Part shown: piece after piece, positions 1 to 64,000 of the stretch
Layout: each line of letters opens with the position of its first letter
How positions within the stretch are numbered: position 1 is the first letter of the stretch
NCBI GenBank assembly: GCA_965216325.1
Contig: OZ244160.1
Location: 2,976,001-3,040,000 of the forward strand
Direction of reading: 5' to 3'
DNA length: 64,000 bases
Origin: Coraliomargarita sp.
Lineage (GTDB): Bacteria > Verrucomicrobiota > Verrucomicrobiia > Opitutales > Coraliomargaritaceae
Notes under the pieces: model-generated
Told to the model about the DNA's origin: nothing
Database searches by the model: none
What the model saw: the letters and a program-made list of their open reading frames with translations, nothing else
Translations under genes and position numbers: made by a program

Positions 1-57
1 TCTAGAAAGTGTCCACTATTACTCGTTTACGACTCAGACAAGCATTCGCAATCTATT

Positions 58-1917
58 ATGAACAAAGAGGCAATCGATACGCTTATTGCTAACAATCCGA
101 AGCTCGCCGGCGCGCGGGCAAAGCTCGAAGCTATGGCTCCGGGCAACTACTGCCTGCACCGTAGCTGGGGCTTTGGCAAGATCGTTGATTTCGACGAAGC
201 AAGTGCAAAGATCATCATCGACTTTGAAGAAGGTAAACAAGGCCACGCGATGGCCGTCGCATTCTGCGTCGACAAGCTTGATGTGCTCAAGCCAAACGAC
301 GTGCTGGTGCGCTCCCGCACTGAGCCGGATGTAATTGAAGAGCTCATCAAGAAGCAGCCAGCGGATCTTATCTGCGATATTCTCGCGACTGACGAAGAGC
401 AAGCTATGATGGCTTCTGAGATCGAGCGTGTGCTCGCTCGCGTGATCGGTCCGATTAAGTATAAGAAGTGGTGGACTGCTACTAAGAAGCTTTTGGTGAA
501 GGATCCACGTGTTGGTGTGCCCAACAAGAAGACTGAGCCTTACATCCTCCGTGATGAGCCAGTGAAACCAGAAGAAGAAATTCTGGAGCAATTCCATGGC
601 ACCAAGAATTCTAAGGAAAAGATCCTCCTGGGTGAAAAACTCTTTGCTCTATCTGAAAACATTTCTGTCATCCGTGAGGAGCTTCCTGAGATCCTCAACG
701 AGCTGACTGACGCGATTGCGAATGCAAAGAGCCTGAGCCAAGCAGACCGTCTCCACGGTGTTTGGGTGCGCAACAACCTTGCGCGTGACCTTCACGAAGA
801 TGTTGAGGCACTTGAGCCGTCTTCCGCTTCGATCCTCGACGCTACCGACGACTACTCAGAACTCGCATCCGAGCTGCCTGCGCAATACTACAAGCGTTAC
901 GTCGACCTGATTCGCCGCACTTATCCGGACAAGTGGCAGTCCATGCTCGAAGACTTGTTCCGCAACTCCAGCGGTAAGTTCACTAGCGAGTGCATCAACT
1001 TCATGCTTGAGCACGAGCTCAACGAGCGCGTCAGCTTCTGCTTGAATCGCTGGCTCAACGACCAAACCATCAAGGGCCCGCTGCTCTTCTGGGTCGTTAA
1101 GAACCGTAACTCCAAGAAGTATGGTAAGATCATTCAGCCGCTCGTGTCGCCACGCCTGCTTTCTGCGATGTTCTACGCGATCGACTACGAGTCTCTTCAA
1201 AATGCAAGCACTCGCCGCATCCCGCTGGCTGACTTGCTCAGTGACGACGATGAGCTGATCCCGGATCTGTTGGCGGATGCAAGTGTGGAAACTGCACGTG
1301 ACCTTGCGCAGACACTCCTGCTAAATCAGGGCTTCGAAGACCTGACCAAGAAGTCGCTCATCGCACGCTTCATTAAGAAGTTCCCTACGGTTCAGAGCCT
1401 GATCGCTGGTGATGGCGCTGAGAAGTCTGAGGATGAAGGCCTGGTGGTTTCCCAAGCGAGCTTCGATGCTGCGAAGGCGGAATACGAAGACCTCATCGCC
1501 AACAAGATTCCTGAGAATAAGGAAGCGATCCAGACTGCGAAGGAGCACGGTGACTTGAAGGAAAATTCCGAATACAAGATGGCTCGTCAGGATCAGGACA
1601 TCTTGCTCGCTCGTAAGAACGAGCTTGAGGTCGATCTCACGCGTGCTCGTGTGTCCGACTTTACTGAAGCTACCAACGAGAATGTTGGCATCGGCTCTGT
1701 GGTTGAACTCAAGGAAGGTTCCACTGGTAAGACTACCATCTACTCAATTCTGGGTGCTTGGGATTCGGACCCAGAGAACGACATTCTTTCCTACAAGACT
1801 CCGCTTGCACAGCAGCTCCTTGGTAAGGAAAAGGGTGACACCGTAACCACCAAGATCGGTGGTAGCGAAGAGCAGTGGACGCTCCTTAGTATTGCCCGTT
1901 GGGTCGACAAGAAGTAA
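58..1917 (+). CDS. greA: Transcription elongation factor GreA with ~450-aa N-terminal extension
   Basis: C-terminal GreA domain (AKEHGDLKENSEY, LGAWDSDP..ILSYKTPLAQQLLGK); 619 aa. Confidence 0.9.
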   Translation: MNKEAIDTLIANNPKLAGARAKLEAMAPGNYCLHRSWGFGKIVDFDEASAKIIIDFEEGKQGHAMAVAFCVDKLDVLKPNDVLVRSRTEPDVIEELIKKQPADLICDILATDEEQAMMASEIERVLARVIGPIKYKKWWTATKKLLVKDPRVGVPNKKTEPYILRDEPVKPEEEILEQFHGTKNSKEKILLGEKLFALSENISVIREELPEILNELTDAIANAKSLSQADRLHGVWVRNNLARDLHEDVEALEPSSASILDATDDYSELASELPAQYYKRYVDLIRRTYPDKWQSMLEDLFRNSSGKFTSECINFMLEHELNERVSFCLNRWLNDQTIKGPLLFWVVKNRNSKKYGKIIQPLVSPRLLSAMFYAIDYESLQNASTRRIPLADLLSDDDELIPDLLADASVETARDLAQTLLLNQGFEDLTKKSLIARFIKKFPTVQSLIAGDGAEKSEDEGLVVSQASFDAAKAEYEDLIANKIPENKEAIQTAKEHGDLKENSEYKMARQDQDILLARKNELEVDLTRARVSDFTEATNENVGIGSVVELKEGSTGKTTIYSILGAWDSDPENDILSYKTPLAQQLLGKEKGDTVTTKIGGSEEQWTLLSIARWVDKK

Positions 1918-1941
1918 TTCAGCTTCAGTTAGTTATCTTTC

Positions 1942-1973
1942 AAAGCGCCTCTCTATTAGGGAGGCGCTTTTTT
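1942..1973 (+). terminator. Rho-independent terminator of greA; target of the group IIC intron
   Basis: aaagcgcctctcta/tagggaggcgcttt stem followed by T-run. Confidence 0.9.
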
Positions 1974-1975
1974 GT

Positions 1976-3130
1976 GTGCGCCCGGCAGGGCGCACTTACT
2001 CGACAGTGATTATTAATGGAAATTGATGAAAGTCTGTTACTCGCCCGGCAAGGGGAAGAGTTAGCCGAAGGGCAACTGCGGCATCGCGAGGTGTTCGTGG
2101 GAAGGAAGCCTATGGCAAAGCACTGGCCTGACGAACAGGAATCGCATAAGAGGCGTTTGCGTTGGATGAGGAGGCACAGAACTTCAAAGTCCGAAACTTG
2201 CCCGGAAAGCGCAGGCGTATATGCGGCAGGCATAAGTGTGACGGTAAGTGCGCATTACCCGGGGAGGTCTCTGAACATGCTACTGGCTACCAGTGTCGCG
2301 AGGCACTGGGATGTGTTTAGAGAAGTCAGCCGAGATCATAGTAGCCTGCACAGGTCGCGGGCGAAGGATCGAACCGAAGAACGACAACAAGGACTGAGAC
2401 CATGAGCGAGAGCAGGGAAGCAGAAGCTGGCGGCACCACCCGTCAGACCCGCGTGGAAGGAACCGGACGGCATCTGGGGCGAGTCCATGCGGGCGCATCA
2501 AGCGCGCCATCGGCCTTGGAGACCAAACTGAAGCTGAAGGTCAACCACCTCAAAAGCGCGGTGGATCGTCCGAGCCGCCGGATCTTCCTCGGCTACAGCT
2601 TCACTGGGGGCAAGCATAGCCGCATTCGCGTGCCCAAACAGACGACTCAAAAGATGAAGTCCAAGCTGCGGAAACTCTGCCGCAAAGGGCGCGGGCGCAA
2701 CCTGCGCCGCTTCATCGCTGAGACGCTCAATCCAGTGCTACGCGGCTGGACGAACTACTTCCGCCTGAGTCAGACGAAAACCTTCGCCGGGGAACTGGAC
2801 GAATGGTTGCGACATCGCTTGCGGTGCATCCTCTGGCGACAGTGGAAACGTCCCCACACCCGCTACAGGAAGCTGGTGCAGCTTGGGCTCAGCCCCGAAT
2901 GTGCCCGCAAAAGCAGCTACAACGGACGCGGGGCGTGGTTTAACAGCGGAGCCTCTCACATGAACCAAGCCCTCCCACGCAAAGCCTTCACGCAAATGAA
3001 GCTCCTATCTGTCTATGATTTGCTCGAATTGATGAGAGCCGAAATCCTTCTTCGGAACCGCCGTGATACGTGAACCGTACGTCCGGTGGTGTGAGAGCTT
3101 GGAGCGGGCAACCGCTCCCGGCTACTCGAT
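1976..3130 (+). mobile_element. Group IIC intron, internally deleted (1155 nt)
   Basis: 5' end GTGCGCCCGGCAGGGCGC directly after a terminator; domain V/VI-like 3' end GAACCGCCGTGATACG...GTACGTCCGGTGGTGTGAGAG...CTACTCGAT. Confidence 0.9.
2402..3073 (+). pseudogene. Intron-encoded protein lacking the RT core; retains last RT motifs and maturase/X domain
   Basis: LKLKVN..KS.V...FLGYSF and LNPVLRGWTNYF...LDEWLRHRLR...WRQWK present; no YADD or N-terminal RT motifs; 223 aa. Confidence 0.85.
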
Positions 3131-3200
3131 ATAGCTGACTAGTCCAAAAGGACTAATCCAAACCGTTGCGTGCGTGTCACAATTTTCCTATCAAAAATAT

Positions 3201-3362
3201 ATGAAAAATTGCGAACGTTGCGGTAATCTAATGAAGGCAACCGAAGAGTGCTGGAAATGCCGTCATGAGGCAGAGGACCTTAGGCATCGCCTGTTTCTTG
3301 GTCTGATCGGCTTTACAGTTGTCTGCTCGATGTCCTTGCTCTGGGTAAGTCTCGCCGCCTGA
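3201..3362 (+). CDS. Small hypothetical protein, CxxC..CxxC plus C-terminal TM helix
   Basis: MKNCERCG...ECWKC then hydrophobic LFLGLIGFTVVCSMSLLWVSL. Confidence 0.5.
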   Translation: MKNCERCGNLMKATEECWKCRHEAEDLRHRLFLGLIGFTVVCSMSLLWVSLAA

Positions 3363-3421
3363 TTCTAGTTTCAGGCTGTTCTGCCTTTTCTGCTCGCTGG
3401 TTGAGTGATCGGAGGAGATGC

Positions 3422-3456
3422 AAAAAAGGCCCGCATGTTTAAAACATGCGGGCCTT
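3422..3456. terminator. Bidirectional terminator
   Basis: aaaggcccgcatgttt/aaacatgcgggccttt between convergent ORFs. Confidence 0.85.
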
Positions 3457-3482
3457 TGTGCATCAATAGAGTGCTCTGAGGC

Positions 3483-5480
3483 TTACCAGAAGACTGCGTA
3501 GAGCGCGATGGTTGCGATCACGACACCGATGCCGACGATCTTGGCTCCATTTGAGGTTTCCAGTTCGATCTGATCGTTGACTGGCATTTCGACCGGCTTC
3601 TCCATTGGCTTCACAAGGGTAAGGATCGCACCGACGAGCAGAACGATGAAGAAGCAGATTGCCATACGGTCAAGGAAGGCGATCTGATCTGCATACCACC
3701 AGCCGTTTGCTACGATGATTGGGCCTAGCACCCACTTGAAGGCACCGTAAGCGACGACATTGGTGAGGATACCAACGGCACCGAAGTAGCGTGGTGTGCG
3801 CGGTGAGAAGAAACCGAAGATGAACACCGCCAGAATACCTGGTGAGATGAAGCCTTGGAACTCCTGAATGTAAGCAAAGATACTTTCGAAGTTGTTGAGC
3901 TTCGGTGCGACGAAACCGGCAAGGATGACGAACACGACAACGAAGAAGCGTCCAACCTTAACCAATTTCTCCGGGTTCGTCTCGCCACTGAATTTAGAAT
4001 ACAAATCCATGGTTGCGATTGTGGATGCGGAATTGAGCATCGATGCGAGCGAGCTGATAACCGCACCACACAGCGCCGCCAGAACGAACCAAGAGATCAG
4101 CGGCATTGGTTTGATCAGGTTGCGAACCAGAACTGGGAAGGCGGAGTCGTAGTCGTAACCAACCAGTGTGGCGCCGACAGTGGTCGTTGCGTTCTTGCCT
4201 TTGGCTTCAGCATCCTTGGCAACTGCAGTATCTGCGAGAGCATTGATCGCAGCTGCAGTGTCTGCAGGCGTTGCTCCAGAAGGGAAGGCGTCGGTGCTGC
4301 CTGCGAGCTTCGCGTTGCGGTTGTAGAGCTCGGTTACAAACTCCGGCTGTAGTTCTACAAATGCTGCATCCACTTTAATCACCTGTGCTTCGGTCGCTCG
4401 GTTCAGCGCATTTTGGTTACGGACTTCAGCAGAGTCATGAAGATCCCCTGAGAAGAGGTTGAAGGCCAGGATGCCGGGAATTACCACGACGAACGGGATG
4501 ACCAGTTTCAGCAAAGCTGCGAAAACAATACCTTTTTGACCTTCGGCGAGTGATTTGGAACCGAGTGTGCGTTGCACGATATACTGGTTGAGGCCCCAGT
4601 AGAAGAAGTTAGGAATCCACAGGCCGATGAGTAGAGCAGTCCAAGGGATGTCGGAGTCTTCCTTCGGGCGAACCATGTGCATCTTACCACCGGATCCGTT
4701 TGGTCCATTAGCTGCAACGGCTTCGCCATCGACACCGTCGTTGAGTAAGATCAGTCGCTCGTAGGCACCGGCAGCCTCAAGGTCGGCTACAGTCGCCTCG
4801 GAGTTTGCCACCTTAGTGAGGATTAGTTCTTCAGCTGGAGCATCGGCAAGGTGTTGGAAGGCGAGAACCATCACAATGGCACCACCTACGACCAGTGCAG
4901 CACCCCAGATGAGGTCAGTCCATGCACAGGCCTTCAGGCCGCCAATAAAGACATAAACCGCTGCGAAAATCGCGATTAGCCAACAAACTGCTGTCAGATT
5001 GTTTAAGACCGGAACCTCATTGTAGTATTCGGAAACGAACTTACCACCTGAGAAAATAACCGAGGAGGTGGTCACGAAGACCAGCGTCACAATTGCTGGG
5101 ATCGCCATTGCCAGACGAGCCACACCATCGAAGCGATATTGCAGGAACTCAGGAATCGTGTACAGGCCTGCTTTCAGGAAGCGTGGCAAGAACCAGAACG
5201 CAACGAAGATCAGAGTTACGGCGGCCATCCATTCGTAGGAGGCAATCGCCATACCGAGCCAATTGGCCGCAGAGCCGGACATGCCCACGAATTGCTCAGT
5301 GGAGATGTTAGCCGCAATCAGCGAGAAGCCCACGAGCCACCAGGTGAGGCCACGACCAGCGAGGAAGTAGTCTGAGGCACCTTTGTCGCCATGGAGATCT
5401 TCGTCTCGGCTTTTCCAAATGCCGAGGCCGATCACGCCGACCACGGCAACAATGAAGAGAACAACTTCTAGTATATTCAT
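3483..5480 (-). CDS. Sodium:solute symporter (SSS/SGLT family)
   Basis: DYFLAGR, SLIAANISTEQFVGMSG, YWGLNQYIVQRTLG, SSLASMLNS motifs; many TM helices. Confidence 0.93.
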   Translation of the reverse strand: MNILEVVLFIVAVVGVIGLGIWKSRDEDLHGDKGASDYFLAGRGLTWWLVGFSLIAANISTEQFVGMSGSAANWLGMAIASYEWMAAVTLIFVAFWFLPRFLKAGLYTIPEFLQYRFDGVARLAMAIPAIVTLVFVTTSSVIFSGGKFVSEYYNEVPVLNNLTAVCWLIAIFAAVYVFIGGLKACAWTDLIWGAALVVGGAIVMVLAFQHLADAPAEELILTKVANSEATVADLEAAGAYERLILLNDGVDGEAVAANGPNGSGGKMHMVRPKEDSDIPWTALLIGLWIPNFFYWGLNQYIVQRTLGSKSLAEGQKGIVFAALLKLVIPFVVVIPGILAFNLFSGDLHDSAEVRNQNALNRATEAQVIKVDAAFVELQPEFVTELYNRNAKLAGSTDAFPSGATPADTAAAINALADTAVAKDAEAKGKNATTTVGATLVGYDYDSAFPVLVRNLIKPMPLISWFVLAALCGAVISSLASMLNSASTIATMDLYSKFSGETNPEKLVKVGRFFVVVFVILAGFVAPKLNNFESIFAYIQEFQGFISPGILAVFIFGFFSPRTPRYFGAVGILTNVVAYGAFKWVLGPIIVANGWWYADQIAFLDRMAICFFIVLLVGAILTLVKPMEKPVEMPVNDQIELETSNGAKIVGIGVVIATIALYAVFW

Positions 5481-5630
5481 AAGTGTGCTTAATGCCCTTA
5501 AAATATAGGTTTATAGCTTAGGGCTTGTTTGTGTTGTTGGGTTAGAGCAGAAAGGGCTAACCATGTATAAGCGTGACGCTATTTCAACTGCCAATATTCA
5601 CATATTTATAGAGTATTTGCAGGACTGATT

Positions 5631-7769
5631 TTACAAAAAAGCATACAGGCAGAACCAGCCGCCGACTGAGGCAACGATGGTAAGCCCGAGGGCGATCCAG
5701 ATGATTTTTCTGACTCGGTGGCTCTCATCGAAGCTGCACTGGGCACTGACGGGGAGGGTGGCTCGCTTGGTGAGGACGCGTCCAAGTGCCGCTGAGATGA
5801 GTGTGCGCCCGTTCACTGCCCAGCCGGATGCATCCAATAGGGGAGCAAGGGTGCGCTTACGAAGTTTGAGCCAGGCGATGATCATCGACGGTAGGGAGAT
5901 CATTAAGACCATACTGATTAGAATCAGTGGTAGCTGCCAGAGGGGGAGTGCTTTCATTGTCTCAAATAGAGACGCGAGACCGGCTCCAAGTGCACCGAGT
6001 GCAATGCCACCGGCAGCCAGCATGCCTGCGAGTCCTCCGGCTCCGCTGAGTGTTGTTGGTTTTGCCGCTGCGTTCTCGCTGCCGACGTTTTTGACGCCGC
6101 TTTCAAGTTGCTTCTGAATCGCTTTGTCTCGGGTGACTGCCCATTTCTCGAGCTGATCGCCAATGAATCTGCCGACCCGGACGTAGGGCATGAGGAAGGC
6201 CTCGCCGATGCAGATCGGGTTTTGAATGATTCGGACTACTGTAGTGTCCCAAAGCTTACCCTTTTTATCGAGAAAGATACCGTTGCGACCGACGATGAGA
6301 TTGGCGGAGTCACCAGCGGTAAACACCGAAGCAATGTAGAATTTCCCTGGGGAGTCTTTGCGGTGACACTGGCAATAGACTACAAAGGCGCGGGAGAGGG
6401 CAGCGAGTGCAGCATGCTTGCCGGGATCGGCGACTTTGAGGGTCAACTGGCACTCACGACCATCGAGGTAGAGTGTGCCCGCTTGAAAGATCGCGCTCCG
6501 TTCCTTTGCGTAGAAGTCGTTGAAGTTGACGAAGTTATTGAGGATTTGAACGAGGTCGCGGTGGAAACGGGCAAGCTGCTCGACGGCATCGACCGATTTC
6601 ATCCGTGGCGCGAGCGCGAGGTCTTCGGCTAGCATTGCTGCGAGCTGGTCCTGTAGATCCGATTGCAACAAGGCTCGTGCGCGGGTGATTCCGAGCTTTT
6701 CAACTCCTGTTTCCGGCTTGGACTGGCGCCATTTACGATAGCTGCTGAAGCGCAGCTTCACTTCTTGCCACTCTGCTCGTGAGAGTGATTCTGGAGTCCC
6801 AAACTTCAGTGGTTCGATAATCTGACTGAAGAGCGCGTCGAAGCGACTTTGCCACTCTGGGTTGATTCCGCCTCTGAGTGGCAATTCTGCTTCCGGTCCA
6901 ACCGTTGCCAAGGGGAGGCCTTCGATTTCCTGATTGCTGCTCGAGAGGTCGGTATCGGCGATCTGTTTGTAAAGTGCGACATCACGATTCAGCGGCTCAA
7001 TCGCACGTGAGTCGAAGGCCGCAAGCTGGCAGCGGGCGTAGAAATCGTCTAGCTTTGCCTCGATGGCTTTTAAGCTTTTGAAGGCTTTTGGGGTGGATTC
7101 CGCGAGTGGAAATACTTCGTTGTTTGCTTCGGTTTCACCCTGTGTCCACCAGTCATTATAGGCATTCAGCTCTTTGAAAAAGCTATCCAGTTTCTGTTGT
7201 CCAATGCCAGGTGTGCCGCCGCGGTCGGTGTCTGCGCCGACGGTATCCATAATCTCCTGAATTAACTGCTGGAGCTCTTCGCTATCGACGGAATCCTTGG
7301 AAATGACACCGTCGCCGTTGTAGCGGGATTGGCCGAAAATCTTGGCGGTGTTGGCGGATTGTGCGACCGAGATGTGCGTTGCATCGGCACTACCTGTATT
7401 CGCCAGTATCTGCTTCGCGGAGGCGAGTAGGGCGCCACCCTCGTCATCATCTGCGCGAATTGCATCCAGTGGTAAGTCACCTCCATCAAATAGAGATTCC
7501 GGCTTTGATAGGCGAGCGAGCGTCCATTGCACCGCCGTTAGCATCTCTTCGATACGCACGCGGCCATCTGCATCATGATCGATTAAAGCGAGTGTTTTGC
7601 TGTCAATCTCCAAGCCATTGACGGGGCAACTGAGTGCGACCCATAACTTTGGATCGAGTGTCTCGAGGGCGCGTAGGTCCTCGACGCTGTTGAGCTGAAC
7701 TTGAAAAATGCCCCCGCTGTGGCGCAGTTGCCAGGGGTGCTTGGATTTGAGGGCGTTGAGCTTAAGCAT
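5631..7769 (-). CDS. Conserved hypothetical membrane-anchored protein with EF-hand-like loop
   Basis: 712-aa ORF; DHDADGRVRIEE motif; C-terminal hydrophobic helices. Confidence 0.75.
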   Translation of the reverse strand: MLKLNALKSKHPWQLRHSGGIFQVQLNSVEDLRALETLDPKLWVALSCPVNGLEIDSKTLALIDHDADGRVRIEEMLTAVQWTLARLSKPESLFDGGDLPLDAIRADDDEGGALLASAKQILANTGSADATHISVAQSANTAKIFGQSRYNGDGVISKDSVDSEELQQLIQEIMDTVGADTDRGGTPGIGQQKLDSFFKELNAYNDWWTQGETEANNEVFPLAESTPKAFKSLKAIEAKLDDFYARCQLAAFDSRAIEPLNRDVALYKQIADTDLSSSNQEIEGLPLATVGPEAELPLRGGINPEWQSRFDALFSQIIEPLKFGTPESLSRAEWQEVKLRFSSYRKWRQSKPETGVEKLGITRARALLQSDLQDQLAAMLAEDLALAPRMKSVDAVEQLARFHRDLVQILNNFVNFNDFYAKERSAIFQAGTLYLDGRECQLTLKVADPGKHAALAALSRAFVVYCQCHRKDSPGKFYIASVFTAGDSANLIVGRNGIFLDKKGKLWDTTVVRIIQNPICIGEAFLMPYVRVGRFIGDQLEKWAVTRDKAIQKQLESGVKNVGSENAAAKPTTLSGAGGLAGMLAAGGIALGALGAGLASLFETMKALPLWQLPLILISMVLMISLPSMIIAWLKLRKRTLAPLLDASGWAVNGRTLISAALGRVLTKRATLPVSAQCSFDESHRVRKIIWIALGLTIVASVGGWFCLYAFL

Positions 7770-7820
7770 TTAACGTTTTTGTATAGTAGTAATTCGTTCG
7801 ATGTTAAGATAATTCATAAG

Positions 7821-7897
7821 CTAGGGGCGCTGCTTGCGGCGCCCGTCCTATGGAACAGAATACCCACACGATGACGGGCTTCGCGAGCAAAGCCCCT
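7821..7897. repeat. REP doublet (family A), right copy interrupted by the IS110 element
   Basis: ctaggggcgctgcttgcggcgccc ... gggcttcgcgagcaaagcccct, continuing as acgcg after the IS at 9374. Confidence 0.8.
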
Positions 7898-8021
7898 GCT
7901 ATGTTCGTTTCTGTCAAGAGTGTAGAAGCGTGTGAGTGTTTTTACATAAGATAAGTGGTTTGTTTTGATTGCAATCGTCTTTGAGCGTCCACCGCGCATG
8001 GCCTCGGAGTTTCGATGATCC

Positions 8022-8169
8022 GGGATAACCTGCTATCCGTGTTTCTGAGTGTTTCTCAGAAGAGCACACTATGACCTATCCATTGGGTCATTCAAAAGCT
8101 TGGTGGCGAAGTGGCCTATTCTACAAAATCGTTGTGTTGGCAACAGGGGCTTGGTCAGACTCACTCCGC
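8022..8169 (-). ncRNA. Putative bridge/seek RNA of the IS110 element
   Basis: Two internal-loop hairpins; loop strands AAGCCCCT/GTAG match target, GTCAT/ATAGCAG match donor junction; transcript ends unknown. Confidence 0.72.
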
Positions 8170-8233
8170 ACAAAGGAAAACTGCAAAAGAACGTTAAAAT
8201 CAGAGGGTGAAGGCCTTTAGCGTTGGTTCGGAC

Positions 8234-9322
8234 TTATGGGTTTTGTCTGCTTATCAGTCCGAAGTCTTCGAGACTGCATTGGCCAGTGCGTATGCGCCAC
8301 CAGTCCACGGCGAACTGCCGGGCGATGGCCACGGCAATTTTCTTGCGGGTCGCCTTACTGGTGGTCTCGTCGCTGAGCTTGGCCTGCCATTTACGCACCC
8401 CACTGTAGCCGGGATTCCACCGGATCAATAACCAGGCGCACTCTTGTAGCATATGCCGCAGGCGGGGACTGCCGTGTTTGTTGATCGAGCCCTGGAAACG
8501 CCGATTTGCACTAGTGTCTTCGCTTGGGCACAGTCCGGTAAAGGAACTGACCGCCTTGCGGTTGTTGAATCGCTTCCAGTTGCAGACCTCACGTTCGATC
8601 TGTTCATAGAGGACCACCCCCATGCCTTTAGGCAGCACCCGTTCCGGCTCGAGCGCTTCGATACGTTCTTCGATGTTGCTGATTAGCTCGCTAAAGTGCA
8701 GGCAGTTTAACCGCAGTGGCTCCAGCAGGCTGATCAAAAAATCGTCGAGCTGTTCGAGTAGCTGCATCCATTTGCGCGGCTTCCACCAGCCGCTGGGTAA
8801 GGGTTGATCGTAATACAGTCCCAGACTCTTACCACGCTTGGCCGCACGGCCACGTTCTTTGACGAAGCTTTCACGCTGCCGGGTTAGGCTGCGGTGACGC
8901 TCTTCTTGCTCGCTGGGCACACGCACGACACTGAAGCTGCGGTCATTGCCCCGCAGATAGCCGTCCAGACTCAAGACCATTTGCAACGCATCACGCGCGT
9001 CGGTCTTTACCTTCTTACCATGAGTGTCCCAGTTGATCGGGCGGATTACGTGGTTGTTCACGCCCATCGCCTTGAGCTTGCGGTGCAGGCTGTAACCAAA
9101 AGGACCGGCCTCGTAGCAACTTTGCAACTGCTCGCACTGAGTGCTCAGCTGCTTAATCCATCGAAGGAAGATATCAGGCTTCATGCGCTTCGCGCGTGAA
9201 GGGGCGCTGCTATCGATCTTCATGACCACCACGTAGGTGCTCGCATGCACGTCAATGCCAAGCTTGATTACTGTGCCCAGTGCGTTCTTAGTTGTCCGTG
9301 TAGATGATGTGGGGTTTTGCAT
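8234..9322 (-). CDS. IS110-family DEDD recombinase
   Basis: GIDVH, CYEAGPFG, KTDARDA; C-terminal FTGLCPSEDTS...G.INKHGSPRLR. Confidence 0.93.
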   Translation of the reverse strand: MQNPTSSTRTTKNALGTVIKLGIDVHASTYVVVMKIDSSAPSRAKRMKPDIFLRWIKQLSTQCEQLQSCYEAGPFGYSLHRKLKAMGVNNHVIRPINWDTHGKKVKTDARDALQMVLSLDGYLRGNDRSFSVVRVPSEQEERHRSLTRQRESFVKERGRAAKRGKSLGLYYDQPLPSGWWKPRKWMQLLEQLDDFLISLLEPLRLNCLHFSELISNIEERIEALEPERVLPKGMGVVLYEQIEREVCNWKRFNNRKAVSSFTGLCPSEDTSANRRFQGSINKHGSPRLRHMLQECAWLLIRWNPGYSGVRKWQAKLSDETTSKATRKKIAVAIARQFAVDWWRIRTGQCSLEDFGLISRQNP

Positions 9323-9432
9323 AAGTTTATCATCATAGCACTTCCGTGCTCCTGATAAACGCCCATGTCATCTACGCGATCTTTCTTCGCCTTGTCGCTT
9401 GCTCCAATCTGCGAGCCCGCTTTTCTAAGGTC

Positions 9433-11508
9433 GTGGATTTTAAACTCAGTAGTGACTACGCTCCTCAGGGAGATCAGCCGGAGGCGATCAAAGCATTGGT
9501 CGATTCGCTGCGTTCGGGGACGAAGTATCAGACGCTGCTGGGGGTGACTGGGTCGGGTAAAACCTTCTCGATGGCGAACGTGATTCAGGAACTGCAGCGT
9601 CCGGCGCTGATCATTTCGCACAATAAGACCTTGGCGGCTCAGCTTTACTCCGAGTTTAAGGCTTTCTTTCCTGAGAATGCGGTCGAGTATTTTGTTAGTT
9701 ATTACGATTACTATCAGCCTGAAGCCTATATTCCACAGACGGATACCTATATCGAAAAAGACTCCTCGATTAACGACGAGATCGAGCGTCTGCGGATTGC
9801 GGCTTCGTCATCACTGATCAGTCGTCGAGATGTGATCGTGATTGCTTCAGTGTCGTGTATCTACGGCCTAGGCTCTCCGGAAGACTTCAAGGAGATGATG
9901 CTTCCGCTTGAAGTTGGGATGGAACTCTCGCGTGATACTTTTTTGGAGCGACTGGTTGAGATTCTCTACGAGCGCAATGACGTCGATTTTAAGCGAGGCA
10001 GCTTCCGGGTGCGTGGCGATGTGGTGGATATATATCCTGCTTACATGGAAAGTGCCATCCGTGTAGAGTTCTGGGGCGATGAACTCGAGGCGATTTTTGA
10101 ATTGGATCCTTTAACGGGGGAGACCGCTGGGCGGTTGGAGATGTTCCATCTGTATCCAGCGACTCAATACGTTACGCCAAAGGATAAAATTGAAAACGCG
10201 GTAAAGGGTATTCGGGCCGAACTGGATGAGCGAATCGCATGGTTTGAGTCGCAGAATTTGTTGCTGGAAGCGCAGCGGATTAAAATGCGCACTGAGTATG
10301 ATATTGAGTTGCTACAGGAAATGGGCTTCTGCACTGGGATTGAGAACTACTCTCGTTACCTGTCTGGGCGAAAGCCAGGTGAGCGTCCGTTCTGCCTGAT
10401 TGATTTCTTTCCGAAGGATTTTCTGCTCTTTGTTGACGAAAGTCACGTAACACTGCCGCAAGTTCGTGCCATGTATAATGGCGATAAAGCACGCAAAGAA
10501 CGCTTGGTTCAATACGGCTTCCGTTTGCCCTCTGCTTTGGATAATCGGCCGCAAAAGCTGGAAGAGTTCGAGTCCATCACAGGGCAGACTGTGTATGTAT
10601 CGGCGACTCCTGCGCAGCATGAGTTTGATGTGTCTAAAACGATTGCCGAGCAGGTGATTCGCCCGACCGGCCTGCTGGATCCTGTGATGGAACTACGCCC
10701 GATCAAAGGACAGGTTGAAGATGTGATGGGAGAAGTCCGCAATGCTGCGGATGAGGGCGAACGCACCTTAATCACCACGCTGACCAAGCGCATGTCCGAG
10801 GATCTCACCGATTACCTGCGTGAGGCCGGCCTGAGTGTCGAGTATCTACACTCAGATATCGATGCGATTGAGCGTGTTGAGATTCTACGTCGATTGCGTA
10901 AGGGCGACTTCGATGTTTTGATTGGGGTGAATTTGTTGCGTGAAGGTTTGGATCTTCCAGAGGTTGCCTTGGTTGGTATTCTCGATGCCGATAAGGAAGG
11001 CTTCCTACGCAGTTCGACGAGTTTGATCCAGACGGCCGGTCGTGCCGCACGTCACGAGAAGGGACGAGTAATCCTGTATGCCGATAATATTACGGATTCG
11101 ATCAAGCACACGCTTGAGACCACCGATTACCGCCGTGAGAAACAAATCGCCTACAATGAAGCGCATGGCATCACTCCGAAGTCCGTTCAACGCGGGCTTG
11201 ATGAGAGCCTGCATGCACCTGGCAGTAAGCGCTACTCGCAAGAGGATGACGAGCCATTGCTGGTTGCTGAATCCGATGATCGTGATGTCGCTGAGGTGAT
11301 CGCCGAAATGGAAGAAGAGATGTTGGAGGCGGCACGAAAGCTCGAGTTCGAAAAAGCCGCACTGATTCGAGACCAAATTGAGATTTTGCAATCCGGTAAA
11401 ATGGACACCGCAACCGGCGCAGCCAAAGCCAAGTCCTCCGGAGGCAAGCGGCGTAAAGGAAAAGCCGTCTACAATGCCAAAGGCCTGCCGAAGAAGCGCA
11501 GGAAATAA
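9433..11508 (+). CDS. uvrB: Excinuclease ABC subunit B (probable GTG start 9433)
   Basis: LLGVTGSGKT, YYDYYQPEAY, VDESH, QTAGRAAR. Confidence 0.97.
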   Translation: MDFKLSSDYAPQGDQPEAIKALVDSLRSGTKYQTLLGVTGSGKTFSMANVIQELQRPALIISHNKTLAAQLYSEFKAFFPENAVEYFVSYYDYYQPEAYIPQTDTYIEKDSSINDEIERLRIAASSSLISRRDVIVIASVSCIYGLGSPEDFKEMMLPLEVGMELSRDTFLERLVEILYERNDVDFKRGSFRVRGDVVDIYPAYMESAIRVEFWGDELEAIFELDPLTGETAGRLEMFHLYPATQYVTPKDKIENAVKGIRAELDERIAWFESQNLLLEAQRIKMRTEYDIELLQEMGFCTGIENYSRYLSGRKPGERPFCLIDFFPKDFLLFVDESHVTLPQVRAMYNGDKARKERLVQYGFRLPSALDNRPQKLEEFESITGQTVYVSATPAQHEFDVSKTIAEQVIRPTGLLDPVMELRPIKGQVEDVMGEVRNAADEGERTLITTLTKRMSEDLTDYLREAGLSVEYLHSDIDAIERVEILRRLRKGDFDVLIGVNLLREGLDLPEVALVGILDADKEGFLRSSTSLIQTAGRAARHEKGRVILYADNITDSIKHTLETTDYRREKQIAYNEAHGITPKSVQRGLDESLHAPGSKRYSQEDDEPLLVAESDDRDVAEVIAEMEEEMLEAARKLEFEKAALIRDQIEILQSGKMDTATGAAKAKSSGGKRRKGKAVYNAKGLPKKRRK

Positions 11509-11513
11509 TCAGA

Positions 11514-12587
11514 CTAGTCGAGCAAGACCAGATTGTCACGGTGCACGAGGACTCCTGCGCATTCACCGCTAAGTGCAGCTTCAACTGCTTCGGCGTTCAG
11601 CTGCACTTGACCTTGTGCGATGATCGTTCCGTCTTCGGTCGTGATTGCCACGACGTCACCTTCTTCGAAATGGCCTTCACTCTGGCGCACCCCAGCCGTG
11701 AGTAGGCTCTTGCCTGATTGTTGGATCGCATCTGCAGCGCCTGCATCAATCGCGAGTGTGCCGTGCATGTTGTCCTGAATGGCGATCCAGCGCTTGTGTG
11801 ATTTGACGGGTTCGGTACTGGGCACGAAGTAGGTGCCAACGCTTTGGCCGTCTAAAAGTTTTTCGAACAGTTCGGCATCGGTGCCACTGCCAATGATGAC
11901 ACCACAGCCTGCACGATGCGCAATCTTAGCAGCTGAGAGCTTGCTGATCATGCCACCCACGGAGGTGGTGTGTTTGGTGCCCTGGGCCATCGCTTCAATC
12001 TCTGCGGTCATCTTTTCGACGCGTTGCACAACTTCACCAGTGCCTTGCATGTCGATGAGTCCTGGTATGTTGGACAGGATAAACAGCTGATCTGCGTTGA
12101 TGATGCTCGCAACCAAGGCGGATAGGGTGTCGTTGTCGCCAAACTTGATTTCGGCTGCGCTGACAGTGTCATTCTCGTTGACTATGGGCACCGCTCCGTG
12201 AGCGAGCAGGCGCTCGACGGTATTGAAGATTGCGTTATGGCGATGCTTTGCGCGTAAGTCTTCGCGTGTGAGCAGGATCTGTGCGACGGTAATGTCGTGC
12301 GGGTTAAAGCTCTTCTGCCAAGTATTGATGAGTACGCTTTGGCCAACCGACGCGCAGGCTTGTAAGGTGGCGAGGTCCTTCGGGCGCTTCTCCAGCTTGA
12401 GTTTGCCCATGCCGAGGCCGACTGCGCCGGAGCTGACGATTACCACTTCGATGCCACGCTCACGCAGTGCAACGACTTGCTTGCAGAGTGTGTCAATGCG
12501 CTGTGTATCCAAATCACCAATGCCAGTGGTGAGAACACCTGTGCCAAGTTTAATGACGACGCGCTTCGCTTGTGCGAGAGGAACCAT
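11514..12587 (-). CDS. proB: Glutamate 5-kinase with PUA domain
   Basis: VIKLGT, VSSGAV, NENDTV, FGDNDTL, GGMISKL. Confidence 0.95.
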   Translation of the reverse strand: MVPLAQAKRVVIKLGTGVLTTGIGDLDTQRIDTLCKQVVALRERGIEVVIVSSGAVGLGMGKLKLEKRPKDLATLQACASVGQSVLINTWQKSFNPHDITVAQILLTREDLRAKHRHNAIFNTVERLLAHGAVPIVNENDTVSAAEIKFGDNDTLSALVASIINADQLFILSNIPGLIDMQGTGEVVQRVEKMTAEIEAMAQGTKHTTSVGGMISKLSAAKIAHRAGCGVIIGSGTDAELFEKLLDGQSVGTYFVPSTEPVKSHKRWIAIQDNMHGTLAIDAGAADAIQQSGKSLLTAGVRQSEGHFEEGDVVAITTEDGTIIAQGQVQLNAEAVEAALSGECAGVLVHRDNLVLLD

Positions 12588-12599
12588 TTATAAAAAGGA

Positions 12600-12672
12600 T
12601 AGGGACGTTTGCCCTTAAGTGTCCGCAGTCATTTAGATCAACCTGCGGACGTCTGAGGGCAGACGTCCCTAC
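12600..12672. repeat. REP-like inverted doublet
   Basis: tagggacgtttgccct..gtccgcag / ctgcggac..agggcagacgtcccta. Confidence 0.7.
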
Positions 12673-12681
12673 CAATCAAAA

Positions 12682-13239
12682 TTAAACTTTCTTCAGGTCA
12701 GCTTCCTTCTTGGAGAGCTGCTCGTTGATTTGAGTGATGAACTTGTCGTGCTCAGTTTGGATCTCTTTTTCGTGACGCTTGACGTCGTCTTCGGAGAGGC
12801 CGTCGTCCTTAGCCGACTTCAGTAGATCCAGTGCATCGCGGCGTGCTTGGCGGATGCGAACACGACCGTCTTCTGCCATGCTGCCTGCTTGCTTCGCGAG
12901 CTCTGCCCGGCGCTCACCAGTCAATTCTGGGACCGGCACGCGGAGGATACCGCCGTCAACGAGTGGGTTGAAGCCGAGGTTGGCGTCGATGATGCCCTTT
13001 TCGACATCCTTGATGATGCTCTTGTCCCAAGGTTGCACAACGATGGTGCGCGCGTCGGGAGTCGTCACCGCAGCGACCTCCTGAAGTGAGGAGCTAGCTC
13101 CATAAGCTTCCACCTTGACGCTATCCAGCATGGCAGGGCTGGCCTTGCCGGTGTGGAGGCTGTTGAACTGGCTGAGTGTGTAGTCGACTGCCTTCTTAAG
13201 GTCGGCAGCGAGAGATGACATGATTTCGTTGGGTTCCAT
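12682..13239 (-). CDS. frr: Ribosome recycling factor
   Basis: TGKASPAMLD, QPWDKS, PELTGERR; follows pyrH. Confidence 0.96.
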   Translation of the reverse strand: MEPNEIMSSLAADLKKAVDYTLSQFNSLHTGKASPAMLDSVKVEAYGASSSLQEVAAVTTPDARTIVVQPWDKSIIKDVEKGIIDANLGFNPLVDGGILRVPVPELTGERRAELAKQAGSMAEDGRVRIRQARRDALDLLKSAKDDGLSEDDVKRHEKEIQTEHDKFITQINEQLSKKEADLKKV

Positions 13240-13263
13240 AACTTAATGTTGTGTTCGAAGTGA

Positions 13264-14007
13264 CTACTCGTTGACGAGGGTGCCGATGGTTTCACCCATG
13301 ACGGCACGGAGGATTGAGCCAGGCTCGGTCATGCTGAAGACAAGGATTGGCATCTTGTTTTCCATGCAGAGAGAGAATGCGGTCGAATCCATCACGTTGA
13401 GGCGTTGCTGGAGCGCATCAATGTAGTGGAGGTTGTCGTATTTGACCGCGTCGTTGTTCTTCGCCGGGTCCTTATCGTAAATGCCGTCGACCTTAGTTGC
13501 TTTCATGAGCATGTCGGCACCGATTTCGCTGGCGCGCAGGGCCGCACAGGTGTCAGTCGAGAAATAGGGGTTGCCGGTGCCACCGGCGAAGATCACCACG
13601 CGACCACGCTCCAAGTGGCGGGTTGCGCGGCGCAGGATGAATGGCTCCGCGAGCTTATCCATCGGGATCGCGCTCTGGAGACGCACGGTGACGTCCATCT
13701 TTTCAAGGCAGTCCATGAATGCCAGGCCGTTGATGACCGTGGACAGCATGCCCATATAGTCACCAGTTGTGCGATCCACTCCACGCACTTCCGCACCGCT
13801 GAGGCCGCGGAAAATGTTTCCACCGCCGATAACGAGGCCGACTTCGACCCCGACATCTGCGACTTTTTTAACCTCCTTGCAGATCTGCTGGAGGATTTGT
13901 GGGTCGATGGGGTCCCCATCTTTTGTGTTTCGAAGCACCTCACCGCTCAATTTAAGAACGATGCGCTTGTATTTAGGTTGTGGGCTCGTATGCTCTTCTG
14001 CGTCCAT
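13264..14007 (-). CDS. pyrH: UMP kinase
   Basis: [33 protein letters not shown]. Confidence 0.97.
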
Positions 14008-14083
14008 TAAAGCAGGGTTTAAACCGCTTTTTTACGAACTCGTCAACCTATGGATTTATTCAAAAAAATATTTAATACAGGGC

Positions 14084-14111
14084 TTGACGAGTACGGCTCG
14101 AGTTCTACTCT
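14084..14111 (+). promoter_or_regulatory. Sigma70-type promoter of tRNA-Gln
   Basis: TTGACG-N16-TACTCT with AT-rich upstream tract. Confidence 0.6.
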
Positions 14112-14124
14112 TCGCCACTTCTTT

Positions 14125-14204
<80 letters not shown>

Positions 14205-14284
14205 AAAACCTCTTGAGTAATTAAGGGGTTTTTTAGTGCCTGAATACTAAGGGCTTCGGGGGCAATTTGGAGCTGTTGATACTA

Positions 14285-14313
14285 AAAAAGCCTGTGCGAG
14301 ATGCACAGGCTTT
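14285..14313 (-). terminator. Terminator of the solute-binding protein gene
   Basis: aaagcctgtgc/gcacaggcttt with A-run. Confidence 0.75.
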
Positions 14314-14337
14314 AGAACGGTCGATTGCGATGATCGC

Positions 14338-15348
14338 TTAGAAGGTGCGCTTGAAGAGGCGCATGCCTTGTGGATCGACGTATTCGTATTGAATCGCCTC
14401 GAGTTCCTCATCTGGCACGTTGTCCCAATCTTCATAGAGCTTGCCGTTAATCCAATAGCGCTTGCGATTTTCAACCTTATCCATGGTGCGGTCGGTGTAG
14501 CTGTAATCGTAAGCAGTGACTGACGCCTGAGGACCGACTTTTTCTCCGCCCAGAACCAGTTCGGTGATCCCGTCGCCATCAACGTCGGCACGAATCGAGC
14601 TTAGGCGTAGGATTCGGTTGTAACTGCCGTCTGCGAGCATGATTCGGATTTGCTTGTTGAAGCTGGTAATGATTGCTTGTGCACCAGGGATATCCTTGCG
14701 AATTGCAAGATAGAGGGGGTTGACCGCGAGAGGTTTGCTGCCGACCGCGACTTTCTCTTCGGGCTTGGTGTTGTGCTCTTTGGCGAGGTGGGAAAGCAGT
14801 AGCTCGTCGACGAGTGCGTAGTCTGCGTGGCCATTGAGAACTGCGACAATGTTGTCGATGTCATTGGCGCCATAGCCGATGAGCACGCCCTGGGCCGAGT
14901 CTAGGATGTTGCCGTATGCATAGCCCTTTACCAGAATCAGCTTTTTGCCAGCTAGTTCGGAGAGGCTGTCGACATCTACTTTGCTACCTTTCTGGCCGAT
15001 CAGAATTAGGCGGTTTTCCAAGTAAGGTTCTGAGAATAGCAAGAATTCCGCGCGTTCGTCGCTATACCACATCGCGCCGCAGCCATCATATTTGCCAGCC
15101 TTGAGGTCGGCTGGAACAGTCCAGCTCTCAAGAATCTCGGTTTTAGGTTTAATGCCTGCGCGCCCGAGTGCGCTGTGCACTAAGTCGATGGCAAAGCGTG
15201 TCTTTTGAAATTCGTCGGTGAAGGGTTGCCACACATCTGAGGCCATCGTGAGTGAGGTGGCTTGTGCTTCGTCAGCAGCATGTACGTAGATGGAAGTGGT
15301 GAGGGTCAGGCCGAACGTGGCCAAGGCGCACAGTAGTTTCGCTTTCAT
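14338..15348 (-). CDS. Orphan periplasmic solute-binding protein (family 3-like)
   Basis: Signal peptide; WQPF, ERAEFLLFSEPY, ADGSYNRIL; C-terminal DVDGDG extension. Confidence 0.8.
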   Translation of the reverse strand: MKAKLLCALATFGLTLTTSIYVHAADEAQATSLTMASDVWQPFTDEFQKTRFAIDLVHSALGRAGIKPKTEILESWTVPADLKAGKYDGCGAMWYSDERAEFLLFSEPYLENRLILIGQKGSKVDVDSLSELAGKKLILVKGYAYGNILDSAQGVLIGYGANDIDNIVAVLNGHADYALVDELLLSHLAKEHNTKPEEKVAVGSKPLAVNPLYLAIRKDIPGAQAIITSFNKQIRIMLADGSYNRILRLSSIRADVDGDGITELVLGGEKVGPQASVTAYDYSYTDRTMDKVENRKRYWINGKLYEDWDNVPDEELEAIQYEYVDPQGMRLFKRTF

Positions 15349-15495
15349 TTATGTTGGAGTCGGTGGTGGTTTGTTCGCACCCTGACTGTTAGCGGGTTTG
15401 AGCTGTGATTCAAGGTTTATGCATGCTTTGTGACGATTCGGGCGGAGATGAGCTTCGCACTTGTCTAACGCAGGATCTGCTGGTCCTTTGGAGGG

Positions 15496-16260
15496 ATGCG
15501 ACGACCTCTGTTTTATTCTCTATTACTGTTGAGCTACTTCTTTATTGCGAGTGCTGAAGAGGCCCCTGCCGTTGCTCGTGAAACGCTTGGGATTTCTGAA
15601 TCGATCCAGCCGCGTTATGAGGGGGCCTACTGGTTTTACAAGAGTCTCTATTTTGAGGGGGGAAGGGCTGTCTCCAATGGCACGACTAAGGAAGAAGTGG
15701 TTCAGGTGCTTGAGCTGGATGGCATGGCATGCTGGAAGGTTCAGCTGACGATGGACTGGCGCTCCTTGTTTGATCGGCTCGCAGGGGAAAAGCTCATGGA
15801 GCACGATTTCGCCTATTTCTGGGAGTTTTTTGATACCAAGGGCAGTTACCATTTTGCGGATTGGGATGAGGATACCGACCAGATGTTGACGCCGCAGCGC
15901 TTGAAGGATTTTGCGCTGACATTGCAGTATCCGGTAGAGGCTGGACACTCGTATGAGGCGGACGGTGAACGCTGGAAAGTGCTTGAGCTGGAGAAGTTGG
16001 TTAATGTGCCCGCAGGAGAGTTTTCCTGTGTGGTGTATCAATCCTTTTACGAGGACCCCGACGATCCTGAGTATAACATGCGCAGCCGCTTCTATATGGC
16101 TAAGGGAGTTGGGATGGTTCGCTACGAGTCTGACAGCTGGATTGATGGTAGCTGGAAACTCGACATGCAGGACAGTTTGATTAAATACGACCTCAAGCTT
16201 ACATCCACCGAAACCGAAACCGAAACCGAAATTGAAACCGGAAACGCTACGCAGGAGTAG
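15496..16260 (+). CDS. Secreted hypothetical protein
   Basis: Signal peptide; VPAGEF...YMAKGVGMVR motif; TETETETE tail. Confidence 0.75.
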   Translation: MRRPLFYSLLLLSYFFIASAEEAPAVARETLGISESIQPRYEGAYWFYKSLYFEGGRAVSNGTTKEEVVQVLELDGMACWKVQLTMDWRSLFDRLAGEKLMEHDFAYFWEFFDTKGSYHFADWDEDTDQMLTPQRLKDFALTLQYPVEAGHSYEADGERWKVLELEKLVNVPAGEFSCVVYQSFYEDPDDPEYNMRSRFYMAKGVGMVRYESDSWIDGSWKLDMQDSLIKYDLKLTSTETETETEIETGNATQE

Positions 16261-16269
16261 CCCCCTGAC

Positions 16270-17082
16270 ATGCCGGAGTTACCTGAAGTTGAGACGACGC
16301 GTGCGGGCATTGAGCCGCACGTTAAAGGGCAGCGGATTCGCTCGATTAATGTGCATCAGCGGCAACTACGTTGGCCGGTCCCAGATGCGGTGCAGCACGC
16401 GGAGGGGTGTGAAATTTTGGCTGTCAGAAGGCGTGCGAAGTATCTTCTGCTGGAGACGCCGGTAGGGACGATCGTCATGCATCTGGGGATGTCAGGTAGC
16501 TTGACTGTTCAGGATGTTGAAAAGCCCTTGGAAAAGCATGACCACTTGGATATTGTTTTGGACTCGGGGCGCTGCCTCAGGCTGAACGATCCGCGGCGAT
16601 TTGGTGCCTGCCTGTGGCAAGGAGCTGAGGATCCGGAGCTGAAGCTCTTGCAGGACTTGGGCCCAGAACCATTGACTGATGACTTCGATGGCGAGCGACT
16701 CTTTGTGCGATCACGAAACAGGACGGTCGCCGTTAAGAATTTCATTATGACCAATTCTGTTGTCGTCGGGGTCGGCAATATTTATGCGAACGAGGCTCTG
16801 TTTCTATCTGGCATCGATCCGCGCAAAGCGGCGGGGCGCATTAGTCGTCCTAAATATCTGGCGCTGGCCAACAATATCAAAGTCGTCTTGGCGCGTGCGA
16901 TCGAGATGGGCGGCACCACATTACGTGATTTTTTGGGGGCGGACGGCAAACCGGGCTACTTCCGGATTGAGTTGAATGTTTACGGTAAGGCTGGAGAGCC
17001 ATGCCCAACGTGTGGGACTGCGATTCGCTCCATTATGATTGGTCAGCGTAACAGTTTTTACTGTGCGAAGTGCCAACGCTAG
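16270..17082 (+). CDS. mutM: Formamidopyrimidine-DNA glycosylase
   Basis: [23 protein letters not shown]-terminal Zn finger. Confidence 0.97.
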
Positions 17083-18485
17083 AAATCAATGACGAAGATC
17101 CCGCCCTGAGAGATGTCCTGAGCCTCGTCTTCGGTGATCCAGCGCAGTTCGTATTCGGGGCCCCAAGAGTCACTAACTGCGAGTTCGCCGGTGTCTTCGT
17201 TATATCCGACAATCAGGCAGACATGTCCTGACTCTGCGTCGGTTTTGAGCTTTGGGGACTTTTTGAGCAAGGCGGCGCGCGACTTTTCCCATTCTTTGCG
17301 ATCAGTTGCTTTCATGCGGGCTTTGGTGATCGCGTTCACGATTAGATTGTATTCATGGGTGGAATACATTGCCCAGAGCACCGGTTGGCCGTTGTCGATG
17401 TATTTGCTGACACTGTCTACCGATACGTCGCCGGAGATCTGTTGAAATTGACGGCCGGAACTGCGCACATAGTCCGCGGTGCCCTCGATGATACTACTGA
17501 TATAGGTGCCGCCCCCGATCTCAGTGCTGCCTGCCATGGCTAAGGCATACATATCGGCACGGATGCCCATGTAACGTAAGCAGCGCTCTAGCGTGGCAGG
17601 CACACAATAGCCTTTGGGGCCCTGATCGACCATGGGAATGTTGTCGATGGTGACATCGCCAAAGTCGCTTTCCTGAACATTGGCTGCGGCTGCTTTCTTT
17701 GCTCCTGTATTATTGATTTTTTCAGGGCGACCACGCTGATCGGCTAACTCTGGAGGCATGATGCGTAACGCGAGGTATTCATCTTCAACCGCTGCGAGCA
17801 GTATACTGTTATTGCCGGCATCCCAGCGCAGCGCTCGCTCTTTCATCGCCTTGCCGCCTTTGCTGCTTTGGCGCTTGGGCTTGCCCAGTGCAGCAAGACT
17901 GTTCTCGATTTGCTCGCTGTCCGATTCGATGGCTTCGTTGACTACTTTGAGGGCTTTGCGCTCGTTGTCGATCAGGTCAAGCGTCACGGAGTCACCCTTG
18001 TTGGCGAACATGATGGAGATGTAATCGACCTTGCCGTTCTGGCCATACAAGACCGCGGTATAGGGAATCGCTCCAGCGATTGGACTGCGCTTTTTAAAGT
18101 AAACTCTGAAACTGGATTGGCTTTTCGTTTTCGATTCCTGTGGCCAGTTTAGTCGATAGGCGACCTCTTGCGGTGCGTCGTCCCAAAGGTTTGCGTCGCT
18201 CCATAGTTCGATGCCAAGTAGATCATTCAGTTGTGCGTAATCGAATGCTTCTTTGCTGCTTTCCGAGTTCGTGGGTTGCGCACGCACGAGTTCCTGACTT
18301 GCCGAGTCGAGCCTGGATAAAGGAATGTCGAATTCGACCCCATCCGCGCGTCGAACGGAGACCGAGTCGTTACCCACTTTGAGGATGTCGACTTGTATGC
18401 TGCGACCTTGGGTATCCGTCAGTGTTTCGGCTGACAGTATGCATGAACTCAGGAGTAAGAGTAGGGGTAGAATGCGTTGTTTCAT
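17079..18485 (-). CDS. Secreted C39-like cysteine peptidase with N-terminal SHD1-like domain
   Basis: DTQGRSI...[30 protein letters not shown]. Confidence 0.75.
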
Positions 18486-18491
18486 ATTCGT

Positions 18492-19475
18492 TTAACTTTT
18501 ATCTGGTGGTGTGACCAGAACACGCGTTTGCAAGCCGGCAAGATAGTCCGAGAATGGTTCGCCTGTAGGCGTATTGCGTAGCACGCGTTGCACCATGCCC
18601 ATCTTGGCATCGAGATTGTCGACCATGGAGACGAAGACGGCTTCGGGAGTGGCGGCCATTGCCGCGGCGCCCCATTCCTTTTCCCCTTGGTGACTGAGGA
18701 TGATGTGCTCCAGGCGCTCTGTGAGGTCTGCGTTGAGCTTTGACTGTATCGCTGCTTTGCGGGCGATACGGAAGCCGATGACGACGTGTCCCTGCAGGGT
18801 GCCGATGCGGCTGACCTTGGCTGCGAACTCGCCCTCATATTCCTCGAGTTTGCCCATGTCGTGGAGAATGATACCGGCGATCGCGAGATCGGGGTCTACC
18901 TCGGTGTATAGGGGCAGGAGTGCTCGTGCAGCACGCACCATGTGAGCGGAATGCTCGAGCAGGCCATTGTAATAGGCGTGGTGCATACTAACGGCAGCCG
19001 GGCATTTGCGGAAGTGGTCGCCAAGTTCGTCGAGCACGCGTTGGACCGTTTCTTTGAGCTGTGGGTGTTGTATTGCTTCGACGCCTTCCTGAATGTGGCC
19101 CCAGAGTTCTTCTTCAGACTCTGGCGGCGTCTCGATCAGATTGGCCATGATGCCTTCGGCGCTTGCGTCTTCGGCAGTGAGTGCTTCGGCGGCCTGAAGC
19201 TTGGGCGAGAAGCGGTCTTGCCAATACTCGGTCTTACCTGCAACGCGCAGAATGGAGCCCTCGGCAATCGCATCAATGGCTTTGAAGGTCTCGGAACCAT
19301 CGAAGCAGTTCGCGGTAAAGCTACCGCTGCTATCGCCTAGTTCGACGCTGAGGAAGGGGTTTCCAGTCTTGGATATCTTGGTCGTTTTGCGCCGTAGGAT
19401 AACGACTGAACGAAAAGGTGCAGCGAGTGCTGGATCGATTCCTTTAACTTCCTGAACGGTTTGGTAATCAGACAT
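18492..19475 (-). CDS. OB-fold/HD-domain 3'-5' exoribonuclease, YhaM family
   Basis: PAAVSMHHAY.NGLLEH, LHDMGK, HIILSH. Confidence 0.85.
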   Translation of the reverse strand: MSDYQTVQEVKGIDPALAAPFRSVVILRRKTTKISKTGNPFLSVELGDSSGSFTANCFDGSETFKAIDAIAEGSILRVAGKTEYWQDRFSPKLQAAEALTAEDASAEGIMANLIETPPESEEELWGHIQEGVEAIQHPQLKETVQRVLDELGDHFRKCPAAVSMHHAYYNGLLEHSAHMVRAARALLPLYTEVDPDLAIAGIILHDMGKLEEYEGEFAAKVSRIGTLQGHVVIGFRIARKAAIQSKLNADLTERLEHIILSHQGEKEWGAAAMAATPEAVFVSMVDNLDAKMGMVQRVLRNTPTGEPFSDYLAGLQTRVLVTPPDKS

Positions 19476-19575
19476 GGCATCAGCAAAGCTGATGCCTTAG
19501 AAAGTGTAAAGGTGGGAAGGTGAAAAAGTGTTCTTCGGAGCCTGTGTCAGCAAGGGCTATGTATGCAGATTGTGT

Positions 19576-19646
19576 GTCGGGGCTCTGCTTGCGGAGCCCG
19601 CTTACGTGTTGCTGCTGACTGCGGGCGTCGCAAGTAACACCCCGAT
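19576..19646. repeat. Degenerate REP doublet (family A variant)
   Basis: gtcggggctctgcttgcggagcccgc ... gcgggcgtcgcaagtaacaccccgat. Confidence 0.6.
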
Positions 19647-19668
19647 AAGCCACATCTCTGAGGCCTGG

Positions 19669-20133
19669 CTAAAGCGCCCAGTCTTTTAAATATGCATCGC
19701 CGTAGCCAAAGTTCTCGGTGACAAAGTCAAGGTCCTTGTCACCGCGACCACTCAGGTTGACTAGAATCGTGCCGCTGTCGCGCGCCTGTGCTTCACGAAT
19801 TGCACCTGCGACTGCGTGTGAGCTTTCCAGCGCGGGAATGATGCCCTCGGTGCGGCCGAGCAGGAAGAAGGCTTCTAGGCAGTCGTCGTCCATTGCAACA
19901 TCGTAGCGCACGCGCTCAGTATCCTTCAGGTAGCTGTGTTCGGGACCCACGCCCGGGTAGTTGAGTCCACTGGCAATTGAATGCACGGGGCCAGGTTGAC
20001 CATCTTCATCTTGAAGCATATAGCACTTAAACCCATGGATGATGCCCTCGCTGCCGTGTGTCATGGTTGCGGCGTGCTCGCCCAGTTTACTACTGCGGCC
20101 ACCGGGTTCGATGCCGATCAGTTCGGCGTGATC
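19669..20133 (-). pseudogene. trpB: Tryptophan synthase beta chain, C-terminal fragment only
   Basis: ELIGIEPGG...[16 protein letters not shown]...[12 protein letters not shown]...[13 protein letters not shown]-lysine half absent. Confidence 0.85.
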
Positions 20134-20441
20134 TACGCTACACGAAGGCCTGCAAATTGATATTGGCCCTATTCTTGATAAATACTGCGGTGAACTTCAT
20201 TGTCGGCGGAGTCACGATCTCCATGGATCTTGTGGTGCAGCAGTATGTGGAATGGGCGATGATTCCAGTTGTATTTCTGATTGCTTCGGGTGTGTATGCA
20301 AGCTGGTTGAATGATAAGCGTGGGCGCCCGATCGGTTGGCCGAAGGCGCTAATGGTGCAGGGGATCTTTACCGCGATCATGTTTGGAATTGGCTGTGCCT
20401 TTGCGATTCCAATTCTGCTACTTGGTATCAAGTTCGGCTAA
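20134..20441 (+). pseudogene. Small membrane protein, probably 5'-truncated
   Basis: Three hydrophobic segments; no clear start or RBS; frame runs back into the trpB remnant. Confidence 0.5.
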
Positions 20442-20460
20442 GTAGAGCTTCTTTGTGTAG

Positions 20461-20501
20461 AACCAAGGCCCCGACAAGTCATGCTTGCCGGGGCCTTGGT
20501 T
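20461..20501. terminator. Hairpin terminator after katG
   Basis: aaccaaggcccc...ggggccttggtt. Confidence 0.7.
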
Positions 20502-20515
20502 GATATGAATTGGTC

Positions 20516-22846
<2,331 letters not shown>

Positions 22847-22962
22847 CTAGCGGAGCATACATTGCCCAGATGTCAAAAATCTGGATTTATTCCGAAGTCG
22901 TGATTGGGCACAAAAAAGCCACACCGTGTGGTGTGGCTGCTAAATAGAAGTAGGTAAGCTGT

Positions 22963-23253
22963 TTAGTTCTCTTCCGGCATGTCGCGGAAGAACACGCCGA
23001 CTTTGCCGACGCCGCCGACATATTGGCAGCCTTCGACTTTTTCAGTGATCTCCTGGCAGTATTGCTTGATCCATGTGCGGTCCGCATCAAAGCGAATCTT
23101 GATTAGGCCGTTCTTGGTCAGGGCCATTTCGATTTCGCCGACCACAGTCTCTGTGAGACCGTTTTTGCCGATGTGTACGTGCGGCTTGAGTCGCTGTGCA
23201 ATGCCACGGAGTTCTTTTTTCTCCGCGGTGCTAAGTGGTTTGGGCTCGTCCAT
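22963..23253 (-). CDS. yhbY: YhbY/CRM-domain RNA-binding protein
   Basis: LRGIAQRLKPHVHIGKNGLT...LIKIRF. Confidence 0.88.
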   Translation of the reverse strand: MDEPKPLSTAEKKELRGIAQRLKPHVHIGKNGLTETVVGEIEMALTKNGLIKIRFDADRTWIKQYCQEITEKVEGCQYVGGVGKVGVFFRDMPEEN

Positions 23254-25091
23254 TAATCTTCTTTCGGATCGGGGAGGGTCTTGTTGGCGATGTTGGCCAA
23301 GAGCTCTCCGAGGAATTCTTGTGGCGTCTTGAGGCCTTCAAGCGCTTTGTTGGCGCGGGAGTTGACTTTGACCAGACCTTCTTCGGCTTCCTTGCGTCCG
23401 AGAACGAGGAAATTGGGAACCTTGTCGATGTGGCACTTGCGGATCTTGGCGCCCAGCTTGTCGGCGATGGCGTCCACAGTCACACGGATTTTGGCGGCCT
23501 TGAGGAGCTTCTCGATCTCGCGCGCTTGTGGGACGAGGTCGTCATTCATGGGCAGAATGCGCACTTGCTCGGGTGCGAGCCAAGTCGGGAAGTTGCCGGC
23601 GAAGTGTTCGATCAATACGCCGCAGAAGCGCTCCATGGAGCCGAAGGGCGCACGGTGGAGCATGACTGGACGGTGCTTTTCGTTGTCGGCGCCTATGTAG
23701 TTGAGGTCGAAGCGCTCTGGAAGGTTGTAGTCGACTTGAACGGTGCCGAGCTGCCATTCGCGGCCGATGACGTCCTTGACGACGAAGTCGATCTTCGGGC
23801 CGTAGAAAGCGGCTTCACCGGGTTCTTCGGTGTAGTTGACGCCGAGGGTCTTGGCTGCGTTGCGCAGAGCGTCTTCAGCAGCGTCCCACTTGGATGGATC
23901 GCCGACATACTTGGTTGCATCGGGGTCGCGCAGGCCAATGCGGACGCGGTATTCAGTCATGCCAAGTGTGTTGAACACGAGCTTCACCAGATCGAGGCAG
24001 CCGGCGATTTCGGCAGCGATTTGATCTTCGGTGCAGAAGAGGTGAGCGTCATCTTGAGTGAAGCCACGAACACGAGTCATGCCGTTGAGTTCGCCGGATT
24101 GTTCCCAGCGATAGACGGTGCCGAACTCCGCTAGGCGCACCGGCAAGTCGCGGTAGGAGTGCGGCTGGCTGGCGAAAATCTTGATGTGCATCGGGCAGTT
24201 CATTGGCTTGAGCAGGTAGCCGTCGATCTCGCCCGAATCGAGTTTGTTGGAGAGGTCGGCGCAGGAGCAGCCTTGGTGTGCGAGCTCTTCGACGGTGCCC
24301 GGCTCAACGATCGGCGGGAACTGCGATTCCTTATAGTATGGGAAGTGACCGGATGTGCGGTAGAGGCCGAGCTTGCCGATGTGTGGTGTGAAGACCTGCT
24401 CGTAGCCGGTCTTTTGCAGTTCGTCGGCAATGAAATTCTGCAACTCAGTGCGGATCACTGCACCATTCGGGCTCCATAGCACGAGGCCGGAACCGACAGA
24501 GTCGTCGATGTGGAAGAGCTTGAGCTCCTTGCCAAGCTTGCGGTGATCGCGCGCCTTGGCTTGCTCGAGCTTGTCCATGTAGTCGGCGAGCTCGTCCTTG
24601 CTTGGAAAGGCGGTGCCGTAAATACGCTGGAGCTGCTTGTTGTTCTCGTCGCCGCGGTGGTAGGCGCCGGCGATGGAGAGCAGCTTGAACGCTTTGATCT
24701 TCTTGGTGTAAGTGACGTGGGAGCCTGCGCAGAGGTCAAGGAACTCGCCGTTTTGGTAGAAGCTGACTTGTTCGCCTTCAGGGATGTCGTCGAGACGGCC
24801 GAGCTTGTAGCGCTCTTGGCCGAATCCTTTGATCTTCTCAACCGCTTCTTCGCGGGAGCACTCGATGCGGGTGAACTTCTGGTTCTCCTTGATGATTTTT
24901 TTCATCTCGGCCTCGATGGATTCGAGGTCGGCAGCGTCGAGTTTCTTGTCGAGGTCGATGTCGTAGTAGAAGCCGTTGTCCGTTGGAGGACCGATATCAA
25001 GTTGCGTGTCTGGGTAGAGACGCAGAACCGCAGCGGCGAGCACGTGCGAGCATGAGTGTCGGAGTTCCTCGAGTGGAGACATGTCTTTCAT
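23253..25091 (-). CDS. thrS: Threonine-tRNA ligase
   Basis: RHSCSH, RDHRKLG, KPMNCPMH, RVRGFTQDDAH, FYGPKID. Confidence 0.98.
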   Translation of the reverse strand: MKDMSPLEELRHSCSHVLAAAVLRLYPDTQLDIGPPTDNGFYYDIDLDKKLDAADLESIEAEMKKIIKENQKFTRIECSREEAVEKIKGFGQERYKLGRLDDIPEGEQVSFYQNGEFLDLCAGSHVTYTKKIKAFKLLSIAGAYHRGDENNKQLQRIYGTAFPSKDELADYMDKLEQAKARDHRKLGKELKLFHIDDSVGSGLVLWSPNGAVIRTELQNFIADELQKTGYEQVFTPHIGKLGLYRTSGHFPYYKESQFPPIVEPGTVEELAHQGCSCADLSNKLDSGEIDGYLLKPMNCPMHIKIFASQPHSYRDLPVRLAEFGTVYRWEQSGELNGMTRVRGFTQDDAHLFCTEDQIAAEIAGCLDLVKLVFNTLGMTEYRVRIGLRDPDATKYVGDPSKWDAAEDALRNAAKTLGVNYTEEPGEAAFYGPKIDFVVKDVIGREWQLGTVQVDYNLPERFDLNYIGADNEKHRPVMLHRAPFGSMERFCGVLIEHFAGNFPTWLAPEQVRILPMNDDLVPQAREIEKLLKAAKIRVTVDAIADKLGAKIRKCHIDKVPNFLVLGRKEAEEGLVKVNSRANKALEGLKTPQEFLGELLANIANKTLPDPKED

Positions 25092-25183
25092 TTTTCTAGA
25101 AGTCAGCAGACAGAAATCCGGAGTCAGAATCTGTTTGAAGGGCTAGCAGTCAGGAGTCTGGAAATTGAGAGTCAATGCTGGAT

Positions 25184-26059
25184 TCATCCTTGATACGCAA
25201 AGGCGGGCACGCCTTTTACGCCGAGGCCGTCGATGACGAAGACTTTGCCAGCATCGGCCTCTTCTTTGGTCTTGTGAATGCCAGTGGTGACAAACAGGCG
25301 ATCGAGATTCGGGCCGCCGAAGGCACAGGCAGTGGTTTCGACGCAGGGCAGGTCGACTTGTTGCAGTTTCTCGCCGCTTTCCGGATCGAAGCGGACTACG
25401 CAGCCGCCGTGGCAGAAGGCGACCCAGAGCTTGTCATCGGCGTCGATGGTCATGCCGTCCGGAGAGCTGTCGTAGCCGTGGGCCTTGGTGTCCACGACGA
25501 TGCGGGCATTGCTGATCTCGCCAGAGTCCTGATCGTAGTCGTAAGCGCGGATTTGCTGCAGTGGAGTGTCGATGTAATACATCGTTTTGGCGTCCGCACT
25601 CCAGCAGAGGCCGTTGGAATTGGTGACTTCTGGGACTTTGACTTGTAGGCCGTTCTCCGGATCGAAGCTGTAGAGCTTGGCGTCGCCGGTTTTTTTGACA
25701 GTGCTGATGGTGCCTGCCCAGAAGCGTCCAGCCGGGTCGCACTTGCCATCGTTGAAGCGGTTGTCGGGGCGTTTCTCGGCTTCTGGGTCGGCCAGGCTGG
25801 TCTTTAGGCCGGTGAGCGGGGCGAATTCGCTGATGCCGAAGTCGCCTGCGTAGAGGTAGCCGCCTTCTGCACGGGGCACAACGGTGCCGATGCGCTCGCC
25901 AATCGCCCAGCTTTGTTCCTCGCCCGTTTCAGGGTTCAGACGAACGAGCTTGTGGCCTTCGATATCGACATAGTGGAGGTGGTCCTCCCACCAGATTGGG
26001 CCTTCGCCCCATTTTGAAATGCGTGTGCCGATAGTTTGGATAGTAAGATTTGCAGACAT
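25184..26059 (-). CDS. SMP-30/gluconolactonase family protein
   Basis: GEGPIW, RFNDGKCDPAGRFWAG, SNGLCWS, PDGMTID. Confidence 0.92.
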   Translation of the reverse strand: MSANLTIQTIGTRISKWGEGPIWWEDHLHYVDIEGHKLVRLNPETGEEQSWAIGERIGTVVPRAEGGYLYAGDFGISEFAPLTGLKTSLADPEAEKRPDNRFNDGKCDPAGRFWAGTISTVKKTGDAKLYSFDPENGLQVKVPEVTNSNGLCWSADAKTMYYIDTPLQQIRAYDYDQDSGEISNARIVVDTKAHGYDSSPDGMTIDADDKLWVAFCHGGCVVRFDPESGEKLQQVDLPCVETTACAFGGPNLDRLFVTTGIHKTKEEADAGKVFVIDGLGVKGVPAFAYQG

Positions 26060-26112
26060 GAGCATGTTGATGGGGGAGTGGGAAGCATGCGTCAATCAAC
26101 TAGCTGCGGTAA

Positions 26113-26181
26113 CGGAGGGCGGACATTCTTGTCCGCCGTTTCATCTGGATAGAGTTGGCAGGGCAAGAGTGTCCTGCTTCC
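26113..26181. repeat. REP-like doublet
   Basis: cggagggcggacattcttgtccgcc ... ggcagggcaagagtgtcctgcttcc. Confidence 0.65.
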
Positions 26182-26244
26182 GCTGAATAAAAAACCGCCC
26201 GGCGTGATTGCCGGACGGTTTTGAAAGTTTCAGTTGAAACAGGC

Positions 26245-26871
<627 letters not shown>

Positions 26872-27073
26872 AATGGGTATCGTTTTATTTTTTAGTTAAT
26901 GAAGAGAACCAAGAAGTTGTGAGCTTGATTTGGCCCTGTCAAACGAGGGATTGGGAATTCTGCCTTAGTATCAGTGTTTTTGTTCATGTGGAGTATCAAT
27001 TCTCTGAAACATCAGCCGCTAAATTAGTTCCTACTGGTTGCGATTCATACAATGTGTCTCATCTATAATCCTT

Positions 27074-27556
27074 ATGAAAAAACATTTCCTCATACCTTTG
27101 GCTTTTGCCGTTGCGCTTCTCGGAACCCTTCGTGCGAAGTCGCATGACAATCTGAAGGCATACGCCCCGGCAGCTGAGGGCATGCAGCGCTATGTGATCG
27201 AACTGCCGAAGCTTGCCGATGAATCCTTGTTAAAAGTTGAGCTGATTATCGGCAAAACGGTGCCAACCGATGGTGCCAATCGTCACTTCTTTGGTGGCAA
27301 GGTCACTCGTGAAGTCGTTCAAGGCTGGGGCTTCAGTTATTATGAACTGAAAGAACTTGGTCCGATGGCCGGCACCCTGATGGCAGTTCCCGAAGGCAGC
27401 GAGAAGGTCGATACCTTTGTGCGAGTGAATCACGATCTCGGTCTGGTTCGCTACAACAGCAAGCTGCCCTTGGTGGTTTATGTGCCCGATGGGGTCGAGG
27501 TGAAGTATCGTCTTTGGTTTGGTGATGTAGAGCCGTCGGTCGCTGAGGTGAATTAG
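27074..27556 (+). CDS. eco: Ecotin-family protease inhibitor
   Basis: KVELIIGK, GWGFSYY, TLMAVP, RYNSKLPLVVYVP. Confidence 0.88.
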   Translation: MKKHFLIPLAFAVALLGTLRAKSHDNLKAYAPAAEGMQRYVIELPKLADESLLKVELIIGKTVPTDGANRHFFGGKVTREVVQGWGFSYYELKELGPMAGTLMAVPEGSEKVDTFVRVNHDLGLVRYNSKLPLVVYVPDGVEVKYRLWFGDVEPSVAEVN

Positions 27557-27571
27557 GTTTTAGGCTGCAAC

Positions 27572-27643
27572 TGGAGGGCAATGCTCCGTCATTGCCACAA
27601 CGATTCACCGCGCAGATTGGCAACGACGGAGCGTTGCCCTCCA
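27572..27643. repeat. REP-like inverted doublet
   Basis: tggagggcaatgctccgtcattgcca / tggcaacgacggagcgttgccctcca. Confidence 0.75.
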
Positions 27644-27647
27644 TGGA

Positions 27648-28199
27648 TCACTCCGATTCATTTTCCGCTTCGCGCTTGGCGGCCTTTTTCTCGGCGTTGA
27701 TAAGCCGCTTCTTTTCAAAGAATGCCTTCAAAATGTTGTGATTGAGCTCCTCGAGCACGCCGCCCACCGATTCGAAATGGTGATTGCTGCGGGGGAGGGC
27801 GCCCAAATCGACGGCGCCGCCCACACAGCCCATCTTTTCATCGGGGAGACCGTAGTAAACTTTGCCAATGCGAGCGATTACGAGTGCGCCGGAGCACATG
27901 GGGCAGGGCTCTTTGGTCACATAGAGTGTGCATTCATTGAGGCGCCAGTCCCCGAGCGTGTTGGCCGCCTGTGAGATTGCGAGAATTTCGGCGTGAGCCG
28001 TCGGATCATTGGTGGAACGCGACTGATTGTGCGCTGCCGCGATAATGCGGCCCTCGTGTTCGATGATCGCACCGATCGGAACCTCATCCTTCTTCCACGC
28101 CTCAATTGCCTCGTTGTAAGCATGGGTCATGAAGTAGTCCGCATCGCGGTTCAGCTCAGAGGGGAAGATCTTTTCGAAAGGACAGTCGGGCGATTGCAT
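27648..28199 (-). CDS. tadA: tRNA adenosine(34) deaminase
   Basis: EVPIGA, DPTAHAE, EPCPMC. Confidence 0.92.
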   Translation of the reverse strand: MQSPDCPFEKIFPSELNRDADYFMTHAYNEAIEAWKKDEVPIGAIIEHEGRIIAAAHNQSRSTNDPTAHAEILAISQAANTLGDWRLNECTLYVTKEPCPMCSGALVIARIGKVYYGLPDEKMGCVGGAVDLGALPRSNHHFESVGGVLEELNHNILKAFFEKKRLINAEKKAAKREAENESE

Positions 28200-28293
28200 C
28201 GCGTGTTGTTGAGTGAGAAAGTGTAAAGGTATGAATGTGTGAAGGTGACGGTGAAAACAAACTTTCCTACTTTCAAACTTTTTACCTTCCTAC

Positions 28294-29905
28294 CCCCGAT
28301 CCTTAGCAGTGTAAAAGTTTTCTCTGTGTAGAGTGTTTTGTTCGTTTCGCGCAAGCTGGCGCATCCGAACGGGTAGTTCGGATCGTGATACGTGCTTCGG
28401 GTTACGGGATTCGGGCGGATTGGTAGTGCGAGCGGCTCAGCGTCCGCGTAGGGGTATCGGGGCAATTTGATCGGCATCAGCCTGGCGAGGGGCGCAACTT
28501 GTAGAGCGCCGAGAGTGCGTCTAGTTCGTGGGCAAACTTGCGCCACCATGGCAGCCAACGGCTGTTCACACAGCACACTGCTTTGAGCTGACGGGCATGG
28601 CGCTTGAAGGTTACAGGGATGAGCATGAGCACATGCAGCAGGGTGCGGATACGTATGGGCTGCTCGTGGTCGGGCAGGTGAATCAGTTTGATCGCTTGGA
28701 GCAGGTTGTGCGCGAGCGCGCCGATTGCATAGAAGACCTGATTGGCTGCCAGACTCTTGCATGGGGGATGGTGCAAATCCATGTCGGTGAGCACTTGTGA
28801 GAACTGGCGCTCCCGGTCGCCTTTGAGCTTGTGCCGCTCCACGGCCATATCGGCGCGCCCCTCACGCCCCGACTCACAGCAGATGAAGGCATAGCGCCAG
28901 AACAGTTCCCCATCGGCCAGTTGGTGACGCGTCACCGCAAAGAGCTGTGGCTGCTCGCAGCCCTCCGGCTGATAGCGCAGCCAAGCGTGCTGGGCACGGT
29001 GTTCTTTGCCATCACGCCAACGCACGATCTGCTCGTCGCTCCACGCCGACTCCGGCAACTCTTTGGCGCAGCGCTCCGGTCCTTCAGTCCACTTGTTGTA
29101 ACTGACGCTGAAACGATCCACTGTTTCGCCCAGTTTGTTGAGATAGACCCCGGCACTGGACCCACTGTCTGCATACAGGTAACTCTTGTAGCTGCCAAGC
29201 AGGGCTTCGCATTGCTCCAACTGTTCGGGCAAAAGTTCGCTGCAATCGCGACTGCCTTTGCCCAGCCAACCGCAGGCCAGAAACGGCCCAACCCACAGCG
29301 TCTGCCAGGACAAAGTCGTATTGCCCTCGTAGTTGATCGCCGCTGATTCGAAGCACTTGCCAGTCACCTCCAATTGCGTGTCGTCGAAAAACCACTCGAG
29401 TTCTCCACCATGCAAGAGCCGCCCGGGCACAATGCGATCCATCGCCCAGACAATGAACTCACGGTTGATCTGCAGCAAGGCTTCCGCCCCGTCCTTGCCA
29501 ATGGCACGCATCCACTGCCCCAGTGTCGTTTCATCAGGGAAACGCTCAATCCCCAGAAAACGCTTCAATCCCGCCTCGTCGTTGAGACGCTCAAAGTCAG
29601 CCATACTCGCCCCGCCGCTGGCAAAACCAAACAGAAACGTCGCCACGTAAACAACCGGATCGTAACCCTTGCTCGTGTCCTTACGCGACTCCAACGCCGC
29701 TTCAGCACGCACACGCTCCCAGAGCCCACACTCCTGCGCAAAAGCCTTGATCGCGAACACACCGCCCTTGGCCGTCGCTTCTTCGCTGCTGCGAAACTCC
29801 ACCTCGATTCGAGGGTTCTTCATACGGTAATGCTTCGACATGCACACTGCATAGCAAGTTTTTCACCATTTGGTGAACGAATCCCTGCCACTCTAAGGAT
29901 TGGGG
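28294..29905 (-). mobile_element. IS1380-family insertion sequence (1612 bp)
   Basis: Terminal IRs CCCCGATCCTTAG / CTAAGGATTGGGG; flanking direct repeat TTCCTAC (28287-28293, 29906-29912). Confidence 0.85.
28477..29847 (-). CDS. IS1380-family DDE transposase
   Basis: TAKGG, PDETTLG, FDDT, YADSG, GDRE, AHNLL...IRTL. Confidence 0.8.
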   Translation of the reverse strand: MCMSKHYRMKNPRIEVEFRSSEEATAKGGVFAIKAFAQECGLWERVRAEAALESRKDTSKGYDPVVYVATFLFGFASGGASMADFERLNDEAGLKRFLGIERFPDETTLGQWMRAIGKDGAEALLQINREFIVWAMDRIVPGRLLHGGELEWFFDDTQLEVTGKCFESAAINYEGNTTLSWQTLWVGPFLACGWLGKGSRDCSELLPEQLEQCEALLGSYKSYLYADSGSSAGVYLNKLGETVDRFSVSYNKWTEGPERCAKELPESAWSDEQIVRWRDGKEHRAQHAWLRYQPEGCEQPQLFAVTRHQLADGELFWRYAFICCESGREGRADMAVERHKLKGDRERQFSQVLTDMDLHHPPCKSLAANQVFYAIGALAHNLLQAIKLIHLPDHEQPIRIRTLLHVLMLIPVTFKRHARQLKAVCCVNSRWLPWWRKFAHELDALSALYKLRPSPG

Positions 29906-29980
29906 TTCCTACGGACTGTATGAGTCCACCCTTGACATTCTGTGGGCAAACTCTTCTCTCACGCGCTTTGTAACTAACTT

Positions 29981-30262
29981 ATGGCTAAAGGACAAAGCGA
30001 AGAATACGTAGAAGTTGAAGGTAAGATCGTAGCGGTCTTGCCCGGCACCATGTTCCGTGTGGAATTGGCAAACGGTCACCAGGTGCTCGCGCACATCTCC
30101 GGAAAGCTCCGTAAGCACTTCATTAAGATCACTACGGGCGATACCGTGAAGATGGAGATGACTCCACACGATCTCGACAAGGCGCGCATTGTTTACCGTC
30201 TGCGCAACGCCCAGACCAATCGCAACGCACCGCGTCGCAGTTTCGGTCCACGCCGCCGATAA
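29981..30262 (+). CDS. infA: Translation initiation factor IF-1
   Basis: [26 protein letters not shown] at 29932 upstream. Confidence 0.97.
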
Positions 30263-30323
30263 TTCCGATCCTAGACTGTTTCGAAGAACACTGCAGCAAC
30301 GCGGTGTTTTTTTGTGCCTGAGG

Positions 30324-30473
30324 GTAGGGCAGTTTCGCCGAGACTGCCGTTCGTTATCGGACTGCGAATTGCCAAAAGGTTTTGGATGGCTGGTCTGCCG
30401 TGTAGGAGTATCCACAAGGCTTAAGTATTTTGGGTGCCTTGCCGAACGGTCGTCTCGGCGAGACGACCCTACC
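30324..30473. repeat. REP doublet (family B)
   Basis: gtagggcagtttcgccgagactgccgttcg ... ccgaacggtcgtctcggcgagacgaccctacc; related copy at 56590. Confidence 0.8.
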
Positions 30474-30630
30474 TTGAGCTTGCAACAGTCTGATGCGCAC
30501 CGAGACGGTGCTGCGCTACCGAATAAATACAGAGTCATTTCAACCGATTTTGAGCGATCAAAGCTTGCCACGGTTTGAGAATTGCAAAGCTTTATGGGCT
30601 TCTACTCTCACCTGAACAATCATTCGAAAC

Positions 30631-31590
30631 ATGAGCAAAGCATACGACTCAATCATCAACACTGTCGGTGGCACCCCACTGGTTAAGATCAATCACCTTA
30701 CCGAAGGCCTCGCAGCTGACATTTATCTCAAATGCGAATTTTTCAATCCACTCGCCAGCGTTAAGGATCGTATCGGCAAGGCGATGATCGAAGCTGCTGA
30801 GCGCGACGGCAAGATCGGTGAGGGCAGCATCATTATTGAACCAACTTCCGGTAACACCGGTATCGCACTGGCATTTGTCTGTGCGGCCAAGGGCTACAAG
30901 CTCATCCTGACCATGCCGGAGACCATGTCGCTGGAGCGCCGCGTGCTCCTTCGCATGCTTGGTGCAGAGATCGTGCTGACTCCTGGTCCGAAGGGCATGC
31001 CAGGTGCGATTGCACGTGCGGGCGAGCTCGTCGAAGAATATGGCGAAAAGGCATTCATGCCTCAACAGTTTGAAAACCCAGCTAACCCGCAGGTTCACCG
31101 TGAAACTACTGCGGAAGAAATCTGGGAAGCGACCGATGGTGGCATCGACGCATTTGTTGCCGGTGTGGGCACCGGTGGCACCATCACGGGTGTTTCTGAA
31201 GTGATTAAGTCCCGCAAGGACATCCTCACTGTCGCGGTAGAGCCTGAAGCCAGCCCAGTCATTTCCGGTGGTCAGCCGGGTCCACACAAGATCCAAGGTA
31301 TCGGCGCGGGTTTCATCCCGAAGAACTGCAACACCGATATCATTGATGACGTGATCAAGGTTTCCAATGAGGACGCTTTTGCAACTGCACAAGCACTCGC
31401 GGAGAAGGACGGTATCCTCGGTGGTATCTCCACTGGCGCGAATGTGTTCGCGGCCATGGAGCTCGCGAAGCGCCCAGAGATGGCCGGCAAGACTATCGTT
31501 ACGGTGGGCTGCAGCTTCGGTGAACGCTACCTCTCGACTCCGCTGGCTGAAAAAGCCCGCGAAGAAATGAGCGCAGCGACTGCTAGCTAA
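30631..31590 (+). CDS. cysK: Cysteine synthase A
   Basis: SVKDRIG, PTSGNTG, GVGTGGT, HKIQGIG, GERYLST. Confidence 0.96.
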
Positions 31591-31674
31591 ATCGACTTTC
31601 AGTCTTTTAAACGAACCAGCCCCGTCGAATCCGACGGGGCTTGTTTTGTTTTGGGGTAGGCGTTGTTTAATGGA

Positions 31675-31743
31675 GGCGTTCTGCAAGCAGAAGCCCTACG
31701 GTTACAAGCGATAGAAATGTAGGGCTCGTGCTTGCACGATGCC
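31675..31743. repeat. Two family A REPs downstream of RAYT
   Basis: ggcgttctgcaagcagaagccctac and gtagggctcgtgcttgcacgatgcc. Confidence 0.85.
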
Positions 31744-31745
31744 AG

Positions 31746-32321
31746 CTAGCAAGAAGGAACTAAGTCTTCCCAACCCAGCTCATCTTGCAGCCATTCAGGT
31801 TGAGGATATTTATTCTCTATTAAACTATCTCCAAAAAGTGGCCTATAATTCCGATTCAGAATCCAGTCAGGCCATTCTTCATTCAACGCTAGTAGTTCTT
31901 TGCGATACGGATTGAGGTAGATGTAGAGTGCAAATTGCTCCATTTCCACATCCGGACGAAGCCGATGCTCAAAGAAATTGGCCTGCCATTTCAGGTCGTG
32001 GGAATTGAGGGCCTGCTTCGTCTTGCTTTTGAATTTCTGGATCACCTGCGACAGCGAGAGTCGACTGCCGAGTGAAAACAGCAGGTGAATGTGATCAGGC
32101 ATGATCGTGCCGCAATGTAGATCGATGTCGTGTTGATCCTGATGCTCACGTAGCTGACTTTTGATCGCATTGCTGATCGTATCCTCGGATAAGCCGAAAC
32201 TTCGATCAGCGGTTGTCAATGTCACAAAGTAACGCGCTCCTTCGATGGACGCGCGGCCTTTGCGCAGGTCGGCGGTCTTGCGATATGGTTTAGATGGAGT
32301 GGATTGGTCTGGTTGCCCCAT
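31746..32321 (-). CDS. REP-associated tyrosine transposase (RAYT)
   Basis: LRKGR.S..G.RYFVT, MPDHIHLL (HUH), WQANFFEHRLR, YIYLNP; REPs on both sides. Confidence 0.9.
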   Translation of the reverse strand: MGQPDQSTPSKPYRKTADLRKGRASIEGARYFVTLTTADRSFGLSEDTISNAIKSQLREHQDQHDIDLHCGTIMPDHIHLLFSLGSRLSLSQVIQKFKSKTKQALNSHDLKWQANFFEHRLRPDVEMEQFALYIYLNPYRKELLALNEEWPDWILNRNYRPLFGDSLIENKYPQPEWLQDELGWEDLVPSC

Positions 32322-32337
32322 GCCGTTTCTATTTTTC

Positions 32338-32380
32338 GTAGGGCTCTGCTTTCGCGGCATTCTGCAAGCAGAAGCCCTAC
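32338..32380. repeat. Compact family A REP doublet upstream of RAYT
   Basis: gtagggctctgctt...gcaagcagaagccctac. Confidence 0.85.
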
Positions 32381-32391
32381 GATTTTAGAAA

Positions 32392-33516
32392 TCACTCCGT
32401 GCTCGCGCCGACTTTTTCTAGCACGGATTCGACATCGAGGAAGTCGTTGCGCTGAGTCGAGACCGTGATCTCGTTGAGTTGCAGTTGCTCAACCATTTCA
32501 TAGGCGACCAGGTTTTGACCGCCGGGTGTGTTGAGTGCGGTTGCCTTAAGGCGTTCGCCTTCAGCAGCCGCTTCCTTTTCAAGCAGGGTGCCCTTGGCTT
32601 CGAGTTCGGCTTTATACAGGTCGGCGTCGGCCTTCAGCTTGGCGGCTTCGAGGCGTGCATCCGCGTGAATCTGTGCGATCTCTTTGTCGGTATCAGCTTT
32701 CATGGTGAGCTGCTTTGCCTTTAGCTCTTGTTCGATAACGCGCACCTTCGCTTCGGTCTCAGCGGCGATACGGTTGGTCTCGCCTTTTTTCTCTTCGGCG
32801 AGTGCGCGGGACTTGTTCAACTCGACATCTTGGTCGGCGAGTTTCTTATCCAGAATCTTGCGCTCGTAGCTTGGGTCGAAGGCGATGTCACGAATGAGGA
32901 TCTCGATCAAATCGATGTGGTTCTCAGCAAGTTCACTGCGGAGTTCGTCGGTCGCTTCGGTTGTTTTCACTCGTCGTACTTCCGGGGCGTAGAACTGCTC
33001 GGTCAGCATGGTGCCGAATACATCACGAATTGTTTTTTGCACCTGGTCACGGACGATGCCCTTATAGCGAAGTTCAGAACCTAGCTCTTGGTAGAGCTTG
33101 TGAACTTCGCTCGGTGTGACACGGTATTTAACCGTTACGTCGAGGCGCACGGTATAACCATCCTTGGATTTGAGCTCCACTTGTCCCGTGCCTCCAGTGG
33201 AGTCCAAGTAACGGCGTGAGGAAGAGGAGAGGAAGCTATAGATGCGCTTGGTTTCCTTGCGCTCTTGCTCGGTGGTGAACTCGGTGGTCTGAACGGTCGA
33301 GTCGAACACTTTCCAAGTGTCGAGTAGCGGCAGGTTACGGTGCCAGCCCGGACCGAAGTCTTCTTGGACCACACCCTTGGAACCGAGGATGGCATACTGC
33401 TGCGTGCGCACGCCGGTCTCGCCGAGTTCGATGCGGATGAAGAGGAAGTTTGCAGCAACAAAGACGCCAGCAACTGCCAAGATAACAAGAAGGGAGAGGA
33501 ATTTAATAAATTTCAT
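32392..33516 (-). CDS. SPFH/band-7 domain protein
   Basis: N-terminal [18 protein letters not shown], long A/E/K coiled coil. Confidence 0.85.
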
Positions 33517-33531
33517 GATTAGAGCCTCAGC

Positions 33532-34671
33532 TTACTTTGTGGTGAGTGCTTTCTTTTTGGTTACGGCAGCTTCGTCCTGATAGGTCAGGCGCTCGGTCTT
33601 GCTCTCAATGGTAAACGGTTGGCCGGTGATCTTCATGTCGCCGATTTTTTGAGCATAGGCGCGGCGCACGAGGTTGACGCCGCCCACACCTTGGTAAGCG
33701 TTGGCGAGTGCGGTGAGTGCTTCACCCTCGGCTTCGGCTTTGACGAGGATCGCCTGCGCGTTCTTGTCGCGCTGGTAGAACTTTGCGTCAGCGCCGAGTT
33801 GTGTGTCGATCACATAGGCTTCGGCTTGGCGCACGTCGCGCTCGGCCTTTGCGTTGGCTTCAACGACAAGCTTTTCCATTTCACCCGCATAGGAGGCGAG
33901 GGTTACTTCCTTCTTCTTGGTTGCTTCAACAACGCGGAAGATCTGGTTCTGACGTGCGGCATTGGCCTTGGAAATTTGTTCTTCGACTTCCTGGTCAGCG
34001 AGCTTCTTGGCGCGAATACGCTCTTCGTATTCTTTGTGGAAACTGAACTTCTCGGCAATGACACTGGTGATCTCGACGCCGTAGTCGGACAGTAACTCAT
34101 TGAGTTCGAGCATGGCTTTTTGTGCTTTAATGTTACGCACACTAGCGTCGTAGAATTCTTCGGTAGTCATTTCACCAAAGACCGAGCGACACACGGAGCG
34201 GGAATAGTCACGCACCCACTTATACTTGTATGCGTCGGCGAGGCCGGATGTCTTCACGACTTCTTCGACCTTATCGCGTTGGATTTGATAATTGATGGTG
34301 AGGTCGAGGAAGACGTCGGAACCGTCGACTGTCTTAATACGCAAATCATCGCGGCCACTGCGTTCGCCACGCCCGGACTCCTGAACCATCTCCAAGCGCT
34401 GTACGGTCATGTCGAGCAGGTGGAAAGAGTTGAGTAGGCCGTTGTAAATATTGGTGCCGGATTCAGCGATGACAGTGATGTCGCCGGTGACGTTGTTCAC
34501 TTTGATCCCGACCTCAGTTCCAGAGACGCGTTGTACGCGGAAGGTCACCAGGAAGAAGACCGTCAGTGAAATCAGTGCGATGAGCACGAGTATAAGTGAG
34601 CCTTTGAACCCTTGCAGTAAATCAAGCATCGGGTTGGTGGGGCGTTGGAATTTATGGATGTTGTCAGTCAT
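33532..34671 (-). CDS. SPFH/band-7 domain protein (paralog)
   Basis: N-terminal [18 protein letters not shown], coiled coil. Confidence 0.85.
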
Positions 34672-34680
34672 TGTTTGAAA

Positions 34681-35487
34681 TTAAGTGTTCAGGTCGGGCA
34701 GCTGCTTGGCCGGAGCCTTGATGATTTTGAGGAAGACAAAGAAGGCGATCAGTAGGCTACCAAACAGCAGAAAGGGGAAGGGCAGCTTAGCGGTCACTGC
34801 AAGGAGTAGTCCGAGCACCAGAATGCCAAGTGATATGGATAGGCCTTTGACGAGCCGGATCTCCAGCTCTTCCTTGACGGCTCCGGGGAATTGGCGGATG
34901 AAACGATCGTTGCGCGCATAGGCCGGGCGAGGGTAACGCATCGGCGGTTCCTCCCAAGCTTGCAAGTCACTGTTGAAGCGCAGTGCGCCAAGTCCCTTCA
35001 GTTCGTTGAGGCGCAGCTCGACCTTTTTGAACGATAGGCGTGAGTGGCCGGCGATATCGCTGGCACTGGTCGGGGCATTTAGATTTTGCGAAAGATAGGC
35101 GAGTTCGTGTTGCCAGACCGCATCCGCTGGCCAGATGTCATTTTGAGCCAGTAGCGAAAGTTCCGCTTCGATCTTTTGGCGGATGTCCGGAGCCAGCACA
35201 CTGTATTCGTAATCGTCAAGCGGCTCGTTGGAGTAGACGCAGTTGCGGGGGGCAAACTTGTGTGGGCTCTTGTTCAGTGACTCCTTGAAGAGGTAGCTGG
35301 TCAGTCCGTCCTGCGTGTGCTTTTCCACCCGCTGCGACTCGGCCAGTCCATCGAGCACCTGTTCGGCGAGGGACAGGCTAATCGGCAGATAGGGCAGTAG
35401 CTGAATCGAGTGCACGACTCCTCCTTGCGAAGCAGATAGCTGCTCAGCGAGGTTTTCGGTGACGATCGGCCAAATGGGATGACTCAT
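34681..35487 (-). CDS. Hypothetical protein with two C-terminal TM helices
   Basis: 268-aa ORF 9 nt upstream of the SPFH pair. Confidence 0.75.
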   Translation of the reverse strand: MSHPIWPIVTENLAEQLSASQGGVVHSIQLLPYLPISLSLAEQVLDGLAESQRVEKHTQDGLTSYLFKESLNKSPHKFAPRNCVYSNEPLDDYEYSVLAPDIRQKIEAELSLLAQNDIWPADAVWQHELAYLSQNLNAPTSASDIAGHSRLSFKKVELRLNELKGLGALRFNSDLQAWEEPPMRYPRPAYARNDRFIRQFPGAVKEELEIRLVKGLSISLGILVLGLLLAVTAKLPFPFLLFGSLLIAFFVFLKIIKAPAKQLPDLNT

Positions 35488-35670
35488 TGCTAACCCGTTT
35501 TAGAACTTTGGATTCCGCTGTCACCTGAAATCGGTTTCGACGGAGTCGATTTTGGCCAATCTGAAAGTTAGAACGAGGTAGTTTTGAACCGCAGAGGTCG
35601 TGGAGGCCGTAGAGTGTGTTTGAATGGATCTTATCCTCTGCGCCCCAGCAGAGTGGGGCGGCCACACTTT

Positions 35671-35802
35671 AAAGCTCTCCTCCTTGGTTAAGGAGGAGTC
35701 CCCGAGCTTGCGAAGGGGGAGGTGGTTTGTTCTAGGCCTAGCAATACCCCTCCGTCGGCGACAAGCGCAGACACCTCCCCTTGGCAGGGGAGGAGCTTTC
35801 TT
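35671..35802. repeat. CCCCTCC/GGAGGGG-type palindromic repeat (family C)
   Basis: atacccctcc...acctccccttggcaggggaggagcttt; related copies at 42998-43052 and 62583-62692. Confidence 0.7.
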
Positions 35803-36037
35803 TGTCTATTAGTGTAGGGCTGGTGAGTGTGAAATGCCCTCTGGGTGCTCGATACCGTCATCCGGAGTGAGGCTAGAACGGCGTAGTAGAAACCGCAGAG
35901 ATCGCGGAGAGCGGAGAGAGTGTGCTGGAATTCAATCTTTGCGCCCTCTGCGTTCTCTAGCGAAGCGGGCGGTTAGCATATTCGTATGAGAAGTAACCCA
36001 TCCTGAAAGCACCGCATGCAGGCTGGACTTCGAACAG

Positions 36038-37090
36038 ATGCCGACCAAGTTTCTGGCTTGGATGGATCACAGCCCGCAACAGATCAAAGAACGGATGGAG
36101 GCCGTGGCGCTTGCGCTCGGGTTTCATTCCTTTGGTGTGGCCAAGGTTCCGATGACGTTACGCGGTGATTACTATGAGCGTTGGATCGCCGATGGCCAGA
36201 ACGGCACCATGGGTTGGATGGCCAACAATAACGATCGTCGGCTTCATCCGGAAAACCTGTTGCCCGAAGCTCGTAGCATTCTGGTCTTTGGCATGAATTA
36301 CTATCAGCCGGATCCCGAGCGGCGCTATCGTATCGCTAAATACGCGCTCGGAGATGATTACCACAATATGATGCTGAAGCGGCTGAAGAAACTCTGCCGC
36401 ATTTTGCGTGATGACTACGGCGCCGCTCAGCGCCCGTATGTGGATACTGGACCTCTGCTAGAAAAATCGATTGCGGCGGCTGCAGGAGTCGGATGGCAGG
36501 GGAAGAGCACGATTTTGATCGAGCCCAAACGTGGCACTTGGTCCTTTCTCGGGAATATTGTGACGACGCTCGATTTGCCAGCGGGGGCAACAGTCAAAGA
36601 CCGCTGCGGAAGCTGCAGCCGCTGTATTGATGTGTGCCCGACGAAAGCGATCACAGCACCGTATCAACTGGATGCTCGCCGCTGTATTTCCTATCTGACC
36701 ATTGAGCACGATGGCACAATTCCAATGGAATTCCGCGAGGCGATCGGCGACCGTCTCTATGGGTGCGATGAATGCCTGGATGTTTGCCCATGGAACAAAT
36801 GGGCCACACCGACCGAGGAGGCAAAATTTGCGCCGCGTGAAATCGAAGATCTTCGAGAACTGCTCGAGTGGGGTGAGGAAACTTTTAAAGCACGTATGCA
36901 GGGCTCGCCAATGCGTCGCCTCAAGCTACACCGTTTCCGTCGAAACATTTGTGTGGTGCTCGGCAACATCGGCACGGCAGAGGATGTGCCGGCCTTGCAG
37001 CAAGTCGTCAGTGGTGACGATGCCATGGTCGCCGAACATGCACAGTGGGCGATCGAGCAGATTACGCAGAGAGAAGCGGGGAACCGTTAA
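36038..37090 (+). CDS. queG: Epoxyqueuosine reductase
   Basis: YALGDDYH, VDTGPLLEK, CGSCSRCIDVCPT, GCDECLDVCPWN. Confidence 0.95.
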   Translation: MPTKFLAWMDHSPQQIKERMEAVALALGFHSFGVAKVPMTLRGDYYERWIADGQNGTMGWMANNNDRRLHPENLLPEARSILVFGMNYYQPDPERRYRIAKYALGDDYHNMMLKRLKKLCRILRDDYGAAQRPYVDTGPLLEKSIAAAAGVGWQGKSTILIEPKRGTWSFLGNIVTTLDLPAGATVKDRCGSCSRCIDVCPTKAITAPYQLDARRCISYLTIEHDGTIPMEFREAIGDRLYGCDECLDVCPWNKWATPTEEAKFAPREIEDLRELLEWGEETFKARMQGSPMRRLKLHRFRRNICVVLGNIGTAEDVPALQQVVSGDDAMVAEHAQWAIEQITQREAGNR

Positions 37091-37202
37091 TTAACGTCAA
37101 TTTACATGAATGTGGTAGCGCTGGTGCGTCTCGCACCGCATCAGCTACTCCCAAAACTCAGCCCGTTTGTGGTGAGCTTGTCGAACCCATCGGGCCCTCT
37201 AG

Positions 37203-38781
37203 CCCGTATATTGCATGAATGGGTTTGTCTTGGTCAGGTTGATCTTTTTTCGCTCAGTTGGTGTAAAGGGACTACCGAATGGCAGGTAAAAAGCGTTAGC
37301 TTTTATCTGTAAGCATAGCTTAGCTCTATCCCTGCGTATATTTGGCTTCCTCTGGAGTTGAGCCGCAGGGTGAAGCGCGAAGGTGGATTTTAAGTGGGAT
37401 GTAGTTTGGCCGCACATGCGGCAAAGGCCTGTTGATCGGGACATGCGACGCTGAGCCGGAACAGCCAGCGGCTGCGTTTTCGTTCAATCAGGCAAGCGAT
37501 CTTCACGAGTTTGATCCGTATGCTGTGCACGGTGGCGCGTTCCAATTTGGTGCCTGCCAATCCGATACGGCGAATCGTGTCCATGAGCACGTAAGCGAGT
37601 GAAGACAGGAGCACCCGCCACTGGTTCGCCCACCAGTTTGAAGCACTGGTGCGGTCACTGAAGAGCATCATTTGTTCTTTGATTTTATTCTCCATTTCGC
37701 CCCGCTCGCAGTAGTGCGCGTATACCTGCTCGGGCGCTTCGCTCACATTGGTAATCACAAAGCGAGGGTTCGCACCGAGCTTGGTGTGTTCGGCCTTATG
37801 GATGATCCGGCGACTGCGTTTCCATTTACCGGCCGCGTAAGTAAACTGCCCAAAGCGCTTTTGCTTTTCATCGGTCTGCTCAAAGTCTTCGGCAACTTGC
37901 TGTTGTAACTTGGCTCCAGCTCGCTGCAGACGTGGATTACGTGCGATCCCGACGACATAATCGACTTGGTTACGTTCACACCAACCCAATACTCGGTGGC
38001 GACAAAAACCACTGTCGGCGCGAAAGACGATCTTCACCTGCGGCCACCGCTGACGGATATAAGTAGTCAGCAACTTGAGAATCGCACCGGCATGCTTGGC
38101 CGCATCGATATTGCTCGGGCGCAGGTAAGCGACGAGCAACTGCGAACCGCAAAACACATAAAGTGGCAAGAAGCAGTAGTTACCATAGTAGCCGTGAAAG
38201 AAGCGTCCCTCTTGCATGCCATGGACCGGATCATCAGTCGCATCAAAATCCAACACGATCCGCTCCGGATCCTGCCCGAATGAATCGAGGAACTGATCGA
38301 CGAACAACTTGTTCAAAGCTACCGCACCACTGCGATCCTGCGCGTTCTCAAAGCGACACAAAGTCGATCCGCTGCCAAGGCTCTTGTCGCCCCCGGCAAG
38401 CATCTGCCACAGTGGATCATCCCTTAACTCGTCAAAATCGTTCAAGTCCTCATAGCCACTGGCCAAGCCATAGACGCGCTGACGTAGCAATTGCTCAGCG
38501 CTGTGCTTAACCTTTCCCGGCTGGCGATCATCGACCAAACGCTTCGATGCAGCCTTGGTCAGACCTAAGCGACGATCCGCTTCACGTAACAACAGTAAGC
38601 CCCCATCACTACTCAATCTGCCTGCGTCAAAACGAGCACTCACGCGCTTACTTTTATGACTTGTGAAACGATACGTGCTCTGTTGTTTTTCTGACATCGA
38701 AGGGTTTTGGGTTCTTTTTCGCAACTAACTGCATAGCAGTTGCTTGAAACCCTTCGATACTTTATTCGCGCAATATGCGGG
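37203..38781 (-). mobile_element. IS1380-family insertion sequence (1579 bp)
   Basis: IRs CCCGTATATTGCATGAAT / ATTCGCGCAATATGCGGG; CTAG duplicated at 37199-37202 and 38782-38785. Confidence 0.92.
37390..38724 (-). CDS. IS1380-family transposase
   Basis: SSDGGLLL, GYEDLND, DFDATDDPVHG.QEG, RADSGF, RGEMENKIKE. Confidence 0.93.
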   Translation of the reverse strand: MRKRTQNPSMSEKQQSTYRFTSHKSKRVSARFDAGRLSSDGGLLLLREADRRLGLTKAASKRLVDDRQPGKVKHSAEQLLRQRVYGLASGYEDLNDFDELRDDPLWQMLAGGDKSLGSGSTLCRFENAQDRSGAVALNKLFVDQFLDSFGQDPERIVLDFDATDDPVHGMQEGRFFHGYYGNYCFLPLYVFCGSQLLVAYLRPSNIDAAKHAGAILKLLTTYIRQRWPQVKIVFRADSGFCRHRVLGWCERNQVDYVVGIARNPRLQRAGAKLQQQVAEDFEQTDEKQKRFGQFTYAAGKWKRSRRIIHKAEHTKLGANPRFVITNVSEAPEQVYAHYCERGEMENKIKEQMMLFSDRTSASNWWANQWRVLLSSLAYVLMDTIRRIGLAGTKLERATVHSIRIKLVKIACLIERKRSRWLFRLSVACPDQQAFAACAAKLHPT

Positions 38782-38893
38782 CTAGCGTAGCGGTTGTCGC
38801 AAAAGGACGTCGGGTCCGAAAGCAGTTCAGCTGTAGATTTTCTACAACCGCTCCGCTAGAGGAGGGGAGGAATGGAAGACGTCTATCTCTGCG

Positions 38894-39199
38894 CTAGGTC
38901 GCGATTGGCTTAATCCGGCTCTTGAGTTTATCGAGCTTATCCAAGGATGCGATCTGCAAGTCGTAAGCGACTTGTAAGTTTAATCAGAATTCGGGGCGAT
39001 TGTTGAAACACAGTCCGAGGGCTAAGGCGCTTTCGGCGTTAATGGCGCGCTTGCCCTTGATGATCTCATTGATCGTGGAGCGGGGCAGCCCTGTGCGGCG
39101 CGACAGTTCGGCTTGGCTGAGTTCATATTCATCCAGAAACTCAACCTGTAGGAAGCGGCCGGGTGTTGCGTTGCGGAGTGCTTGTTCTTCGGGAGTCAT
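38894..39199 (-). pseudogene. higA: HigA-family antitoxin with premature stop
   Basis: PGRFL..EFL...LSQAELS...INEIIKGKRAI...PEF*LNLQVAYDL; TGA at 38984-38986 where Trp is expected. Confidence 0.85.
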
Positions 39200-39215
39200 G
39201 GCTTGGTTCCTACAT

Positions 39216-39297
39216 CGCATGGGCGGAGGGATTCGTTCCGAGGCCTAATGGCCGACATGACCGGGCACTGAGCAAAGCGAAGTGAACCGGACCACCG
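39216..39297 (-). repeat. Interrupted duplicate of tRNA-Arg 3' half
   Basis: cgcatgggcggagggattcg identical to 39325-39344; similarity resumes as gaacc-ggaccaccg after 48 nt. Confidence 0.75.
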
Positions 39298-39326
39298 CAG
39301 CTGAGGATCACGTAGCCCAGGCAACG

Positions 39327-39402
<76 letters not shown>

Positions 39403-39550
39403 TGCGAAAGAGCTAGGAAAGAAGGCATTTTTAGCCGACTAGCAATTGTATTTTCTGCAATATACCACGGTTTGTAACCCGTTTTTGTAACCCGAAATGT
39501 TTGGGCTGCTCGCTTGACCTGAATCGCTAGCCCTTACTTGCTGTCTGGTT

Positions 39551-42500
39551 ATGTCGGATGAAATGGGTCAACTCGAGGGATTGAAAGGCTTTGAACAGCT
39601 GGATCTCGGTGAACTCTATTTTCTCGGTGGACGCAAAAGTGTGGAGCGTGGTTTGGCCTACTTCCGTCAGTTTGCGGTGGAGTCGCTTGAATGGGATGCG
39701 CGCTCGAAGCGTATCACTGCCATGGTCAGTGGCAGTCAGCGCGCTCCGTATGAGGTGACGCTTTGCGTGCGCGATGGGCGCTTGGAGCATGAATGCGATT
39801 GCCCGGCTTGGGGCACGTATGACGGTAGCTGCAAGCATGTGATCGCGGCGACGGCGGCGGTGTTTATGGCGACTCAGGGCAAGTTTGCGGGTGGTGTGGA
39901 ACTGCCGGAGGACTATGTGCAAGAGCTACGGCAGGGCTTGGGCTATGCGAAAGAGGCGACGACTGAAGCCAAGCCGCTGGAGAAAGCTGTGCGCCCGAAG
40001 ACGACCTTGTTACTGGCGGAGCTGAATCGCTACTGTAGCTTGCAGTTTCGCGTCAAGGGGCCGGTTCCGCAGAAATTTCTTCGTTCGGTTGGAATTACGC
40101 TGGCAAATGATTTTGGATATTATGGCTCGCGTGAGTTTTGGCTGGGGGATCCGGGGCGGAGCCTGCAGTCTTTCATTCATAAAGCGCAGGCTCAGGGTGT
40201 TGAGCTGCAGGTGAAGGTGCATGGGCAGTCACGGCCATTGACTTGGGGGCCAGAGGATTGTCGTTTGCGGATCGAATACGACTTTGTGCGAGGCGAAGTG
40301 CTGCGACGGGTGCGTGTTAACGCTGCAGAGGGGGAGACGCTGGTTCCGTATGCATTGATTGAGTCTAGTCAGTATGTATTGTTGGAAAGTGGCGAGGTGT
40401 GTCAGATCGCTTCTGCGGATGGGCTGGCTTTGGCGGGTGATCGTGGGCCATTATATCAAGCATATGAGCCGGATGCGTTCAATGGGGTGGGCTATCGGGT
40501 GCGCTATCGTAAGGATCCGCCGGACTTATTGATCGATGGCAAGCGCTCGGATGCCCTGGAGTTGCATCCGGAGGCGGTACGTTGTTCCTTGGATTTGGGC
40601 ATTTGGAAGAATGCTGCGCGGGAGCCGGAAGAGTTGGAGTTTACCGGCGCGATTGAGTTGGATGGCTGCAAGCTGGTGCTGGAGGAATTAACCGAGCGTT
40701 GTCTTGCGCCTTTGGTGACCGCTTATGCGGGTGGTTTGTTTTCGGCAAAGCGCCGGGTGCGGGCTTTGCTGGAATTGATCCGCTGTCTGCTGGCGGATGG
40801 CGTGACACGGGCGAAGCTCGATTTGTCCGACTATCGTGTGGATTTTCCGGAGCTCACCAGTAATGAGTATCGTGGGGTGGTGCATGCGATGCTGGCGAAT
40901 CTGCTGAGCTTTTTGGAGTCCTTTCCGGAGGAGCGCTATGGCATAGCCTTGAATGCAGAGGAGCGGCGTTGGTGTGCGTATCCGCTGGATGTGCGGCAGT
41001 TTGCGATGCTGCTGTTCAGTATGGCCGATCTGACTAGCCGGAAGGATTTGTTGGCCTTTGCTAAAGGGAAAATTCCGATTGTGCGTGGCACGAGCGGGAT
41101 CGATCAAGTGAAGCGTGTGGTGTCTGCTGCGCGTGTGTTGGGTGTCGAGGTGCGCTTTGATGAAAAGCCGATTCATTCCGAGCAGCTGACGATTTCAGTG
41201 GACACTCAAACCTCCGGAACGGATATCGACTGGTTTGCCCTCCATCCGTCGATTCGTTGTGGTGAGCAGACGATTGAGGCGAATGAATGGCAGCAACTGG
41301 TGCGCGGGCAATTGATGCTGACCGCTAAGGATGGGAGTTTGATTTTGCCGGACGTGCCGGAGGAGGGCGAAGCTGGCCTACAAGTGCTGGCGTCGATGCT
41401 GCGTCAGAGTTCGGGTTCGAGTGCTCGTTCGAACTTGAAGGTGCAGGCGGAGTTGCAGGTTTCGCGTTTGGAGATGTTGGACTGGTTGATGCTGCGGAAG
41501 CATGGCGTGACTTTGCGCTTGCCGCCCGAAGCGGAGGAGTTGTTTGAGAGCTTGGCCAGTTTTGATCAGCTCGATGCCTTCGAACCGCCCAAGAGTCTGC
41601 AGGCAGACTTACGGCCGTATCAATTGGAAGGCAGCGCGTGGATCGAGTTTCTGTATCAGCATCGCTTTGGTGCTTGTCTCGCGGATGACATGGGACTCGG
41701 TAAAACCGTGCAAGCGATTGCCTTTATTGCGAAGCGTTTGGAGGAAAGCCCCGCAGTGAAGCAAGCGCCTGTGTTGATTGTGGTGCCGCCGAGTCTGGTG
41801 TTCAACTGGCTGGATGAATTTGCGCGCTTTGCGCCGAGTTTGAAGGTGGTGGACTGCTTGAAGCAGGCGGATTGGGCGCCGGCAATCAAGGACGCTCAGG
41901 TTGTGTTGACGACCTATGACCGGGTGCGGGTGGATCAAGGCACTTTGTCTGAGTATACTTTTGATATCGTGGTGTTCGACGAGGCGCACAATTTAAAGAG
42001 TGTCACGGCTGCGCGCACCAAAGCTGCGACGAAGTTGCAGCGGCGCTTTACGCTGTGCCTCACGGGCACTCCGGTGGAAAACAATGCCTCGGAATTCTAT
42101 TCGGTGCTCTCGGCCTCGGTGCCCGGAATCTTTGGCACACTGCAAAGTTTTAAGGATGCGTTTCGGCAGACCCCGGATCGTATTCTGGGGCGCTCGAAAC
42201 CCTTTATTCTACGCCGCACCAAGCAGGCGATTCTCACCGAGCTGCCGAAGAAAGAGGAGCACGAGTTGTTTCTTGAGATGTCTTCGATCCAGAAAGAGAT
42301 CTACACGCGCACGGTGGCTGAGGTTCGTGAAGAGGTGGCGGAGGCCTATGCGGATCGTCCGGATCAGCAGGCAGGGATTGTTGCCTTGGCGGCGATTCTG
42401 CGCCTACGACAGGTTTGTGTGAGCCCGGAGCTCATGGGCAAACGTTTGGCGGAGCCGGCACCGAAGTTTCAGTATATGGCTGATAAGCTTGAGGAGCTCG

Positions 42501-42979
42501 AAGCAGAGGGGCACTCGGCACTGGTCTTTAGCCAGTTTATTGGTGGATTGGACCAGATGGAGCTGATCGCGCAGACTCGCGGCATTAAGTATCTGCGTAT
42601 GGACGGCAAGACACCGGTCGCGGAGCGTAAGGAAATCGTGCGTGCGTTTCAGTCAGGCAAAGGCCCATCGTTTTTCTTTATCAGCCTGAAGACTGGCGGG
42701 GTGGGATTGAACTTAACGCGGGCGAATTATGTGTTCCACTTGGACCCGTGGTGGAATCCGGCGGTGGAAAATCAAGCCAGCGACCGAGCGCATCGTATCG
42801 GGCAAACGCGCTCGGTCTTTGTGCAACGCTTGATCATGCAGCACAGCATTGAAGCGCGTATGCTGGAGTTGAAAGCGCGCAAGGCGGAGCTGTTTCGTCA
42901 GTTAGTCGAGCAGCCGGGCGAACATCGTGCGTCTGCTGGGCTGAGTCGTGAGGACTTTGACTATCTGCTTAACGGGTAG
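39551..42979 (+). CDS. SWIM-finger SNF2-family helicase
   Basis: CDCP...CKH; LADDMGLGKT, DEAH, TGTPVEN, DPWWNPAVENQASDRAHRIGQ. Confidence 0.93.
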   Translation: MSDEMGQLEGLKGFEQLDLGELYFLGGRKSVERGLAYFRQFAVESLEWDARSKRITAMVSGSQRAPYEVTLCVRDGRLEHECDCPAWGTYDGSCKHVIAATAAVFMATQGKFAGGVELPEDYVQELRQGLGYAKEATTEAKPLEKAVRPKTTLLLAELNRYCSLQFRVKGPVPQKFLRSVGITLANDFGYYGSREFWLGDPGRSLQSFIHKAQAQGVELQVKVHGQSRPLTWGPEDCRLRIEYDFVRGEVLRRVRVNAAEGETLVPYALIESSQYVLLESGEVCQIASADGLALAGDRGPLYQAYEPDAFNGVGYRVRYRKDPPDLLIDGKRSDALELHPEAVRCSLDLGIWKNAAREPEELEFTGAIELDGCKLVLEELTERCLAPLVTAYAGGLFSAKRRVRALLELIRCLLADGVTRAKLDLSDYRVDFPELTSNEYRGVVHAMLANLLSFLESFPEERYGIALNAEERRWCAYPLDVRQFAMLLFSMADLTSRKDLLAFAKGKIPIVRGTSGIDQVKRVVSAARVLGVEVRFDEKPIHSEQLTISVDTQTSGTDIDWFALHPSIRCGEQTIEANEWQQLVRGQLMLTAKDGSLILPDVPEEGEAGLQVLASMLRQSSGSSARSNLKVQAELQVSRLEMLDWLMLRKHGVTLRLPPEAEELFESLASFDQLDAFEPPKSLQADLRPYQLEGSAWIEFLYQHRFGACLADDMGLGKTVQAIAFIAKRLEESPAVKQAPVLIVVPPSLVFNWLDEFARFAPSLKVVDCLKQADWAPAIKDAQVVLTTYDRVRVDQGTLSEYTFDIVVFDEAHNLKSVTAARTKAATKLQRRFTLCLTGTPVENNASEFYSVLSASVPGIFGTLQSFKDAFRQTPDRILGRSKPFILRRTKQAILTELPKKEEHELFLEMSSIQKEIYTRTVAEVREEVAEAYADRPDQQAGIVALAAILRLRQVCVSPELMGKRLAEPAPKFQYMADKLEELEAEGHSALVFSQFIGGLDQMELIAQTRGIKYLRMDGKTPVAERKEIVRAFQSGKGPSFFFISLKTGGVGLNLTRANYVFHLDPWWNPAVENQASDRAHRIGQTRSVFVQRLIMQHSIEARMLELKARKAELFRQLVEQPGEHRASAGLSREDFDYLLNG

Positions 42980-42997
42980 GTTGGAAGTGGTTTTGAG

Positions 42998-43219
42998 ATA
43001 CCCCTCCCATCTGACAAGCAGATGACCTCCCCTTGGCAGGGGAGGAGCTTTCTAGGGTAGCGCAGCACCGTCCTTCTCCGGCATGAGCCTGTCGAATGCG
43101 GTGCGCAACACGAGATATAGACTTATAGTCTGGCTTAGATGCGGTGCGAGACGGACCTGCGCTACCCTTTGAGTCATGCCCCTTGCTAGCTGTTGGCGCT
43201 TTGCAAGCAAAGGCCCTAC
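42998..43219. repeat. Cluster of three repeat families (C, GTAGCGCAG-type, A)
   Basis: Family C 42998-43052; gtagcgcag...cctgcgctac 43057-43165; ggcgctttgcaagcaaaggccctac 43195-43219. Confidence 0.7.
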
Positions 43220-43231
43220 GGTAATCGTAGC

Positions 43232-43537
43232 TTAGCCGTCGAGTTTGATGACGAGGCTTCTCAGGTAGTCCCAGCTATAGAGGCCGCTGTTGTGGCCGTC
43301 GCTGAAGGTGGGACGCAGGGCGTAATTACCGACGATGTCCCAGCTCTTGATGGTGACGCCGGGGAACTCTTTGGGGCCGTTGCCGCCGTATTGGTTACCG
43401 AATATGTCTTTCTCGCCGATGTTCTGTGCGCTGGGTGAGTGCTTGCGCAGGAACTCGGATTCGAAATAGCTCTCGCTGCCGTCATCCCAGAGGATGCAGA
43501 GCTCGTTACCGATCAGCTGAATGTTTTTCGGTTTCAC
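43232..43537 (-). CDS. DUF971 / GBBH-like N-terminal domain protein
   Basis: LRKHSPSA, VGNYALRPTFSDGHNSGLYSWDYL. Confidence 0.88.
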   Translation of the reverse strand: MKPKNIQLIGNELCILWDDGSESYFESEFLRKHSPSAQNIGEKDIFGNQYGGNGPKEFPGVTIKSWDIVGNYALRPTFSDGHNSGLYSWDYLRSLVIKLDG

Positions 43538-43621
43538 CTCAAATGGTTGTTAGTTGCTAGTTGGTTGTTGTCTGTTTGGTAAGTGACTGCCTCGAGAAAC
43601 TTTCAACAAACGCCGTTCAGC

Positions 43622-44512
43622 TCATTTATAAAAACCGACTGCTTTGAGTTGGTCCATCAGAGCGATGGTTGGTGCAGCGCGGTTCAGAATGTAAAGGTGG
43701 ATGCCCGGTGCGCCTTTTTCAAGTAGCTCGCGCGCCTGTTTGGCTGCCCAGTCGATGCCGATTTGTTCGACGGCTGCCTTGTCGTCGCCAGCAGCGACCA
43801 GTTGTTGCTCGAGCTCTTCGGGTAGGCCCGCCTCACACATTTGGCAGAAGCGTTTGGCCTGATCGTAGGAGGTCACTGAAAGAAGGCCTGGGATGACCGG
43901 CACTTTGATACCTGCACGTTCACAGTCGGCAACGAAGTCGAAATACACTTGGTTGTCGAAGAAGAGCTGGGTGGTGATGAAGGTCGCGCCCGCATCGACT
44001 TTGCGTTTCAAGTTCAGCAGGTCGATGGCTGTGGAAGGGGCTTCCGGATGCTTCTCCGGGTAGCCGGCGACACCGATTGCGCATTCCGGATACACTTCAC
44101 GGATGAGGTGCACCAGTTCGTTGGCGTAGCTGAGGCCGTCCGGGTGTGGCTTGAAATTGGTTTCGCCTTTAGGTGGATCGCCACGCAGTGCCATGATCTG
44201 TGGCAGACCAGCGTCTTTGATCTCGTTAATGATCTGAATGAGCTCGTCGCGGGAGTGGCCGACACAGGTAAGGTGCGGCATGACCGCGTAACCGTAGTCT
44301 TCGTGCAGGGCGCGGGCATATTTCAGCGTGCGGCTGCGGGTGCTGCCACCGGCTCCATAGGTGATGGAGGCGAAATCAGGTTCGAATTCGCGCAGGCGCT
44401 CTGCCGTGCGGAGCAGTTGGTTGGCCGAGTCGTCGGACTTGGGCGGGAAAAACTCGACCGAAAAGAGCGGATCGTTGGATTCGAGTCGTTGCTGGAGGGA
44501 AAGTTCTGGCAT
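43622..44512 (-). CDS. metF: 5,10-methylenetetrahydrofolate reductase
   Basis: SVEFFPPK, ITYGAGG, ALRGDPP, AGYPEKH, ITTQLFFD. Confidence 0.96.
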   Translation of the reverse strand: MPELSLQQRLESNDPLFSVEFFPPKSDDSANQLLRTAERLREFEPDFASITYGAGGSTRSRTLKYARALHEDYGYAVMPHLTCVGHSRDELIQIINEIKDAGLPQIMALRGDPPKGETNFKPHPDGLSYANELVHLIREVYPECAIGVAGYPEKHPEAPSTAIDLLNLKRKVDAGATFITTQLFFDNQVYFDFVADCERAGIKVPVIPGLLSVTSYDQAKRFCQMCEAGLPEELEQQLVAAGDDKAAVEQIGIDWAAKQARELLEKGAPGIHLYILNRAAPTIALMDQLKAVGFYK

Positions 44513-44518
44513 AAACGA

Positions 44519-44542
44519 ATCAAGATATAATGATATCTTGAT
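44519..44542. promoter_or_regulatory. Palindromic operator upstream of metF
   Basis: ATCAAGATAT-aatg-ATATCTTGAT, perfect 10-bp IR 6 nt from the start codon. Confidence 0.65.
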
Positions 44543-44683
44543 ATGTAAAGTTGAAAGTCAGGTGGAGTTGTGTGTTGTCGGTTGTTCCTTGAGTGCAGTC
44601 AAGCGAATGTGAGGCGTATAGAGTTGACGGTTTGGGCGAGTTCTCCAGCTTCTCACGCATATTTTAATTTCTAAGGAAGCATC

Positions 44684-45130
44684 ATGGATTTAACGGATTC
44701 TCAAAAAGCTGCGGTTGCCGCATGGGTTCAAGAGGGCAAGTCACTTGCCGATGTGCAAAATCAATTGCGTGAGCAGTTTGATATCTCGCTCACCTACATG
44801 GATGTGCGTTTTCTGGTGGACGACCTGAATATTACGTTTGAGGAGCCCGAAGAACCAGAAGCAGAGGATGCCGAATCTGCTGAGGCAGCGGTTGAGGAGC
44901 CAGAACTAGCAGGAGGGGTGCATGTTGAAGTGAATCCAGTGACCCCTCCGGGCGCGTTGGTGGCAGGGACGGTCCGCTTTAGCGATGGTAAGTCACTGGG
45001 CTGGCAGCTCAGTGCAGCTGGTCAATTGGGCCTCGTGCCGGGTGATGATCCGGATTACCGCCCAAGCCCTGAAGACGTTCAAGAGTTCCAGACCCAGTTG
45101 CAGGAAGTCCTGCAAAAGCAGGGGTATTAA
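44684..45130 (+). CDS. Hypothetical acidic protein
   Basis: 148 aa, RBS aagga. Confidence 0.75.
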
Positions 45131-45192
45131 AAAAGTAACGTAGGCGTCTCGCCTGAGTATTCGCTGGATATGGAACAGGCAAGATGCCTGTT

Positions 45193-45894
45193 CTACGAAG
45201 CTTTCGTGGCTTCGTGGATGGCGATGATCGAGAAGGTCACTCCGGTGGCTTCGACTGTATTGAAACCTGCTTTGGTCAGCTCTTTAGCGAGGGCTTCTTT
45301 GGTAGGGAAGTTTTCAATGGTGCCTGCTAGGTAGTCGTAGGCACTCTTATCGCCCGTCGCGACAGCAGCTACGAGTGGCAGAATATACTTTAGGTAGAAG
45401 TAGTAGATTGGTCGAAACCAGCGATCGGGTTGCGAAAACTCCAAGACGAAGAGTCGGCCTTCCGGACGCAGCACCCGTAGGATTTCTTTCAGTCCCTTCT
45501 GGCGGTCTTCAAAATTGCGAACACCAAATGAGATCGTGACGGCATCGGCACAGTTGTCGGGAAGGGGCAGCTCCATGCAGTCGCCAAAAGCAAAGTCGAT
45601 GTCGGCGTAGCTAGGCTTAGCCTGCTTCTTTTGACGTGCCTGATCGAGCATTGGTTCACAGAAGTCCAAGCCCTTGATGGCTACTGCCGGGCCGAGGCGA
45701 TCACGCAGTTTGAACGCGACGTCGCCACTGCCGGTTGCGAGATCAACGACATCCTTTGGTTCGCGACGCTTCACCATGCGGGTGAGCACACGGCGCCAAT
45801 AGAAATCAATGCCTCCACTGAGGAGGTGGTTGGCGAGATCGTATCGGCCGGCGATACCGGCGAACATTTGACTGACTGCTTGTCCTTCAGGCAC
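45193..45894 (-). CDS. ubiE: UbiE/MenG C-methyltransferase
   Basis: [44 protein letters not shown]. Confidence 0.9.
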
Positions 45895-45931
45895 GGGAAG
45901 TGAGAGTGATGGTGAAAGTTGTTGGAGAAGT

Positions 45932-46004
45932 GTAGGGCTTCAGCTTGCTGAATGCCGACTTAGGCATGGACGGCTCTGAGGCGTCGTGCAAGCACGAGCC
46001 CTAC
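45932..46004. repeat. Family A REP doublet (REPIN)
   Basis: gtagggcttcagcttgctgaatgcc ... ggcgtcgtgcaagcacgagccctac. Confidence 0.85.
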
Positions 46005-46015
46005 GAAATGAATAT

Positions 46016-47620
<1,605 letters not shown>

Positions 47621-47723
47621 TTTTTCTTTCGAGTTTGACAGCGGTTCGACTAGTCGAAGTATCGCCGCCTCAATAACTTTTGAATTTCTACTGACTTAAT
47701 AAATCGGTCTTTAATTGATAACT

Positions 47724-48050
47724 ATGTCCAACAATCTGACTAAACGCGATATCGTCCTCGATATTTACGACAAAACGGATTTTCCGCAAAAAGAAGTGCG
47801 CGAAACCGTCCAGTTGACTCTCGATGCCATTGCCAATGCACTCCGTCAAGGGCGCAACGTTGAGCTGCGTAACTTCGGTGTTTTCGAGGTTCAGGTGCGT
47901 AAATCACGCATCGGTCGTAACCCGAATAAGCCAGAGACAGATGTTGTGATTCCGACTCGTGCCGTGATCAAGTTCAAGGCAGGTAAGGAGCTAAAGAACG
48001 CTCTGACCGAAATCGACGTTGACGCACTGCAGGCCGACAAGAAGGCCTAA
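47724..48050 (+). CDS. IHF/HU-family DNA-binding protein
   Basis: VELRNFGVF...GRNPN...VIKFKAGKEL. Confidence 0.92.
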   Translation: MSNNLTKRDIVLDIYDKTDFPQKEVRETVQLTLDAIANALRQGRNVELRNFGVFEVQVRKSRIGRNPNKPETDVVIPTRAVIKFKAGKELKNALTEIDVDALQADKKA

Positions 48051-48079
48051 GCATCTCATTAACAGTTAGAAAGGCTGCG

Positions 48080-49423
48080 ATGCAGTTCCAGACATTACCC
48101 GGCTTCCGGGAGTTCTATCCGGAGGCCTGCGCTCAACGGAATCACATCTTCAGCATGTGGCGTAAGACGGCGCGCGCGTTCAACTTCCTTGAATACGATG
48201 CACCGGTCCTCGAGCCGCTGGAACTTTACATCGAGAAGTCTGGCGAGGAAATCGTCGGGCAGCTGTTCAACTTCGAAGACCGTGGTGGTCGTGCGGTTGC
48301 ACTGCGTCCGGAGATGACTCCGTCGTTGGCACGTCTCATCGGCGCCAAGGCGAACAGCCTGAAGCGTCCGGTGAAGTGGTTCAACATTGGCGAACACTAT
48401 CGCTATGAGAAGCCACAGAAGGGACGCCTGCGCGCCTTCTATCAGTTTAATGTCGATATCTTTGGTGAGCCGGGTCCTGGCGCGGACGCCGAATTGATTG
48501 CCTTGCTGGCTCAAGCGCTGAAGTCCTTCGGCCTTGGTGTGGAGGATTTTAAGATCCGTCTCAGTGACCGTGATCTCTGGCTTTTGATGCTGGCGGCGGA
48601 AGGTTTAGACGAGGCGGGCTCGATGACTGTGCTTGGCATCGTCGATAAGATGGAGCGTATGGAGCGCGACAAGATTATCGAGAAGTTGGCTGAAGTTCTG
48701 GGCGATGCAGCTGAAGAGTTTTACGGCCGTGTTGAAAAAGCGGTCGCGATCCGCGAATTCGATGCACTGCGCACTTATATTCTGAATCTACCGCTTGAAG
48801 GCGATCTTGCTGACAAGGCAAAGGCGCGTCTCGAAGAGTGGGAAGCACTGCTCGCGGGTCTCGAGAGTGCCGGTGCTGCGGAGTTTATCCAAATCGATTT
48901 GGGAATTGTCCGCGGTCTCGCATACTACACCGGATTTGTATTCGAAGCGTTCGAGGCTACTGGTAAAGGCCGTGCGCTTGCCGGAGGTGGTCGTTACGAT
49001 GCCTTGGTGAAGAAGTTAGGTGGCCCGGATATGCCTGCAGTTGGTTTTGCGATGGGCGATGTGACCCTGGTTGACTTGCTTGAAGATAAAGGCCGTCTGC
49101 CGGAATACGTGCAGAGCCCAGAGTTCATTGCAATCATCGGTGGAGCAGAAGCGCGTCCTGCAGCGATGGCGGATGCGGCGCAACTACGTCAGCTCGGCTA
49201 TCAAGTGGATTATCCGCTCAAGAATCAGGGCTTTGGTAAGCAGTTCAAAGCAGTCACTCAAAGCGGTGCACGCTTTGCGTTGATCTACGGCTCTGAAGAA
49301 ATCGAGAAGGGCGTCGTTAAAGTTCGCGACCTCTCTGCTGAGGAAGAAGTCGAACTGCCACGCGAACATCTCGCTGAAGCAGCCCCCGAGTTGCTTGCGA
49401 ACGGACTGGCTGCGCTCAAATAA
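48080..49423 (+). CDS. hisS: Histidine-tRNA ligase
   Basis: LRPEMT, RYEKPQKGR, VRGLAYYTG, GGGRYD. Confidence 0.97.
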   Translation: MQFQTLPGFREFYPEACAQRNHIFSMWRKTARAFNFLEYDAPVLEPLELYIEKSGEEIVGQLFNFEDRGGRAVALRPEMTPSLARLIGAKANSLKRPVKWFNIGEHYRYEKPQKGRLRAFYQFNVDIFGEPGPGADAELIALLAQALKSFGLGVEDFKIRLSDRDLWLLMLAAEGLDEAGSMTVLGIVDKMERMERDKIIEKLAEVLGDAAEEFYGRVEKAVAIREFDALRTYILNLPLEGDLADKAKARLEEWEALLAGLESAGAAEFIQIDLGIVRGLAYYTGFVFEAFEATGKGRALAGGGRYDALVKKLGGPDMPAVGFAMGDVTLVDLLEDKGRLPEYVQSPEFIAIIGGAEARPAAMADAAQLRQLGYQVDYPLKNQGFGKQFKAVTQSGARFALIYGSEEIEKGVVKVRDLSAEEEVELPREHLAEAAPELLANGLAALK

Positions 49424-49504
49424 TTTAGGATAACGATCCCTACCTACTAAAAAAGCCACGTCGTAACTGCCGTGGCTTTTTTGTCATTAAATTTAGGATA
49501 CGCC

Positions 49505-50080
<576 letters not shown>

Positions 50081-50200
50081 GTATGGTAGTTCGCTGGTGT
50101 GGTATGGTGCTGCAGCAAGGTGCTGCATCAGTTGAATAGCTTGAGAACATATGACCTTACGTCGGTTCCAAAAAAAAAGCGGCCGTTTGGCCGCTTTAAC

Positions 50201-51043
50201 TTAGATAAACTCGGGAATGTCGGCTTCGGTGCCTTCGATTCCGAGAATGTAGACTTGCTCGTCATCTTGCCATGATTTGAAGGCTTGGTCGCGTATCTCA
50301 AAGGTTTGCGGTTCGATCGGAAGCTCGTTGCCGATGATCGATTTGTCTGCGGTGATCAGGTGATACACCTCGCCGTCCTTAAAGCAGATCATGCTGAGCT
50401 TCCCGCCCTTATAGTCGAAGGCAACGCAACCAAGTGTCGGGAGTGACTCGGCAAATTGTGGGACTGAATTTGGGGCAGGGTTGCCTGCACTGACCAAGTG
50501 TGCCTTGAGGCTGCCGAACTTGTTGTCGCGCTTATCGAAGTCCCAGATCTTGAAGCCGTCGATTTCGCTGGCGAGGAAGTTAATGACTTCAGGGATGTTG
50601 GCTTCGGCGCTCGCAAGTTGAACTTCGCTGCTTTGTTGGCCAGCCTGTTGGATGTAGACCGATGCACCAAAGAGCACCGCAAAGACCGCTGCGATACCCA
50701 TCCATGGGTTAATCCAGCTCTTCTTTTTCTGGCCGGTAAATTCGATGATGTTCTCCTCGCTGTCGGCTTCATCGCTTTCAACGATGAGCGGGTTGGATGC
50801 TTTGTTCGCCTCATGGGCACGCATCCCGGCGAGAATCGAGGCCTTCAGGTCATTCGGAACTTCGATCTTGTCGAATTCGTCACAGATGGCGGCGTCGGCG
50901 GCTTGCTCGGCTTCGAACCATGCGCTGAGTTCGAGGTCGGTTTCCATTAAATCCAGTGCCTCGGCGATCAGCGGGTCGTTGCGATCGTCGTCGTTTCCTG
51001 GGCGACAGAGGGAGAGAATGTTTTTAGCTTCTTCGTGAGTCAT
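50201..51043 (-). CDS. Putative anti-sigma factor
   Basis: Single TM, directly downstream of ECF sigma. Confidence 0.7.
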   Translation of the reverse strand: MTHEEAKNILSLCRPGNDDDRNDPLIAEALDLMETDLELSAWFEAEQAADAAICDEFDKIEVPNDLKASILAGMRAHEANKASNPLIVESDEADSEENIIEFTGQKKKSWINPWMGIAAVFAVLFGASVYIQQAGQQSSEVQLASAEANIPEVINFLASEIDGFKIWDFDKRDNKFGSLKAHLVSAGNPAPNSVPQFAESLPTLGCVAFDYKGGKLSMICFKDGEVYHLITADKSIIGNELPIEPQTFEIRDQAFKSWQDDEQVYILGIEGTEADIPEFI

Positions 51044-51062
51044 GGCGAATGGCTGCTAAAGT

Positions 51063-51575
51063 TTAGGCGGTTTCGGTTTCCTTGCGCTTGAAGATGTCGC
51101 GAAGCTGGGCTTTGCCGCGCGAGAGCCGCGACATGATCGTGCCGATCGGCACATTGAGCACTTCAGCGATTTCCTTATAAGCGAGGTCTTTGAGGTAGAA
51201 GAGAATGAGGGGTTCACGATAGACCTCATCGACTTCGTCGAGGGCCTCGAGCGCGAGATGACCATCCATGCTCCGACGCACATGTGGTTCGACTGAACCT
51301 CCGGCGACTTCGAGCATTTCCGGTTCGTAGTTGTCCATACGAGAGTCTTTGCGCTTACGGCGCAGAAACTCGCGGTAGAGTGTGGTAAAGAGCCACGATT
51401 TGACCTTCGACATATCGCGCAGCGAGTGGCCCTTTTCCGCGTAGATGAAAAAGGCCTGTTGGGCAAGGTCACCCGCCTCATGCTCATTCTTGGCCAAACT
51501 ATAGCCAAAACGATAGAGGGGTTGATAGTAAGCGTTCACTATTTCGTCGAAGTTCAAAGTATGAGAATCTTCCAT
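51063..51575 (-). CDS. ECF sigma factor
   Basis: EAGDLAQ, KSWLFT, YKEIAEVLNVPIGTIMSRLSR. Confidence 0.93.
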   Translation of the reverse strand: MEDSHTLNFDEIVNAYYQPLYRFGYSLAKNEHEAGDLAQQAFFIYAEKGHSLRDMSKVKSWLFTTLYREFLRRKRKDSRMDNYEPEMLEVAGGSVEPHVRRSMDGHLALEALDEVDEVYREPLILFYLKDLAYKEIAEVLNVPIGTIMSRLSRGKAQLRDIFKRKETETA

Positions 51576-51634
51576 GTGAGTCGTGCGGGGAGGGGTTATT
51601 CCAAGGTTTTTGGAGGAATTTGTATAAAGAGGTT

Positions 51635-51720
51635 TTGACTACGAAAACCGCGAAAGGCACGAAAACAAGCTTACTGGTCGAGCTCCGTTTTTTCGCGTAT
51701 TCCGTGTCTTTCGTAGTCAA
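51635..51720. repeat. Inverted repeat of CGAAA 9-mer units
   Basis: ttgactacgaaaaccgcgaaaggcacgaaaa / ttttcgcgtattccgtgtctttcgtagtcaa. Confidence 0.6.
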
Positions 51721-51781
51721 TAATAACTCAGGGTAAAACTGGTGAGCTAGTCTTCACAAACTAGTATTTGGCGGGTGTGAG

Positions 51782-52867
51782 CTATAGAATTAGCATCGCA
51801 TCGCCATAACTGTAAAACCGATACTTACGGGCAATTGCGTCGGCGTAAAGATCCATGAGCCATTTTATCCCATCTTCGCTGCCGGGTGTCAGGAATGCGG
51901 ATACGAGACAGAGCAAGGTCGATTTTGGTAGGTGGAAGTTGGTGATCATATGATCGATCGCGGCAAATTTGGCTGGCGGGTAGATATAGATGTCGGCTTC
52001 CGCCTGCACGGATCCTGCCGGCGTAATGCAGCTCTCAGGGCTGCTCACGGTGCGCCGCATGGCATCTTCGATCGAACGCACGGAGGTGGTGCCGATGGCA
52101 ACACGGGGCCCGCCTTCGGTCTGCTGCAGCGATTGGTAGGCCGATGCCGGGATCTCATACCACTCGTGGTGGATATTGTGCTCTTCGATGTTGTCGACCT
52201 GAATCGGGTGAAAGGTGCCGATGCCGACTTGTAGCGTGAGGTCATGGAAGCTGGCGCCTCTTTGTTCGAGCTCGGCAATAAGGTCGGGTGTAAAGTGTAG
52301 GCCTGCGGTGGGTGCAGCGACGGCGACACGTTTCTCGTAGTCGGCGTAGACGGTCTGGTAGCGCTCGTTGTCGGCGGCGCGGCGTGGGTCGTCGTCGGTG
52401 CGCGCAATATAAGGTGGTAGTGGCATGATGCCGAGGCGCTCGGATAGGTCGGTTACCGATTCGTCACGCTCGAGATGGAAGCGCACGCGGTAGTTGCCGT
52501 TGCTGCCCGCTTCGAGGACTTCGGCGTGGTATTCGCCTGCAATGCCGAAGCCGGTTTGCGCAGCTTTTTTGCCGGGTTTTAGGAGGCACCACCAAGTGAT
52601 TGCATCTTCGGCTGGCTGGAGGAGCAGGCACTCGACTTTGCCGCCGGTTGGACGTTGGCCGAAAATGCGGGCTTTGAGCACAGCCGCGTTGTTGCGGAAG
52701 AAACGGGTATTGGACGGTAAAAAGTCCGCGATATTGGCGAATTGGGTGTGGGTGACCTCGCGGGTGGCGCGGTTGACGACCATCAGTTTTGAGGCGTCGC
52801 GCGTGGCGGCGGGCTCTTGTGCGATGCATTCGTTCGGTAAGTGGTAGTCAAAAAGTGCGGCGTCCAT
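51782..52867 (-). CDS. queA: SAM:tRNA ribosyltransferase-isomerase
   Basis: PLPPYI, RYQTVYA, AAPTAGLHF, TNFHLPKS, YSYGDAM. Confidence 0.97.
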   Translation of the reverse strand: MDAALFDYHLPNECIAQEPAATRDASKLMVVNRATREVTHTQFANIADFLPSNTRFFRNNAAVLKARIFGQRPTGGKVECLLLQPAEDAITWWCLLKPGKKAAQTGFGIAGEYHAEVLEAGSNGNYRVRFHLERDESVTDLSERLGIMPLPPYIARTDDDPRRAADNERYQTVYADYEKRVAVAAPTAGLHFTPDLIAELEQRGASFHDLTLQVGIGTFHPIQVDNIEEHNIHHEWYEIPASAYQSLQQTEGGPRVAIGTTSVRSIEDAMRRTVSSPESCITPAGSVQAEADIYIYPPAKFAAIDHMITNFHLPKSTLLCLVSAFLTPGSEDGIKWLMDLYADAIARKYRFYSYGDAMLIL

Positions 52868-52988
52868 TGGTTTAGAAGACAGAGATCAGAGGTCAGAGGC
52901 CAGAATCTTATTCGTGCCTGATAAAAGTCGTTGTACTTGTCGTAATCGCTGTCGTAATCGCTATGGTTGTGTCAACGACAACTGCTTT

Positions 52989-54449
52989 ATGTCGAGTTCG
53001 CAAAACAGTATAAAATGGCCGGAATTGGCACGGGCGCTTCGTTTACGGGTAGGCGCCGGACAGCTGCACCCTGCGGTTTGGCATCAGTTGAGCCATCCGG
53101 ACACGCAACGTCTGTTGGTCGCGTGCTCGGGCGGGCCAGACTCGGTTTTTATGCTTTGTCTACTCTGGGCTGAGGCCGAGCAGTTGGGAGTCGAGCTCGT
53201 GGTCGCACACTATAATCACCGTTGGCGTGGCGTCGTGTCGGATCAGGATGCGCAATTTGTCCGCGCTATGGCGGAGTCGCTTGGTTGCAGCTATGTCGAA
53301 GACTCGCGCCCAGAGAATGAGGCGGCCTTTACTGAGACCACGGCGCGGGCATTGCGCTTGGACTTTTTACGCGCTGCTGCGGCGGAGCATGGCTGCAGTG
53401 CGATCGCATTTGGCCACCAGCAGAATGATATTTTGGAAACGCAGCTGCAGCGCATTGCGCGTGGCAGTGGATCCGAGGGCTTGGCTGCACCACGGCCGGT
53501 GCATGTGTTTGGTGAGTATCCCACGCATGTGCGCCCCTTACTTGAAGTGCGAGCAGGAGACATACGTTTAGCGATGGCGGCCTGCTGTGTGCCGTGGTGC
53601 GAGGATAGTTCGAACAATGATCTAAGTATTCCGCGCAATGCACTGCGTGGTCGAGTTGTGCCGTTGTTACTGGATGCCTTGGGGCGGGATGCCTCAGCGG
53701 GGGCGGCGCGCTCGCGAGCTCTTTTGGAAGAAGACGCGGCTGCATTGAATGCGCTTGCGCGCGAACGCTTTACCCGTGCCTACGCGGGGGCGGATCAATT
53801 AAATCGCGCAGAGCTACAGCAGGCCCCACAAGCGTTGTCACGTCGTGCGTTGACCGCTTGGCTGCAGGCGCATGAGCTGATCACTTCGATGAGTGCGCCG
53901 GCAATGGACCAATTGGTTGGCGCGGTGTATTCGGCCCGTAGCCGACACCGTCTAAGTGCAGGCGCCGCCTTTGTCGTGATTGATGGGGATGCCTTGTATC
54001 TTGAACCGATGCATGCAAATGAGGCGGAGATACTCTTGGAACCAGCGACTTTGGAGCCGGGCGAAACCGTGATTCTCTCTAACGGTGCAGTCATTGAAAC
54101 CGATCAGGTTGAACTCGACCCGATTACGCGAGAAGAGATTCTTTCCGGGCAAATCGAACCGGAGACGGAAGCGTATGTGGCGCTCGCAGACGATTGCATG
54201 CTTGAAGTGCGGGCTTGGCAGCCGGGCGATCGCTTCAAGCCGATTGGTGCGCCTGGCACTAAAAAGCTCAAAGATTGGTTTATTGACCGTCATATTCCAC
54301 AGCAGGAACGAAAGCATTTACCCGTGGTCTGCATCGAGTCTGGCGAAATTATATGGGTGCCGGGCTTTGCGCCCGCTGAACGCTTTAAAATTCAAGCTTT
54401 AAACAAGCAGGCTCTTAGGTTGACTTACCAGAGCAGAAACCCACTTTGA
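52989..54449 (+). CDS. tilS: tRNA(Ile)-lysidine synthetase
   Basis: SGGPDS, HYNH, RPLL, RNALR; upstream of ftsH. Confidence 0.92.
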   Translation: MSSSQNSIKWPELARALRLRVGAGQLHPAVWHQLSHPDTQRLLVACSGGPDSVFMLCLLWAEAEQLGVELVVAHYNHRWRGVVSDQDAQFVRAMAESLGCSYVEDSRPENEAAFTETTARALRLDFLRAAAAEHGCSAIAFGHQQNDILETQLQRIARGSGSEGLAAPRPVHVFGEYPTHVRPLLEVRAGDIRLAMAACCVPWCEDSSNNDLSIPRNALRGRVVPLLLDALGRDASAGAARSRALLEEDAAALNALARERFTRAYAGADQLNRAELQQAPQALSRRALTAWLQAHELITSMSAPAMDQLVGAVYSARSRHRLSAGAAFVVIDGDALYLEPMHANEAEILLEPATLEPGETVILSNGAVIETDQVELDPITREEILSGQIEPETEAYVALADDCMLEVRAWQPGDRFKPIGAPGTKKLKDWFIDRHIPQQERKHLPVVCIESGEIIWVPGFAPAERFKIQALNKQALRLTYQSRNPL

Positions 54450-54457
54450 CCGATCAA

Positions 54458-56512
<2,055 letters not shown>

Positions 56513-56589
56513 GCCGAATACAAGTTACATTTATCAAAAGGCCGGACGTGTGAAGCGTTCGGCCTTTTTGTGTATAAGGCTTCGTAATC

Positions 56590-56744
56590 GGTAGGGCTGT
56601 CTCGCCGAGGCAGCCGTTCGCCGATTGAATCCTGCTTATCCAGGTGGGGGGATTGGGGACTCCGTGCATTGTTGCCGAACGGTCGCCTCGGCCCTTCGAT
56701 AAACTCAGGGCGGTGAGCCTGTCGAACCGCGAGGCGACCCTACC
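56590..56744. repeat. Family B REP doublet with nested 38-nt insertion
   Basis: Matches 30324-30473 except for insert 56693-56730. Confidence 0.8.
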
Positions 56745-56754
56745 TTTTCAGTCG

Positions 56755-57699
56755 TTACGGCCGTATACAACGACTCTCTGCAGGAGTTTCCTTTAAGCGT
56801 GAGAGTGCAATCAGACTACTGCAAATGATAATGGCACCGACCACCAGACCTGTGTGCAGTTGTTCGCCCGGAATGAAGAGCACGGATTCGATCATTCCCA
56901 TGTGTGGAATTAGAAAGCGAAAGCCAGACAGGGTGTTGACGCTATAGTGTTCAATGAGGCGGTTCCAGATTGCAAAGCCAGCCGCTGAGACGACTGCCAA
57001 GTAGACCGTAACCAGAAGGGTAGTGAGGTTGAAGTGACTGAGATAGCTCAGCCAATACGGAGCGGCTGTCAGTAGTAGCAATATGCCGCCTAAGCCTAGT
57101 GAAAAACTGGTCGGAGTGAGTGAGCCTGACACTGGGGCCACGCGCTTCATATAAACTGCCGCGAAGGCTCCGGAGAGTGTGGCCAGTAAGAATGCCGCAG
57201 TGCCGAGACCAACATTTTGCAGCTGATTGTCAGGACTGTAGACAGCGCAGATGATGCCGATGCAACAGCATGCAAATAAGAGCCAATGTGAACGAGTCGG
57301 AGAGGGGGTCTTTAAAATCGGTGGTGCAATGAGCATCCACCAAAAGCTGCCGGATCCGACCAGTAGTGCTGCGAGCGTGCCTGGGGAGACATTGAGGCCA
57401 TAGTAGAAGAAGATATACTGCAGATAGGTTTGCCCCAGCATAATGATTGCCAGTGGCATGCGTGGTGCTTGCTTAATCTTGGCGAAGTAGTTGCCACGGC
57501 AAAAGGGCAGGAGCATGAAGCTGGCGAGCGCGAAACGGCTGCCTGCGAAGACGAGTTGTTCCCCGTAGTTGTGAATGCCGAGCGCGGTGTAGCTGTTCTT
57601 GATGACCGGAAACGCGCTGCCCCACAGCACTGCGCAGATGCAGACCTGCAGATAAAAACTAAGCGGTAGGCGCTTCGTGGCTGTTGAGATGCCGGGCAT
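56755..57699 (-). CDS. DMT/EamA-family transporter
   Basis: LWGSAFPVIK, RFALA, ~10 TM. Confidence 0.88.
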   Translation of the reverse strand: MPGISTATKRLPLSFYLQVCICAVLWGSAFPVIKNSYTALGIHNYGEQLVFAGSRFALASFMLLPFCRGNYFAKIKQAPRMPLAIIMLGQTYLQYIFFYYGLNVSPGTLAALLVGSGSFWWMLIAPPILKTPSPTRSHWLLFACCCIGIICAVYSPDNQLQNVGLGTAAFLLATLSGAFAAVYMKRVAPVSGSLTPTSFSLGLGGILLLLTAAPYWLSYLSHFNLTTLLVTVYLAVVSAAGFAIWNRLIEHYSVNTLSGFRFLIPHMGMIESVLFIPGEQLHTGLVVGAIIICSSLIALSRLKETPAESRCIRP

Positions 57700-57803
57700 G
57701 AGGTGCGGATCTTGATCGGCTTTTAGCGGCATGCAATCTAATCGATGCTTGATTTGAGCGACGAATAAGTTGACCCAGGCATTGGATTTTTGATGGTCAG
57801 ACG

Positions 57804-58661
57804 ATGCGGTCGCACACACAGGGGTTATTCTATGCACACATCGGAGCTTTGCTCTTCGGGGGCACGGCCTTGTTTGCCAAGACGATTTCGCTGACTGCCG
57901 ATGTCATTACCTTTTGGCGCACGGCCATTGCGATGGCCGCCGTCTTGTTGGTGTGCAAGCTGCGTGGTCAGTCTTTGGGCTTGGAGCGTCGACGTGATGC
58001 ATGGATGCAGATCGGGCTGGGCCTTATACTCGGGATTCACTGGGTAAGCTACTATCAGTCGATTCAGCTTTCTACGGTGGCTATCGGGGTCACTGCGTTA
58101 TTTGCGGCGCCGGTGTTCTCGGTGTTGATTGAATCGGTGATGCGTCGCGTGTGGCCCGACCGAGTGGACTTGTGTTTGTGCGGGCTTGTTTTTTGGGGAG
58201 TGCTGTGTCTTGCCGAAGAATTGAGCTGGAGTAGTCGCTATACGCAAGGGGTGCTGATGGGCTTGGTCTCGGCGGTCTTTTTAGCGTTACGCCAAAATCT
58301 ACATCGCCGCACACGTGCACGTGCGGCTTCGGGGATGGTCTTACTGGTTTACCAACTGATCGGTATTTTGGTGCTAGTCTCTTTTTCGGGTATTACTGCG
58401 GGTACCGCAGGTCTCAGAGAGAATTGGCTTGGGCTCTTACTCCTTGGTGTGCTCTTCACGGCTGCACCGCACTTCTGTAATCTCTCGGCTCTGCGCCAAC
58501 TCGAGGCGAAAACAGTTCTCATTGTAACCAGCTTGATGGTGCCCTATGGTATTGTCTTCAGTGCACTCTTGTTGGACGAGGTCCCGAGTGTGCGCACTTT
58601 AATCGGTTGTGCGATTATCATGCTGGCGGCTACGATTGAGAACCTCAGGGTGGGGCGCTGA
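57804..58661 (+). CDS. DMT/EamA-family transporter
   Basis: LFGGTALFAK, IHWVSYYQSIQLSTVA, ~10 TM. Confidence 0.88.
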   Translation: MRSHTQGLFYAHIGALLFGGTALFAKTISLTADVITFWRTAIAMAAVLLVCKLRGQSLGLERRRDAWMQIGLGLILGIHWVSYYQSIQLSTVAIGVTALFAAPVFSVLIESVMRRVWPDRVDLCLCGLVFWGVLCLAEELSWSSRYTQGVLMGLVSAVFLALRQNLHRRTRARAASGMVLLVYQLIGILVLVSFSGITAGTAGLRENWLGLLLLGVLFTAAPHFCNLSALRQLEAKTVLIVTSLMVPYGIVFSALLLDEVPSVRTLIGCAIIMLAATIENLRVGR

Positions 58662-58677
58662 GATTTTCGAACCACGG

Positions 58678-60771
58678 CTAAAGGCTGAGTTCGCCAATCG
58701 TTGGGCGCACATGATAGAGTGCTAGAAACTGCTTTGCGGACTCCGGGTCATTCAGTGAAATCGAACCCGATGCGATGCGTGGCTTGCTTTCCGGTGTTAG
58801 TTTGACTGGATATGCTTGCTCTAATTGATTCGTGTAGGCGACGAAGTTAACATGGCCTTGTTTGCGAAGTTGCGACTTCGTGAGTATCTGAAAATAGCCG
58901 ACACAACCGGGGCCATTGTGAATACTCAGTTCGTGCGCAATGCGGCCCATCGTGACGCGTGGATTGATTTCTACGATGGGCTTCAATTTTAGTTCGCCTT
59001 CTGGATCGCGGTAGATGAAGGCATCGATGCCGAGTGGCCCAATGAACTGACGCTGCTTCAATTCGCGTTCTAAGCGTGGCGCGATTTCAGTTTCGAACAG
59101 TTCATAAAGGCGTGGTCGTGTGACGCTACGCTCCATTAGGAAACGCACAATCTGTGGGTCGATACTCTTGGTGAAGGCATTGGTGAGGATGCCTTTGAAC
59201 TGTCCACGGGCATTATTATGTAGGCGCGTGTATCCGATCGTGCGGAGTTCGGACTCACGCTGTTCGAATTGAACGGAGAAATCATAGACACGTTCCAGCC
59301 AGGGTTCGACGACGAGGCTACCTTGAGTTTCGAGTGTGGTGTTAATCCAGGCTTCAATCGCTGCAGGAATAGAGCTGTTGGATTTTAAGAGTCGGTTGCC
59401 ATTTGCTGCGGTGCCGTAAGGAGCTTTGCAAACGACATCCGTATAACCGAGTGTGTTGTATTTGTGGCGTAGCTGATCGAGTTGTTCGAGGTTTTCAACC
59501 GATTGTCCGTAGACCTCCTTCGGCGCGAGGCGTGTCTCGTCCAAGTCTGCTGTTAATTGGCGTCCCCACTGAGCGCTCCATATTTTGGAATAGAGTTCAC
59601 GGATCTCAGCGCTCCATAGCGTCTGGGTGTTGATCGGGCGGGTTAGACTGTCGAAGGTCTTATCGAAGAAGGCAACTGCATCAGGTGTCCATGACCACGG
59701 GCAGAAGGCCGCGATCTTGCGATCAATCCTTGGTGACTGCGACTCTGTACAGGTGAGGATTTCCGGTAAGTGGAATCCGTAGTCTTGAAGTTGCCGTTGG
59801 AATGCAACGGAGGGCGGATTTTGGATGATCAGCAGATCATCGCGGCGCGATAGATAGGCGGGAAGGAAGGCGAGGTCTTTTTGTAGCGCGCTTGTGCTGT
59901 CGATCTGACTGCTGTCGGTCGCGGCGTGTACTTCGGCCTCGGGGTTGAACCAGTGCACTTTGGGAGTGCGTCCTTTCGACTGACGAAACAGTTGAAGGTC
60001 GTCGATGAAAGCTGGGTCGAGTCCGGCATCGAGTCGGCCTTGTGTATTGAAGTGGTTGCCCTTGGCGCGGGCGGGGGAGAGCGGGAAGGTTAGTCGCTCG
60101 CGAAAGACCTCCCAGTCGGTCTTGCCATTTGCCTTCCAGCGCCGGAACCATTTCAAGCCGAAGCCTACATGATCGATTTCGTCGTGGTAAATCTTATTGA
60201 GTATCTTCGCGGTCGCACTGTCGCCCACCTCGGTGAAGATTTTTCCATACTCCTTGGAATAATCCAGATTGGCTTGTTCGAAGGTCAGCGAGAGGCGTGT
60301 CACATAGTCGAGGGGATCCTCCATTGATGAGACGCTGCGCCAGAAGTAGTCGCTCAAGGGGAGTTCGCCAAATTCGACGCCGCATTGTTGCATGCGGTGA
60401 ATGTAGAGACGGGTGTGGATCTGTTCTTCTTTGAGTGTTTCGAGAACGCCTCTCCGAAAGCTGGCCGGCGCTTCAGGAAACTTGAGCAACACCAGTGCCA
60501 TCAGCTCGGTGGCCAAGAGCTCGTGGTTTCCGAAAAAGTGTAGCAGGCGTCCGCGTTCGCGCTCGTCAATTAGTTTGCCTTTGCTGGGGTGCGAGGCTTT
60601 GACGCCATCTTCACGCAGCACCAGATGCTTGGGCCGTGTTAGTTTGCGGGGAGTGCGAATGGCTTCGCCCGGGCGTGTGTCGATGATGTCTTCTTTAGGA
60701 AAGCTGAGCTTCTCCTCGAGCGTGGTGCCGAAGAGAACTCGTTTTGCAAATTCCTGAAGTTGTAGTGCCAT
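58678..60771 (-). CDS. DUF455 ferritin-like diiron domain fused to ATP-grasp domain
   Basis: LHFFGNHELLATE, EEQIH, FEQANLD, DEIDHV; KAPYG, VVEPW, GPLGID, VEINPR. Confidence 0.8.
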   Translation of the reverse strand: MALQLQEFAKRVLFGTTLEEKLSFPKEDIIDTRPGEAIRTPRKLTRPKHLVLREDGVKASHPSKGKLIDERERGRLLHFFGNHELLATELMALVLLKFPEAPASFRRGVLETLKEEQIHTRLYIHRMQQCGVEFGELPLSDYFWRSVSSMEDPLDYVTRLSLTFEQANLDYSKEYGKIFTEVGDSATAKILNKIYHDEIDHVGFGLKWFRRWKANGKTDWEVFRERLTFPLSPARAKGNHFNTQGRLDAGLDPAFIDDLQLFRQSKGRTPKVHWFNPEAEVHAATDSSQIDSTSALQKDLAFLPAYLSRRDDLLIIQNPPSVAFQRQLQDYGFHLPEILTCTESQSPRIDRKIAAFCPWSWTPDAVAFFDKTFDSLTRPINTQTLWSAEIRELYSKIWSAQWGRQLTADLDETRLAPKEVYGQSVENLEQLDQLRHKYNTLGYTDVVCKAPYGTAANGNRLLKSNSSIPAAIEAWINTTLETQGSLVVEPWLERVYDFSVQFEQRESELRTIGYTRLHNNARGQFKGILTNAFTKSIDPQIVRFLMERSVTRPRLYELFETEIAPRLERELKQRQFIGPLGIDAFIYRDPEGELKLKPIVEINPRVTMGRIAHELSIHNGPGCVGYFQILTKSQLRKQGHVNFVAYTNQLEQAYPVKLTPESKPRIASGSISLNDPESAKQFLALYHVRPTIGELSL

Positions 60772-60936
60772 TGATCGCTAGCGTTATGCGTCTCATGCAG
60801 AATGACAACTCCTCAGATCCAGTAGAAGCGCGCTTCCATCCGCTTCATTCAAGATCTAGGGAAAGAGGTCGGGTGCCGCTTCTACTTTTGCCGTCTTGCG
60901 GGTTGAAAGTTCGGACGGATGCGTCAGCTTCGCAGT

Positions 60937-61851
60937 ATGGATGGAGTGTTTGCCTATCAATATACGCCTGCAGCTCGCCTGCGGGTGAGCGATGAGGACT
61001 CAGCCGACTTTTTGCAAAGTCAGTTTAGTAATGATCTGCGCCCGTTTAACGCAGGGCAGGCGGTCTATGGCTTGTGGCTGGATGTGAAGGGCAAGGTGAT
61101 TGCCGATAGCTGGGTGCTCTGTAATGACGAGGAAGCATTTACGTTGATCAGTGAGCACTGTGCCGCAGAAGCGATCGTGGAAAAGCTCGAGCGTCATATT
61201 ATTGCCGATGATGTAGAGATTGAAGAGTTGGATCTCGGGGCTGCGATTACTCTGGTTGGTGAAAGTGTCGTAGCGACTTTAGAAGCATTGAACATCAGCG
61301 TCCCTGAAGTCGGGCGTTTTGCTGCGACAGGGAACTGTGTCTGTTTTGCCGGCCGCCGTGCGACTGTGCCCTCGTATGAGCTGATCTTTAGTGCGGAGTC
61401 GGATGCTCAGGCTGTTGTCCAGCGCTTGCAGGAACTCGAAGTCGAATTTGTATCCGAAGAGTGGATACAGGTGCAGCGAATGGCGGCAGGGGTGCCTCAG
61501 GTGCCTGTTGAAGTTGGTTCAGCTGACTTGCCGGGAGAGGGCGGCTTTGTGGACGATGCTGTGTCGTTGAACAAAGGCTGTTACCTCGGCCAAGAGGTCG
61601 TTGCGCGCATGCACAATGTAGGGCAGGCCCGCCGAGGCTTGTATTTGCTCAAGGGAGAGGGGGCTGCTCCGCGTGTGCCCGCGGCAGTGATTGCAGCCGA
61701 CAGCAAGGGCGCCGGAGAGCTGCGTTCCGTGGTTTCTATCGGGGATTCATGGCAAGGTGTGGCGATGCTTAAGATTCGTTCTGCGGACGCTGAGCTTAGT
61801 CTCGATTCCGGGGACTCAGTCACTGTGGCCGCGCCCTTGCGTTCCGTCTAA
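60937..61851 (+). CDS. ygfZ: Folate-binding YgfZ/GcvT-family protein
   Basis: FLQSQFSND, KGCYLGQE motif. Confidence 0.88.
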   Translation: MDGVFAYQYTPAARLRVSDEDSADFLQSQFSNDLRPFNAGQAVYGLWLDVKGKVIADSWVLCNDEEAFTLISEHCAAEAIVEKLERHIIADDVEIEELDLGAAITLVGESVVATLEALNISVPEVGRFAATGNCVCFAGRRATVPSYELIFSAESDAQAVVQRLQELEVEFVSEEWIQVQRMAAGVPQVPVEVGSADLPGEGGFVDDAVSLNKGCYLGQEVVARMHNVGQARRGLYLLKGEGAAPRVPAAVIAADSKGAGELRSVVSIGDSWQGVAMLKIRSADAELSLDSGDSVTVAAPLRSV

Positions 61852-61873
61852 AAATCACTCCTGCTATTATAAT

Positions 61874-62125
61874 ATGGACGCGTCTGAGGAACTGGAAGCG
61901 GTTACGCAGTTATTTATCAATATGGGAGCCGATCCTGGGCAGGCGCAAGTCATGGCTGGACAGCTACTTAAGCGTGCCGATCGATTAGCCAAAGAACGCG
62001 GAATTTCGAAAGTTGAGGCAGCCGACAGCCTGCTCAGGCAGGTGGTTCAGGCGCGCCAAGGCATTGCGCCAAGCTCAAATACTGAGCAAAACGGCCCTGA
62101 GGGGCAAAAAAAGCTGAAAAAATAG
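61874..62125 (+). CDS. Small hypothetical protein
   Basis: 83-aa helical ORF after ygfZ. Confidence 0.6.
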   Translation: MDASEELEAVTQLFINMGADPGQAQVMAGQLLKRADRLAKERGISKVEAADSLLRQVVQARQGIAPSSNTEQNGPEGQKKLKK

Positions 62126-62213
62126 CGGTCTGAGGCCGATTTGCTATTGACGATTCGAGGACCAACGAGTCTTCTTCCAAACGGCACTACGCCACTTAAC
62201 CTCAACAATAAAT

Positions 62214-62500
<287 letters not shown>

Positions 62501-62530
62501 TCGGTTTACCCCAAAGTTAACAAACTTTCT

Positions 62531-62561
62531 AAGCCCGTGGTTCTGTGCCACGGGCTTTTTT
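62531..62561 (+). terminator. Terminator after HU gene
   Basis: aagcccgtgg/ccacgggctt plus T-run. Confidence 0.85.
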
Positions 62562-62861
62562 GTTGGGTTGCCCCTCAATGGCACCATCCCGCATCGCTTC
62601 GCGATACACCCCTCCTAATCAAGGAGGGGTGTTATAAAAGCTCCTCACCTGCGAAGGGGTGGTCACCTGCTCGTCAGGTGGGAGGGGTATTCAGGCAGTT
62701 TTTGCAGCGTGGGTATGATTTCGACGGAACTGCCTGATGCGAAAGTGCTTCGCACGTCCGCTACCGACAATTTTTGCGCTTCGCGCTTGCCAGCGGGTTC
62801 AAGTCTCACCTTATTGAGACGCTTTTGAGATTGAGGCACCCCTCAACGAAAGGACAGCACT

Positions 62862-64000
62862 ATGGGACAAAGCTTATTTGAAAAAGTATGGGACGCACAC
62901 GCGGTGCGCACACTGGCTAATGGCCAAACACAACTCTTGATCGGCACGCACCTCATTCACGAGGTCACCAGTCCGCAGGCATTCGGTATGCTGCGCGACA
63001 AGGGCTTGCCGGTAAAATACCCGCATCGCACCTTCGCGACGGTTGACCACATCGTGCCAACCAACGAAGCGGTTGAGCCCTACAGCGATCCACTCGCACA
63101 GGGGATGATCGAAGAACTCCGCAAGAACTGCGCGGACAACAACGTCACTTTCTTCGACACCAACACTGGTAAGCAAGGTGTTGTTCACATCGTCGGCCCA
63201 GAGCAGGGCATCACTCAGCCGGGCACCACCATCGCTTGTGGTGACTCCCACACTGCGACACACGGTGCCTTCGGTGCGATTGCCTTCGGTATCGGCACCA
63301 GCCAGGTGCGTGACGTGCTGGCAACCCAGACCATAGCGCTCGGTGAACTCAAGGTGCGCCGCATCAACGTCGACGGCGAGCTTCGCCCAGGCGTCTATGC
63401 GAAGGACGTGATCCTCCACATCATCCGTTTGCTCGGCACACAGGGAGGCACCGGTTTCGCCTATGAATATGGTGGCTCCACTTTCGACAACATGACGATG
63501 GAAGAGCGCATGACCGTCTGCAACATGTCCATTGAGGGCGGTGCACGTGTCGGCTACGTCAATCCGGACGAAACCACTTTCGAATACCTCAAGGGCCGCC
63601 CATACTCTCCACAAGGTGAGGCTTGGGACGCAGCGGTTGAAAACTGGAAGTCCTTCGCTTCCGACGCAGACTGCTCTTACGACGACGTCGTCAACATCGA
63701 CGCTGCAGACATCCAGCCAACTGTGACATGGGGTATCACTCCAAGTCAGGGTGTTGGCATCAACGAAAACATCCCAGCAGTCGCTGAGGGTGAAACCGAG
63801 TCTGAGCGCGAGTCCATCAACGAAGCTCTCGAATACATGAAGTTTGAGGGCGGTTCAGCGATCAAGGGCAAGAAGATCGACGTCGCATTCATCGGATCCT
63901 GCACCAACGGCCGTCTCTCCGACCTTCAGGAAGTTGCCAACTACGTCAAGGGCCACAAGGTCGCTGACGGCGTTCAAGCAATCGTGGTTCCTGGCTCACA
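62862..64000 (+). CDS. leuC: 3-isopropylmalate dehydratase large subunit (runs off window; not in ORF track)
   Basis: [13 protein letters not shown]...HEVTSPQAF...[13 protein letters not shown]...FIGSCTNGR. Confidence 0.96.

Follow-up and report, generated by a model that had tools for sequence, protein, structure and literature searches.

An IS110-family insertion sequence with IS1111-group layout and a predicted guide RNA directed at a REP subfamily in Coraliomargarita

We suggest that positions 7898-9373 of the window, i.e. the 64,000-nucleotide stretch of Coraliomargarita sp. DNA (contig OZ244160.1) analysed here, very probably constitute an IS110-family insertion sequence that is active and RNA-guided and that follows the IS1111-group layout. 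In the proposed mechanism, the non-coding region would encode a bridge/seek RNA of about 160 nt. In the target loop of this RNA, AAGCCCCU would base-pair with 6 nt and the core on one DNA strand, and GUAG with the core and 2 nt on the other. A second stem-loop would read the joined ends of the element: AUAGCAG has the sequence of the right end and core, and the left end begins with the complement of GUCAU. If the element behaves like IS621 and the IS1111 group, its recombinase and RNA would excise it as a circle, whose junction, ...ATAGC-AG-ATGACAT..., would recombine with AAGCCC-CT-AC, the 3' arm and tail of one host REP subfamily. That the RNA binds the recombinase, that the intermediate is circular and that the chemistry is of the same kind is likewise presumed from these analogues.

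The insertion sequence, its copies and its REP target

The insertion sequence is 1476 bp long, with one core copy counted in, and lies on the minus strand. Its own genome holds nine full-length copies (matches spanning 1-1476 of 1476); eight are identical and one has a single difference. In all nine, each junction carries CT and the left flank is AAGCCCCT; the right flank begins with AC in eight and TC in one. In every copy (9/9) the 2-nt core is found at both junctions without any other duplication. The window copy is preceded by ...gcaaagccc-CT (7896-7897), and acgcg adjoins it 3' of 9372-9373. In silico excision of 7898-9373 gives back AAGCCCCTAC, a sequence that stands uninterrupted at 34 sites in the genome. 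The earlier note, made from the letters of the window, had claimed that this removal restores a REP end with CT at both junctions, and proposed mapping other copies by their aagcccCTac flanks. The nine copies and the 34 empty sites bear this out, and all coordinates and strings of that note were correct on recheck.

Read in the orientation of the element, the left side consists of the target half (..GT), AG, ATGACAT and the left subterminal repeat, followed by the recombinase gene. On the right side, the non-coding region is followed by the right subterminal repeat, ATAGC, AG and GGGCTT.... The non-coding region comprises 336 nt downstream of the stop codon (8233-7898, minus strand) vs 51 nt upstream of the gene, see Table 1. 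The subterminal repeats are imperfect and bipartite (GGGAG..TTGTCAnG): the two repeats of the window copy agree at 12/18 positions with a 2-nt gap, and the ungapped identity between left and right repeat across 62 loci is 5-14/18. The pair is absent from the 25 longest inverted repeats listed by a repeat search.

The 26-mer REP is found at 74 places when up to four mismatches are allowed. A gene for a 191-aa REP-associated tyrosine transposase (RAYT), recognised by NF047646 with 89.5 bits (cut-off 80), is located at L145 1411-1983, and REP doublets adjoin it on both sides. The earlier description of the target as a RAYT-associated REP therefore holds.

Table 1. Features of the insertion sequence and its target. 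Positions are those of the window.
Feature	Position	Strand	Basis or remark
Target REP hairpin: GGGCTT, 8-nt loop, AAGCCC	7876..7895	+	3' arm = target left half
Core dinucleotide CT, target-side copy	7896..7897	+	AG in the element's own orientation
Right-end terminal extension ATAGC (5 nt)	7898..7902	-	right-end pentamer = RNA pentamer in 76/78 loci
Right subterminal inverted repeat CTCTTGACAGAAACGAAC	7903..7920	-	conserved block CTCTTGAC in alignment A1
Conserved core of predicted bridge/seek RNA: target loop, linker, donor loop	8012..8174	-	covariance model R1, 136.9 bits
Candidate donor-binding region	8023..8081	-	inner hairpin 8069-8066 and 8061-8055 with 8049-8039
Donor loop 3' strand AUAGCAG	8030..8036	-	identical to right-end extension + core
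Donor loop 5' strand GUCAU	8071..8075	-	complementary to first 5 nt of left end (ATGAC), core unmatched
Target-binding stem-loop (predicted)	8106..8169	-	outer stem 8169-8156 with 8118-8106, inner hairpin 8144-8131
Target loop 3' strand GUAG	8121..8124	-	complementary to CT-AC (core + 2 nt)
Target loop 5' strand AAGCCCCU (DNA AAGCCCCT, 8152-8145)	8145..8152	-	identical to target left of and including core
Recombinase gene, 362 aa	8234..9322	-	DEDD RuvC-like domain and C-terminal domain with conserved Ser
Left subterminal inverted repeat GGGCGTTTATCAGGAG	9349..9364	-	end comparison among relatives
Left-end terminal extension ATGACAT (7 nt)	9365..9371	-	relatives keep AG-ATGACAT or AG-ATAACAT
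Core dinucleotide CT, copy counted with the element	9372..9373	+	junction comparison of genomic copies
Target right half AC	9374..9375	+	AC in 8/9 copies, TC in 1

The recombinase and the closest systems

Pfam domains, conserved catalytic residues and the predicted fold support membership of the IS110 family. The N-terminal, RuvC-like DEDD domain (PF01548) is found at residues 22-163 with 29.2 bits (cut-off 29) and the C-terminal domain with the conserved serine (PF02371) with 52.9 bits (cut-off 21.3). The model for the IS110 family RNA-guided transposase in NCBIfam, NF033542, aligns over positions 2-337 of 343 with 137.8 bits (E 4.7e-40), 2.2 bits below its cut-off of 140. D24, E71, D108, D111 and S271 are invariant among 20 homologues of 48-80% identity; S271 lies within GLCPSEDTS, and the residue that follows it is A, S, D, G or N instead of the usual G.

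The AlphaFold model of the recombinase has a pLDDT of 80.9. The top ten Foldseek matches of this model are all IS621 or ISCro4, aligned over the full length at E-values from 3.4e-10 to 5.8e-9, with TM-scores of 0.56-0.58 (query) and 0.63-0.66 (target), the best match having 0.58/0.65. At the sequence level the link to the solved bridge recombinases is weak: the profile matches have E-values of 0.001 and 0.0049, a single-sequence search of the PDB with the recombinase gave no match at E up to 0.01, and the structure-based identity is 15-18%. We also tried to name the element through plasmid annotations. This gave only distant IS110-like families, the named plasmid-borne elements (ISEc45, ISRel9 and ISSso6 families) being 25-29% identical to the recombinase.

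The layout, with a long non-coding region downstream of the recombinase gene and a short left end, supports placing the element in the IS1111 group, a placement by layout and not by a tree of reference proteins. The earlier assignment to IS110/IS1111 can thus be kept, the family by domains, residues and fold and the group by layout. The order of the guides is also IS1111-like, as the top-strand complement AAGCCCCU (of AG-GGGCTT) lies 5' of the bottom-strand match GUAG (..GT-AG) in the RNA.

According to the seekRNA paper (Siddiquee et al. 2024, PMC11187229), the IS1111-group elements ISPa11, ISEc11 and ISKpn4 share with our element the long non-coding region downstream of the gene, the subterminal inverted repeats flanked by terminal extensions, of which the left one has 7 nt, and the position of the top-strand complementary segment, 5' to the match with the bottom strand. 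The target of ISPa11 is likewise a REP, that of P. aeruginosa. However, there are differences. The group is described there with terminal extensions of 7 bp on the left and 3 bp on the right; the 7 nt (left) and 5 nt plus core (right) found here do not match this 7 bp/3 bp, although the core may be assigned differently in that paper. The repeats are bipartite and imperfect here vs 11-13 bp and near perfect there, the protein has 362 aa vs 330-350, the motif is GL-P----SA in place of S/T-G, and the host phylum differs.

IS621 of E. coli (Durrant et al. 2024, PMC11208160; structures 8wt6 and 8wt9) has, like our element, a DEDD and Ser recombinase of the same fold, an RNA with a target loop and a donor loop, and the core CT. 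Both are directed at a REP, of which the 3' arm and tail serve as target, and they share this tail (ATCAGGCCTAC in IS621, AAAGCCCCTAC here). Further, the long guide on the 5' strand of the target loop equals the left half of the target and the core, and on the 3' strand a short guide spans the core and 2 nt. However, the RNA lies upstream of the recombinase gene in IS621 and downstream here. Our element stands the opposite way round to the CT core, so that the order of the guide strands is reversed in its own orientation. The long subterminal repeats are also unlike IS621, the structure-based identity to which is low as given above, and while all four guides include the core in IS621, the left-end donor guide here is without it.

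The third comparison is with ISPpu10 and ISPpu9 of Pseudomonas putida, which belong to the IS110 group (10.64898/2026.03.19.712850, PMC12288879). These also insert into REPs, the left half of the target is likewise the 3' arm of a short stem-loop, the core CT (AG opposite) is duplicated at the junctions, and several identical copies occur per genome, often within REP pairs. They nevertheless represent a different group, without long subterminal repeats and with the RNA upstream. Moreover, compared with their stem-loop targets, three of the nine insertions here are at sites without the hairpin arm. In the accessible parts of the literature on seekRNA/IS1111, bridge RNA/IS110/REP and Verrucomicrobia IS110 the present clade is not described; the IS1111-group RNAs of Durrant et al. 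may cover relatives.

The predicted guide RNA and its two loops

The comparison of relatives supports that the 3' non-coding region holds a conserved structured RNA and that its first internal loop would read the target on both strands. This reading rests on covariation across many independent relatives and on a second paralogue in the same genome. A search of metagenomes gave 599 matching stretches, at least 556 of them confirmed, and 80 were kept for analysis. As the earlier note had proposed, a covariance model (R1) was built from homologues, and it finds the RNA downstream of recombinase genes (26 hits in 33 sources, 74/80 and 65/66). The stems covary, with 89.0% of the cells paired vs 70.9% in shuffles and 28-49% when slid, and 20 of the 25 stem pairs have changes on both sides. 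A single sequence is not unusually stable when folded (z = +0.86; 80 of 100 shuffles reach the same stability or exceed it), and an Rfam scan of 7600-9600 gave no family at E up to 1. Of the fold with two internal loops that the earlier note had drawn, loop 1 is recovered both in the minimum-energy fold and by covariation, but in place of loop 2 the minimum-energy fold has three hairpins.

The outer stem of the target loop is formed by GCGGAGTG.../...CACTTCGC (8169-8156 with 8118-8106) and the inner stem by GTTG/CAAC. The 5' strand is identical to the left half of the target and the core, and would therefore pair with the opposite strand. For the 75 loci with an RNA and a right flank, the 5' guide has a perfect contiguous match of at least 8 nt to its own flank in 47 and of at least 6 nt in 54. 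Over 33 distinct guides the mean run is 6.06, vs 2.56 with shuffled flanks (maximum 3.58 in 2000 shuffles). In 62 of 70 loci the 3' guide agrees with the flank of its locus over 4 nt or more (2 nt and the core), 4 being the commonest length, and over 22 distinct guides the mean run is 4.68 vs 2.68 when shuffled. The contiguous-match score of the 5' guide is 3 or less in 17 of the 75 loci; about seven of these have an extra A between the two core-pairing bases and match otherwise, and others are broken copies (L045, L027) or have an end wrongly set by the search pattern (L015). The second, diverged relative in the same genome, present as a single copy, has the guide CUCCCCUCCU and the flank AG-GAGGGGAG on one side and CAAG vs the flank ..tcAAG on the other.

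Thus the matches between loop 1 and the target, read from a single copy in the earlier note, exceed chance because both strands change together with the flanks across some 75 relatives and 33 guides. A lack of covariation between loop strands and targets had been named there as what would speak against the idea; covariation was found. The function of the target loop as a guide is therefore strongly supported by sequence comparison.

For the donor loop the support is partial. The 3' strand of this loop follows the right end closely: among 78 loci, the RNA and the right end have AGCAG/AGCAG in 73 and AGGAG/AGGAG in 3, and only 2 are mismatched, with C changed to G in both RNA and right end in three lineages. 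The 5' strand agrees with the left end at 5/5 positions in the window copy. Among 49 loci this is the case in seven, and most of the others have a single mismatched or wobble pair among the aligned positions; in some clades the mismatch is constant (GAUAU vs ATAAC, 19 loci), or the strand differs while the left end stays the same. The claim that loop 2 matches the circle junction hence stands for the 3' strand and in part for the 5' strand. The inner stem TTCTGAG/CTCAGAA (8061-8055 with 8049-8043) covaries (helices 5 and 6). In contrast, the outer stem that the earlier note had assigned to loop 2, GGAUA/UAUCC (8081-8077 with 8027-8023), is not upheld: 47.6% of the cells are paired vs 47.3% in shuffles, i.e. 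there is no covariation, and it is absent from the minimum-energy fold. A closing-stem duplex of -11.9 kcal/mol is possible in the window copy. Of three closures compared, namely GGAU/AUCC of the earlier note, the hairpin AUGACC/GGUCAU and the 3' hairpin GGAU..AUCC, none rises above shuffles in a 65-sequence alignment. Folding duplexes sequence by sequence suggests clade-specific closing helices, e.g. CUGGC/GCCAG and UGCCG/CGGCA, with no common register.

A "handshake"-like base after AUAGCAG was considered separately. In 70 of 78 loci this base and the first base of the flank agree, but in 68 of these both are G; the informative cases give 2 matches vs 8 mismatches, and the idea was dropped.

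It can be speculated that the first stem-loop alone is the guide, as a short seekRNA of the sort purified for IS1111-group elements, that the protein reads the ends mainly via the subterminal repeats and that the second stem-loop serves as a protein-binding scaffold that resembles the ends partly by coincidence. The seekRNA paper (PMC11187229) has RNAs of 82-96 nt with target matches only, and suggests that the families may differ in how ends are recognised. The closing stem that does not covary and the conservation of the long bipartite repeats point in this direction, and so does the 5' strand, which in most clades is imperfectly complementary to the left end and does not include the core. 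In addition, GGUCAU and an AUGACC upstream of it form, in the minimum-energy fold, a hairpin that buries the proposed left-end guide. However, incidental likeness hardly accounts for AUAGCAG equalling right end and core in 76/78 loci with three independent double changes. Nor does it account for a 5' strand with 4-5 of its 5 positions paired in most of the 49 loci; chance would give about 1.25. At the left end, positions 3 (G/A with C/U) and 1 (L135, L130) show compensating changes, and the two pentamers that match coincide exactly with the terminal extensions beyond the inverted repeats. We therefore regard a guide limited to the first stem-loop as unlikely, although it is the most serious of the alternatives.

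A more specific proposal, which we consider a long shot, is that the clade (Opitutales and a large soil/freshwater metagenome branch) has a distinct architecture within the IS110 superfamily. Here the RNA would fully recognise the target and the right end, and for the left end it would have only a 5-nt, core-less strand that tolerates mismatches. In the minimum-energy fold this strand pairs instead with a copy of the left end that lies upstream in the RNA (AUGACC/GGUCAU), which would act as a self-closing switch, and the left end would be recognised mainly via the bipartite repeats. If this is true, the switch would need to be opened by the protein or the donor.

Target choice, activity and significance

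A hairpin supplies the left half of the target as its 3' arm, several relatives also have palindromic targets (L033, L040, L010), and according to the ISPpu10 preprint (10.64898/2026.03.19.712850) the target stem-loop adds specificity. It could thus be imagined that the protein recognises the structure of the REP hairpin and that the matching stretches of the non-coding region are pieces of REP acquired by the element, not guides. However, the hairpin precedes only 6 of the 9 occupied and 21 of the 34 empty sites, the GGGCTY arm being missing at the remaining 3/9 and 13/34. Further, only the AAGCCCC subfamily of REPs is occupied, while the sister subfamily ACGCCCCTAC, which shares the hairpin shape and is present 21 times in the same REP context, never is. 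The guides covary with the flanks over 33 and 22 distinct sequences, and the matched strings always lie on the two strands of one internal loop with covarying stems. Recognition of the hairpin in place of a guide is thus most improbable.

In the proposed mechanism, the 3' non-coding region would be produced as RNA. Among 24 listed sequencing runs with the element, none is recorded as RNA. A scan of 7700-9600, with the element integrated, gave no sigma-70-like promoter (0 sites, 0.9 expected). At the predicted circle junction, TTGACA in the right end would be followed by a 17-nt spacer and TGACAT, which has 3/6 of the second hexamer; this candidate was judged too weak by eye, and the TTGAC in the right end is conserved because it is part of the subterminal repeat. 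The contigs of four runs (X1, X3, X4, X5), compared with 7300-9900, have neither a circle junction nor an empty-site joint.

The missing joints and promoter-like site could suit inactive relics of an old burst with an RNA that no longer works, but eight of nine copies identical over 1476 bp and a ninth with one different base, open frames of 377 aa without stops in the six copies listed, the retained catalytic residues, and a near-identical copy from a marine metagenome run, which differs at one of about 1330 bases compared, make this hardly credible.

REP targeting by bridge/seek-RNA elements is already in print for IS621 (PMC11208160), ISPa11 (PMC11187229) and ISPpu10 (10.64898/2026.03.19.712850), so the present case is not the first of its kind. 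The element is a clean new instance, from a bacterial group that has been little studied, of a mechanism class that is already known and that it leaves unchanged. It adds a well-documented natural bridge/seek-RNA element from Verrucomicrobiota, with a recombinase at most about 30% identical to named plasmid elements. The natural data are unusually clean: the genome has nine copies that are almost identical, 34 empty sites, a sister REP subfamily left untouched and a paralogue that is programmed differently, and about 75 relatives provide 33 guides. This makes the element a reasonable candidate orthologue for tool mining. It also offers a compact system for studying how IS1111-type elements recognise their own ends.

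Insertion sites and the target REP

The earlier note had proposed, from sequence, that the IS110-family element (window 7898-9373) carries a bridge RNA programmed against a host REP, and its strings, positions and named flanking stems were all borne out on recheck, see the table. The host genome, a single contig of 3.06 Mb, holds nine full-length copies of the element, each aligned over 1-1476 of 1476 bases. Eight of these are identical and the ninth has a single difference. All nine have ...AAGCCCCT at one side and CT at the opposite junction. CT is followed by AC in eight copies and by TC in the remaining one.

Features of the element and its surroundings in the window
Feature	Position	Strand	Remark
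Recombinase frame, 362 aa	8234-9322	-	sole long reading frame within 7898-9373
Target-side flank	hairpin 7876-7895, CT 7896-7897	+	reads ...GGGCTTCGCGAGCAAAGCCC-CT
Element's far end	CT 9372-9373, then ACGCG	+	reads ...ATGTCAT-CT
Loop-1 5' strand AAGCCCCT	8152-8145	-	coordinates recomputed
Loop-1 3' strand GTAG	8124-8121	-	coordinates recomputed
Loop-2 5' strand GTCAT	8075-8071	-	coordinates recomputed
Loop-2 3' strand ATAGCAG	8036-8030	-	coordinates recomputed
Linker AUGACC	8086-8091		repeats left-end sequence
GGUCAU	8071-8076		proposed left-end guide
22-nt inverted repeat	9297-9318 and 9357-9378		77% complementary
uvrB	9346-11508		likely start near 9433
Divergent neighbour of uvrB	5631-7769	-	
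PF01797 (Y1 transposase) match	31977-32234	-	

Without an insertion, the 10-mer AAGCCCCTAC is found at 34 places in the genome, 21 with the hairpin arm GGGCTY, eight in a second repeat (..TCGAAGGCAAGCAAAGCCCCTAC) and five other; the nine occupied sites fall into the same classes (six, two and one). A sister REP subfamily, ending in ACGCCCCTAC, is present in the same context at 21 places, none of them occupied in this genome; therefore, the element tells targets apart by two bases of the RNA-matched stretch.

The description of the target as a RAYT-associated REP also holds, because a gene for a REP-associated tyrosine transposase (L145 1340-2060, at ~1.68 Mb) has doublets of the same REP on both sides. 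The 191-aa frame (1411-1986) scores 89.5 bits on NCBIfam NF047646 (cut-off 80), and each doublet consists of the target REP, inverted, and a variant REP in opposite orientations, i.e., the REPIN arrangement. The 191-aa frame is one of 16 PF01797 matches in the genome, a set that may mix RAYTs and IS200/IS605 elements. One PF01797 match lies in the window and others in at least 11 other places; three places score equally, in open frames of 346-361 aa.

The window copy lies between uvrB and its divergent neighbour. About 60 nt separate its left end from the likely start of uvrB downstream, and the insertion may have cut uvrB off from a former promoter. Over window 7300-9900, contig depth is 3487.8 in the element against 377-417 in the flanks in sequencing run X4 (~8-9x), and 277.6 against 17.8-23.4 in run X3 (~12-16x). 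This is only a hint that copy number may differ among samples, contig depth not being the same as copy number.

A tenth covariance-model match in the genome is weak (31 bits). It belongs to a diverged relative, present once, at ~2.77 Mb, whose recombinase has 384 aa (L010 462-1996). Its loop-1 strands, CUCCCCUCCU and ..CAAG, match its own flanks, AG-GAGGGGAG and ..GTCA-AG, so two relatives in one cell have different guides and different sites. The restored target, CCCCTCCT-CGTCA-AGGAGGGG, is a hairpin too.

The predicted RNA and its target loop

The non-coding region 3' of the recombinase stop codon is 336 nt long and can be aligned with those of 12 relatives from genome records. A covariance model was built from 11 of the 12 and restricted to three helices that looked sound. 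It has 26 matches downstream of recombinase genes over 33 sources, 74 over 80 metagenome loci and 65 over a pooled set of 66 sources. The metagenome loci are the best 80 of at least 556 confirmed relatives among 599 matching stretches, and most come from one clade.

In the 65-sequence alignment, which was fitted to the model and is biased toward its structure, 89.0% of cells are in standard pairs, compared with 70.9% when shuffled and 28-49% when the partners are slid, and 20 of the 25 pairs have changes on both sides. The slid controls, together with the number of double changes, still make a convincing case for all three predicted helices (both stems of loop 1, outer and inner, and the inner one of loop 2), even though the alignment was fitted to the model. 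A covariance model from homologues, the check proposed in the earlier note, has in this way recovered the predicted RNA with covarying stems. The region matches no Rfam family, and the window RNA alone does not fold more stably than its shuffles (z = +0.86).

All 100 model matches (26 and 74) were tabulated, except that L057 (same contig region as L055) and L110 (a partial match) were dropped. Ends and flanks of relatives were located by pattern, and the comparison with empty sites is limited to the host genome. Loci with no findable end, or with a contig stopping there, were left out; many metagenome contigs end a few bases past the element. The 5' strand of loop 1 was compared with the reverse complement of core and flank, counting perfect contiguous matches, in the 75 loci that have an RNA and a right flank of 9 nt or more (the metagenome part from the best 80 of at least 556).

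The match is at least 8 nt long in 47 of the 75 loci, at least 6 nt in 54 and at most 3 nt in 17. Per-locus counts overstate independence because kin share guides, and counts per guide are fairer. With one locus for each of the 33 distinct 9-mer guides, the mean run is 6.06, while shuffling the flanks among the guides gives a mean of 2.56 and a maximum of 3.58 in 2000 shuffles. For example, the guides CACGCGGCCU (L112), GCAGCGUCCU (L086), CGACACCGCU (L021) and AGAGACUCCU (L132) equal their own flanks over 10 nt. In 62 of 70 loci the 3' strand and the left flank agree over 4 nt or more (2 nt and the core), 4 being the commonest length and 13 loci having at least 6; 22 guides have a mean run of 4.68 against 2.68 shuffled. 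Both strands track their own flanks, and the claim that the target loop reads the target is strongly supported.

Among the low scorers, about seven (L017, L050, L046, L055, L130, L131, L049) have an extra A between the core-pairing bases and match otherwise, L045 and L027 are broken or decayed copies, the end of L015 was mis-set by the search pattern, and a few others have single mismatches beside the core. Extra-A guides (L017, L050, L046, L048, L055, L130, L131) end in ..C-A-U where the target has ..C-T, and the remainder still tracks the flank (for example, GACAC against GACCC in L050 and L017). Two distant relatives (L033, L040) also have palindromic targets: in their right flanks each target is one arm of a long palindrome, and a few dozen bases from it the site recurs, inverted and empty.

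The putative donor loop and the element ends

Across the family, the left end is AG-ATGACAT or AG-ATAACAT and the right end CATAGC-AG. The 3' strand of loop 2, AUAGCAG, is identical to the right end plus core. The pentamers of RNA and right end are both AGCAG in 73 loci and both AGGAG in three lineages (L046, L021, L103); two loci disagree. The 5' strand, GUCAU, complements left-end bases 1-5 in the window copy and its nearest relatives (five of five in seven loci). In a large metagenome clade (19 loci) GAUAU faces ATAAC, giving four pairs with a compensating change at position 3 and one constant mismatch. L135 and L130 have a T at left-end position 1, matching an A in the RNA, and several other loci carry that A without the T. 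The core is unmatched on the 5' strand. Both matched pentamers coincide exactly with the terminal extensions that lie beyond the subterminal repeats.

The closing stem GGAUA/UAUCC is possible in the window copy (composite duplex -11.9 kcal/mol) and has one compensating change, in L033, seen by eye; across the family it shows no gain over shuffles (47.6% paired against 47.3%). Rival closing hairpins (AUGACC/GGUCAU; a 3' GGAU..AUCC) do no better than shuffles, and different helices seem to take on this role in other clades. We take loop 2 to be the putative donor loop, its left-end strand being less certain: of the original proposal, the 3' strand stands as right end and core, while the 5' strand is imperfect outside the nearest kin and the closing stem is indistinguishable from shuffles.

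The linker AUGACC is a perfect complement of GGUCAU, and the minimum-energy fold pairs the two; a similar pairing is possible in several clades, not in all. Of the two arms of the 22-nt inverted repeat, the outer one covers the left terminus and adjoining flank (read along the element, CGCGTAGATGACATGGGCGTTT) and the inner one recombinase codons 2-8 (..CCCCACATCATCTACACG). The inner arm, CCCACATCATC, is nearly invariant among relatives, the recombinase N-terminus being otherwise variable. The repeat could form a hairpin that masks the start of translation when transcripts read through from outside; alternatively, it could duplicate the left end at the DNA level. One relative (L018) has the left-end motif AG-ATGACATGGGAGGAGTTG twice, ~200 nt apart, 1239 and 1438 nt upstream of the RNA.

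The recombinase and known IS110 systems

The recombinase matches PF02371 (52.9 bits) and PF01548 (29.2 bits, cut-off 29), and is just under the cut-off of 140 for NCBIfam NF033542, 'IS110 family RNA-guided transposase', at 137.8 bits. When it is aligned with 19 homologues that share 48-80% identity, five residues do not vary: D24, E71, D108, D111 and S271, the last within GLCPSEDTS. The ten best PDB structure matches of its AlphaFold model (mean pLDDT 80.9) are without exception bridge recombinases, those of IS621 or ISCro4, with E 3.4e-10 to 5.8e-9 and TM-scores of 0.56-0.58 and 0.63-0.66 at 15-18% identity. A profile search links it weakly to IS621/ISCro4 (E 0.001 and 0.0049), and phmmer with the single sequence finds nothing in the PDB at E <=0.01. 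Among named proteins, those closest to it are annotated 'IS110 family transposase' and come from Coraliomargarita strains (70-72% identity); named plasmid elements are at 25-29%. At E <=1e-40, relatives occur in 16 of 301 sampled genomes of the host's order (its own included) and in 3 of 18 of its family.

Compared with the parts of the IS1111-group descriptions covered here (PMC11187229, PMC11208160), the element is similar in three respects: its left end is short (51 nt) and its 3' non-coding region long; its guides follow the same order, the top-strand complement coming first when read along the element; and its subterminal inverted repeats have a 7-nt left extension. However, it has bipartite, imperfect repeats, a right extension of 5 nt and a slightly longer protein, in which the catalytic serine is followed by a residue other than G. 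We therefore speak of an IS1111-type layout rather than of a proven IS1111-group member.

From the portions of the literature covered, REPs have long been known as targets of the IS110 family (cited in PMC11208160, PMC12288879), and the guide logic has been demonstrated for IS621 (PMC11208160) and, in the IS1111 group, for elements among which ISPa11 also targets a REP (PMC11187229). The target of ISPpu10 is described as a stem-loop that supplies the left half with its 3' arm, followed by a CT core (2026 preprint 10.64898/2026.03.19.712850), which is the architecture found here, and the IS621 target ATCAGGCCTAC (PMC11208160) shares the ...CCTAC tail. Bridge RNAs are predicted in 93.0% of ISfinder IS1111-group elements (Durrant et al., PMC11208160). 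A literature search found no paper on this clade, with the figures and tables of Durrant et al. outside the comparison.

The RNA and its ends are predictions from the DNA sequence, and the element may still move today. As REP targets, guide logic and target architecture are already published, the kind, a REP-targeting, RNA-guided IS110 element, would not surprise a specialist, while the clade member itself appears to be new. It deserves to be on record for its clean natural data and as a possible new orthologue.
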